Shown here one piece after another: positions 1-64,000 of a stretch of DNA of 64,000 nt; the first letter of the stretch is position 1; every line of letters begins with the position of its first letter. The translations under genes were made by a program, and so were the position numbers. This DNA comes from Auanema rhodensis (lineage: Eukaryota; Animalia; Nematoda). The stretch is taken from the NCBI GenBank assembly GCA_964057225.1, contig OZ059896.1, forward strand, positions 17,484,001 through 17,548,000, given 5' to 3'. The notes under the pieces were generated by a model. That model was not told where the DNA came from. It was given only the letters and a program-made list of their open reading frames with translations, and did no database searches.

Positions 1-1597
1 TGTTGTCCAATTATTGGGAGAAGAAAGACAACATGCTAAGCCAATTGATAGCCAATCAGCTATCTGGTCGAGACGGTCACACATACCCGCAGAAGTTATT
101 CCTTATACGCACACATACAGAGACAAGCAATAGGTCTTTATACATGACATGGAATAGCTGATAAACACTTTAAATTAGTTTTCACTGGTCCTGTTAAACC
201 GTTACACATCTCGGTGAGGAAACGACGAACAGTAAACTATATATCAGAAGGATAAAATGCCGGTAAACGCTTGCTCATAATCACTTATACAAAGATTTGT
301 TGAAGTTGTAACATATACTTTTCTTGTATTTTCATCTCATGTCTTAACTGTCATATTCGCATCTCTTACTAGCAAACTTATCTCTCAACCGGCTACACTC
401 TCAAGATTGGCTTTTCTTTTCTTTTAATATTTGAAATAAGACTTAGAAGTTTCAGAAGCGTAAAGCAGTATGTGCGACAAGTGGATAAAGTCTGATGCTT
501 CACATACCGAACATTTTTAGAAACTTAATCATAAAGCTGTAAAAAAAATAAAATATTTTAAAAGAATAAAATAACAAATTCTTCAAACTTTAAAAACTGA
601 ATTCTATGAAATATAATGAATTTTTAAATAAAAATATTTTTATATTATAAGAAGCAATCACTTTAATAATTAAAATTTTAATCAATCACGTTGTTATTTG
701 AAGTTACCATGTTTAAGATAAACAATTCATCTTCACATATATGCTTCCGATTAGTATATTCATTTAAGTCTTAGTTATATTACTATAAATAAAATCTTGT
801 TTTGAGACAAGGATGAGTAGGATGTTCTACAAGTTTTGCATGGAAAAGGTTTAAGAGAAAACTTAAGTGTTCTCGGATCAGTATATTTGACCTTATTATG
901 AGTAGTGGATATTGAGACAATACCGGTTTACTTGATCACATGTAATTGAAAGACTAGTTCAATAATTTTATCAAAATCATTGATGTTTGATTAATCGAAA
1001 AAAAAACAAAAAAACCTTTAAATGTTTTCAGGAATGATTATACGAGAAAAGGTTGCATACAGGAAAAGCTTAAACAAAAATGAAGACCATTTTTGAAGTA
1101 TCAAGTTTATTCGATGTTTTTATTTAATAAATTCTTTTATATATCTTAAAGAAATTATTTTGAAGTCGCTACTTTTCGTTTCGGGGTTAATAAATAATTA
1201 TTTTATTTCAAATATGAATATGATTATAGACTCTCCGCAACTTGTTTCTCAAACTAACTGTTTCTCTTACTTTCTTTCCTTCTTTGGTCAATTTTTGTCT
1301 TATTAGAACATAAAAATTATATTTGATAGACTTTTTTTACAAAAGAAATGACCTTTTCTACATTTCACTTAAATTAAATTTATATTCAAATCCATTTGTT
1401 CCATTCATAATTCGTAAAACTCAACAAGTTTTGGTAATAAAAAACGAAATTTTACAAGTACTTTCATCGATTCATATCCCATAGTATCACTTTCATCTTC
1501 CTTATGTTTATAGTTATAAATATAGATTTTTATATTAAAGCATAAAGAAGAAAATAATTGAGAAAAAATATCGGCGGATTAGTTGTTGGTTGAGTAA

Positions 1598-1606
1598 CTC
1601 CGCCCC
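1598..1606. promoter_or_regulatory. GC box (Sp1/KLF-type, CTCCGCCCC) about 320 nt upstream of the PAN gene ATG
   Basis: Exact CTCCGCCCC in otherwise very AT-rich DNA. The same 9-mer recurs at 44761-44769. Function is inferred. Confidence 0.3.
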
Positions 1607-1923
1607 AAATTCGGACATAACCAATTGCTGTTTCTCGCTCATTTCTCTTCGATAGTAGTTTCTTCATTTTCAGACAGTTGTGTCCAACTTTCTACTCACT
1701 TACTACTTTTCTTCATCAGTTAATTCTCTTTCAATTTCGTCCATTGCTTCATCACAACACAATAACATTACTTTAGAGTTGAAGATCAAAAAAGTAAGAG
1801 GAAGGGGAATCTAGGTGGTTGTCTCTTTCTCTCTCTCTCTCTTTATCGTCCATACAGAGGCATATTGTTGGATACTTCCTCTTATTCTACGACATTTATT
1901 TCTAAATAAACAAGTGCACAACC

Positions 1924-4900
1924 ATGTCAATTGCCTCATCTATCTCAGCAGCATTTTGGATGCTCAGCATTGTAGGCATTTTGCTTTATTTAACAGCTTT
2001 AGTTGGAGCTCAAGATCCAACTTATGTAAGCTTGGCCGAGAAGGTGTATGTAAGTTATCGATAAATATCCATCTATTTAGTTACTTTTCTTTTTCTAGCC
2101 CAATCCAACAATACGGGTACCATCGTTTGAATTAGCTCAACCATTTTACGAAGATGGAAAACCAAATTTTGTCGATTTTCCAGAAGATACCTTAAAGTAT
2201 TACGGTCGTGAGCCACATGGGCCACTAGAGATTCGTAATGTTCTTTACAAAGTAAGTGACCAAAGTGTTTTCTATATAAGAGATAAAGCATATGATTATA
2301 TAATTTCACAAAACTTGCAGAAGGCTGAACTCCAGCAGGAACGTGAAGCGCGCCAAAGGTAAAAGAAGTCAAATCAAATATATGCTATCATCGTTGAAAT
2401 GGCAATAAAAAGAAAATCTTCAATATATTCTAGTGCTTCTTCGTTTGCGGATCATTTAAATGAAATTAGTGGCTTTGAACCGCATCTTGCATCGTCATTT
2501 TCACCATCATCTTCGTTGTCGTCATCGTTGTCTGGGTCTTCAAAATTCTCAGTGAATCCCTCGTCAATATATCGTCCTCCACCTCCACCTGTACGACGCG
2601 AAGTGCTAATTAATCCACGTTGTTCCTTCGGTAGTTCGATTGTGTATTATTTTCATTTAACTTTTCTAATATATTTCTTTAATAAATATGTAAGACGCTG
2701 ACAAATGGTCTATGCATCCTGAATCATCAATCTCAAATGCCATCATGTTTTATCGTGTAACTGGCATAACTTGTGAAAAATGCTTGAAATTATGTCAAAA
2801 AAAGCAGGTTTATCATGCAGCATGCACACACTATTCTTCGTAATTGTAATTTTTGGTTTACAGAAAAAACCATGGGCATGTCGTTCGGTTGTCTACGATA
2901 GTCGATGGAGCATATGCGATCTGTTTGCCGTCACAGCGGCTTCAGCTCCATTTTTCCTAGTTGACTATACAGGCAGAGATTATTTCGAGTAACTTATATT
3001 TTATTTATTATTAAAAAATGAATATATAATAATTAAAATGACAAGACAAATAAAAGCTTTATTTGAAGATATCTTGCTGCAACTCCATCAACTGGCGATG
3101 ATCTAGACGAAGCTAGTACATTCTCAAGAATTGAAGATGACATTTCTATTGTCGACTGCAAACGTTTAATGGAAAATGAACGACAAGCGGTAACATAGAT
3201 TTCAAAAAATCAAATATTCATCTTATAAATCATTTTTAGTTTGCATCCGGAGTTAAAAATCTGGATAAAAGTGGCTTTCAGTCCGCAACATCATCAGTAT
3301 ATGGAGCCATTCCCTTAAAAAATCATTCAGACAATGATGAGCATGTGGGAATTCAAAAGCTTAAAACTGAAGAAAAAAAGAAAACTAAATATAAGAGCAA
3401 AAATAAAAACAAGAAAGTAGGTAGCATATATAACATATCATATAAGCTTTAGCTTTCCAGCTTATCCTATAGTTTAAGAAAATATCTAAAAATGCTTAAT
3501 GATACAAACATTAGAAGTAAACAATATTAATTTGTTATTTAACAGAACTTCAAGAGAAAGTTGGTAGAAGCTGTGACCACTTCTGAGCCTCATCGAGAAG
3601 AGAGTCATGAAGAAATACGAAGTATAGGAGAAGAAATTGAGAAAGAAAGCATCGAAATTATAGAAAACTCAACGGTATTTACATACTTATTTCAGAAAAA
3701 TGAATGCTCTATCTATTAACTGTTCAGGAAAGTGGTTCAGCTTCAACAGAATCTGAAGGTAGCTCGGAAGATATCTCAGTTAGTAGCGAAAAACGAAAAC
3801 GTATGGCTGGTAGACGTGCTGAACATACCAATGAGGTTGTCAAAATGAGAACACGAACATTTGTTCCAACAGCTAGTACACTTCCTGAAATGATAGAAGA
3901 TGATTTTTCGGTGGTGACAGCAAGTTTTTTACGAACTACTCAAAAGGAGGCTAAAGAAGTATCGTCTGAGATACGCATTTCAACAACATCACCTCCTACA
4001 ACAACACCATTGAATTCAGATTCAGGTTTGTAATTTTGGGTCAGATAAGATGGTTAATATCACATCTTTTATTTTATTAGATGATGTTGTAGTTGCTGAG
4101 ATTGGAAAAGCTACACAAGAGGTAAGCTCATCTGTTAAACATTCTGGAGCTATTCGACGACCACGTTCAGATGAAGATGAAGATGAAGAGGTAAGTGTTT
4201 TGTTCTTGAGATAATAATGATAATCTGGAAAAAAGTAATATAAATAAGAAATAAAAAAATGAATAGATAAATAGGTGAAGCAACCGATAAATACGTATTT
4301 TGAAATTAAAATGAAAGGTTGAATATAGAAAATTAGGTGAACTATATTATGCTAATTTCGATAATAGATAGTATTAGTAGTTTTTGAGTTAAATTATGAA
4401 TACAATGCAGAAAAGAAATGAAAATTGATTCAAATTCAAATTAATTCTATTTTCAGTTATCAGAAACAAAACGTAATGTATATGAGAAGACTATAAAAGA
4501 GGTTTGCTTTCGTTTATTCATAAATATAAACAATTTTTCTTTTTTCTTTTCTTATTAAGAAAAAAAAAGGACAAATACAATGGAATGGAATATATCTATC
4601 AAATGATTATTCCATCACATAACACATACTACGAGTATTTGTGAAAATTCGAACAAATGCAGGTTGTTCTACTTTTGTGAAATTAACGAAATTTCTGTAA
4701 AAATAAAGTTAATTAGATCACATCTTATCAATTTTCTCCTGTCAATTAAATCTTTTTTTATGATTATAACTTGATTTAAGGAGCTTAAACAAGACTCTCT
4801 ATGTCCTATTAATCAAGAAGTTACTATGGTAGATTTCAAGTCAACAAATCGACAACCATATAGCGCTGATATCCGACGAGTACGAACTCGTTCTCCAGAA

Positions 4901-6098
4901 GAATGCAGTGATTTATGTGCCAGAGATAATGAATGGTAAATGAAAATTCTATTTATTTCCATGAAATCAAATGAAAAATCAAATTAATGACTAAAAAAGT
5001 GAAAACAATTTGTGAAATTTCAGCTCATCATCCATATTTTCTACAACTGGTTGTGAATTAGCTTCAACTATAGCCAATCATCGAACGAACGATTTACAAT
5101 ACTCTCAAACTTCTACATATAGTGAGAAGATTTGCATAAATCAGCGACAAACTTTAGGTTTTAAAGTTCAAAATAAGGAAAAGATATTTTATAAATTATA
5201 TTCAGATTATAAGTTAAGCATCAAAGCATATATTGATTACATGTTAGTTGGCCATGTTGAAGTTGTAGAAACTACGGATAGTTTTGAAAACTGTATAAAT
5301 ATTTGTATTCAAGTAATTTTATTTGTTAAAAAAATAAATTTGATTCAAATTTAATTTCAGGCTTTTCTAACACATGGCTTTCAATGTGACTCTGCCATGT
5401 ATTACATTGAGGAGAGAAAACAGGTTTTTTTTGATTTTTTTAAAGATAAGAACAACATTATTTATTTATTTCCTTATAGAATTGCCATCTGAATTCTGCT
5501 TCGCAAAACTTGGACCCCATAAACTTTATACCAAATGTACAAGAGAAAGAGATTATAGCATGTAATAGTTTTCAAACATTGTTTTTATTTCAGGAAAAAA
5601 CATCTCGTTTAATTTATTTTGAATTCCCTGAAGAGGTTTTTCGGATGAAAGCTCGCCGTCATAAACGAATGAAGGTAAGTAATTTCTTTTTTTTTTGGCT
5701 GAATCTTATTGTCTTTCATGTCTTTACTCTTCAATTAAATACATTTAAAATATTTTTAATGAAGTAGAAAATGTTTAAAACTTTATTCAAAGACTGGAAA
5801 TGCAAATAAATTGACGATGTGGTCATCATGTATTCATAATAAGGTTGACGACGACAAAAAACTTTATTATGGAATGAAATATAGGTATTTACATATTTAT
5901 CTCATCTGGTTTTTTTTAAAATTTGAATTATTTGCAATCAACTTATTGAATCAAATCTTCCTATTCATCATTTTAACTGATATATTAATCTTTTTTTTTC
6001 TAAATTTCTGTTGTAGATATGAACAATGTGCTGAAAAGGATATTCGAAACTGTCGAACATATTCAACTTCATGTAATATGGAAAGAAGTAAAAATTAG
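1924..6098 (+). CDS. Multi-exon secreted PAN/Apple-domain protein (apical ECM/cuticle type) with a central Ser/Thr/acidic linker and a short Cys-rich tail
   Basis: The ATG at 1924 gives signal-peptide-like MSIASSISAAFWMLSIVGILLYLTALVGAQD. Spliced exons encode PAN-like Cys patterns (KKPWACRSVVYDSRWSICDLF...GRDYFE; RTRSPEECSDLCARDNE; LVGHVEVVETTDSFENCINICIQ|AFLTHGFQCDSAMYY...NCHLNS). There is an S/T/E-rich exon at about 3728-4025. The last exon YEQCAEKDIRNCR...ERSKN* ends at TAG 6098. Internal exon boundaries are approximate. Confidence 0.8.
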
Positions 6099-6549
6099 AA
6101 GAAACTATAACTATATCATCTATACTATATATAGAGAGAGATAGATCTATATACTTTATATCTCATCATCATATAATTTGTCTTATAAACAACAAAATAA
6201 TTAACTTAACTATATATATGTATATATATTTATATGTTTCTATAAGTCTAACTATAGGACAATATTGAAGAACTAATATTATATGTAAAAAGTCCACTGT
6301 AATTAATTCAAATTATGAAAATATGATGATTAGCTTCAATTTATGGTTGTGCAATATGTTGCTCTCAGTTAAAACATAAGCAATATGTAATAATCCTTTC
6401 AAAAATGTTTTTTAAAATTTATTTTTTGGTTTCTTTTTTTTTTTTGAAAAAATACATATTAAAATATATATATATATATATATATTATTACTTATACTAA
6501 TAAAATACTTTCTTTATTTCCTGTTAGTCTACTCGTTCTCTTAAATTCT

Positions 6550-8105
6550 ATGGATCAGTCACATAATGTGGAAGCTTTTGATGTTGTTCTCGCTCGCCAA
6601 GAACCAAAGACAGGACATCCATTTACAATGAAAGTATCCAAATTGTATTTGTTTTGATGTATTAAACACTAAATGTAATTTGAAGGCATTTTCAAATGAT
6701 TTACCAAAATGTTGTGGAGATCCATGGAAAGGAGCATACTCTCTACATGGATTTTGGTATAAGTTTCAAAGAGGAAATGATAATGATTATCGTCAAGTAT
6801 ACCAGTGAAATGGAACACATTTCACTCATTTTATTTTGATTTGTTGCAGTTGATGAAACTAAGTTGTGAACAGGATCGTTATTTGATTGTAGAAGATGCC
6901 TTAAATGTTTGGAAGAAATGTTACGGAGAGGACAACGTTCACTTTGTTGTTGCTCGAAACTTAAGTTGCAAAAACGTTCAATAAACTTAGAATATAAATA
7001 TTTTAAGGATTGGAATACATTGGTGGAGTTGTAGCTATTAAGAAGATGTCTTATCTACAAATTGGATTTTATTTTGTACAAGAAGACTATAGACATTCCT
7101 TAATAGGTCAACAACTATTTCGAAGTGTTGCCAAAATGTCGTTGAATTTCAATCTTCCCCTTGTTTTCCAAAGCAGTTTGTCTATATTCCCATTATAATA
7201 ATTTGAAAAAAAAACTATACAGTGTCAACATTGCTAAGTAAAAGTCAGAAGTTTGGTCTAAATCATGCAGTAGGTAGAACATTCCAACATATTGAGCTTA
7301 TCAAGCCCTCAGGCTATCAATCATTAAATGTGTGTTTACACATCTCTAAAACTTAAAAACTTGTACATGTTATAGAAGAGTCAAAATATCCAAATTGTTA
7401 ATGGAATTCATGAAATATCATCGGAACAATTGAAATCTCTAGTAGAGTATGATCAGCAAATATCTGGTGAATTGCGTGACATAACATCAATGTATTCATC
7501 ACAATTTGCTAACTTATTTGTTGCTTTTGATCAGGTTTAGCACGTTTTAAACTAGCTTTCTCATCTATAAGTTTTAGAAAAAATGTGTGGGGTATTTGGT
7601 TCGCAACGAAATTCCAAGTTCATTACATCCAAAGCATTTAATTATTGCTCCACTATATTCAGACTCACCTGATATTAGTGAACATCTGCTAGTTGCAGCT
7701 TTTCATGAACTTTATGTAAATTATAATTTATTTTATTTTAGAAATAGTTAATATATGCATTTATATATTGTTTTCAGAATCCTGAAGAAGATTACGATTT
7801 CGATCCCGATTGTAATGCAATTTATCGACGGAACATCCACTTTGTAATGCCATCATCAAGCACCAATCAGCTACAGCTCATGCCAATTCTAGAAAAGTTA
7901 TCTGGAGCTGATGGAATTATAACAAAACATCGATTATCATATCAGGTTTAGTTTTAAATCATTTATTATAACTTTAAGAGTAACAAAACCAAAAACAGCA
8001 TTAATTGCCAATTTGTCTTTTCAGACAACCATGTCTGGAATGCTGCCAGGCTGTGAATTGGATCGAGTTCACTGTATCGGTGACATGTTCTCAACCCTTC
8101 TCTAG
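6550..8105 (+). CDS. GNAT-fold N-acetyltransferase-like protein (YitH-like two-domain type common in nematodes), multi-exon
   Basis: ATG 6550 (MDQSHNVEAFDVV...). The exon at about 7008-7175 encodes YIGGVVAIKKMSYLQIGFYFVQEDYRHSLIGQQLF, a GNAT motif A region with degenerate R-x-x-G-x-G. Later exons give LVEYDQQISGELRD and IIAPLYSDSPDISEHLL. The final exon ends ...IGDMFSTLL* at TAG 8105. Confidence 0.75.
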
Positions 8106-10569
8106 TTTTCAAAAACGCTTTAATCATTTTTTCTTTTCAATTTTGTCTTAATTTTCCTGAACCAAATATTTTGAAATTTTCTAAATATTTTCTAATTTTT
8201 TAGTATCATTTCATGCTGTGCTGGATCAAATGTGCTTCACTGAGTGTGAATGAATCAGGAAAAATTAGATTTTCTTCCTAATTCCGTCTTTCATTTCATG
8301 ATAGGACATAAATGTATGTATGCATATCTATGTTTTACATACAATATGTATAAATTCATTGAATTTTTGAAAGAATCACACTCATTTCCTTTTTTTTCAT
8401 ACTTTATTCTTGCTATTTTGCTTTTTTTGGAGAAAAAAAACCAAAGTTTTGAGTGCAAGCCGTCTGCATTTTTTTTCTTTTTTTCAACATCATCAAGACT
8501 GAAATTGTCATGTTCTTCTTGATCTATTCAATTTCATAGACGGATGAATGCAGAAATATTTGAAGAATTTCGGATTTTTTTGCTTCAAGATTTTAATTTT
8601 TCTTATTATTCTAACGAAAATAATGACATATATTTAATATGTATATGTGAATTGAGACACAAATCGAAAGAATGATAGTAAGTAAGATGAAATAAGAGAA
8701 ATTCTGTGAGTGAAGACAAAGAAAAATGATTGAAATTTGACTGTAAAATGAATAATAAAAAACTTTTTTTTTTGTTTATATATGAATAGAACTTAACTAT
8801 ACGGAACATATAAGATATAGTTATATGTTATAAGAATAGAAATTTAAATCTTAATTCATTCATATTTGATTATAACTTCCTCATTCTTTCTATTTATAAT
8901 GTTATCCAAGAAGAGACCTCACAGACACAGACATACATACACACAGACCCACACATCGGCTGTAATGTTAATGAAATCTTCTGAAGTTATGTTATCAATT
9001 GAATTATCTCCGTTAACACCTGTTTATTTATAATTTCATATTTGACTTGTTATAAATTCTTTACAAACTTTACACAAAAAGCTTTATGCTCGTTTATACA
9101 TCCACAAGAAAAAAAACCCAAACATATCCATTCATTTTCATTACGATTAGCTATTAATCTCGTATATTTAAAAGAAACAAAAATGTTTTGTTTTACTACT
9201 AATAGGCATAGTTAGCATAGTTATATTTTGAAAAAAAGTTTGGTTGAACATATCATAATATTCTTCCAGTATCATCATCTCATCATCTCAAACAGCCAGG
9301 TAATATGAATGGCTTTGCAAGAAAACAAGATAAATCAAAGTTTGTGACATGTCAGAAGAGATATTTTTGAATTAAAACACAACACAGTCATTTTCTTTTA
9401 CTTGAAAATTCATTTATATAAGATTTAGTTATTAGTTATTGTTCATTCATGATAATACATCCTTTTCACACTAGTTGTTGATCGATAGTATGAAAAGATG
9501 ATTGGTTCACTCATATAAACCCACCACTGACTTACTATTCAGATCAAAAATGTTGTTAATATTCAAGAGCATGTTAATCTTTTGAGCTTTCATTTAATTC
9601 AAAAACTAATTTCAATCATGTATCCAAATCAAATCAACACTTTTATGGAATTAAACATCAAATGTATTATTGTATAAGGAGGAGCAGAAAGATCAAGTGT
9701 TTCATCTCTATGCCTCTCTCTCTCTCTCTCTCTTTAGAATTTGTCACTTCACGTGTCACGTGTGTGAGCAAGTCTTACAACTTCTAAAGCGGAGCATTTT
9801 CATTTTACGAGTAAGTAAGATGTGATATGGTTGTATATGTTCGTTTTTCTTCTCTTTTTTTTGATAGCTTAAAATTAGGTTTAATATATATATTTATACA
9901 TATACTATATCTCGAAATAAAAAAAACGTATACATTTCTTTTTATGAAGAAGAAGTTGAAGAATATATTTCCGATTATTAAATCGTATTAGTTTTTTTCT
10001 GGTATTACATTAATATTTTCATATTTTTTTTCTTTTTTTTTTCTGTTTATTTATAAATGAACATACTTAGAAACGGAAAAGATTTCCCTGGGACACGAAA
10101 GTATTTCCGACTCTCTCTCTCACTCTCGAACCTCATTGTTAAACGTTGCAAATAGTCTGACCTAAACAACTATGAAATAGGTGCAAAAAGACATCTTTCT
10201 TTAAATTTTAAAATTTTTTATACACGCGCTTTCGAAAAAATTCACAACACTTTCGTTCTTTTTCTCGTTCTCTCTTTGTTGCTGCTTAGATACATGAATA
10301 CACTGTAAATAGATTTTATTGTGGAAATTGTTGAAGAATACAAAAGAAGATGCAAAGAGAGAGAGAGAGAGAGACAGAGAGAGTTAGAGATAGAGAGAGA
10401 GGGAGACTAGTGGTTTTCATTTTTTTCTTTCTTTTTTTTGCACGTTTTTGCAGATTAAACATCATGTTTGGAAATATTTCATATGAAATATTAATTGATA
10501 AGTGATTCTATTTGCATGCATAATGGATCCAAAGTATCAACGAAGTAATGAAATAGTCAAAAAGAAAAG

Positions 10570-10635
10570 TTAAGGAGAGGCATTCAAACAACTTTAGTCT
10601 ATGTTCTGGTCACAATTGTTGAATGCATCTGTTAA
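10570..10635 (-). ncRNA. Candidate pre-miRNA-like hairpin
   Basis: About 66-nt fold-back: TTAA-c-AGA-t-GCATTCAA-CAATT pairs with AAGTTG-t-TTGAATGC-c-TCT-cc-TTAA. It pairs better on the minus strand (G.U). See findings. Confidence 0.3.
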
Positions 10636-13600
10636 TTATGGATGGATCATCATATGACATAAGCATTATGTGGTCCTGAGCTTACTGAAGCACATACATT
10701 TTGTCCACAAAAGCAGAATTTCGATCTTTGACAAAATATGAAGGAAATACTAATACAGCCTGAGAAAGAGAAAGTATGTGTTTATGAGTGAGAAAAAGAG
10801 AAAGAGGAAGAGAAAAAAAATGAGGGAGGAGGGAAACGAGTCGAAAAAGTTAAGAAGACCAATGAACGAGAAATAAAACACAGCACTACTAGAAAACACA
10901 TGATGTACAAGAGAAGGACAGAGATAAAGAGATAAGTAAAGAGTGAAGAGGACATGAGTAAAAGACAAGACTATGATGAAGCATCGAGGCACATGAAATG
11001 CTATGTCGAAACTGGATGATGAAGCATTCAATATTCTGATCAGTGAAGTTGATATAGCCACAGATCGTCTCTATACTTTGTCTTCCTCCTCCATTATTAT
11101 ACTTATAGCATTTTTTTATAAAGAATATACCCTTATATAAACATATCCATATTATCTGTTATTGTTATCTACTATGCTCCGTATTTCAATCAGGTTTCTT
11201 TGATTTTTTTTAAAAAATGTCATCGTCTGCACATTCACATCATCAATCTGTCGTTGTTTTTCCGGATGATCATCCATGACTTATGACCATACGAACTGAG
11301 CTTTCAGTTTTTTTTCAATTAAATTGGAGAATTTTTACTGAAATCACCTTCAGTAGATACATATATCGTCGTATATATGTAAGTAAATAATCTTTTTACT
11401 TCCTTTTTTCATGTTTCTGATTAAATTACAACATCTTTGTATATATCGAAGAAAATATATTATATTCAGAATATTTTGATTTCTAGAGAGAGAGAAAGAA
11501 AGAGAGATAGAGAGAGTAAGTATAGAAGAGATTACCTTTAGAATTTTCTGTATTATCGCCAAAGACTGAGTTTACTCCATAGGAACAAGATATCAATTTT
11601 CTTTCATTTACTTATACCTTAAAAGAAAATATTTTATTTTTCATTACAAACCTTATATGAAAATAAGCTTTTGTCGTCATCGTCATTATTAATAGTCTTC
11701 AGGAGAAATGTTCGTTTTCCCATCCAAAATAATGTCAATTTTGTCATTTCATCTATCATTTGTTATGAAAACCATTAAATAACTTAAGATTATTTCTATA
11801 ATAGCATCTTGCCCTTGTGAACTGATTCACGAACCAACAAATTCTGAAATTCATTTGTTTTTAATTTCTTTATTCGTACCTGCTTTTACTTTCTTTTTCT
11901 CTTTTACTCTGTACCGATCATTTAATGTGCTATTCTGCAGCTTTCAAGTTATTTCTCATTTGAAGTGCTCATGACTAAAAACTATTCGCTTTTCTCAACT
12001 TTCATGTGTTGAAAGTATAAGCAGATCTTTTGATCTCAATCTTTTTTTTGCACGAGATAATGATTCCTTAAAATTCCAAAGAATATCCATTCTAATCTTT
12101 CTCTCTCTTTCTCTCTCTTTTCTCTCTCCCTCTCTCTCTTTTCTTTACCCCTTCTCTCTATTTCTCTTTCTCTCGTACAAAAAATAAGCTATGATGTCGT
12201 TGTGATGCTTTCCATTTCAAACAACACAAGAAGAATCTAATTTGTAATACTAGTTCAAACATTCGATGAACTATGAGCTACTGAGCTTGTTTTAACTCAA
12301 ACTGGTATTATTGGGTCAATCCTAATGCCGAACCTTTCTATGTTTCAATTTGCAAAACAATATGAAATATGGAAGTAAACCAAGAATATCATTTCTCATC
12401 TTTTTCATATTTAGATATTGAAGAAAAAGAGAGAGCGCGAGACACCGGAATAGAGAGGATTGATGAAAAGCGAGGTACGGGGAGAAAACGAGGTTCAGAG
12501 GTATATCAATAGAGAAAGAAAAAGAGAGAGTGCGACTTAGTGAGAGAAAGAGAGAGAGAGTGAAAGTCAAAGAGAGAGAGAGAAAGATAGATAATTCTTT
12601 TTATTCACTAAAAATTCCTTAAGTTAATTTATCCAAATCTAATTTTTTATTTTATATTTCATTAAACGCTAAGTAATTTTTCTTTTTTTTTACTTTATTT
12701 ATCTTTTAATATAAATGAATTGACAACTGACAATACTATTAAAAGTATGTATGTAACATCTATAAACATTCTGATTAATTTAAGTTTTGTTTCAAGTTTT
12801 AATTTAAAAAAATCATTCTAAACATAAAGAAAATTATGAGTTCAGACATCCATTCATTCATCCATTCATCCATCCATCATAATGCTATCTATCTATTATT
12901 AAGTGATAAAACTGGCTGTTCTCATGTTTTAACTTTAACAATTAATCCAATTGTGTTAAAGTTTTAGTGGAAAAAAACATTAAAACTGTTTTCATGCAAT
13001 TTCTTTGAACAAAAAAAAAATGTTCAACTTTCGCAGGTTTGTTTTGTTGTTTTTGCTTCTAAGTTCTAGCTATTAAGATTTCAAGCCTTATTTCCAATCA
13101 AGTGTTTCTTTTTTGCATAAAATTGTGAATTTTGGGCCCCAATCACGTCATCATGTCAACGCTATGACTAAATTGAGCATGTGCAGGTTGAAACATTTAC
13201 CTCTTCCCACCTTCTTGCAGCTTTTTTTTTCTAAAAAAATGCTTTTGCAATGGTGCTATGAACTGCACCAATCTCGTTGCTCTTTCAAAGACCTTAATTG
13301 AATTTATTATAGTTAATTCAGCAGTTTTACTGTGTGATCGTCGTTTATAAATCTGAATTCATTATCCAATTTTCACTTTAATAGTGCAATTTCATATTCC
13401 ATCGTCTTGTGAATTGTTCCGCCAATTGTTTCTTTATTCATCGTAAAGTTTTCAAATATATATATATCTTTGTGTGTGTATAGTATTCTTATTACTTATA
13501 TATCAATATATAAGTATAATTATATGGAATTATGGATATTTTTTGAGCTTCAATCCTTATTTTTCTGTCAAAATGTGGCGTTTTCAAAGACATTAGTTCA

Positions 13601-16600
13601 TCCATTAATCGAGACAACAGCCAAGGAAAACTAACAAATCATAGGTAATTTTCCTAATAATCGTCCTAAAGCTAAGCAACTATATTTCATTTTTGGTCTT
13701 TTTTTCTCTAATATTTACTTCACTTTCTCTTGCTTTTGCTTTCTCTCTCTCTCTCTGTGTTATGCTTTTGATTTCTCTTCAAAAACCCGCAATTTCCTTG
13801 TCTCCCTTTCAATCTCTCCCTCTCTATCAATTGACGTCTCCTATTCTCAATTTCTCTTTTCTCTCTTTATAGTATTACTCTTGTGATATGAGCAGAAGCA
13901 AATTTTTGAAGAAAAATAGATATACTTACTAGAATGTTTATTCCACTATACTTTATACCAAATATTGAGACGTTTAAGATGTACAGAATAAGAAAAATAT
14001 AAAAAATATTCATGCAAATAATTGTTTTTGAACTCAAATTGATAAGTTGTACGTAGAATTTTATAAATTTCGTAAAATTATTAGTTTTTTCAACGTTTTA
14101 TATATGAATTATTCTGAATTTTTCAATTTTTTAAAGTAATGTTAGATGTTGGTTACGTAAAATCCATAGTATTCTGAATGTTATTCATTAATTTCCCTCT
14201 GCTTCCAAAAAATAACTGGTAAATCCTAAGGAAAGGCCAAGCTTAGGCCGACCTTATTTGTTAAATATTGTTCCATTTCCATCAACAGATGTTCTTCGTT
14301 TTCAAAGAAAAACATGAATTCTCCTTTTACTTCTTCTGCTCATGATGATCAAGCATGTCGTCTACGACATACACGGCGCCATTGCTGATGCTGATGATAT
14401 TGAAGAAGAGAGGGAGAGACCCAGACAGTGTAGCGAACACAGAAGACATACGAAGAAGCTAGATTGCAAGAAGAGAGAAATGGGTATAGTAGGGAACATG
14501 AAGGTGGTCCCAGAGTAAATTGCACGTCATTAACAGGCATCGTGATCTCTTGTTCTGTCTCATACTCTCGTTTACTTCTTGTATGACATTGTGATTCATA
14601 CATATGTATGTATACTGGAGATTAAATAAAAAATGAAGAAGATTGGGGTGAAGAGAGGAAGTAGAATAGAAAGAGAGAGAAAGAACGTGAAAGTGTATAG
14701 AAAGAGATGTTTGATTCAAATATGTTTTGATGTTTCAGCTCAAATTCCTAATGTTTTGAATCATTTTTTTACATCAAAAGAAGGTCAACGTCATCTGAAG
14801 GATCAAATTTGATGCCACTGCTGGCTACATCTGTTCTTCATGATGCAGTGCCACGCTTCATGACAGCTCATTTTTGAGAATTCTTTTACGAGAAGCATAT
14901 TATGTCTTTTGATGTCTCATCTCTCGTATATGAAATGAATATTAATCGTTTTTCAAAAGCAAGTTTATACACATTTGCTTTTCATTCTGCATTTCCATCT
15001 CAGTTATATCTCGAACCTTAACTATGTATATATAATATTCAGTTTATGTTGTACATATGAGTTGATCATCGTCTTCTTTTCTCCTTTATGTATATTTTGA
15101 ACTTCATGTTCTTCGGTTTATACCTATAATATTATCATCATCCCCATCATTACATTTTCGTAATCTAACAGTTCTGCTGTTCAAATATAGTTTACTAATC
15201 ATACAACATCTAGAAAAGTTATTCCTTCACTACTTCATATAGATTATATTGAACAATGCAATTTTTTAATAAATTTTGGAATATAATGCTTTTTGAATAT
15301 CTGGACTGATTTTTAGAAATGGACGAATTTCTATCTTTTCTATCTTGTCTCAAAATCATAATTTCATATCCACCTCCCCACTCTCCTTCTCCTCTTCGTC
15401 CTACTCCTCCTCCTCCTCCTCTTCATCATCATCAGCATCATCATCAAACTTTTCAAACTTTCTAATAAGTATAATAAGTTATCATAGTTTTATATAAAAA
15501 TAAATTGTCATGATTTTGTAAAATTTTATTTAGTTTCAAATTAGAAAATCTTGAGTTCTCATTTGAATGAAAAAGGAGGAAGTGATCGTTTTTTGATTCC
15601 AGTATTCCGACATCTAATCAGGCTTGTCGCTGGCCGAGAAAGCACACTTGAACTTTATCTCACTTCAGTAAAGAAGTTCGTCCTAGCCCTCGATCTCTCG
15701 CAGAGTAGTATAAGGGATGTTTTTAAGAATTTATAAGAGTTTTCTTCTTCTTTCCCGTTCATTGGCAGACATATGAATTGAATTCACTTTTCACTTTTAC
15801 TAAAATCAAAAATACACACGCATCTCACAGATGTCGCAGAGGTTGTCTGAAATAACATACACTTGTACATATCTTCAGACGAAATTGACATCTATTTGAG
15901 CTTTTTCTATTCAATTTTAAGCATTTTGTCCTTTTCTATTGAGATTAATACATATTTTTAAATATTTCAATTTACTAAAATAAGAATAAAACACTAAAGA
16001 AATGATCATTTTGCTTCCATTTATCTCTTCTACATTAAATCTCCGAATTACATAATTTAATTTAATAAGCGGAAGTTGTCTTCTTGAATTTTCTGTACTT
16101 TCTTTGTTAAATTAATTGGTTTTTATTTAATTTTCTTATTAAAATGATTCTGGAATAAGTACATAATTGGATGAATATATCAGAGAGTGGATGAACAACG
16201 AACGACATGAAGCTAACAGCAAAGAAGGTGGAATCTGCTGCAAACTTGCTTCATCTTTTGAGAGAGAAACAGAGAAATAGAGAAGAAAGAATCTGAAAAA
16301 TTGTTTAAATTCAGTATGATTTTTGTTTTTTTCACTTTAAGTGAATTCGGTACACGCTGTATGGCCTGTGCTGAAATATCTGGAAAGTTGTATTAGAACT
16401 TGATATACGTTTTGAAATATTTGATTCATCTAAGCAAAAATGTCGACTGGATTCGTCATAGAATCATTGTCAGCTTCATCTTCATCATAATCATCATCAT
16501 CATCATTTCGGGTCGGATGTTTGCTTCAGCTATGGCCATGGAGCAAATGTAGTGAAAGAGAGATGAGATGCTTGTTTGAATCAAAAAAGGTGAATAGGAT

Positions 16601-17588
16601 GACGCAAAACTAGGGAGGAGGCAGATAGTAGAAAAAGGGAGGGTGGAGTGAATGAGCTCAAGCTGAGCCCGAAATATGTACGGACGAAGAAGAACCTCAT
16701 CATCTGGCTCAGGTCATCACTATCCTCATCATAATCCTCGTTCTTCGCTTTCCTTTCTTTTTCTTTTTCTTGTTTCTCCTCCCATTCCTGATCCTTTTTT
16801 TTTCGTTTTTGTCACTCTTGCCGTCATTGCTTTTCGAACTCCTTCAGTCGGAACCACGTCGGCTTGTGATATTGAATTCGCTTTAGTAAGTTACTCATAC
16901 TTATGCCATTTATATTACTACTACCTCGTGGTATATGAGATCTCTGCCATTCTCTCTTCCTATCTCATGCTCTTATTTTCTCTCTCTCTCTTCCTACATT
17001 CTTCTTAAACGTCATCTCATCCATCAGGCTCAAAACTCCATATTTTCTTTTCTCTTGCCTTTGCCGTCGTTCTTTTATCATTCTTCATGTGAATCCGCTG
17101 TTCTCATTCTTTTTTCTTTTCTTTTTTTTTAATTTGTTACCAGCACTTTTTTTCTTTCTCTCTTTATCTCTCAATATATCCTATGGATCGCATTCAACTT
17201 AAAACTTGTCAATTTCTGCCCTGAATATGGTATTTCGTAACTAAATCCTTATTTCTTTTTCGTATGAAATTACTTCATTATTCAACAGATTCCTATATTC
17301 AATTCAACTATGTTTCGTGAAAAGACGAAGACGCTTAAGCTCTTATTCAAGAAAAAGGCTACTTCCTCATTCAAGCATATTCAAACTTTCAATTTTTTAT
17401 TCTGTAAGACCATAATACTTGATCTCTTCAAGTTCAAACCTACTTTCCTTGTACATTTCTAATAAAATGGAAAGAATATTTTATTAATTGTTGAGAATAA
17501 TTGTCTGATGATCATGTACAATAATTCAGAAAGTTATATATATTAATCTCTCCATCATTACATCATAGAACATCATATATCATATTAT

Positions 17589-17628
17589 CTCTATCCTTCT
17601 CTCTCTCTCTATCCTTCTCTCTCTCTAT

Positions 17629-17682
<54 letters not shown>
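17589..17682. repeat. Interrupted (CT)n microsatellite
   Basis: Three CTCT-ATCCTT units followed by more than 20 uninterrupted CT dimers. Confidence 0.95.
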
Positions 17683-17686
<4 letters not shown>

Positions 17687-19316
17687 CTACTCCTTTTTTC
17701 GGATCACTTTTCACTATTTTTAGATTTTCGACTGTTTTACAAGCTTTGTCGTTAAGAGCTATGTCATCTAATAAGCCTTAAATTTCATAGATGATGTTTC
17801 CTTTTTTCTTTGTTCTCTGATTCTCTACATACACTCTCTTTCCCTCTGTCTCTCTTCAAATATTCTCTCTTGATATCTTTCTTAAATTCATAATTATTAA
17901 CTGAATATTTGAAAACGCAAACTTCTCAATAAACTTTTAATTTATCCTTGAATGCATTGAATGAAAACTTGTTGTTCTTCATTATTCTAAGAACATTCGA
18001 AGAACATGAAATTATTAAAATGAAAGCTTCAGACTTTCTAATTTCTTTTTTTTTTCAAATTACTATATGAATAATAAAATATTAAATTTATTAATTATTA
18101 TTAATCATATGATTATCTGTTTTAATTATTCTATTATTTCAAATTAATATTCAAATCTTATTATGTCTTCTGTAACTATTTGTTACATTTTTAATTTTTT
18201 TTTCAAATAGTTTTAAATTAAATTCAACTTTATTATGTTCTTTCCACGCTTCTTGTACTTCTTTGCTATAATGAACGTTAAAAAATCATCGGACAAAGTG
18301 AGGGAGAACGAGAGGTGTACATGTGCATATGTACATATATAAAGGAAGGAAAAACACCCTCAGGGCATATTAAAGAGACGACACCTCCTCCTCACTCTTG
18401 AACTCTTTTTCATGGCAGACAGATTTGTTTTGTAAATTGCTGTTTATGCAACACAATAGGAGTTTGTTCTTGTTTTTGTATGATTTATGGACTGCTAGAT
18501 GAGTATTATTATTCTTCTCCTTTTCTTCTTTCTCATGTCCTGACTTTCATAGACTCTAGTTTGCAGATAATTTCATTTTCTTTTGGACAAAACTTCCAAC
18601 TCGCCAAGCTTTTTCTTTTTTTTCGTTTTTATTGCATCTTCATGAAGGTGAAGCTTCTTCGTCATCTTTTAAATGTGTTTGAATGATCTGAACTTAATTT
18701 GAACTTCATTTTTTCATTTTGAAAGTTATTACTTCTTTATTTATATTTTTTTCGTTTTTATCGTCTTCGTGTTTAAAAATTCAAATTATATTGTATGTTC
18801 ATTTATCAAATTATCTTCCGAATACTATTTCTCTCACAATCTAAAGAAAAAAATAAAATGAGAAGAGAGACACATACACAGACACATGTACACACATATA
18901 TGTACATAGATATACTAGATAGACACATCAGTATAGTGAAGAGCTGTTACATCACCATCTCAATCATCATCCTCATCATCACCATCATCATCATCGATAT
19001 TATATATAGTTAACAAGAGATATTTCTTCTTCTTTTTTTTTTTTAATTTCCTCTCAAGTTACCCAATACTCCTTTACCACCTCCCCCACCCTTTTTCTCT
19101 CTCTCTTAATCAATTCATTGTCTTTTTTATCTATTCATATTTTTCTAAAATTTACTCATGAAATATCGGCTGTGATGTGCGCTATTTCATTTGTTTATTT
19201 TAAAATAAACTTGTTTTTAGCTATTTCTTTTTCCTATAAATTTCTTTTAAATATTTTTTTTTCCTTTTTTCTATTCTCTTTTAACTCACGTGTACCAAAA
19301 AACTGTTTGTTTCCAT

Positions 19317-19349
19317 TTCTTCTTCTTCTTCTTCTTCTTCTTCTTCTTC
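19317..19349. repeat. (TTC)n microsatellite
   Basis: About 11 perfect trinucleotide units. They explain the poly-F/poly-L ORFs in the track. Confidence 0.9.
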
Positions 19350-19530
19350 ATGCTTTATTTTAATTCTTGCTCATTTTGCTTTTGGGCTGAAAGAGAGAAG
19401 AAAGTTTATTTTATTTTTTATTTTTCTTTTCTTATTCTCGTTGGTATCTCTATGTATATATATATATTGAAAAGTTAAATATTCCGTTATCATAACATCA
19501 TCATATTTTTAAAAAAAATATAATTTTCAG

Positions 19531-20987
19531 ATGGTATCGAACGAAACATGTATACTACAACTATCAGATGTGGATGATCTACGTATGGTACTCATTGTCA
19601 TTTTAGGATCATCAGTTTCATTATTAGGTAATAATATCATTTATTTCGTTTTTTTCCATTCCATCTCTTGGTTCTTTCCTCTCTCTATCTCTCTCTCTCT
19701 ATTTCTCTCTGTTTCCTTCTTGGAAACTATACACATATATTATAAACTACATTGCAAAATTATATGAAGAAGAATGAGATTTGATGTTTTTAAAATCAAT
19801 GATTATGCTAATTAGCTCTTTTATGTATGCTCACGTGTTCACGTGTATCCTGACTTCATGCCTTATTTTTCTTGCAAAGCATCATCTAAGCGGTTGCAAA
19901 ATCTTAATCTAAAACATTCACCAAAATAGATAAAAGATCATTTTTCTTAAAATAAAATACAGAAAAATGAAAATAATATCATAAAATTAATTTAATTTCT
20001 CGTAGGCGTCATTCTCAATTCGTTCCTGCTACTCTCATTTTATCGTCTTCCGGTCTTCCATTCAAATCTACTGTACCTGTTTCTTCTAGCAATATGTGAC
20101 ATACTTGTAGAAATTTGCTTTGTGGTCAGTTTTTCAGAATATTTTAATTATTATCAAGATATTTTTCATTATTCTTCTTTAATTATATGTATATTTTAGT
20201 TGATATTTGTGTGTTCAACACTTTGGGATTATTATCGAATATACCCCTTGTTCGTAGTCTGGCATTATTACATTCGGGTTGTATCCACAGCTGGACAGGT
20301 ATGCTCAGTTTAAATGATTACAAATAATTTTATAACATATAATATAATTATGTATATTATTATTATTATTATTATTATTATAGGTATTGATAGCTTCATC
20401 AACGTTACTCATCGTAGCAGCTTCATTTGAACGATATATTTGTTCATTAAGCGGATATGCAGGATTTTCTGATCGACAGCGTTTTTCCGCTGTTGGTGTA
20501 GTTTTCTTATCAGCCTTAATAATGAAAGTGAGTGTGTTGAAAAGAAATTATTATAACATATTCTAATGTTAGGGAACTGTATTTGTTGAATTGGAATTGG
20601 AACATTACCCAGATTGTCCACCATTTGCTGATCTTCAGCTTGGCTTATCATCGATAACCAAAATGTAATTTATTTTAATTATTTAATTTTGATTTAAAAT
20701 ATTTTTTAGTGAAAGTTATCGTTTGATATGGATGTTCTGGGGACGTAGTATACTAACTGTTATAGTACCATTCAAACTTCTTTTATTTCTAAATGCAGCA
20801 ACCATATCAAATCTGAATAAATCTTCAAGAGATTTTGAAAGTGTTTTAGTAGAGGTGAGTCATATATTTTATATGTAATCAGTTATCATATAATAAGAAT
20901 ATAAGAGATGAAAACAGATTATGCATGAAATTCGTTCCACTCTTCTTCTGTTTTTTTTATTTCATACCTCTATCACTACCTCTATCA

Positions 20988-21035
<48 letters not shown>

Positions 21036-21890
21036 ATCTATTTATCTTTACTTCTTATGATACTATCAGAAGTTAAATTCAGATGTGCAGCGGTAATATA
21101 GTACGGGTAAGATAAAATAGTAAATTAATAATAGGATGTTGCTTAAAACCTGCATATATAATTCTAGAAAAGTTTATTATTCATGCAGTATTTGAATAGT
21201 TAAAGCTACACCCGCATGACTATGAGTAATCTTTTGATTCTTAAGATACACCTGCACACGCAGAGTTTTCAGATATGTTAGATAGTTTAATATAATGCCT
21301 GTCGGAGTGACTTTGTAGTTTTTACTGTTTGTTTACCCTTCATTTTTCCTTCTTTCCTATCCCTTTTTTGAATGTAATATTGAACTATGATGTAGGTACA
21401 ACTTGATTCTATAATTTAACTTGTTTCAGCAAATGCCATCACTGCTGAGAGCCAATAACGAAGCTTCATCAGCTAGACGACGTAAACGAGATGCAACTCG
21501 TACATTGACAGCTATTGTCTCTATTTATCTGATTACAAACCTCATCAATATCATCATAACAAGCGTCGAATTTGTTGATGCAAATTTGTTAACCATTGGT
21601 GGAGGATTGCCATATCGGTTAGTTAATCAAACATTTTCAAAGAAAACGTATCATTTTTATCCAAAAACAAATGATCTAACCTCTCCATGGTTATCAGCTT
21701 TACACTTAAATTTAACTAATCTTATTTCAGATACTTATCCGATTTATCATCGTTACTTACAATATCATCAACTGCTGTTCGTCTTCCTGTTTATTTTCAT
21801 TGTAATCAAGATATGCGAGAGCAAATTCGACAAAATGCTCGAGCATGCTTCACAAAAGAAACTTTGAAAGAAGTTGGAGAACCCATCTAA
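19531..21890 (+). CDS. Rhodopsin-family (class A) 7TM neuropeptide GPCR, FMRFamide-receptor-like, about 8 exons
   Basis: The ATG follows TTTTCAG directly. The spliced product has an N-terminal NET sequon, TM1 GVILN, TM2 LYLFLLAICDILV, TM3 end AASFERY (DRY equivalent), an ECL2 Cys (HYPDCPPF), TM5 VIVPFKLLLFLN, RRRKRDATRTL before TM6 and TM7 TAVRLPVYFHCN. Stop TAA at 21890; an alternative last exon is possible. Confidence 0.9.
20991..21031. repeat. (TC)20 microsatellite in a GPCR intron
   Basis: Perfect dinucleotide run. Confidence 0.95.
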
Positions 21891-24415
21891 GTGATTAGCT
21901 GCAAACTACATCAATGTTTCATTCTTATAACATTGAAAGATCATCTTTTATGTATTCATCTTATATAACCATATTTATTCTATAACTTATTACAAATTTT
22001 TTCTTTTCTTTTTATTTCTCCAAAATAGCAGCTAAATATAATTTTTTCTTCGTCCCACGGGTTTGATCAGAAAAAAAATAAAAGAAGAAGCTCATGTAAA
22101 CTTAAAACCCCCAAATTTTATTTATCTGTCAACTAACTTCTAACTTTAAATAATTTAATCTTCTTTGAACTTAAAGCTTTTTTTCCCAACTTTTTAGACG
22201 AAAAAGCCTTTCGGAGATTACGAAAGATGTCATCCAACTTGCTCATTTGAATAATGCTGCTTTAGTTTTATGCAGCGCGAACCTAATTTACGACAAAATT
22301 CAAATATTTCATAAATTCGCTGTCAAAATACAACTCGTTACCTTTTCAATTGCATGTTTATTGTAAATATTATCATCAATTAATTGTTGTTTAATCAGAA
22401 AATCTATCTTATTGGCTCTCATCAACCTCCTTTCTCTTTACCCAAAGTTATCAAATACAAGATTTTACCATAGTTATGTGATGAAGGAACTTTTCATAAC
22501 TAGGTGGATTAGTGGACATATATGTATGTATACCCGTTGAAATTTCATTTCATCTTCTGTTCTGTCATTCAAAATCTCAATTCCTTATTATTATTTTCTT
22601 TAATTATGAATCAATTGATAAGTTATATCTTTCTCTGAGTATTGTTTAACAAAATCTCAGGATCTCATATACGCTCCTGGTCATTGAATGCTTCGTTTAT
22701 TAATAAAAAATTAATCTTTTATATTTGTTTATCAGAAATAAATGAAAAATATATAAATTATTTAAAATTTAGAGATTTTTGAGATCTGTTTCGTTGATAT
22801 ATAGTCATCTGAAATCATATAAACAGTATAATTAAGAATAATAATGTGTTAATATATATATTCTTGACAACAACTAATTGAAAAAAAACAAACAAACAAA
22901 CAAACAAGCATAAATACATCATCAATATGTTTTTAACATTTTCTTTTATATATCAATATCGACTAATGACATCTAATGTTCCTACATGCATACCCATACA
23001 TCTAACATGTGACAACTGTTAGCATAAGGTTTGTTCTATCTAACAGACAGTTGATAAAAAAATTTTCACAGCATCAAAGCTGATAAATTGTGTGTTGAAT
23101 ATAAAAGAAGAAAGACTATATTATCTCTCTCATACATGTGTGTGTGTGAAACTTGTCTGAGCTCTACCGCTGTACTAGGGGGATGATTACGATGAAAAGA
23201 AAACGAACGAAGCATCTTTCGCATGTTTAATTCGGTGCACAGAAAGAGGGATAGAAACTGAAAAAGAAAAAGAAAAAGAGAGAGAGTCTCGCTTTTGCCG
23301 ACACCTGACGTCGAGAAAAGTGTCATCGTGTCCAGCCAGATCGAAATGCATCGATGATACTTGTCATGCTGCTGCTCGTGTTGTGAGGATGTGTATTGGA
23401 ATGTATGCGGGTGTACATGTGCTTACCTTAGCTTTTCAGCAACATATTAGCTTAACTTCGTTAGCATAACATTAAAATTTTGCTTAGATAGATAAATAAC
23501 AGATTTCTAAATGTCTTCTTGGCTTTATCATATTCGTTGTCCGTCTGCTACATCTTAAATCGTCTGTCGTCTATTCTATCTTTCTATCCCCATCAGTATT
23601 TCCTTTTTTTCATTTTATGTTTCAAAGTAAGTTTCCGTTTGTTTTTGTATCTCGGAAAACACGGGAGAGGTTTCTTCAGATTCTCCATTTACGCCTGAAC
23701 ATTGCTCCGTTTACTTCCTTTCTCGTTTATTCACTACATTCTTTCTTTCCTACTTTTATCTTGATTTTCTTCTATTTAGATGAGTAAGTTTCTTGAATAA
23801 AGTCTTAACTTCTTCACATCTTTAAACAAAACGTCTGCTGCATTCATACATTCAGTTTCATCTTTATTCTTTTACAATTATCACCAATCGAAATGCATCT
23901 TATATCTATTATTTCTATACTATTTTGAAATCAATTATAAATCTTAATAATTTTAATATTAAAAATATTATAACATAAAATATTTTGCTTGTTGTTTATA
24001 TACTTGAGCTGTTTTCACGTACACGTGAACTTACCCGTGAGACTTATAAACCATTTTGCATGATAACTTTGTCAAACATGGTGCCATATTCTTTTCTTTT
24101 TTTTCAAACAATTAAGTGATAGCATAGCTTTTTGCTTCTTGCTTCAACAGCAGGTTTAATTATGATAAAATGCTCCTAAGTTCTCCGAATATCTGCATCA
24201 GTTTAGATATTCAGCTCACAACTCTTTGTTCTATTACAAGAGTTGTCGTATTATGTTATAATCTAACCAGTAGTAAATAACAAAAAAATCAAATAGTTTC
24301 ACATTATTTTCATGTTTAGCACAACAGAATGTATTGCCATTTGCTTTAATTTGTTGGCCAAACAATTTGTATAAGAATAAAATTAAAATTGCTCCACCGT
24401 GGATGGCATATAACC

Positions 24416-24428
24416 TATAAATATATAA

Positions 24429-24467
<39 letters not shown>

Positions 24468-24473
24468 AAGAAA

Positions 24474-24504
<31 letters not shown>

Positions 24505-24530
24505 TAGATACATAGATAGATATATATAGA
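24416..24530. repeat. Compound microsatellite (TA)n-(GA)n-(GATA)n
   Basis: Directly visible successive repeat blocks. Confidence 0.95.
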
Positions 24531-27127
24531 AAGATATTTGCAAAATGAGATTAAGTTGCTTGTTGCCGCTGTTTACGAGAAGACGATTTTTAATCAGTTT
24601 TTGCCGTTGTATTCATGAACAAACAGGATAGTTCGTTCTCTTCGCTTTTTCGTCATCCCACCTCCCTCTTACTCTCTTATATTTTCAATTTCAAAATATT
24701 TATAATCATACTTATATGAAAACTCGTTATATGCATCTGAATTAACATATCTAATGTATTTTTCTTGTCCTTGATGCTTCATTCGCTGCTCACAAATGCA
24801 AGCCACGTCTCCCTCTCTCTCTCTATTATTTCCTCAATCTTCTCTCTATAACATTGTTTCTTTTGCTCTCCCTCTTCGTCTTTTTCATCAGCCTTCGTCA
24901 TCTTTTGACAATCTTCGTTGTCGTCTCCACAAGCTGCCTAATCTGTTCCTCCTACTCCGCACACTCCCACCCCTCCTCCCATCTACCACACCATCCTGAC
25001 CTTCTTCTTGCCATGTTGCTGTACCCATCGCCGTATGTTGTCTACGGCTGTGACATGCGTTCTGATGCTACTAACCGTCATCAACTAAACGCCATATGAT
25101 CCGTTTCCAAGCAGGCTCATCTCAGCTTTTCTTTCGTTGGATGTGAGACGGACACAAGAAATTTCCGATTCTCACGCCATGCAATCTCAACTAAGGCTAT
25201 GATTGCCTGAAGTTCATTTTCAACACAACACAATCATCTGTGATGTCCTTTCTGGGAGTTTTTACACTTCTTTGTCTCTATTCTATTGTCTAAGGGAAAT
25301 AACATCATGATACGCCGTTTTTTGATTCCTGATTATTCCTAGACTTATTCATGTCACTCTTAAAGTTTCAATCATTTTTTCCCTTCAAACTCTTTAACTT
25401 TTCAAATATAAAAAGTTTCAAATCATGTTCTTCCTATTCTTTAGCTATTCCTTTTGGCTTTCATAACTTAAAGGAAAAGTAAAACTTTAATTTTTCTATT
25501 TTTACTTTTCTTTTCTTTCAAATACTTCTCAAAAGTATTTTTATTCCACTATATATCATCATTTTATTTTCAATTGTTTTTCAATGTCTCAACTTCTCTT
25601 CTTGACATGTTGTTGCTTGGCTGTTCTTCTAAGTTTCAGCTCAAGACGAAGACAATGAAGGTACATGCATGTATGCTGGTCGCCAGACATTTTCCTATTT
25701 CTTTTTTCGGTTGCAATCACGTATTCAACCCCACCTTACTTGGTGTCCATGCGTGACAAAGCCTTTTAAAGCCTAATAGGCAGCTCAGGAGGTGACTATT
25801 GTTCAACATGAAACTCAGATTTCCGTTCATCTGATTCTTGGAGCGAAAAAATCAGAAATTGACGTCAATCGTGGGTTGCAAGCACTCTAACGGGCTTCTT
25901 TTTTCTAGCAACTTCTCTAGGAAACTATACAAAAAGCGATATTTACGTTCAAGTTATGAACAGAAAAACCGTGTCTATTCATCGTTCTGATTTTTCGACT
26001 TTGTTAGAACATGTTTGTTATTCTTCTCTTCATGCTTTCCTTGGATTCTCCGGACATTTTTGTGATTCATCTTGATTGCCTCAACTAAAATGTTAACGGG
26101 CACCAAATTAAATAACAAAAGCTTTTCACTCGAAATGTTGAAAAACTCGCTAAAAGAGTTGACACTGATCGCCCATCTGCACATGTTCTCAACCCAACCC
26201 AACCAACATAAAAAGCTTTTCATAGCAGTTGTGCTTGTCAGATTTTGATGAAACATCATCCGATTATTCTTATAGTTTTTTTGGAAATTACTTTCTACTG
26301 TTTTTCTTTGTTTCACCAGAATTGTTAGGATGTTTTTTATATTTTAAGAGCGGAAAAACGAATGGCTCAAACAGATCCAATCCTTTTATTTTTTTTCTCA
26401 TTCTCTGTTCACACTTCAATCAACCTTTCTAAACATTGTGCTTGCATCATCTTTCTTTCCTTCTTCCCTCTCCTGAATCTACCACATGTGTTCAACCACT
26501 AACAGAAATCTGTGTAGAAAAATATTTATTAATCCATGATTATCGCACTTTCTCTCGGAATTTCGTTTTATTTCAAATTATTTGCTCTTTAAAACTTAAA
26601 TCATTGATGTCATTTAAACCACAAAGAACTTTTTAAACCTTTTCTCATCAAACTTTTGTTCAAATCTCAGCTCAACATTTATATATATCTAAGATATATA
26701 TTTAATTATTGATTAGGTACTAACATTAATTCACAATTATTTGTGATTTGAATATTATTTTAAAAATTGTGTCTTTTCAAATTTCCAATTTTGTGAGAAA
26801 ATTCGCTTTATTTTGTAGAAAAGTGATAATTCCCTGTGCCGAACTGAGAAAGTATATTCTTTATTTCAACATATAAAGAACATATTTTTTTCTAATTCAT
26901 TTTAATATAAAGTAATAATACTTATTATTATTCTGTCATATTATAGTTTAATATAAATTAAAATATTTATAGTATTTTGTTTGACAAAAACTGCTACTGC
27001 CATCTGTCTCTATGCCAATTTTAAAGTTCAATGCTCGCTCTAACAGTATTGTTTGCTTCTTTTCTTCTATTTCGTTATTAATGTTTTGAGTTAATAAATT
27101 TAATTATATAAATATTTTTGTTTAAAG

Positions 27128-28302
27128 CAAACGAAATCGAGACATTCAGGATTCTACAGCAAGCTCACGTATCAAATATCTGCCATGGGTAAGTATTTCG
27201 TTTTTCCGTATTTTTCTTTCATATAGCTGTGTTCCTTTTCTATTTTTCTTTCCTGAATAAAACGCTTAGTATATGCTAATATTTTGACGTGAGCAACGGG
27301 AGCTCTACAAGCTGAGTCATTTTTAGTTAATCACGCGTTCACACTGGTTGTCAATTCTAATTTCTCATAGTTTAATCACTCAATATTCATATTCCAGTAT
27401 GTCCACCAGATTATTCTGGAATCAGCTGTGATTTGCCAATTTGTAGCAATAAAGGATATATAGATATAGCGAATAAAGTTTGTATCTGTTCCAATAACTA
27501 TGCACCACCGTTTTGCAAGTCATGTCTACCAGGTATGCATATAATTCATGAACTGAAATCGTAATTACCTAATTGGTTTTAAGGTTTTTGGGGAGCCGAT
27601 TGTAACTTACGAAATATTGTACCAACAGAAGTTAGTGATATAATGCATTCAACTATTGGCGATTCAATCGTTATTGTAATAATCATCGTTCATTTCATAT
27701 GTGCTTGCCTGTTAGCATATTGGTTTGTTTTCTTCAATTTATTATTGTAAAACTCAAAATTTAATATAATTAAGGCTTTTCAAAGATTGCTCTATTCCTA
27801 AACAAGAGTATAGTGATGATCCACCAACATACGAAGAAGCTGTTAATGGTACATTCCTTACTTATTTCATTGCTTTATAGAATTTGTTGCAGGTAGTGAT
27901 GGTAGATTGTTATCCGAATATGAAATGAATCAGAAAGCTAGAGCTCAGTATCTCTTTGGATTCTTCCTATTATTCTTTGTTTCATTAAGTACTATTATGT
28001 GCGTAGCATTCTATCTCTCATATTCAAATCGTGATGAAATGTAAGCTTAATGTTTATATTTAACATGAAAATCAGATTCTTTAGGGGAATTCCATCATTT
28101 CTCGCTAGCGTCCTTGTTGGCATAAAATATGCTTTATTCTCTTTCACTACAACTTTCACGATAGGAGTGTAAGTTTATTTCTTTGAAATTGCTTGGAAGA
28201 ACATCTTTTATTTTCAGAATTATCTTATTTTATGTACAATTTGTTAGAATACTGGAGATCACAAAAACTGTTTGGATACCCAGAGTTCACAACATTTTAT
28301 AA
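27128..28302 (+). CDS. Membrane protein with an extracellular EGF-like Cys-rich region, one TM helix, a cytoplasmic PPxY motif and 2-3 further TM helices; the 5' end is uncertain (possibly ATG 27031)
   Basis: Continuous spliced frame: CPPDYSGISCDLPICSNKGYIDIANKVCICSNNYAPPFCKSCLP|GFWGADC...DSIVIVIIIVHFICACLLAYW|LFKD...DDPPTYEEAVN|GSDG...QYLFGFFLLFFVSLSTIMCVAFYL...|GIPSFLASVLVGIKYALFSFTTTFTIGV|IILFYVQFV...HNIL*. Canonical GT-AG introns join compatible phases. Confidence 0.65.
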
Positions 28303-28924
28303 AAAAATCCACTGTTAAGCATCAAAGAACCTCTAATACCCGAATAAAATAATAAAAATTATATATTCAAATAGATTTTCTTTTTACTTTCCCAAAACTT
28401 AATATTAACGAAATCATGAGTATATAGCATAATCAAATTTGAAAAACGAACTCGTTTTTCTCAGAAAGATCACTTAAATCAGATGTTTTGGTTGAATATC
28501 TATTGGAAGATGACGAGAGAATAATGATTGATTAATCAAGCATCAGATATGAACTGGGTGAGATTATCTCACAAAACATTACCCATTTTTAAATTTATAA
28601 AGTAAAAAAACCAAGTATAGGAAGGGTACAAGAGTCATAGATATAGACCATAGAGTTCCTTTAGAGTATTGGTCCACGAATATAAGAACAAATATTACTG
28701 GGGTATCGTCTGAATCGAAATAAATCCGAAAAGCTGGAAATACTAATTTTGAAAGTTTTCCGATTGAAATTGTTTTAAAGGCACAGCAATGTTATTTTGA
28801 TTTTTAAAATTTTTAATTATGCATTTTCATATATACAGACGAACATATCGTTGATACTGTGTTGTTGAGGAATGTGAGCGTTAAACTTGGACGAGTGTAC
28901 AAATAGTGAAATTATTGAATCTAA

Positions 28925-30606
28925 TTAAAACTTTTTTTCCAGGTAATCCGTGAGCTCCATGCCTACCGAGCTGAAAATTAAGCATAATATATATAACTAA
29001 GAAAATATTTCATTATAAACCTTGCAAGTTTCCTAGCATATTCAAAGGATACAACACATCTATATTTTGGCTGATCCAAATTAGCAATGGCAGATGTCCT
29101 GGCAAGCAGGCCCATCGAGACTAGAGTTGAGATCTGAATTACCAATAATAATGGTATATACTGGTATGCGAAATAGAGAATCACCTGTGCACGAACATTC
29201 AAACTGTCAGGCAAAGTTACTTTTTCGTTTTTCATGATTTCATCTGCTTGCAAACGAATAAGTACAGAATAAATAAAATAAATTCTTTGTAAATCAACCG
29301 CTTTAGGGTCATTCTAAAAACTCATGCTGAGAAAAAAATTAATAATTTAGAATAACCTCAGATAAAGCATTCCGTAATTCTTGAACCTCGTTTCTGATTT
29401 CTCGTCCATGATGCTGCAAACATATTCAAAAATCATATTCAATTTCAAAATTAAAAAGCTAATACAAACCTTGGAGAAGAATCTCTTGTCAGTATTGGGG
29501 GCGTTATGAGTAGCACAGTATGAAGAAATTAAAAGAATTCTAAAATAATTAATTTAAAATAACACAGAGTAGTAATAACTATGCGAAACCTCAAAGATAT
29601 TGGAAGATCATTTTGCTTGTTTGCTAGATGACAAAGCATTTTTTGATTCTCAACACTTTTCTGAAGAATGGAAATTGAGGAAGAATTTAAAACAAGAACC
29701 TACAAAAACTTCTGGAACTAAGTTTCTTATATTAGAATTGTCTGACATTTGATGCAGAGTTTGAATGACTGTTGTATCTATAATCGCGGGATCCAAAGTA
29801 TGTTCTTGTACAGCATGAACTACAGTAGCAGCTACGGCTTTTTCAACATGAAGTCTCTTTTGAACACCTTCAACCATCAATGCTGGATCTAGAAAAAGAA
29901 TATTTATAAATGAATATCTATAAGACTATACCTTTCATCAATGGCCAATGTAATTGAATAGGAAGAAAAGCTTCAACATACTGATCTGTTTCAAAAAGTT
30001 CCCAGCAGCGTTCACTTATTGTAACAATACGTACACGTGTATCCTACAGAAAAAATTGAATAAAAGCAAATCAGTTAGAACTTACTGCTTTTGGTAAACT
30101 TAAGATAGCTTGTCGACCATGAGAATTCAATTTCATTAACCCATCGGCATCAGTTAAAACAAACAAAAGTTGCCTATCAGGTCTATAATTACATAATGTT
30201 AGAAATTAAAGTAAAAGTGAAAAAAGTACTCTTTGTCAAGGTATTGGGTTATAGCATTACTCAATTGATCAACTGTATCAATCTTTTTTGAAGGTAAACC
30301 TATGCTTTCACATACATCATGTAAAAGAACTTTAATATTTCCATCACAATGTAAACAATTTATTTTTCCCGCCTAAAATTACTGAATGAATAAAAAAAAA
30401 TTATTCTGAACTAACTTTCCAAATATCTTTTAAAACAAAATCAGCAGCTTTACTCCATATATAATCTTCAATACCTAATAATTTAAGATAAATATATAGA
30501 TTAAGAGGTTGAACTACTAACCTGATTCAATAAGTCCGACCAAATGCACATGAGGAATGCATCTTGATCTTGAGAACACAACATTTTCTATGGCTTTAGC
30601 TCTCAT
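28925..30606 (-). CDS. orc-5: Origin recognition complex subunit 5
   Basis: The spliced translation carries ORC5 motifs in order: IPHVHLVG, KINCLHCD, QLLFVLTDAD (Walker B region), RIVTISERCWELF, FLPIQLHWP, FLISSYCATHNAPNTDKRFFSK|HHG, DPKAVDLQRII, QISTLVSMGLL...NLDQPKYRCVVSFEYARKLA|SSVGMELTDYLEKKF*. The ATG lies about 17 nt after a TTTTTAAG acceptor, with in-frame stops upstream. Confidence 0.88.
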
Positions 30607-31039
30607 ATCTTAATGTCACTAACCTTAAAAATCAATTATGAAAACAATTAACAAAAAAAATTTTCTAATTTCATTCTAATTGAATAAGGAAGTAAAATAA
30701 CTTTCGCACACAAAGCTCAAAATAATGAACTTCTTAGAAAATACTATTCAAAGAAATGAGGAATAACATGTCTAGCTCATATCATAAATAATATATACTA
30801 TTCATTGGAAGCGCAAAAAACATTCAAAACATCAAAAAACATCATCTCAAATCAAAAAGTTTTCAAAATGACTGTGTAATACTCGAATATACTATAAACA
30901 GGAGAACATGGACAAAGATATTTAAACTTACTCTTTGATTTCAAACATATAATTAACTATATTTTTAGATTTACCGAATTTTTTTTTGACTTTTTTCCAA
31001 AAGAAAGTCAAATTCAAGAAAAATTAATTAAAACTATCG

Positions 31040-31090
31040 TTTGAATAGTACCTTATCGCGCCATGCGCTTGCGACCACAGGCTACAGTAG
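31040..31090. promoter_or_regulatory. Possible orc-5 promoter element: E2F/DRM-like TATCGCGCC plus a GCGC...CTACAGTA motif
   Basis: Isolated GC-rich patch about 450 nt upstream of the orc-5 ATG. It resembles nematode E2F (TTCGCGCC) and germline-promoter CTACAGTA motifs. Inference only. Confidence 0.3.
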
Positions 31091-31412
31091 TATGAAAATT
31101 TTCTAAAACACACTGATCAGAATAACGTTTAGTCGTTTAGATTCCCGTTTTTATAAGTTAAAATTTTAAATAATACAAAATTTTTTATAATTATTCATTT
31201 ATATATAGTTGATTAGCATGTTTTAAATTTTTTGAAAGTGTGTTGTGATTAAAACAATATTTTTTTGAAAAACTCTGGAACATCCTGAGAGCTGAGATAC
31301 TTTATGATATATCAGTACTTTGTTGTTTGATTTCTTTTCATTTAAAAAAATATATATATAATATTTATTTATATTTATATAACAAATATATTAATCCTTA
31401 TTGATATTATTA

Positions 31413-33454
31413 CTAAACAGTTGTCACCGACAATATACCTGGCTTACCAACTGTACACGTATTTCGTTGACTTAAAACCTGAAAATAGAATTTAAGTTGA
31501 GTGGAAAAAGTTTAAGTTATATTTTACCTCTTGAGTTGTTACAAAGCCGTCAAATAACATATTATCTTTCTTCTTTTGCATTTTTTGTTGACACAATTGA
31601 ACAATTGTCTAAAAATGCTCATACGCGTTTAAAGAAGATGCTATTAAAATCTAACTTGGTCAGTAGCTTTTGATGCTTCTAAGAGTTTTTGTTGTTGCAT
31701 TTCTTTGCGTAGACGTTCCTTTTCCAGATGTCGTTTACGTTCATCTCGTCTATAGAAATGTCCCATCTGTAACAAATTGTGCTGGTAAAATTGAAAGAAT
31801 TAAGTGTTCCCCGACCATCAGTTCACTCTGAGCGTCATCATCTGTGCTAATTCCTGTCCTTTCTCTGATTAATTGTGCTTCTCTTTTTTTGAGAATTTGG
31901 CTTCTAATGGGTCTTTTTACAACGTATCGACTACCATCACATCTTCGTTTTACCTGAAAATGGAAAAACCAGTTAAAGAACACATACAAAGTTTCTATTT
32001 TTTTACCTTCCACTTGAATTGAACTGGCTCTTCAGCAATTTTTTGCTTAAATTGCTCTCTTTCCTGTTTTGAAACATTATTTGATGTAGTTGGTTGTTGT
32101 CCATCATCACTAAGATCAGGAATTTCTTCTATAGGTCGATCAAACATGTAAAGCTTTTCCCGTGATTTTTGTACCCGATATGATCTTAAAATTAAATTAT
32201 TCAATTTAATTAGATCTTTCAACTTACTTAGGCATTGGAACTGATTCTTCTGATATCTTTGGGTTAACAATAGTTTGCCCCTTTGTAGACTTTAATGGTT
32301 TTGTAATTTGATTTGGATCACGTAATACTATAGAAAAGGCTGGAACGCTGGAAAGCATTGCAATACTTAAGATCAAATTGTGATTAAAATTACCGAAATC
32401 GCCTGGAAAGCTCATGACTTTCTTTACGAGATTGAATGGACTTGGTTGGACTGCCCATTCGTCTAAAGCTTGTTGTTGAATTTATCTGAATACCGCGACG
32501 AAGAGGTTTAGGAGTAGGAAGTGTAGCTTGACAATATCCAGGTGTTGTTAGGTCATAGCTAGTTTGACTTATTGGCATAGCTGCTGCAGTTGATTCTAAA
32601 ATAATTAACGCTAAGTAATTTATTAGCATCACACAATGAGGACATACTAGGTTCAACAGGAAGTGATTCTTGTATTTCTGGATGATAAACTGGAATTTTA
32701 TGTAAAGAAGCTAAATTTTGTGATCTATGAATTAAGCGTGGTGATCGAGGTGTGGCAACTGTGGTGATTACTGAGCACTGTTGACATTCAGGAGATCCAT
32801 ATTCAAATCTTTAAAAAACGTGTATTAATGAATAAATGATTTGTAAAGAGATATACCTTTTCTGAGAATCTGGAGTAATGGAATTGCTTCGACAGCTTTC
32901 TCCACCCGTGTTATAAGCACTAGATGTATCTGGATTATTATGCATCGAACAGTTTTTTAAATCCTGGAAAGTAATTATAAGAAAAGGCTTCACAGCTTTT
33001 TTTCATTTTTATTTCAAAAATCGATCAGTTTGCTTAAATGTTCACAAAAATTCAGTTTTACTGGGAAAACCTCCACCTAAGTACAGAAGTTTTATGTTTT
33101 TATGAGAAGAAAGGTGGGGGTAAAAGATTGAAAACATGCAAAAAATGAGAGAAAAATGTACAAAATCGTAAAAAAAGTTTGACGATAGAAAAACGAAATA
33201 TGTATGTTACTTAACGAAAGAGTATTAGTAGCTGTTTACCACATATCAAATTTTCGTTTCAAAAAAAAATGTCCCAATGGTATTTAGTTAAACTGATCAG
33301 TTAGGCTTACCTGATTCAAGGTACTTTCAACCAAAAGATGTTTGTTGATTAGGCGATCGCATTCAAGTCGCAATGATGTCATTTCTTTGTGAAGATTGGC
33401 AAGCTTATCATCAACAACGAGATCATGTTGACCATGATACGGATTTACATTCAT
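31413..33454 (-). CDS. PDZRN3/PDZRN4/PDZD4 (Drosophila Slip1) family protein; only the conserved C-terminal modules are visible and the 5' end is uncertain
   Basis: Exons encode [36 protein letters not shown]|[24 protein letters not shown]...[37 protein letters not shown]...[10 protein letters not shown] and a terminal LSVTTV* (TAG 31413). These match the PDZRN3/4 C-terminal hallmarks (SSAYNTGESCRS, WKVK.RSDGTRYI.KRP, MTTDDDA.SE, LSVTTV-COOH). Confidence 0.85.
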
Positions 33455-36400
33455 TTTTAACTGAAACAAGAAAATAATGAATTGATCAAACAAAATAAAA
33501 TTTGAAATGATAAAAGATAATTAAGAAGAATATTAAGCAAATAAAAAAAATCCTAAATATCAGCAACGTGTGAAGGTGAGTGGCAAGAAGCTATGAGTGA
33601 AGCGACAGTTGGTCATTTGGGTAACTGAAATATCATTCATCACATAATGAAGTGCAGAAGAATGAATCAAAATAGTAAAAATTAGAATTGTGTTTGAGAT
33701 CTGAATCAGAATTAGTTAATAGAATGCTGCGTGTGTATGTATGCATGGTAGAATGGTATGTATTCCGAATGTTGTTGCAAGTTGAAATAAAGTTTTATAG
33801 CTGGTCATGATGGGCAAACGTTGAAAGTTTGATGATAATGGAAAGGTAATTAAGTCGTTAATACGAGCTACGAAAGAAAATCAGAAAAAATAACAGAATG
33901 TTCATCATTATCATCAACGTGATCATCATCAGGATTAACAGAAAGAAGCACTGGTAATAGGACTAGTGGTAGCAGAAAAAGCAATAGGAGCAGCAGCAGT
34001 AGCATCATCATTGAACATCTACTTAACATTTGATTAAATAGAAAACAATAAAATGGTCATAACAAGCTCTGAATGCTTTGTTGTGTCTTCATCTGGGCAG
34101 GCAACTGCTTTTTCACTAGAATTCTTAAAATTCTCGACTTTTCGTCAGTAATAATGAACTCGAGTATTTGGTGAAAGAACAATGTCTGTCTGAGTAAAGT
34201 ACGTGTGTGCGTGTGTGTCTGTGTGTATAGTATGTATATTGACTAAGCAAAGAGTATTTTGGTAATAAAAAGAATATAATAAGAATATATTTTTTGTGGA
34301 TTGTATACGAAAGAAATAATGAAGCTGTAAAGCTCTATTTTAATAGTTTATCGTCAAGCTTGAAAATTAGAAGCATAGCATGAAATATTGTCATGCGATA
34401 GTTGAAAAATAAGGGCTGATTTATATATGGTAATGAAGCTGAGAAATAAGCTTTAAGCTCATGGCTTGAGAATTTTAGTTACGATCTATACTTCCTGCAT
34501 TTTTTTTTGTTTGGAAGAAAAGAAGACTATGAGAGAATGTTTGATGAAGAAAAAAGTTTGTAAAAAGTTGTGTTGGATGAAGACTTTGGTTGATATGTAA
34601 AGAGTGAACGATGAAAATGTCGTCCAAAGGCTATGAACGAAAAAGGATGATGATGGACGGGTTGTGTAGAGGATATAGACTTATTGAGTTAATAATAACC
34701 ATATATGTATATATATTCATAAATACATATATGAAATATGGCCAAAATGTGAGAGATGAGGACCATTCTCATTCATCCTAATTAATCCATCTCGTACTAT
34801 GATGGGATGGTCGCGGGTTTGGCAGCATGGCTTGTCTGTATGATCATGCCAGCTGACAATTCTAGACTGTTATTATGATGATGGTGGTATTCTTGAATGA
34901 GAGAGAAGAGGCAAGGAAACAAACATGGTCAGAGAATGAGTGACCTATAGAAGACAGAACGGATTGTAAGAATATAATTGGATTAATTTATAAATAGTAA
35001 ATAAGGAAAGCATAACAAATGTGGTATGAAAAGCTGATGAAAGATAGATAGTTATGAATCAGAGATGAGCTAGTCTCTACTTGCAAAACGGGAGAGAGAG
35101 AGAGAGAGAGGAGCTTGGACGAGGGATGTAAAGAGAGGAAAAGACTTAAACAAAGACAATTACGAGACACGAAAGAGAGGGACGGACGGTGACAAAGAGA
35201 AACTGATCTCTTTACAAGCTTTAATCCTTTAGAAAAGTTATAAATTCTTCTCATCTGCCACGATAACGGAAAAGTCGCAAAATTTACGAATGGGTATTAG
35301 AGTTTTGTCTGAAGAATGCCAAACCTATACACATGTTTCAATTTATAAAAGACGATTGCGGTGTTTTGAAAAAATCTAAACAAAGAACATACAGGTGTGA
35401 AGATTGGCAATTGTTTCGTTTGGGCTGTATAGATAGAGAAGAAGATGGAGAAAACAAGACTGACATCAGAACATGCAACAGGCTGTTAGTTATGCTGTCA
35501 AAGAAAAGCAGAAATTTGTAAAAAAGCCAAAGACTACTCGAGTTCAATTTCTGAACATTATTGAGAATCGAACAGCTAGGATACATCAAGAATACAATTT
35601 CTTCGAGATTCAATTTTTACCAGTTTATGTTGACATAACAGAAGCAGCTGACTGATGGGTCGAATATCGGTGTGATTAGATTGGAAGAGATGATTATAAC
35701 TGATTGAAAAACAACTGCAAACTAGTTGAACAAGAGGTTGGAAAATAGCCGGATTGCTCAAGAAAAGCACTTCTTCTTCATATACAATGACTGGGTGAGT
35801 AGCTGACAAAACGGACAGTTGGGAGGACGAGGGTCGAGACGAGAATGGTTTTGTGAGAAAGAGCAGCAACGAGCGAAGAGGAACTAATAACACGGTAAAC
35901 ACAATTGTTAGCATGCTTGAACAAGATAATACTTTACTGGAGAAGAATGCAAGAAAGTGAAGGATTTTGAACACATTCTGTGACAAAAAGTGACCACAAA
36001 GCAAAAAGAAATAAAGTGGGGAGAAGAGGAAATATGAAGAGAGAGAGAAAGTGAGAGAAGATAATGGGTGAGGGTGGAAGGTGATAGTGCTTATGGAACG
36101 CCGGATCGTCATCTGGATATTGAGTTAAGAACATCTGAATTTGTTGGGAAAAGGGAATGCTAGCGCAAGCTAGTATGAAGAATTGAAACTAATAAATAAC
36201 TAAAACATATGAATATGCTCTACAGACATCATACTCAAAGTGTTTCACACAAATGAGGGATAGATGAAAAGACAGAAATGATAGGAAAAGTAAGATATGA
36301 GAGATAGAGTGAAAGTGAATTGAGAGGGAATGAATAAGAGAGACTAAGGGAAAGAGGGAAAAGGGAGTGGAAACGAGGATGATGCTAAAATAAAGAGGTT

Positions 36401-39311
36401 AAGATCAGGAACAGAGGAGTACGCGAATGTGAGATGTAGCGGAGGTGGACTAGCACTAATAGTTGATGATGAAGAAGAAGAAGATGGAATGGAGGAGACA
36501 AGATACGAAGGGAGGAGCACATAATACTTCGGGCTGCTCTGACAAGCCATAGACGAAATGATGGAAATGAGAATGTCATGTGCTCATGAACTGTCACTTT
36601 TACTCTAAGGAGATTAAACTTTTTGAAATTACAAAAAATTGTTGAAGTTTTTAATTGCATTGTGAGACAAATGGCAAATAGGGTACTTGGAGGAGTAGCA
36701 CGAAAGGAAGTCGGTGCTTTGTGCGTATGTGTGTGTCACGATGTACATCATTGCATGCTGGTGAGGGAAGCATGAAGAAGAACACAAACTGACCACATTG
36801 TCTTCCTTTTTAGAAATGTACGCTGAGCTTGATCATACGCACAGCTTAAATATCGGAATTTGTATTTCCCACGAGATGCATTTTTCTATCACATCTGCTG
36901 TTCATTATCGGGAAAAAAATTTGTCTTCAATACGAATTGCTGTCAGAGTTCAATGGGAAGGAAGAAAAAGAAGAAGTAAAGCAGGAAGAATACGGCATAA
37001 CATTAACACAAGCCGATTGATGAGCCTATATAGAAAGAAGAAGTATGAAAAGAAGTTGTAGTGTGATTTTGCAAGACAACCAAAAGTTAATTCCATCTTT
37101 TACGGGCTAAATACGGAAAGCACTTTTTTCTTTGTCATTCATTGTTCACTTAGTTTTAACTATTCATAGGCAAGATGTATGAACTTATTTTAAAGTTAAA
37201 GCATTATCTTCCGCCTATCCAGCATTGTAATATTTGAGTGACATGATTGAAGAGTTCATGAATTTGCTTAAATCAGGAAATTTCATCAAAATAAGCTTTG
37301 CATATTATATTTTTCATTTTATTATAAAATAGATAATAATGAATTATAGATGAATATATCCTTAATTATCACAATAAATGTAATAAAGTGAACAACGTAC
37401 TTCATCTATCTGTCGGTTAAGAGCATCATCATCTTTGACTTTCTTCATAATGATGTTCTACACAATTTCAAATGAAAATGTGATCAATTCAATACATTAA
37501 CTGTTAATGATCGTAGAACAAGATAATAAGATGTTCAAAATTTTATTTCATTCATTTCTATTCGAATTCATTTAATTGATTTTAGTCTATAAACTTTGGT
37601 GTTCAGAAAGAGATGTTCAGATGGCAACACAATCCAACCTCTGTACCCTCAGTTTGATAAAAACTGACGATCGTGTTGAGATGAAAAGACAAATGATCCA
37701 ATAACGAAATTTCATTTAAAGATTTCTCGCAACACCCTCTCTCTCTATGTGAGAAGGTGCTGTAACAATTTCAGAATTCGCAGACGGCAAATGTTCTATA
37801 CTTTTGCCATTTATTAAAATATTTTTCAACAAAAAAAAAAGAAGTTTCTCTGACATTTTACTTGAAATTTTGAAGTTCGTGTTATATTCAAACATTATAT
37901 CAACAAAATAAATAAATAGATTATAATGAATGTTGTTTTCTACTAGATATCAAACAAAGTCTTTCATCAGCTTGACATCCAATGACGTTCAAATCTCTTC
38001 AGCTCTTAAAACTTCAAAATTTTTTATTATGAGTCAATGTTAGTTTGAAAAAAAAGAGGATTAATACTAATTAACAGATGAAAGAATTCTTTTTCATCTT
38101 GTTTTCGAACATTTATTATATTATATAAATATTTAAATAAACTTTACAAAAAGAAAACAAATTTATATTATATGTATTTTTATTATTCAAAATTTTGTAT
38201 ATTATATTCAATTTTGTCGAACTTCAACATTTCAATTTTAGAATATTATTTGAAGAACATGAAAAATGAAAATCAGCGCTAATTGGTTTTTTTAATAGTT
38301 ATGTAATGCATGTCAATTTGTTTTTCTTAAATTTCAAAACCCAAATACATAGTTTTAGTAATTCAATATTATTTGTTATATTATATATAATTTTATAATA
38401 AGAGGACCATGTGCTAAGCACAATTAATTTTCTTTTTTTTTCTTTTTAAACAAAAAAAAAGAATAATTGGAATAGGTCTGACCTTTGATTTGCATGATTG
38501 GAGAAATAAATTGATGAAAAAATAGTTTTAAACGAGAACATATAACAACATGAATTCTATAAATATAAGAATTGAATATCTATGAACATATGATGTAAAT
38601 TTTGTTTTTAAATTAAAATATATGTATATAAGAATATAATATCAATTAAATAATAATTAATTGATGTAAAATTTAATGAAGACAAGGTGAGAGAAAGATA
38701 CATTGATTAGTGCATGTGATTTAAAATGTAATCAGATTTCATTTATCTTTAAGCTTATCTTGACTAATATCAAAAATCATTTCATTTTACATCATCTTCT
38801 GTGTCTCTTGAAACATCTGTGAAGAGATAATGTGCAATAACCGGAAGATATTCGAGTAAGTTGCATAAATGCCAGAAGAAGTGTTAGGATAGACAACCAT
38901 CCCATAGGCATTCGAATTGTGATTTATGAATAATAATAATTAATAAAGTTATATATATATATATAACAATTAATAAAAAAAACAAAATAATTAAATAAAA
39001 TAAGATTTATTATTTTTTTGTATTTCAAACTACAACAAACATAAAAACAGTATTGATGAAAAAAAAGAAAACCCGTAATCATTGAATAAACAAAGAAAAA
39101 GCTATACTATTACATGTGCAACCGGGATAATTAAGTTAAGATTTCAGAAATTATTATAATTCTTTAGTGTTTTTTATACATATTATCTTAAATACATTTC
39201 TTTTTTAAAGCAACTTGCATAATACTCTCAAAATATGAAAAATGACGAGATTGAACAGATGAAAAAATTTCGAAAAAAAACTAAAATTTTCAGGAAAAAT
39301 AATACAAACAC

Positions 39312-42300
39312 TTAGCGACATCCTCGACCGAAAATAGCTTTCCAAAAGGCTTTGAAACGGCCACCTTCACGCTTGATTTTTGTTTTGGAACGAAGGTCTT
39401 GGAGTCGTTGGAGGCGTCTGAGCTCAATAAGATGATCATCGATCATTTGAAGTCGTTGATCAGCTCTACGGACGTCGTCTTCGGGTAGGTTAGATTCAGC
39501 TGAGCGGGCACGAGCAGCTTCAATGATAAGAAGGGCAACGGTAGCTTGGTCACAGACATCAGAAAAAAGATGACAGAGGTAAGCCAAATCATCTAAGCAA
39601 TCAACTCGCTCGGGATGACAGGCAGGGAATGATTTGGCAGCAATCTTCATAATTTGGGCATAGGCGAACTGTACGCTCTTCCAGATGTTTTTACGGCTGG
39701 TACGTCCTTTCTCATTACGTTTGCGAGAAAGTACATTGAGTTGATAGAAACAGTTGAGAAGAGCATCAGCAAAGAGAGGGAGATCCTCAGCGTGAACCTC
39801 ACCATAGGTGATTTCGGTGATGATTTGAGTAGCTTGAAGATACGCAAGCTTTCTCTCTTCAATAGTGTCTTTTGGTGAGATAGAGTCAAGGATCATTCCA
39901 AGTTGTGTGGAGTTTTCATCCGAATTAAGAATAGCAAGAAGGGTTGAGAGAGCTTCTCTGGTAAGAGAATCATCTGATCTGAGGGATAGTCTAGATTGAC
40001 GAACAGCAGAGTCTGAAAAGGAGAAAATAAGCAAAATTGTATAACAAATATGTGAAAAAAAAGAAAAAGAGGTAAACGAAGTAGAAACTCACTGCTTTTC
40101 TTCAATCGGTTTTGTTGCAGTTGCTCATCTCCGTTATGCTTTTCAGTTTGTACACTCTTCTCTAACAAGGTATTCATCTTAGTAATTCGAGAGAAGTTGT
40201 GAATTTGTTGATTACGAATAACACTGAAAAGAAGAAAATAAATAAAATAATATTATATTATATTCTAAATAATATATGAAAGAAATCTATATGAACGATA
40301 TGATAAAGGTGCGAATGAATAGACATCTACAGAGATAGAGATGAAGAGAGTGAGCGGATAAAACTAGATATTTGAACAGTCGAAAGATACTTCAAGAGTG
40401 TTTTCCGCTCTCTAAGCTTCATCGCCTTTCTCCAAATTCTCTTTCGCAACATTATACATATATAGATAGTTGATCACAAAGAGATATTACTTTCATTTCT
40501 GTAAATAGGGAAGAAAAACGAACTTGAGTTTAGTAGGTGGAATAAGCTTTGGCTCTTCGACTCTGTGAATAGTTTTATCGATGTGCGATAGTACTTCGCT
40601 GAGTAGTGTCTGCTTTTGAGCATGAAGGATAGGAGTATGGCTTGAACCTTTGCGTCCAATTTCCTTTAGACGATGATCGAATGCGTCTGATGCATCAAGC
40701 ATCTTACGACGGATTTCACGAAGCTCTGACAGCACCTAGAAGAAGATAGCGTTGCAGAAGCGGTTCGATGTAAGAAAATGCTAAACATACCTTAAGTTGG
40801 CTAGTTTCCATTTGTGGAATTGAAAAAAGACGATGACCGTTATGGCTATTGACACAACACTCAAGGCAGGAGTATTTCTGAAAAATCAGGATAGATTAGA
40901 AAGGGTTTTTATTTATCACATAACAAGATGAATAATTAGAAAAAAAATTAGAAAAAGTTCAGAGGAATGTGATCAAGAAGGGTTTTTACTCACCAAAGTT
41001 CCAGAATTGTTGCACATGACACAGTAGCGAGCGATCTTTGCAAGATTTTTGGATGACAATTTACGGTGACAATCCAGGCATCTGTAAACAATAAAATATA
41101 ATAAAAATTAATTGAATTACAGTAATGAAGCATGAGATAGTGTGAGATGAGATGGAGGGGCGGACATCCAAAACAGCTGGCAGTTTCAAATACGGTCTGG
41201 CCTTGTGCCAAAGGTATCATATTGCCATTCGATTTGTTGTCGACTTTCTTACCCACTCACTCATCAGATCATTGAACTCGTTTTGAATGATGTTTCAAAT
41301 TGCATTAAGTGGTGTTTATATAGAAAACATGTAAACAAGCCGATATTCGACCCGAATTTTCATTTTTTTGACAATATAAACCAGTAATCTTTATATATTT
41401 TATGGAAAAGACGATAAAACACATACCTTTGATGCTTTGCTTCACGACTCTTCTCAGCTAGACTTCTGACAGCAGTTCCTAACTTCTTCTCTCGTTCGAT
41501 TACAGTAACTTCAGGAGTATGAAGTACAGTAGTGTTATTGAATTCTCGTCCACGTTGAACGGTTTCGAGCATTTCTGAAGAGAATAATCTTAATTTTCCC
41601 GGAAATATCATCAACATCTATATTTGTGTCAAACACCAGCTGCCATCTGGCTATAATTAGAGGATTGGCTTTCAAAAAAACTGAATATAATGAAGGAAAT
41701 ATGATAATATTCTATCCTTTTTCATCTCAGAAGCTTGGATTAGAAGAGAAGCATATGATGATGATGATGCAAATCGAAAACAATATTATGGCACTTATGA
41801 CCTAATTTGATTTTCTGCTTTTAGAGCTTAGATATGAATGTTGTAATCATGTATTAATGCTTACTCAGCCTATGTCATGCTGTCTAGAGTTATGAACTGT
41901 CAGGAGGAGTTGATGGCACACTGACTGTAAAACGATCACATCACATGACCTTATAGAGTATAAGGGTGATATGACTTCGAGGAGGAAAAAGTTCATAAAA
42001 TGGTTATTTGGGAATTTGTTGAAAACCCAAAAGGAAACTGTTTTATTGCAAAATCTTCAATGTTTTTCTTGAAAAAAAATGAAAAATGTGGATGAAGATG
42101 AAATAGATCAAGTTGATGCTGAACCAATGGATTACATGCATCATTAAGTATTTTTCTTGTAGATGTTTTTTTTTTGAAAACGTGAAGGACTAGAAGAACT
42201 TTTGTGGGAAAAGGAATAGAATTTGTAGACTGGATTTAGTGAATTCTGATAGTTTGTATAAGCAGGACAAGAGATTATCTGCTCACAACATCTTCACAGT

Positions 42301-42771
42301 CATTCTACACAGCACGGAGCTCAAGTGCTAGGCGTCTAATGGGGGGTGATTAGATAAGACAATTGTTTGGTATAGACTGAGAACCAGAAAAAAAACCAGA
42401 AAAAAGCGGAAGGTTTTGAATTTTAAAAAATATTTTGTTTGGCGGAAAACTTACTACATAAGTCGTAATTGGTGGGAGCTGAACGGGCAACAGCAGTGCT
42501 GAACGATGCACGACAAGTAGGGCAATTGATGGAATCCAATAGATAATACTATAAGAAAGAGTATATTGAAAACTGTTTATGTACAGATGATACTTACCTG
42601 TTGATGACAACAGATGCTAAACAGGCATTGTTCACAGAAGTTATGTCCACAGGGCAGTATCTTAGGTGGACGATGCTGAGCATCAAATGGCTCCATGCAT
42701 ACTTCGCATGAGATAACTTCGTCTCCTTCAATAAGGAAGGATACTAAACGGCCACACGTAGTGTCGACCAT
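39312..42771 (-). CDS. TRIM-like protein: C3HC4 RING, B-box-like Zn finger, coiled coil and a divergent 14-3-3-like helical domain; probable E3 ubiquitin ligase, about 8 exons
   Basis: The ATG at 42771 follows GTTTTAG. RING: CEVC...PKILPCGHNFCEQC...INCPTCR...APTNYDL. B-box-like: CLDC...CVMC...SCLECCVNSHNGH. Then a heptad-rich segment and a large last exon (ORF 39312-40034). All splice phases I checked are compatible. Confidence 0.85.
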
Positions 42772-44760
42772 CTCTAAAACAGACAAAAAAATTAGTGAAA
42801 TTCTGCTAGAAGACAGGAAAAAACGAATGAAAACAGTTGAAAGATTGAAGAACAAAATCGGAGGATAAGCACCTCGAACAAGGAGGTAGAATAGACGACA
42901 GCAGGTGAGATTGCAAGAGAAAAAACATCTGTTAGAACATGAGAAAAGAGCCGACACGAGAAAGAAAGAGAGAATAGGCTGAAAATCAGATGATGAGATA
43001 AGATTTGGTAAATCAAATATATTTTTTAAAATATTGAAATTTTAGCAGAAATATTTGCAGAGTGCAACGATTTAAATCTAAAGAGCTAAATTAGGTAACT
43101 AGAATGACGTCGTCATTCCAGCAGCAAAAAAGAAATAGAAAAAACTGTGTGATGATGGCAGTGTCATTCGATAGAAATTTCATTGAAAGGACATTTAGAC
43201 ATGAAACTATCAAAGCGGGTGAGTCGCCCGAATTAACATTAGAAAACCGGCAAGTTTCTTCAGAATCTTGCGACATTTAATTGTTGAAATCAGAAAAAGG
43301 ATATGTAAATGCTTGTAATCAGAGATGAATTTTGAACAAAAAATCATTTGAAATATAAAGTGAAGAATAGAGAGAGGAAGTGAATTAATAGAAGTGAGAA
43401 CTGTAGAACGCTAAATGATTTGTATCGGAGACAAGGTGAAGTGTGAGGGAATAAGTGAATATGAAGTTGAAAGAGAAAAGAGATGAAGCAATGAGTCGTA
43501 GCTCTTGAAGATGGTATTCAACACATCTGTTCAGCTATTGTGCTAGAAAAGGGATGATGAATAAGATGGAAGATAATAATTTTGAAAACTTTTTGTTTAA
43601 AATTGTACTGAGACTAGGCAGTTGATAAACAGAAAAGAGACAAGAACGTTTTGAATGAATGAAGTCAGAAAAACTTGAACTTTATCTATAAAGAAAAGGA
43701 AAAGAGAGAGGAAGATTTACATAAAGAGATTATTAAGAAATAACACATTGAGATATGAAGAAAGAGCTCGAAGACAGAAGATGTTCTTCCTAGGCAGAGT
43801 GAATGAATGAATGAATGCAATAGCTCCAGACTATGTATAGAAAGTTGTCGGAAGAAATAGCATCATAAAGTTTTCGGAACCAAATTCAGAAAAGACTGGT
43901 TATGATTGTAAAAAAATGGCCCTTATAGACGGGAAGACTCGGCACAACTCTCAAATGAAGTTGATTCTGTGATCTTATGATTGTAAATAAATATAGACTG
44001 ACTGAAAATTCAGAAGTTTGTGAACTGCCCCCACAATGAAGGGAACCTGGCCAGATTAGCGTTCAGGCTGGTGAGAGAAGAACCTTAGAGGGTTGAGAGT
44101 ATGAGTAGATTAGTGCAGCAGTCGTCATGAACTGGGAAAAGAGCCAGACCATCAGATGAAAATGGTTGGAATGAAAAAGTTATGTGAAAAATGAGTATTA
44201 TAAGAATTTTGAAGATAAAACTACATAAGTTGACAGAAAAGTTGAATCAAATTCAAAAAAAAACTTTTGGTAAGTCACTAGAATGAAATATTGAGTTAGT
44301 AAAGAAGTTATTTCAATATAAATAAAAAAGAAATTGTTTATAGCATAAGTTTCTAAGAAAAAAATTTAATCTAAAATTTATAAAAAAAAACATTTGGTGA
44401 AAGAATGGTTCACGTCATGTGATATCAACTGAATGAGTTAAAGTAAATATGAGTAAGGTAACACATGAGTGACCAGTGGTCATGGTTTCTTATCTGATTA
44501 GTGCTTGAAACTTAGATAGAACTTGTGCCCGTTGCTAAGTTTGTTATCTGGTATATCCATCAGAAGTTGTAAGAGATCAACTGCACGAGCCGACCATCCA
44601 GACTGTTAGAACCTCCGGTCATCAAGGGGCGGATCGTCTTCTTGATTTACTGTGGCAAGCGAGAGAGAGAGACAGGGGAGGAGAAGATGGAAGGGCCGGG
44701 GTTCTTCTGGCTGATGTTGATGATGAATGGAAGAATAAGGAGATAGCTTGCTGTGTCCGG

Positions 44761-44777
44761 CTCCGCCCCTATTTATG
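44761..44777 (-). promoter_or_regulatory. Candidate core promoter for the RING gene: TATA-like CATAAATA abutting a GGGGCGGAG GC box
   Basis: The minus strand reads CATAAATAGGGGCGGAG inside a local GC-rich island (44580-44790), about 2 kb upstream of the ATG. A second GGGGCGG lies at about 44626. Confidence 0.3.
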
Positions 44778-47700
44778 AGTTAAGGGTCCTTGAAAATGAG
44801 TTTCTAGACATCCCGAAAGAATGAAGTAATCAGTCTGGTAATATCATAGAGCCTGATGATAAGAACAAAAAAATTGTGAAGTCCGATAAAACTTTGACAC
44901 CTTGGGAGATACAAAATACCTGAGGTATTGTCAGATTCACGGTGTCCTAAGCCTAATGGCATATTACTGTCTGAAAGTGTAACTAGCTGTAAGTATATCT
45001 TAGAGATATACTAATTTAGTAGTTTTTATCAATGAAATAAAAAAAATTATATTATTTAAACTATAAAACTAAAAGAATGAATGAACAATCATTTATAATT
45101 CTTGTATTTTATATTTAAAAATAGGCGTTATGGTTTAATACTTCAAAGTTGCAGAGTCTGAATAAAAGAATCATTAAAAAGATCATTAATTGAATCATAT
45201 ACGACAATTTCATATAACTTCTATATATTTTCAAATGAATTCTTCTAAATATAGTTTAATGACTTTGAAAAGTTTCAACTTAAGATTTTCATTATTGGTG
45301 GTCTACAAAATGATTTTATAGTTCATAGTCATTAGGAAATAAACGATGAAATGAATAATAAAACCTTTTTACAGAACCAGAAGATACAAACGACAAAAAT
45401 TTTCTTTCATTTATACCCAAATAAAGAATAAGAAGAAACTATCGTCATGTGTCGTTAGTCTGTATGTGAATTCAACTTTTAGTGTTGTTTATTAATAAAT
45501 ATATATATATAATATGATATAGTATATGAATATGAATTGAGAAGAAGATAAGTTTAAAGTTAGAAGAGAATGAATATTTGATGAATTCTTTCCAAATAGA
45601 TTAAAACTGGATAAAAAAGGTAAATAGGCTTTTAAATCCGTGAAAGGTTACTGACAATTACTGCTTGTTGCGCTGACAAAAGGTTGTCAACATGTTTGTT
45701 GCTGGTTTTATTCGATTTGACCCGAACTAGAGTAAGATATATGTATTTTATTCTTTTTGGATATAACTTTTTAGGTTGAAATCGTTTTACATAATATTCT
45801 TATGAGTAAATCAAAGTTCACGTGATGTGATTAACGTGTATTGCGTTTCTTCATTAATTCACGTAATCTCATTGTAAGAATATGCTAATTACTAGTATTA
45901 TATGTTACATTTGAATCTAATTTTCAAGGATATGAATGAGAAAATTTTAAAAATCAATTCGATTGCGTTCGTATGATATATAACCTCAAGTAGCTGAGAA
46001 AAATATCAAATTCGCATAGTTGGGAAGGGCAAGCCTGAACGAATTGACTTCGATCGAACATATAGACTAATGCGAGAAACTGATTTATCCTTCCGACAAC
46101 ATATAGATACTTCAATTAGAAGCTTATTCCCAGACTTCTTTCCGGTTAATAGTAGTAGTATAAACTTCTAGTTAAGTCAAGTGGCTTAAAGTTTTCCCAC
46201 CTAAGTGACTGCCACGTATAGCCGGATTACCGTATTTATCGGTCGGAAGGCTTTTGCATGGTAGAGTCGGATGTATATATCATATAGAATGGATAATGAA
46301 ACGCTAATAAATACGCAACAAGGCATGATGTGAATGAAGTAAGTAAGTCATGGATAGTCCATTGATACGTAAACTTCATAACCAATAAAGCTTGCAACAC
46401 CGCAAAAGGTAATCAAACACATGGCGTCATATGTTGGATCGCGTGCGAATGAGTAGCTTCCGTTGCGCAAAAAAATGAAAAAAGCCGAATAAATATAAGG
46501 ATGTGAATGAAAAAGTGAATAAGAACATTATTCCAAAAATTGTTAAGAAAACAATAGTAATTGAACGAAGAAATACCATTACTTGACTTAAAATCTGAAC
46601 AAATGGTATAAGATTTAGCTTTTAGACAAATAACTTGAATTGAAAGAAATCAAGTAAGATGATTAATCTTAAAACAACTACAACAAATCATCTTCATCTT
46701 TCAATGTCTATAAACAATTAGGATCTAGTTCAATTAAACTATGATGAAGTATGAAATAAGCTACGAAAATGCTTCGAAATCTTTGCTTATTGTGAAACAA
46801 ACATGAGGCGGCTCAAACTTCATTTAGAGAGTGAGTATGATATAATGGTATATGGCTTAGGTCATACGCATGATTCATTCAGTATTATCGAATTTTACAC
46901 CTTTCTAATCGATGTTATTATTGGTTGAAAAGGGGAGAGGGGGTGTGAACCACTTTTTTCTCATGAAAACATTGAAGTTCTTTCAGGTTTTACCTCTCTA
47001 GCTTTTCGAGAACGATGATGGGCGTCGACCCATATACGCTGCTGTTGGCAGTACAGCTGATGAATCTATTCGAAAGAGATAGCATCACTACCGACCTCGG
47101 CTGACAAGCCTGACAGGCGGCATACTCTTAAGACCATTATGTTTGCGGAAAATTCGGAAGAAACTTATTGAATTGTCTTCTGGATTGTTTTCTGATCTTT
47201 AAGTTTTTGTTGAAAGTCATCTCTCAATGTTATATCGGTAATTAGCGTTATGGGGGCTAGCAGAAAACTGATACGCTTGGGGGGTGGGGGTAGTAAAGAT
47301 ACAACCATCATGAGACTACCAGCAATGCATGTACAGACATTCAGTGTACAATCTGAAGCCGTTGGGATTGATGATAAATCTGGAATACAGAAATATGGTT
47401 CAGAATTTTCATCTGACTGCCAGAATCTTATCGTAAAAGCTTCCATTTGTGAAACACTTGACGTATATCATCTGATTTACAGCTCCTGTACATGAAGTAC
47501 AGTATGAATTGATATGGATACAGATGAACATGTTATTGAGAGTCAATTAACCAAGAATGTAAGATGCCTATAGGAAAGGTATGTTTCATTCAGCTATAGT
47601 TATATATCAGGATATCTTTTCCATCCTAACTATATGATATACAATTTTCCCAGTTATATTAAACTATTTCATATAGTTAAATCAGACTAATTTGACTTGA

Positions 47701-49771
47701 AGTAATGAACATAACATGCATCAACAAGCTGTCAGGTCGAGGATATACCGTAGCGGTCAGATGAAACAGGTTAGATGAACATGACAAGGAAGGGCACACT
47801 CCAACCTGTTATGTAATCGAGTAAGAAAAGTCCAAAAAACATATGTATATGGTCAAATGAGCACGAATAACAAGATTAGAATCTGGATTAGCTAATAGAA
47901 ACATAATAAAAAAAATAACAAAAGGATAAAAGATAAACATATATAATAAATAAAGATAATCAAACTAAGAAATCGGAAGAAATAAATTTTAATGACAGAT
48001 TTTTGTATCATTTGAAGATCATAAAATAATATTTATTGACATGATAGTAGTTTATGATAATAAGAAAATTCCGTTTGAAATGAAATAAACAATTTTTTCA
48101 AGAAATTCAAGTTTTAAGACACTTTTCCATATAATTCGCCATTTATATCAAACACATACAATAGTTACTAAAATAATGACGAGCATGACGATCTTATAAG
48201 TCGCCTTCGTCTTCTTTCAAGATATGATAGACATCTTTCATAGATTACGTTAGTGAGTTTCACAAAAAAACGAATAAGATGATGAAGTTCAGAGGCTTAT
48301 GATCATAATTATTATAATGAAATAGGAAAATCGGAAGAAAATAGCCAGAACAAGAGACGCACAGTTGGGAGTCAACATTGGATAAAAACTGGTTGATCTA
48401 AGATATATAGAAATATTTCTTAAACGATATATAAAGATATAGTTATCAAATATAAAAGGTGATATAATACGAAATGTGAATAAGAGGGAATTAAAATTTT
48501 TAATTCAATTAGTTGACTAATGATCTCTATTGTATGCTAGATAGAAGTGTTTAGCAGAAGTTTGAGAAATTAGCTTTAAATCATGTAGTCGGCGTTGGCA
48601 GACAAGTATTGTTGAAAGCCAGAGACATATTCAAATAAAAAAAACTTCTCGAAAACTTTAAAACCTTCTTAATATCGTAAACATCATAAAGAAGCTGAGC
48701 AATTAAGCAAAGTTAATGACTAGTTGTTTCCTTAAACGGGGGGCAACGATATCGGTTTCAACGTGAAAAGGGGGGGGGGAGATGAAGATGAAACCTGTTA
48801 GAAGTCTTTTAAGGAAATGCCGACATAAACTAGGCAGAAACCGTATACAGAAGAGAATTAGTTTGATTCAAAATAAGAGCGATAGATAGAGGGATTGCAG
48901 ATGGATGAGGCAATGTGTGCCAATGTAGCAAATCAGACTAGAAAGAGAGTTTTCGGAATATTCCAATTGTACTTCTCTCATCAAAACTTATTTGCCTTCA
49001 CTCAGTAGGTTGTCATGCCGGTGACCATTTCAAGATTTAAGGGATTTGCGATGATGATGATGTCCCGCATGGAACGTTATAGCTATCACTTCCATCACAG
49101 CTACTACTGTGTACACAACACCAAAATTGCCTTTATCCTCTCGGAAATTCTTTTAACCGTTTTAGCTGTGAGTGGTTATGTACATAAATGGATATAGTTA
49201 TAATATTGCTATGATTGACCTTATAAGTAGTAGCGGTTAGCTTACTAACTTTCTACCGAATATGTCATGAATATTAGAAGATAGTGAGAAGGGAAATCAA
49301 GTTTAAAAAATAGAAGCATAACTATAGTGATAATAAAAAAATTTAAATAAATAAAAAAAGATTTTGATAGAGATGTGAAGGAATGATGAATGAATAAACG
49401 AAAAAAAATATATATAAACAATAGAGCGAAATATTATATATTCTAACTAATATATTATTTTATTTAAGTATTATATATAATATAAAAAAATAAAATTAGT
49501 TGGTTAGTTATACGTATAGTTTAAAAAATAATAATTAGAACAACATTGCTATTACAGATCAACTGAACTAACTAACATATCTGCTAATTCACTGGCAGAA
49601 GTAGATCAATTGAAGGAGCAGATCAGATCAAGTAGCCAATAGTAATGACTCTAAGTAAAAATTGAAGTAAATGAAGAGATAATAATGAAGTGCATAAGAT
49701 CAAAACATACACAATTACTACTTAATACAACAGATGTAACTTATCTAAAACTCTATTATTGGTGATTATCC

Positions 49772-49802
49772 TGTCTGGGTTATGTCTGGGTTATGTCTGG
49801 GT
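49772..49802. repeat. 11-nt tandem repeat (TGTCTGGGTTA), about 2.8 copies
   Basis: Directly visible. Confidence 0.85.
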
Positions 49803-51853
49803 CTTGTACATCATGTTCAACTTTAGTCTATCAACTTAATTTAATGATATTTTATTATTCACATAGCAACAATACACAAAATAATAAATTATTCAAATAA
49901 AGTCTTTGATCAAAATGATACCGAAAGAATTTTTTGAAAATGTCAAGAAATGCCAAAAGAAACTTGATTGTGAAAACATGATCTATGTTTACGAGATGTG
50001 TCATATAGGCTCTAAGGTTTTAAGTTCCGACAAAGCAAATTTGAGTTTGCTTAATGAGCAGCAAAATCATTAAAAAGCAAGAAGGGAACTTTTTAAATTT
50101 GTATTCATTAGCCATAAAACGAAAAACTGAAAGTACTGAACTTTTGGATAGGCCTGGCAACCGATACAGTTCAAGTTGTTTAGGGCTTGTTTGTATTGCT
50201 CAGGGTAGAATGCCGGCAGCAGTTTTGGTGGAGAGCCACCAGCTTAAGCAAATTGAACTGCATATAGTTACTGTTTAACATGTTTGTTATTCAACATTAT
50301 AGCCATATTTTCAAAAAAACATTTCATAAAGATGAATGATGATAGTTTCGAACAGCTAAATACCGCTTTCAACCTAATTTAGAATTAATTTATTCACATC
50401 ATGTATGCGTCGCAATGAGATGTCATTCGAAAATCTCTTTGTTCCACCTTCTTCATGACATTTCAAATGCAAATATATGATTCTTCATTAATTTCATTTG
50501 ACAAAACGCCGATTCTCGAAGCAATTTTAGAGGAAAATAACAAGAAAATTCTATAATATGAATGTAGACGAATATACACATATACAATTATAAAAAGAAA
50601 AATACAGCCATCATACATAAGAGACAGCGATCCGATTGGTGAAGAGCAATTAGAGTTAGAAGTGTCTTGACCAGAGGCAAAAACGGAAATGTTTCAGGCA
50701 GAAATGTTAAGATAACTAAACGGTAGCATGAATGACCGGAACATATTGATGATATTGGAAAGGGTAGAAGGTATAAACTAAATGATCTCAAGTGTTTGAC
50801 CATGTCCTCAGTTGCGCTGTTCTCATGTATTTCATCCATCTGTTACATTATTCAAAGTCATCCAAGAGTTTTTTAGGTTCTTCTCAACTTCTGCTACTTT
50901 TGTTCACAGCTCTTTCTCGAAAGAACTTGAAGCAAGAGATAGTGAGAGAAAAAGAGAGAGATAAAGAAAGAGAGAACAAGAGAAGCAAAAACAAACGTGA
51001 TCGAGATTGCGTCATTCACATTAGTTTACTATAAAGTATAACCCTCTTCGATTAGCATATGTAGTGGTTATATGTATGCGCATTCGACTTTCTAACACTC
51101 AATACGGCATACTAAACAGCTTAAGATGTTAAATCTACTTCCTAATTAAGGTGGATTAAAATCTTTTACAGTCTTTAATTATCGTGGCAAACATTTTTCT
51201 ACAAATACAGCCTCATATAATTGATTTTGAAACACAACAACTGAAAATCATTTCAAAATTGTTTCGTTTCAGATCACTTTTTTTCATATAAGGTCATATC
51301 AATTTATGATCATTATGACTATTTTTCAAGATGTTTCTTTGACGGAAGTTGAGAAACATTATGGAAGAGCGCACAATGAACTATAAAAAAAGGAACAAAA
51401 AGCAAAAAAAAGCTGAAGGACATACGAATCGTTCATATAAATGTTCATATAATAATGAGTTCAGATACATAACTGATCAAAAGAATCATAATCAATGACT
51501 TCACTTAATCGTTTCATCTCAACAGTTTTTTTTTTTTTGAAAAAAAAAATGAATATGAAGAACAATGATGCGACATGTATTGTATATTTAGCACAAGAGC
51601 AAAATCTTTTTGAAAAGAAAATGATCACTGGCCATTTGTCAGATGATTAGCATACTGTAATTTTTCATGTCTTTTCATTTTTTTTCTGAAATTAACGGAA
51701 TTCATCTGCATGCAATAATTCTTTTATAATATTTTATTATTATAATTCATCAATAAATTATATATTACATTATATAAGTAACTGTCTTACTTATTTATTT
51801 TTATTTTCAAATTGTTGACACAATAATTTGAAAATATAAGCCGAAGCCTTTGA

Positions 51854-51943
51854 GTTAAGTTGCGCAGGATTATACCGTAATCTAGGCTAGTCGCCAGCTA
51901 GCCACCTGCTCTGCGCGGCTTGGCATTTTGGCATCAAATTGCC
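51854..51943 (+). ncRNA. Candidate structured RNA: three-way junction, AUUUUGG, then a small hairpin
   Basis: A 14-bp closing stem with 4 G.U pairs encloses two hairpins. See findings. Confidence 0.3.
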
Positions 51944-53577
51944 GTTTGAGCGAGGACAAGGGAGACAGTCAGCCACTTATTCTTACCATAAACAGTAATA
52001 TTATATTCGAGAAATTAGTTGCAAGCAGAAACAGGTTGGAAGTTATTGCTTACGTAATAATTAAGTAATGAGGATATGAACTTATAAGAGCATTATACGT
52101 GAAAAAGTATATAATGACATAATACTTATACGTTGCCATCTTATCTACAGACTCTCAAGTTGCAGATGTTGCCAAAATCGGAATGCCATCGAATTACTAG
52201 CCAGCTGCCACATTAAGATCAAAGAATGGAAGCAGAAGTGATATATGTCTGCACTTAGTTTGTATATATTATATATTTTTTTGTTTTTTGAAACAAAGAG
52301 CATGTGTGGCAATAATTATCAAAAGTGAAAAGAAATGAAAAAAAAATTCAGAAACGTTGAGGACGAATTCCTTGACTGGGCGTTTTCGCGCATCATACTA
52401 TATATTGGTTAAACGAATTCCAACACTCAAGAACAAAAGCCTGATCTAGCTTGCTGACCTTCGCATTGCAGTTGGTATTCTATCATTTACGGCTGGGTCT
52501 TTTCTTGATTTCTCATTCTCATTTATAATCTTTTTCATACATTTTGAGGTAAAAAGTAACACTAGAGAGAAGTGGGAAGAAAAAATATATAACGAGAACA
52601 AATCAGTTAACCTTCATCTTTTCGTTTTTCTTTTTCAAAAAACAAATGATAATATGAACGTCGGTGATTAATTTCAAAGTGAAATCATTTCCCAGCTGAG
52701 TACAGTTCCTTAATGAAAACTTGAACAAGCAAGCACAAATAACAGTACTGGGTGTGGAATGAGTGAAGGAAAATAATGAAATCGTATTTTTAGTTGTGAG
52801 ATAGTATGAATCCTTCTTCAAAGTATGTGATCCATCTAATTCTAGATCAAAACTGTCAATAAGATATTCCTTCTTTTGAAAATCGAATTGCTTCGCATCT
52901 GCCTAACCTGACCTTGTTATGTATTAAAATGAAAAATAAACAAAGTTTTTGGTATATATAATAATGATTTTCATAGAATTACGCTTTTAAATTGGATACA
53001 TAAGATTATTTTAAGAATTAGATCACATCAGCATTTGATGATATGTACCTATTGCAACTCTAGTTTTCTAATGTTATGACACAATTACAAAGCAAGACCT
53101 TGGAAGAAGACAAAAGGTTTTGAATAATTCTCATGTGGTTGAGCATATTATGTAAATTTGAAGTCGTGAAACCTTAGATAACCATAACAGACGAATGGGA
53201 ACCTAATTGGTTGTTTATGTATGTCATGAAGGATGAACAAATTGATAGTTAATCTTACACAAGGGCATTGTTTAGAAACATAAAGCATAAGCATAATCAT
53301 GAAGAGACATTTAGCAGAAGAAGCGAATATAAATTTAAAATTTGTATAGTTCAATATCAGAAAGGAAGAATTTATTCGTACAAAATATACAAGCTCAGAA
53401 AATGGCTTCGATACTAACAGGCCATTCTTAAATTAAATAAATATTTTGTTTAAAACTCTGTACAAGTTAGTAAGAAATAAAGAGATTCCAATACTTAGCA
53501 TACCTACAACTACTGTGATCTTTGGAATCTATGTTTAGTATCACAGAAGAAAAATATATCGAAAAATGGACATCTTG

Positions 53578-54523
53578 TTACACGGCTTTGTAGACAACGA
53601 AAAGTAAGGAAAACATCATAACAACAGCTACAATTAGAAGGAGTAATCGATTTTGAATAACCCTAAAATCGTTTTTAGTCAGAGATTGATTATTAACAAT
53701 TTCCAATTATACCTTCGAATCATCGTGTTCAGTAATCGAGTACTTTGATTCAATTCAGCATCAGCATCTCTCATTCGTTCACGAGCCCGACTAATCGTAT
53801 CCCTTTGAGCAGATAAATTGCTTAACACTTCGGTTCCAATCTGAGAAAATTGAAAACATTTTCTATTCGAAAGATGTATACCTCCTCTGTTTCTATTGCC
53901 ATTCGGTAGGCATCTTGTAATTTTCTAGATGATCTCTCCAATCGCTGTGTATTGGCAATGAGTTGGTCTTCCTAGCATAACAGAGACAAATATAAATTAT
54001 GAATTTACAGAAGTAAATTTACTTGCTGATCCATTTGAACAGCTTCATCAAAAGCTAAAAGTTCATCTCTGTCTGCAGCTTCTCTTAGTCGTTTAACTGC
54101 CTTCTCAAGTTCAGAATCTAATTGTCGTTTATCCGATCGATAACTTCGCACTCTATTCTCGTATTTCGCTCGATCACTACTGTAAAAAACCGAAATGATA
54201 AGAATATTTTCAAAAAATTGATACCTTCCAGATGGTAAATCTCGTACAGCTAACTCCATCTGTTCCAAAAGTTCCTCAACATCGGCTAATAATCGTTGAA
54301 TGGTCTGAAAAACAAAATGCAACAAGTGACTAAGAAAAAAATTACTTGAACTGCAGAAGCTCTTTCAGATACAGCGATTGCTGGCAGGCGGCCGATTTTT
54401 GCTGTTACCTTAAATTTATAACTTAAAATTAAATTGAAAATAACTTTAAGAGTAAACCTCTGCTGTTTGAACAGAATATTGCTGCTCAAATTCAGTCAAC
54501 GTTGCGGTGGGAATTAGACTCAT
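53578..54523 (-). CDS. vti-1: VTI1 family Qb-SNARE
   Basis: MSLIPTATLTEFEQQYSVQTAE|VTAKIGRLP...LLADVEELLEQMELAVRDLP...RAKYENRVRSYRSD. SNARE motif LERSSRKLQDAYRMAIETE|...VLSNLSAQRDTISRARERMRDADAELNQSTRLLNTMIR. C-terminal TM segment; TAA at 53578. Confidence 0.93.
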
Positions 54524-54683
54524 TGCTCAAAAATAGCGAATACTTAAAATTTAAAAAGTCAAATACAAAAGTATAAATGGAACGAAACCATTTCAGACAA
54601 AAAAGTACAAATTAAATAATTTTTCATAAGATAACAAGCAAAACAACTATAACATTCTACTATACAAAATGAAAATGAAAAGC

Positions 54684-55800
54684 TTAAGCCCTATAATGTG
54701 CGTAAGCTCTGTTAGCTTCGCAAGTCTTGTGCAATTCTTGCTTAGCTTGAATGGTTAAACCTTCATTTTGATAGGCAGCCAACAACTCATGAGCTAATAC
54801 ATTCCTTAAAAATTGTAAATGAAATATTGAAAAAAAAGTGGAAAGAAACCTCAAATGCGTTTCACCGTGATGAGCTCTTTGTCGACATATATCTCTCATC
54901 ATTTTCATAGCTCTAAATTCGGCTTCTTCTTCTTCAATAGGAAAGGGAACTTGGTAAGTTGTTCCTCCTAAATAATTTTTATTTTAATATTATTAAAGAG
55001 TAGCGTGCTTTACCTCGTGTTACTCCTTGAAGCTTCATTAAAGGATGACAATTTCTAATAGCCTTTCGAACAATGAGAAAAGGATCAAGTTCAATATTTT
55101 TCTGGCAATGTAGTAAATATAAAAAAAATTAAAAAATTAAAAAGCAAAAACCTTGTATTCATCTGACAATGTAACAAATATTAAAAAAATTTAAAAAGCA
55201 AAAAGCAAAAACCTTGTTTTCATCTGAAGCTTGAATCCATGCTTTGTATTGTACTCGTTTAACTATTTCCAAAGCCTCATGGACATGCTTCCTTACTGTT
55301 TCTTTCTGACCATCTTTCATAATAACTCTAACTAATTTATCGATCTGGAAAAAATTAAATTAATACATCACCTTCACGAAACTTTCACGTTTAAACAACT
55401 GCATTATAATTGCAGCATTCAACAGAACCGGTGCATTCTAATATTATCATAAACCAAACACATTAAAGCATCATTAAAACTCATTATTTCGATAAATAAC
55501 AGCTCATGTAGTAAATAAAATATAGTCTAACTTACCACGTGATCCCTGTAAAACGTAGGTGAGGAGTCAGTCTTCATAGCTTTTATAAACAAGAAATTGC
55601 GTTCATCATCAGGGTCTAGTGGTTCATTCAGCTAAATAACAATTTTTAGCATATGGAACTAAAAAATAATAAACTTTTTTAACATCTGAAACAGGTTCTC
55701 GAAATACACGAGGATCATACATGCTTAAACAGGCTCCACTATTCGAAATACTACGTGCAGCATTTTGTACATATATTCTAAAGTTGCCTAACAAAGCCAT
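54684..55800 (-). CDS. mrps-7: Mitochondrial ribosomal protein S7 (uS7m)
   Basis: Presequence-like MALLGNFRIYVQNAARS. uS7 motifs: KLVRVIMKDGQKE, DPFLIVRKAIRNCHPLMKLQGVTRG|GTTYQVPFPI, LAHELLAAYQNEGLTIQAKQELHKTCEANRAYAHYR. Confidence 0.95.
55102..55223. repeat. Tandem duplication, 2 x 61 nt, spanning an exon end plus a whole intron of mrps-7
   Basis: Units 55102-55162 and 55163-55223 align without gaps, with about 8 mismatches. Confidence 0.9.
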
Positions 55801-56064
55801 TTTTAATAAGATCTGAAAGAAATTAAGTATTAGTAAATTCAAAAACTTAAAACTAATTATTTTAAAAGATCGGTAAATAAAGTCATAGTGACGTTTGATT
55901 GAAAATAGATGCTTGTCTTTAGGCTGAGCCAGCGTTTTAAAAACTTTTGAATATAATATTTAAAACTGATACTTTTTCATACAGTTGTTCTTGTATTATA
56001 GAGAAATTCTTTTAATATGTCTACTGAATAATTAAATTTTTAAGTTATATATTCAGGGGTAATA
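55801..56064. promoter_or_regulatory. Probable bidirectional promoter between mrps-7 and kti-12
   Basis: Head-to-head ATGs 264 nt apart, each preceded closely by a TTCAG acceptor. Confidence 0.55.
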
Positions 56065-57370
56065 ATGCCTTTTCTTATGGTTACGGGTTTCCCTTCTTCG
56101 GGAAAAACTACTATTGTTAAAAGGCTAGTTGAATATCTTGAAAAAAGAGAAAAATCCGTTGTTGTAATAAAGGACAGCGATTATTCAACATTTAATCGAG
56201 ATCTTTTTAGCGAATCACAAAAGGTGCTTTTTGAATTTCTAATTATGTTTTAGTCAGTTTATTATAGGAAAAAGATCACAGATCTTTCATCAGATCAATG
56301 GTACAAAAAAATATAGATAAAACTACTACTGTAATATGTGATTCATTGAATTATATAAAAGGTATTTTTTAGACAAAAAAACGGTACTTTTTAATTATTT
56401 TAAAGGATATCGCTATGAGCTGTTTTTGGTCGGAAAGCTATCCAAAACAACATATGGTGTTTTATATATTAATGCTGCAGAAAAGACTTGTTCTTGGTTA
56501 AATAAAGAGTCGGAAGAGTCTGAAAGGTTTCTTCTGCTATTTTTAATCCCATTATGATTTTTTTTATATTTTTGCAGTTTAAGTGTGTTTTAGTGTACTT
56601 GACTTCTTTATGAAAGTTTTCATATACTTATATAATTTGTGTATTAAGGTTTAAAACTATTATAGGTATTCGGATACCATATTAGCAGAGTTATGTATGA
56701 GATATGAAAAGCCAGATAGTCGGAATAGGTGGGACAATCCTCTATTTGAAATCAAAGTTGGAACAGCAGAACGGTTAATACAGTAATTATTTTCAATATT
56801 GATAATGAGTTATAGGGAATTGCATGAAGAAATTCCTGATGATATGACATATGATCTGGAGTATCCTTCTCCACGATACGTTACTCTACCATTCGAAGAT
56901 ATTTACAATTGGCTTTACGAGGTATCTGTAGACGAGCTTGTGCTTTTCAAATTAGACTTGTTAAGGGAGTTGCTCTAACAGAAAATAAAAGTACAGCAGT
57001 AGCACCTCTTGCTCCAACAAATTATTTACATGATTTAGACCGAACTACTCAAGAGGTTAAATCTTATTTCTTTTTTTTATGTAAATCAGTTTTTTCAGGT
57101 TGTTGCTATGATCATGTCGGGACAAACTCAGGCTATTGTCGGTCAACCAATATTCATTGATTGTGCTGATGAGAGTTGCAATCAGGTAGTCCTTTTAAAC
57201 ATGAAAATACATTACATTTATTATAGATTATTCATAAAAAAATACGCTCAGCTCCTGAATTAGCTCGTCTTAGAAGACAATTCATCTCTTTCTCTAAAAT
57301 GAATCCTATTGGTAATACAGCTAAAATAGCTGCTTTATTTGTTAATTTTTTAAATACTACTAATATTTAA
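56065..57370 (+). CDS. kti-12: KTI12 homolog (Elongator-associated P-loop protein, tRNA wobble-uridine modification)
   Basis: MPFLMVTGFPSSGKTT (P-loop), VICDSLNYIKG|YRYELF, LCMRYEKPDSRNRWDNPLF, TNYLHDLDRTTQE, ELARLRRQFI...FVNFLN. TAA at 57370. Confidence 0.95.
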
Positions 57371-57599
57371 AACCCTATATGATTGTTATTGCTCGTTCAA
57401 TATTTTAAAATCGTTATAAAGTTTTTATCAACTCGTTGCCAATGAAACATGATTACTCATTATTTAGCGCCTATTTCTGGCATACCATTGTTTTCTCAAA
57501 TATTATTTAAGAAAAAAAAATGAAATTAGGTTAGAGTTTAATTTACAATACTTCTATCTAAAACGTTATTATAGATAAAATTTTGATTAATAATCTTTC

Positions 57600-58776
57600 T
57601 CATTCAGTTTTCTCTAGTTCTTGTGCACGTTCGGTAGTAGCTTTAACAGCCTCTATAACAGATGATCGAAATCCTATAATGTTCTATCTAGGTAAAATAT
57701 TAAGTTTAGATCAAAACCATTTTTTTCAAGTTGTCTAACTCCAGCTATAGTGGTCCCCGCAGGAGAACAAACTTGGTCTTTTAATTGTCCAGGATGGCCT
57801 ATCTCTTGAAGAACCATTTTCGCTGCTCCCTAGATATAATATTGATGATTTTTTACAGTTTATTGTCTTTTAGATACCATTACAGCTTCAGCTGCTAATT
57901 TTAATGACTCATTTCTAGAAAGACCTGATAAGACGCCTCCATCAGCGAGTGATTCAATATAGATATAGGTCTGAAAAAGTAAAAAGTAATTTCAAATTAT
58001 TGTATATTACCCATGCTGGGGAAGACGCAGAAATCGCACCAGCAGAGTTAAATTGGCTTTCTGAGACTTCATACCATTTGCTGAAAGTACACACAAATCC
58101 TTTAACAATAGAAACCTAAAAAAAGTTAAAACGTCAAAAATCCATAAGACATACATACTATATCAGGATCAACGCGTCCTTGCTTACACATCAGAGTAAT
58201 ACCCTCTCCTATACTGCAAGGTGAATTAGGAAAAATTCTAATGAAAGTAGAATTAACACTCTGAGACAATTGCGAAATCTATATGAATCTTACGTACATA
58301 TCTTTCAACTATAAGAAATACAACTTCCTTCTTGATCATTTCTATAGTAACACCAGCCATTACCGAGACTATAGCAGAATAGCCAGAAAAGTCCACACCA
58401 GAATTCCATAAGGAATGCCTCATTTGTGGCTTGACAGCGATTAAAGCAATACCCTTAGTGTGCATTTGATTCTGTTCCAAAGCGGAACCATAACTATTTA
58501 CAAAGCCTTCGTTCTATGATATTTTGACACTATATTCTTAATTAAAAAAAATTACAAACCCGCCATACTTGAGCAGATTTTTCTGTTCTGGTGGAAATAG
58601 ATATTTGATCTTTTTTCAAAAATCCTAGAAAAAAAATATATTTGACAAATTGTCGCTAACGCACCTGCAGTCAGTGCCCCATTTACCATGCATTTTGCCA
58701 TAGCTCCACCACCAAAGATAGCAAGATGTGGAACCGTAAACTGTTCTGCTAATTGAGAGAAAGTGGGTACATTCAT
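57600..58776 (-). CDS. PYCR: Pyrroline-5-carboxylate reductase
   Basis: AIFGGGAMA (Rossmann), [99 protein letters not shown] at 57600. Confidence 0.95.
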
Positions 58777-58910
58777 CTGAATTTCACAATGTACATATTA
58801 TTATATCAAACGCTTCTAGATATTCGTAACATTGAAATGGTTGGAAACAGTACAGTATTAATATTAAAAAAAAATGTATTAAATACAGAACAAAGAATAA
58901 AACGTGTAAG

Positions 58911-59949
58911 TTAGACTCTTTGAGATTTCTCAAAACCTAAAAGTTTTTCAGCCACTCCTATATAGTAAACTGTTTGAGCAATTCCAAATAGAGGTGCCAT
59001 AACCATCATTCGACACGCTGCCCCTTTGAACAATGAATTGGGTCCCTCTTTACTCAAAATGGACAAAAATGCTTCAGAAATACTGGAAAACAAGCTTCAT
59101 AATCAAAAAAGGAAAATAAATACCTTTTATATGGCGTACTTCCTTCACCAACATATTGACATCTTGTCTTGACAACATCTAACGGAGTTACCAAAAAGGA
59201 AGCAATCGCACCAGCTGACAAACCTGATAAAAAGCTGGCCCAAAACACAGCATCACCTGAAATAGACACTGACATTGATTCAATACAGGTACTAAGCATT
59301 TTACCAGAATTATCGCTTTTCCTAGGACCTAGCGAATCTAGGAACGCAAACAGAGGGAAGTACATAGCAGAAAAGGATACATCCCTGGCTAATGTAGGTC
59401 CTAACCCAGTATAAAGCCCTTTTAACCCCTTTTGACGCAAAAATGAGCTCACTAATGAAACCAAACTTTGCCGTTTCAAAGATTGTTGCATTTGAATCTT
59501 CAAAAGTTCCATCGGTGTCGTTATTATAACTTGGCAAGTTCCAGCACTTGCCCCAGCTACGACTCCTCTAAACCTCATGAAGATATGTGAAAGATTTGTA
59601 TTTTATCACACCTAATCAAAGATAATTTTTCGTCTTCTTTCTTTAAAACGTTCCGGAAAAAGTCGTTGGCAACTAGTTTAATGGCCTTTTCAGGGGTAAT
59701 AAGAAGGATATTGACAGAAGCACCTTGATAAAATGCTCTGATTTGATGGGCTCTGGAACCTCCAGCATTTGCTAAAGTCTTCAAAAAACAGTCTTTGATT
59801 CCGCTGTAAGCAGCAGAGCCAGTTTGATTTTGAAGACGCGTCTTGATCAGATCAAGTGGAAAAACACAGGTCACCCCGACAATGCCGGCAATTCCACCGT
59901 TCATAATTTTTGGTACATACTGAACTTTTGCTTTTTTATGAGTGTACAT
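58911..59949 (-). CDS. slc-25A18: Mitochondrial glutamate carrier (SLC25A18/SLC25A22, GC1/GC2 type)
   Basis: PKIMNGGIAGIVGVTCVFPLDLIKTRLQNQ, VNILLITPEKAIKLVANDFFR, AGTCQVIITTPMELLKIQMQ, TLARDVSFSAMYFPLFA, VTPLDVVKTRCQ, FKGAACRMMVMAPLFGIAQTVY. Three PX[D/E]XXK carrier signatures with glutamate-carrier-type context. Confidence 0.93.
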
Positions 59950-60278
59950 TGCTTTTAAGGTGTTCGAGCTGAAATAAAAATTTAATTTTAATTTAACACA
60001 TTTCTGCTAATCTAGGAACTAATGAATAAGTCTAATGATAGTATTAAACAATTCAAGGACTATGTGTTATCCATAGAGCGCGCTATACAAGTTACTCACA
60101 GTAAAAACATATGTAGCATATTCTTTTTGAAATTAAAACAGCAACTAATTTCCTTTAAAATTGTTTACGAAATAAAGTTTTAATGTTGAAAAAGTTGTAC
60201 TATAATCTTGTACTTTTTTCAGAAAATAGTAAGCAAACTCCTTGAAGTAAAGGGGAGTGTTGCATCCCTCAACGCAAC
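59950..60278. promoter_or_regulatory. Probable bidirectional promoter between the glutamate carrier and gex-2
   Basis: Divergent ATGs 329 nt apart, with a central GAGCGCGCT...CACAGTA patch at about 60075-60103 and TTTCAG acceptors on both sides. Confidence 0.5.

Positions 60279-64000
<3,722 letters not shown>

Follow-up and report, generated by a model that had tools for sequence, protein, structure and literature searches.

A nematode gene family of predicted TRIM-like RING ubiquitin ligases with a 14-3-3-like helical C-terminal domain, seen from Auanema rhodensis

The 64-kb window (the whole stretch of Auanema rhodensis DNA analyzed here) carries on its minus strand a gene of eight exons, extending from position 42771 to 39312 (Table 1). 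Transcript evidence came from spliced contigs of four public runs, all belonging to one study, and in each run the eight exons were joined in a single contig of 1.7 to 1.9 kb. GT..AG boundaries were found at every junction, exactly at the predicted positions. The gene is real and expressed in this rhabditid nematode, and encodes a protein of approximately 540 residues. The original prediction had joined a RING, a B-box-like finger, a helical region and a C-terminal domain in one spliced frame, and single transcript contigs bore this out, with the full chain from 42598 through to 40012 present in spliced contigs of the four runs. Because single spliced contigs join all eight exons, the last exon is part of the RING transcript. 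The contigs from runs X1 and X2 reached approximately 130 to 150 bases beyond position 39200 into the 3' untranslated region. No Rfam family or tRNA was found anywhere within the 64-kb window.

Table 1. Coordinates and content of the gene in the window.
Feature	Position	Strand	Content
Exon 1	42771-42598	-	ATG at 42771 and first six RING zinc ligands; junction 42598/42548 seen in spliced contigs
Exon 2	42548-42455	-	End of the RING (C-P-T-C pair) and strongly conserved APTNYDLC motif; junctions confirmed
Exon 3	41574-41427	-	Linker from the RING to the second zinc finger; junctions 42455/41574 and 41427/41081 confirmed by spliced contigs
Exon 4	41081-40994	-	B-box-like zinc finger, together with exon 5
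Exon 5	40877-40791	-	B-box-like zinc finger; separated from exon 4 by a 116-base intron
Exon 6	40735-40524	-	Helical region, putative coiled coil; junctions confirmed
Exon 7	40223-40093	-	Helical region continued, variable linker into the C-terminal domain; junctions confirmed
Exon 8	40012-39312	-	C-terminal helical domain, tail and stop
Exon 8, main part	40012-39390	-	Nine-helix alpha/alpha-superhelical domain, exon-8 residues 1 to approximately 207
Exon 8, end	39389-39312	-	Polybasic, aromatic, Cys-containing tail, residues 208-232; TAA stop at 39314-39312
3' untranslated region	39311-39200, extends below 39200	-	Covered by spliced contigs

On the basis of sequence comparison, the gene is the orthologue of Caenorhabditis elegans C45G7.4 (NP_500203.1, UniProt O76354), and it is a new species' copy of this unnamed family, the members of which have approximately 500 to 620 aa. 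Exon 8 shared 45% identity with C45G7.4 and 91% with CAI4224459.1 from Auanema sp. JU1783, the source of the nearest database protein. Word-indexed homologue searches with exon 8 and its alignment retrieved only fragments of the same family; the full-length members came from an exhaustive search of 1.84 billion representative proteins, which returned 30 hits at E ≤ 1e-3. Every hit named by its source was from a chromadorean nematode, and no family member was found outside nematodes among these 1.84 billion proteins. It is retained in free-living species as well as in parasites (Brugia, Onchocerca, Haemonchus, Ascaris relatives). A total of 64 full-length relatives were colinear with the exons of the window, the exon order was kept at the locus of a second species, and C45G7.4 and its nematode orthologues have the same order of parts along their whole length, with no structural difference. 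Most orthologues are named "RING-type domain-containing protein" and a few were automatically named "E3 ubiquitin-protein ligase TRIM50". The architecture, whose absence from databases the original prediction could not confirm, is present there: more than 60 orthologues including C. elegans C45G7.4 are deposited and part of the C-terminal domain is in Pfam as DUF7758. It is thus already catalogued, but uncharacterised.

Each exon was searched separately, and P0044, a database protein of Auanema sp. JU1783, took the place of the full-length product. Exon 1, which shares 90% identity with residues 1 to 58 of P0044, significantly matched the Pfam models zf-RING_UBOX (E = 2.6e-8) and zf-C3HC4 (E = 4.4e-6). 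The RING was also significant in the orthologues, where full-length matches (profile positions 1-39 of 39) span the part encoded by exon 2. The RING ligands are invariant, as are C67, P68, and C70 in an alignment of 43 sequences. The start of exon 3 is conserved in the alignment (the NVTVIH region in relatives), the remainder is variable, and no Pfam family was found in this exon. The second finger follows the pattern C-x2-C-x15-C-x2-C-x9-C-x2-CC-x3-H-x2-H, and all eight Cys/His ligands (C2-C2-C2-H2) are invariant in 41 orthologues. Its commonest weak Pfam match was zf-B_box, found in 21 of the 41 members with a best E-value of 0.032, none being significant. A profile of the finger searched against PDB sequences returned no TRIM B-box; its sole hits, a viral Rep protein and eIF5, had non-significant E-values. 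In the region of exons 6 and 7, a home-made test detected a heptad a/d hydrophobic periodicity above that of shuffled sequences in 29 of 29 orthologues, with a weak signal (mean z 1.8; z > 2 in 12 of the 29). Of the B-box and coiled coil initially proposed, the invariant finger and the heptad signal stand, whereas the B-box matches remain below significance and the periodicity is weak.

This order of parts resembles that of the TRIM/RBCC ligases such as TRIM32, which likewise have an N-terminal RING, a Cys/His finger, a helical region and, at the C terminus, a module that presumably selects targets. The family differs from them in its second finger, which falls below zf-B_box significance, and in its C-terminal domain, which is none of those described for TRIM proteins. 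For full-length P0044, every shape neighbour of the ESM Atlas model was a TRIM protein, with low TM scores (0.2 to 0.27). Sardiello et al. 2008 (PMC2533329) listed 18 TRIM genes in C. elegans, and C45G7.4 is absent from that list. GRIF-1, a TRIM32-like protein of C. elegans (PMC9565796), has the same order of RING, finger and helical region, but it was rejected as the identity of the gene since it is shorter and ends in a coiled coil.

Exon 8 encodes 232 aa, of which approximately 200 form an all-helical domain. The single-sequence AlphaFold2 prediction of this domain was unusable (pLDDT 49), and an alignment-based model, which was confident, was used instead. Pfam DUF7758 (PF24944) matched positions 39564-39782 (exon-8 residues 77-149, E = 4.4e-7) with 30.6 bits, above the gathering cut-off of 27, and was matched by 30 of 54 orthologues. 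The DUF7758 model, with 126 positions, spans no more than roughly the initial two thirds of the folded domain and leaves out its most conserved block (exon-8 residues 141-170). DUF7758 has no described function and we found no paper mentioning it. PDB sequence searches with exon 8 alone and with the 54-sequence profile returned nothing relevant, and literature searches on a RING with a "14-3-3-like domain" surfaced only SMG, Est1, and Roquin papers.

The protein would be a TRIM-like E3 whose C-terminal alpha-solenoid is, among natural proteins, closest in shape to 14-3-3. In agreement with the original prediction, 14-3-3 proteins took the top ranks in Foldseek and were the best natural structural neighbour of the domain, with E-values above 0.01 and TM scores below 0.5. 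Structure-based identity was 16 to 18% in the 14-3-3 rows and at most 15% in every other row. Compared with helical-repeat rows, the 14-3-3 rows had a lower rmsd at similar aligned length, although designed helical repeats tied with 14-3-3 on Z. Both folds pack nine helices into approximately 200 to 230 residues, and the likeness was clearest over helices E to I. The four N-terminal helices are shorter here than in 14-3-3 and had no stable equivalence across the structural rows: some rows placed model residue 1 opposite 14-3-3 residue 45, and others placed model residues 21-28 opposite residues 23-38. A further difference from 14-3-3 is that the domain lies inside a multidomain ligase, where it precedes a long terminal helix and the basic tail.

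The sequence comparisons were less favorable to 14-3-3. The Pfam 14-3-3 model (PF00244) gave no exon-8 hit at E ≤ 10 and was not among the families listed for the 54 family members, whereas verified 14-3-3 controls matched it with E-values of 1e-78 to 1e-110. Locus L012, a human-gut metagenome contig, was kept out of this control set as a precaution. Canonical 14-3-3 proteins had no match to the DUF7758 model, and the family profile retrieved no 14-3-3 from PDB sequences at E ≤ 10. Neither of the two 14-3-3 signature motifs, taken as PROSITE-type patterns and present in 17 of 20 and 20 of 20 verified controls, was carried by any of the 54 members. Using hhalign, the family profile gave one local match to a verified 14-3-3 profile (Prob 2.8%, P = 0.016), between exon-8 residues 104-140 and the "HPIR" region at the helix F/G boundary. 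Its register agreed with the structural superposition. Of 240 column shuffles, no more than 2 scored as high, and both reversed controls fell short of it; global alignment was meaningless. In the corresponding "HP.R" of the family, H is kept in 22 of the 54 members and P in 28, and only R is invariant. The first segment of the 14-3-3 alignment initially made by eye is exactly this sole local match, which is marginally above chance. The Arg/Tyr phosphate pocket is probably lost, as proposed: according to the model helices, the superposition and the known 14-3-3 helix limits, the helix E Arg-Tyr would correspond to exon-8 Y89-Q90, with Y and Q in the majority of the family. On the other hand, the term "degenerate 14-3-3", which implies descent, is not supported, given the lack of PF00244 matches in the 54 members, the PDB profile search without a 14-3-3 and the low hhalign probability.

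How this shape arose can be read in two ways. The domain could be a lineage-specific TPR/HEAT-like helical repeat, resembling 14-3-3 through a common antiparallel helix-pair arrangement, a tentative reading that we hold with less than even confidence. Its shape neighbours in the ESM Atlas were TPR and importin-like proteins (TM 0.45 to 0.51), and the TPR-like and 14-3-3 classes overlap because 14-3-3 proteins weakly match TPR models. However, classical TPR models matched none of the 54 members, the sole TPR-named match being TPR_DENND3 in one member (E = 0.014), and the lower rmsd and higher identity of the 14-3-3 rows and the concordant hhalign register all count against this reading. The second reading, somewhat unlikely in our view, is that of a true 14-3-3 descendant, joined to a TRIM-like ligase by fusion early in chromadorean history and later deprived of its phosphate-binding residues. 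The Foldseek ranking, the identity values, the shared helix number and the local match in register, rarely equalled by shuffles, would fit such an origin, as would the nearest ESM Atlas clusters by language-model features, which contain both PF00244 and PF24944 matches. These points are set against the 2.8% hhalign probability, the reciprocal lack of Pfam matches, the missing signatures, the PDB search, the geometric tie with designed repeats, the unstable N-terminal equivalence and an "HP" that no more than about half of the members retain. It is extremely improbable that the last exon forms a gene of its own or that the gene model is a prediction chimera. A few database entries (P0001, P0007, P0012) hold just the C-terminal part, these being from fragmented assemblies, but a separate last exon was ruled out by single contigs crossing all seven junctions in four runs, the domain was at the C-terminal end in 15 of 15 full-length (500-730 aa) hits of the exhaustive search, RING models matched 9 of the 10 full-length hits scanned, and the locus of the second species was colinear.

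The basic tail noted in the original prediction is a conserved trait, with its polybasic character found across the 54 orthologues. Its approximately 26 residues contained on average 8 K/R, 0.7 D/E, and 3 aromatic residues, and the net charge was at least +4 in 52 of the 54 orthologues. At least one Cys was present in 39 of the 54 and a CaaX ending in none. The model confidence of the tail was low (pLDDT 55 to 74).

Taken as a whole, we favor with some confidence a TRIM-like single-subunit RING ubiquitin ligase with a C-terminal binding module and a basic tail. By analogy with its family, the RING would recruit a charged E2. The B-box-like eight-ligand finger and the helical region would probably build a TRIM-type coiled-coil scaffold and form a dimer. 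The nine-helix domain would most likely serve as a phosphate-independent module for binding a substrate or partner, while the polybasic aromatic tail would probably bring the ligase to acidic membranes, perhaps with S-acylation of the tail Cys as an aid.

To choose their targets, TRIM ligases draw on a few familiar kinds of C-terminal domain, and to these the present family adds another module, a 14-3-3-like helical cup with a basic tail. If descent from 14-3-3 were true, a phospho-reader fold would have been turned, unusually, into a ligase receptor, the first substrate receptor of 14-3-3 origin within a ubiquitin ligase. Such an enzyme would be anchored to membranes and confined to nematodes, among them the major parasites of humans and livestock. 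If it were false, the protein would still be an uncharacterised, conserved and nematode-specific predicted E3. The C. elegans orthologue C45G7.4 opens its function to direct genetic tests. The sole paper that we found naming this gene (PMC4985157) gives it as a neighbour of ilys-3.

The original prediction placed a RING and the last exon of a minus-strand gene (42771-39312) in one spliced frame. Exons were called by reading the minus strand and locating splice motifs. In four of four public runs, all from one study, a single contig of 1.7-1.9 kb lay on all eight exon blocks and skipped the introns exactly. Six of the seven splice joints in the contigs carried CT..AC on the plus strand (GT..AG in gene orientation); the remaining one was deduced from contig pieces. 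Although the RNA nature of the four runs is a guess, contigs lacking introns indicate a spliced product. Since they span the RING exon through exon 8, with the whole chain of junctions between 42598 and 40012, these two exons share one transcript and exon 8 is not a separate gene, which confirms the predicted frame. A 3' UTR is also present, the contigs extending past 39200.

Exons and stop codon of the gene, in window positions
Feature	Position	Strand	Evidence
Exon 1	42771-42598	minus	reading, splice motifs, spliced contigs
Exon 2	42548-42455	minus	reading, splice motifs, spliced contigs
Exon 3	41574-41427	minus	reading, splice motifs, spliced contigs
Exon 4	41081-40994	minus	reading, splice motifs, spliced contigs
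Exon 5	40877-40791	minus	reading, splice motifs, spliced contigs
Exon 6	40735-40524	minus	reading, splice motifs, spliced contigs
Exon 7	40223-40093	minus	reading, splice motifs, spliced contigs
Exon 8	40012-39312	minus	reading, splice motifs, spliced contigs
Stop codon TAA	39314-39312	minus	

Intron 2 (41575-42454) is 880 bases long, compared with 49-345 bases for the remaining six, and contained no notable ORF and no RNA family. Spliced contigs from the public runs X1-X3 reached 42780, 5' of the ATG, with exactly one mismatch; at 42772-42780 (minus strand) the genome has a TTTTAG acceptor directly upstream of 'AG ATG'. SL1-type trans-spliced leaders end in GTTTGAG. At a guess, a leader of this kind would produce such a contig 5' end.

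The nearest protein, CAI4224459.1 of Auanema sp. JU1783 (P0044, 538 aa), is colinear with the window exons (76-97% identity) and served as full-length stand-in, the window protein being analysed per exon. Exon 1 matched several RING Pfam models (best E 2.6e-8); in orthologues the full RING match extends from exon 1 into exon 2, with invariant ligands. A second finger in exons 4-5 reads C-x2-C-x15-C-x2-C-x9-C-x2-CC-x3-H-x2-H, with all ligands invariant in 41 sequences. Its most frequent weak Pfam match was zf-B_box (21/41 members, best E 0.032, none significant), and its profile found no TRIM B-box among PDB sequences; 'B-box-like' is a fair description of this putative B-box. After the finger, a/d hydrophobic periodicity exceeded shuffles in 29/29 sequences, weakly (mean z 1.8). 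TRIM proteins were the only shape neighbours of the low-confidence ESM Atlas model of P0044 (TM 0.2-0.27). Of the TRIM-like architecture proposed originally, the RING is thus significant, while the B-box and coiled-coil signals are weak. In the stretch linking the RING to the second finger, 'APTNYDLCK.LE' (exon 2 end, 42455-42480) is followed by 'N(V/I)TVIH' (exon 3 start, 41540-41574) with an invariant Thr; this motif, conserved as strongly as the zinc ligands, matches no Pfam family and has no known role.

The C-terminal domain had been aligned by eye to 14-3-3. Exon 8 matched Pfam DUF7758 over its cut-off (E 4.4e-7, residues 77-149) and gave no match to Pfam 14-3-3 (PF00244) even at E<=10; DUF7758 was also matched by 30/54 orthologous domains. 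Pfam 14-3-3 was also absent among the families listed for the 54 domains, and their profile found no 14-3-3 at E<=10 in 177,635 PDB sequences. For a direct comparison, natural 14-3-3 genes were taken from metagenome contigs with a degenerate C-terminal-signature pattern, giving 20 diverse full-length ORFs after exclusion of one human-gut metagenome contig. Three of these were checked against Pfam (E 1e-78 to 1e-110), and PF00244 was subsequently detected in every one of the 20. With hhalign, the family and this set shared one local match of 37 columns, exactly the first segment aligned by eye (exon-8 residues 104-140), but it was marginal (Prob 2.8%, P 0.016). Its score of 23.4 compared with 9.6-13.6 for reversed profiles and was reached by 2/240 column shuffles; forced global alignment was meaningless. 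Each of two 14-3-3 signatures occurred in 0/54 family members and in 17/20 and 20/20 controls, respectively, and no more than roughly half of the members had the 'HP' shared with 14-3-3 before an invariant Arg. By helix register, the helix E Arg-Tyr of 14-3-3 would correspond to exon-8 Y89-Q90, in agreement with the proposed loss of this pair. Canonical 14-3-3s did not match DUF7758 and matched TPR models weakly. The closest Atlas clusters by language-model features comprised nematode proteins 213-241 aa long, with PF00244 and PF24944 (DUF7758) both occurring among them.

The AlphaFold2 model of exon 8, built on the 54-sequence alignment, is confident (pLDDT 91.8, pTM 0.86) and comprises nine helices, of which the last is long (residues 177-230). 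In a Foldseek search of the PDB, 14-3-3 chains made up nearly all of the top 50, but the matches were weak (E from 1.4e-2 up, TM 0.38-0.47, mostly 0.43-0.47). On superposition with 14-3-3, the C-terminal five helices kept one stable register, and the equivalence of the first four varied from one superposition to another. An Atlas shape search with the domain returned TPR and importin-like proteins, and geometry alone does not distinguish it from generic helical repeats. Our results partly support the original interpretation: the gene encodes a predicted TRIM-like RING ligase that ends in an alpha-solenoid, and among natural proteins 14-3-3 is the best structural match of this solenoid. The 'degenerate 14-3-3' reading finds no support in Pfam, signatures or PDB profile, and descent from 14-3-3 is only a candidate explanation. 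Conservation within the domain peaks in the block 'DDLA.LC.L.SDVCDQAT.T.C.IEAARAR' (residues 141-170, 39520-39590), most of which falls outside the DUF7758 match; the Pfam model appears to truncate the folded domain.

An exhaustive search of 1.84 billion representatives with exon 8 returned 30 proteins at E<=1e-3, and a Caenorhabditis bovis member as query extended the nematode survey to 64 relatives. All source-named relatives were chromadorean, including Caenorhabditis, Pristionchus, Haemonchus, Necator, Steinernema, Bursaphelenchus, Heterodera, Globodera, Ascaris relatives and filariae. In the exon-8 search, the match was C-terminal in 15/15 full-length hits (500-730 aa), and 9/10 of those scanned had an N-terminal RING. 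Databases already contain the architecture (UniProt entries, DUF7758), though it is uncharacterised: members are named 'RING-type domain-containing protein' or 'hypothetical protein', a few of them automatically 'TRIM50', and a literature search found no mention of DUF7758. The C. elegans member, C45G7.4 (NP_500203.1, UniProt O76354), is mentioned in one paper, as a neighbour of ilys-3 (PMC4985157), and is absent from a list of 18 C. elegans TRIM genes (PMC2533329); as an orthologue it offers a tractable system for this gene. At another nematode's locus (Logan contigs L001-L003), exon order was kept with fewer and smaller introns. Exons 3, 4 and 5 were contiguous there (about 4965-6772 in L002), with tiny gaps elsewhere and an additional break of about 37 bases within the exon-8-matching region (6438/6476), so intron positions vary among species.

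The final 20-40 residues conserve their character across the family, with means of 8 for Lys/Arg, 0.7 for Asp/Glu and 3 for aromatic residues. No tail (0/54) had a CaaX end. Net charge was at least +4 in 52/54 members and a Cys, often within 'A/G/S-C-F', occurred in 39/54. It is reasonable to suggest from this composition that the tail may dock on acidic-lipid membranes, possibly with S-acylation.
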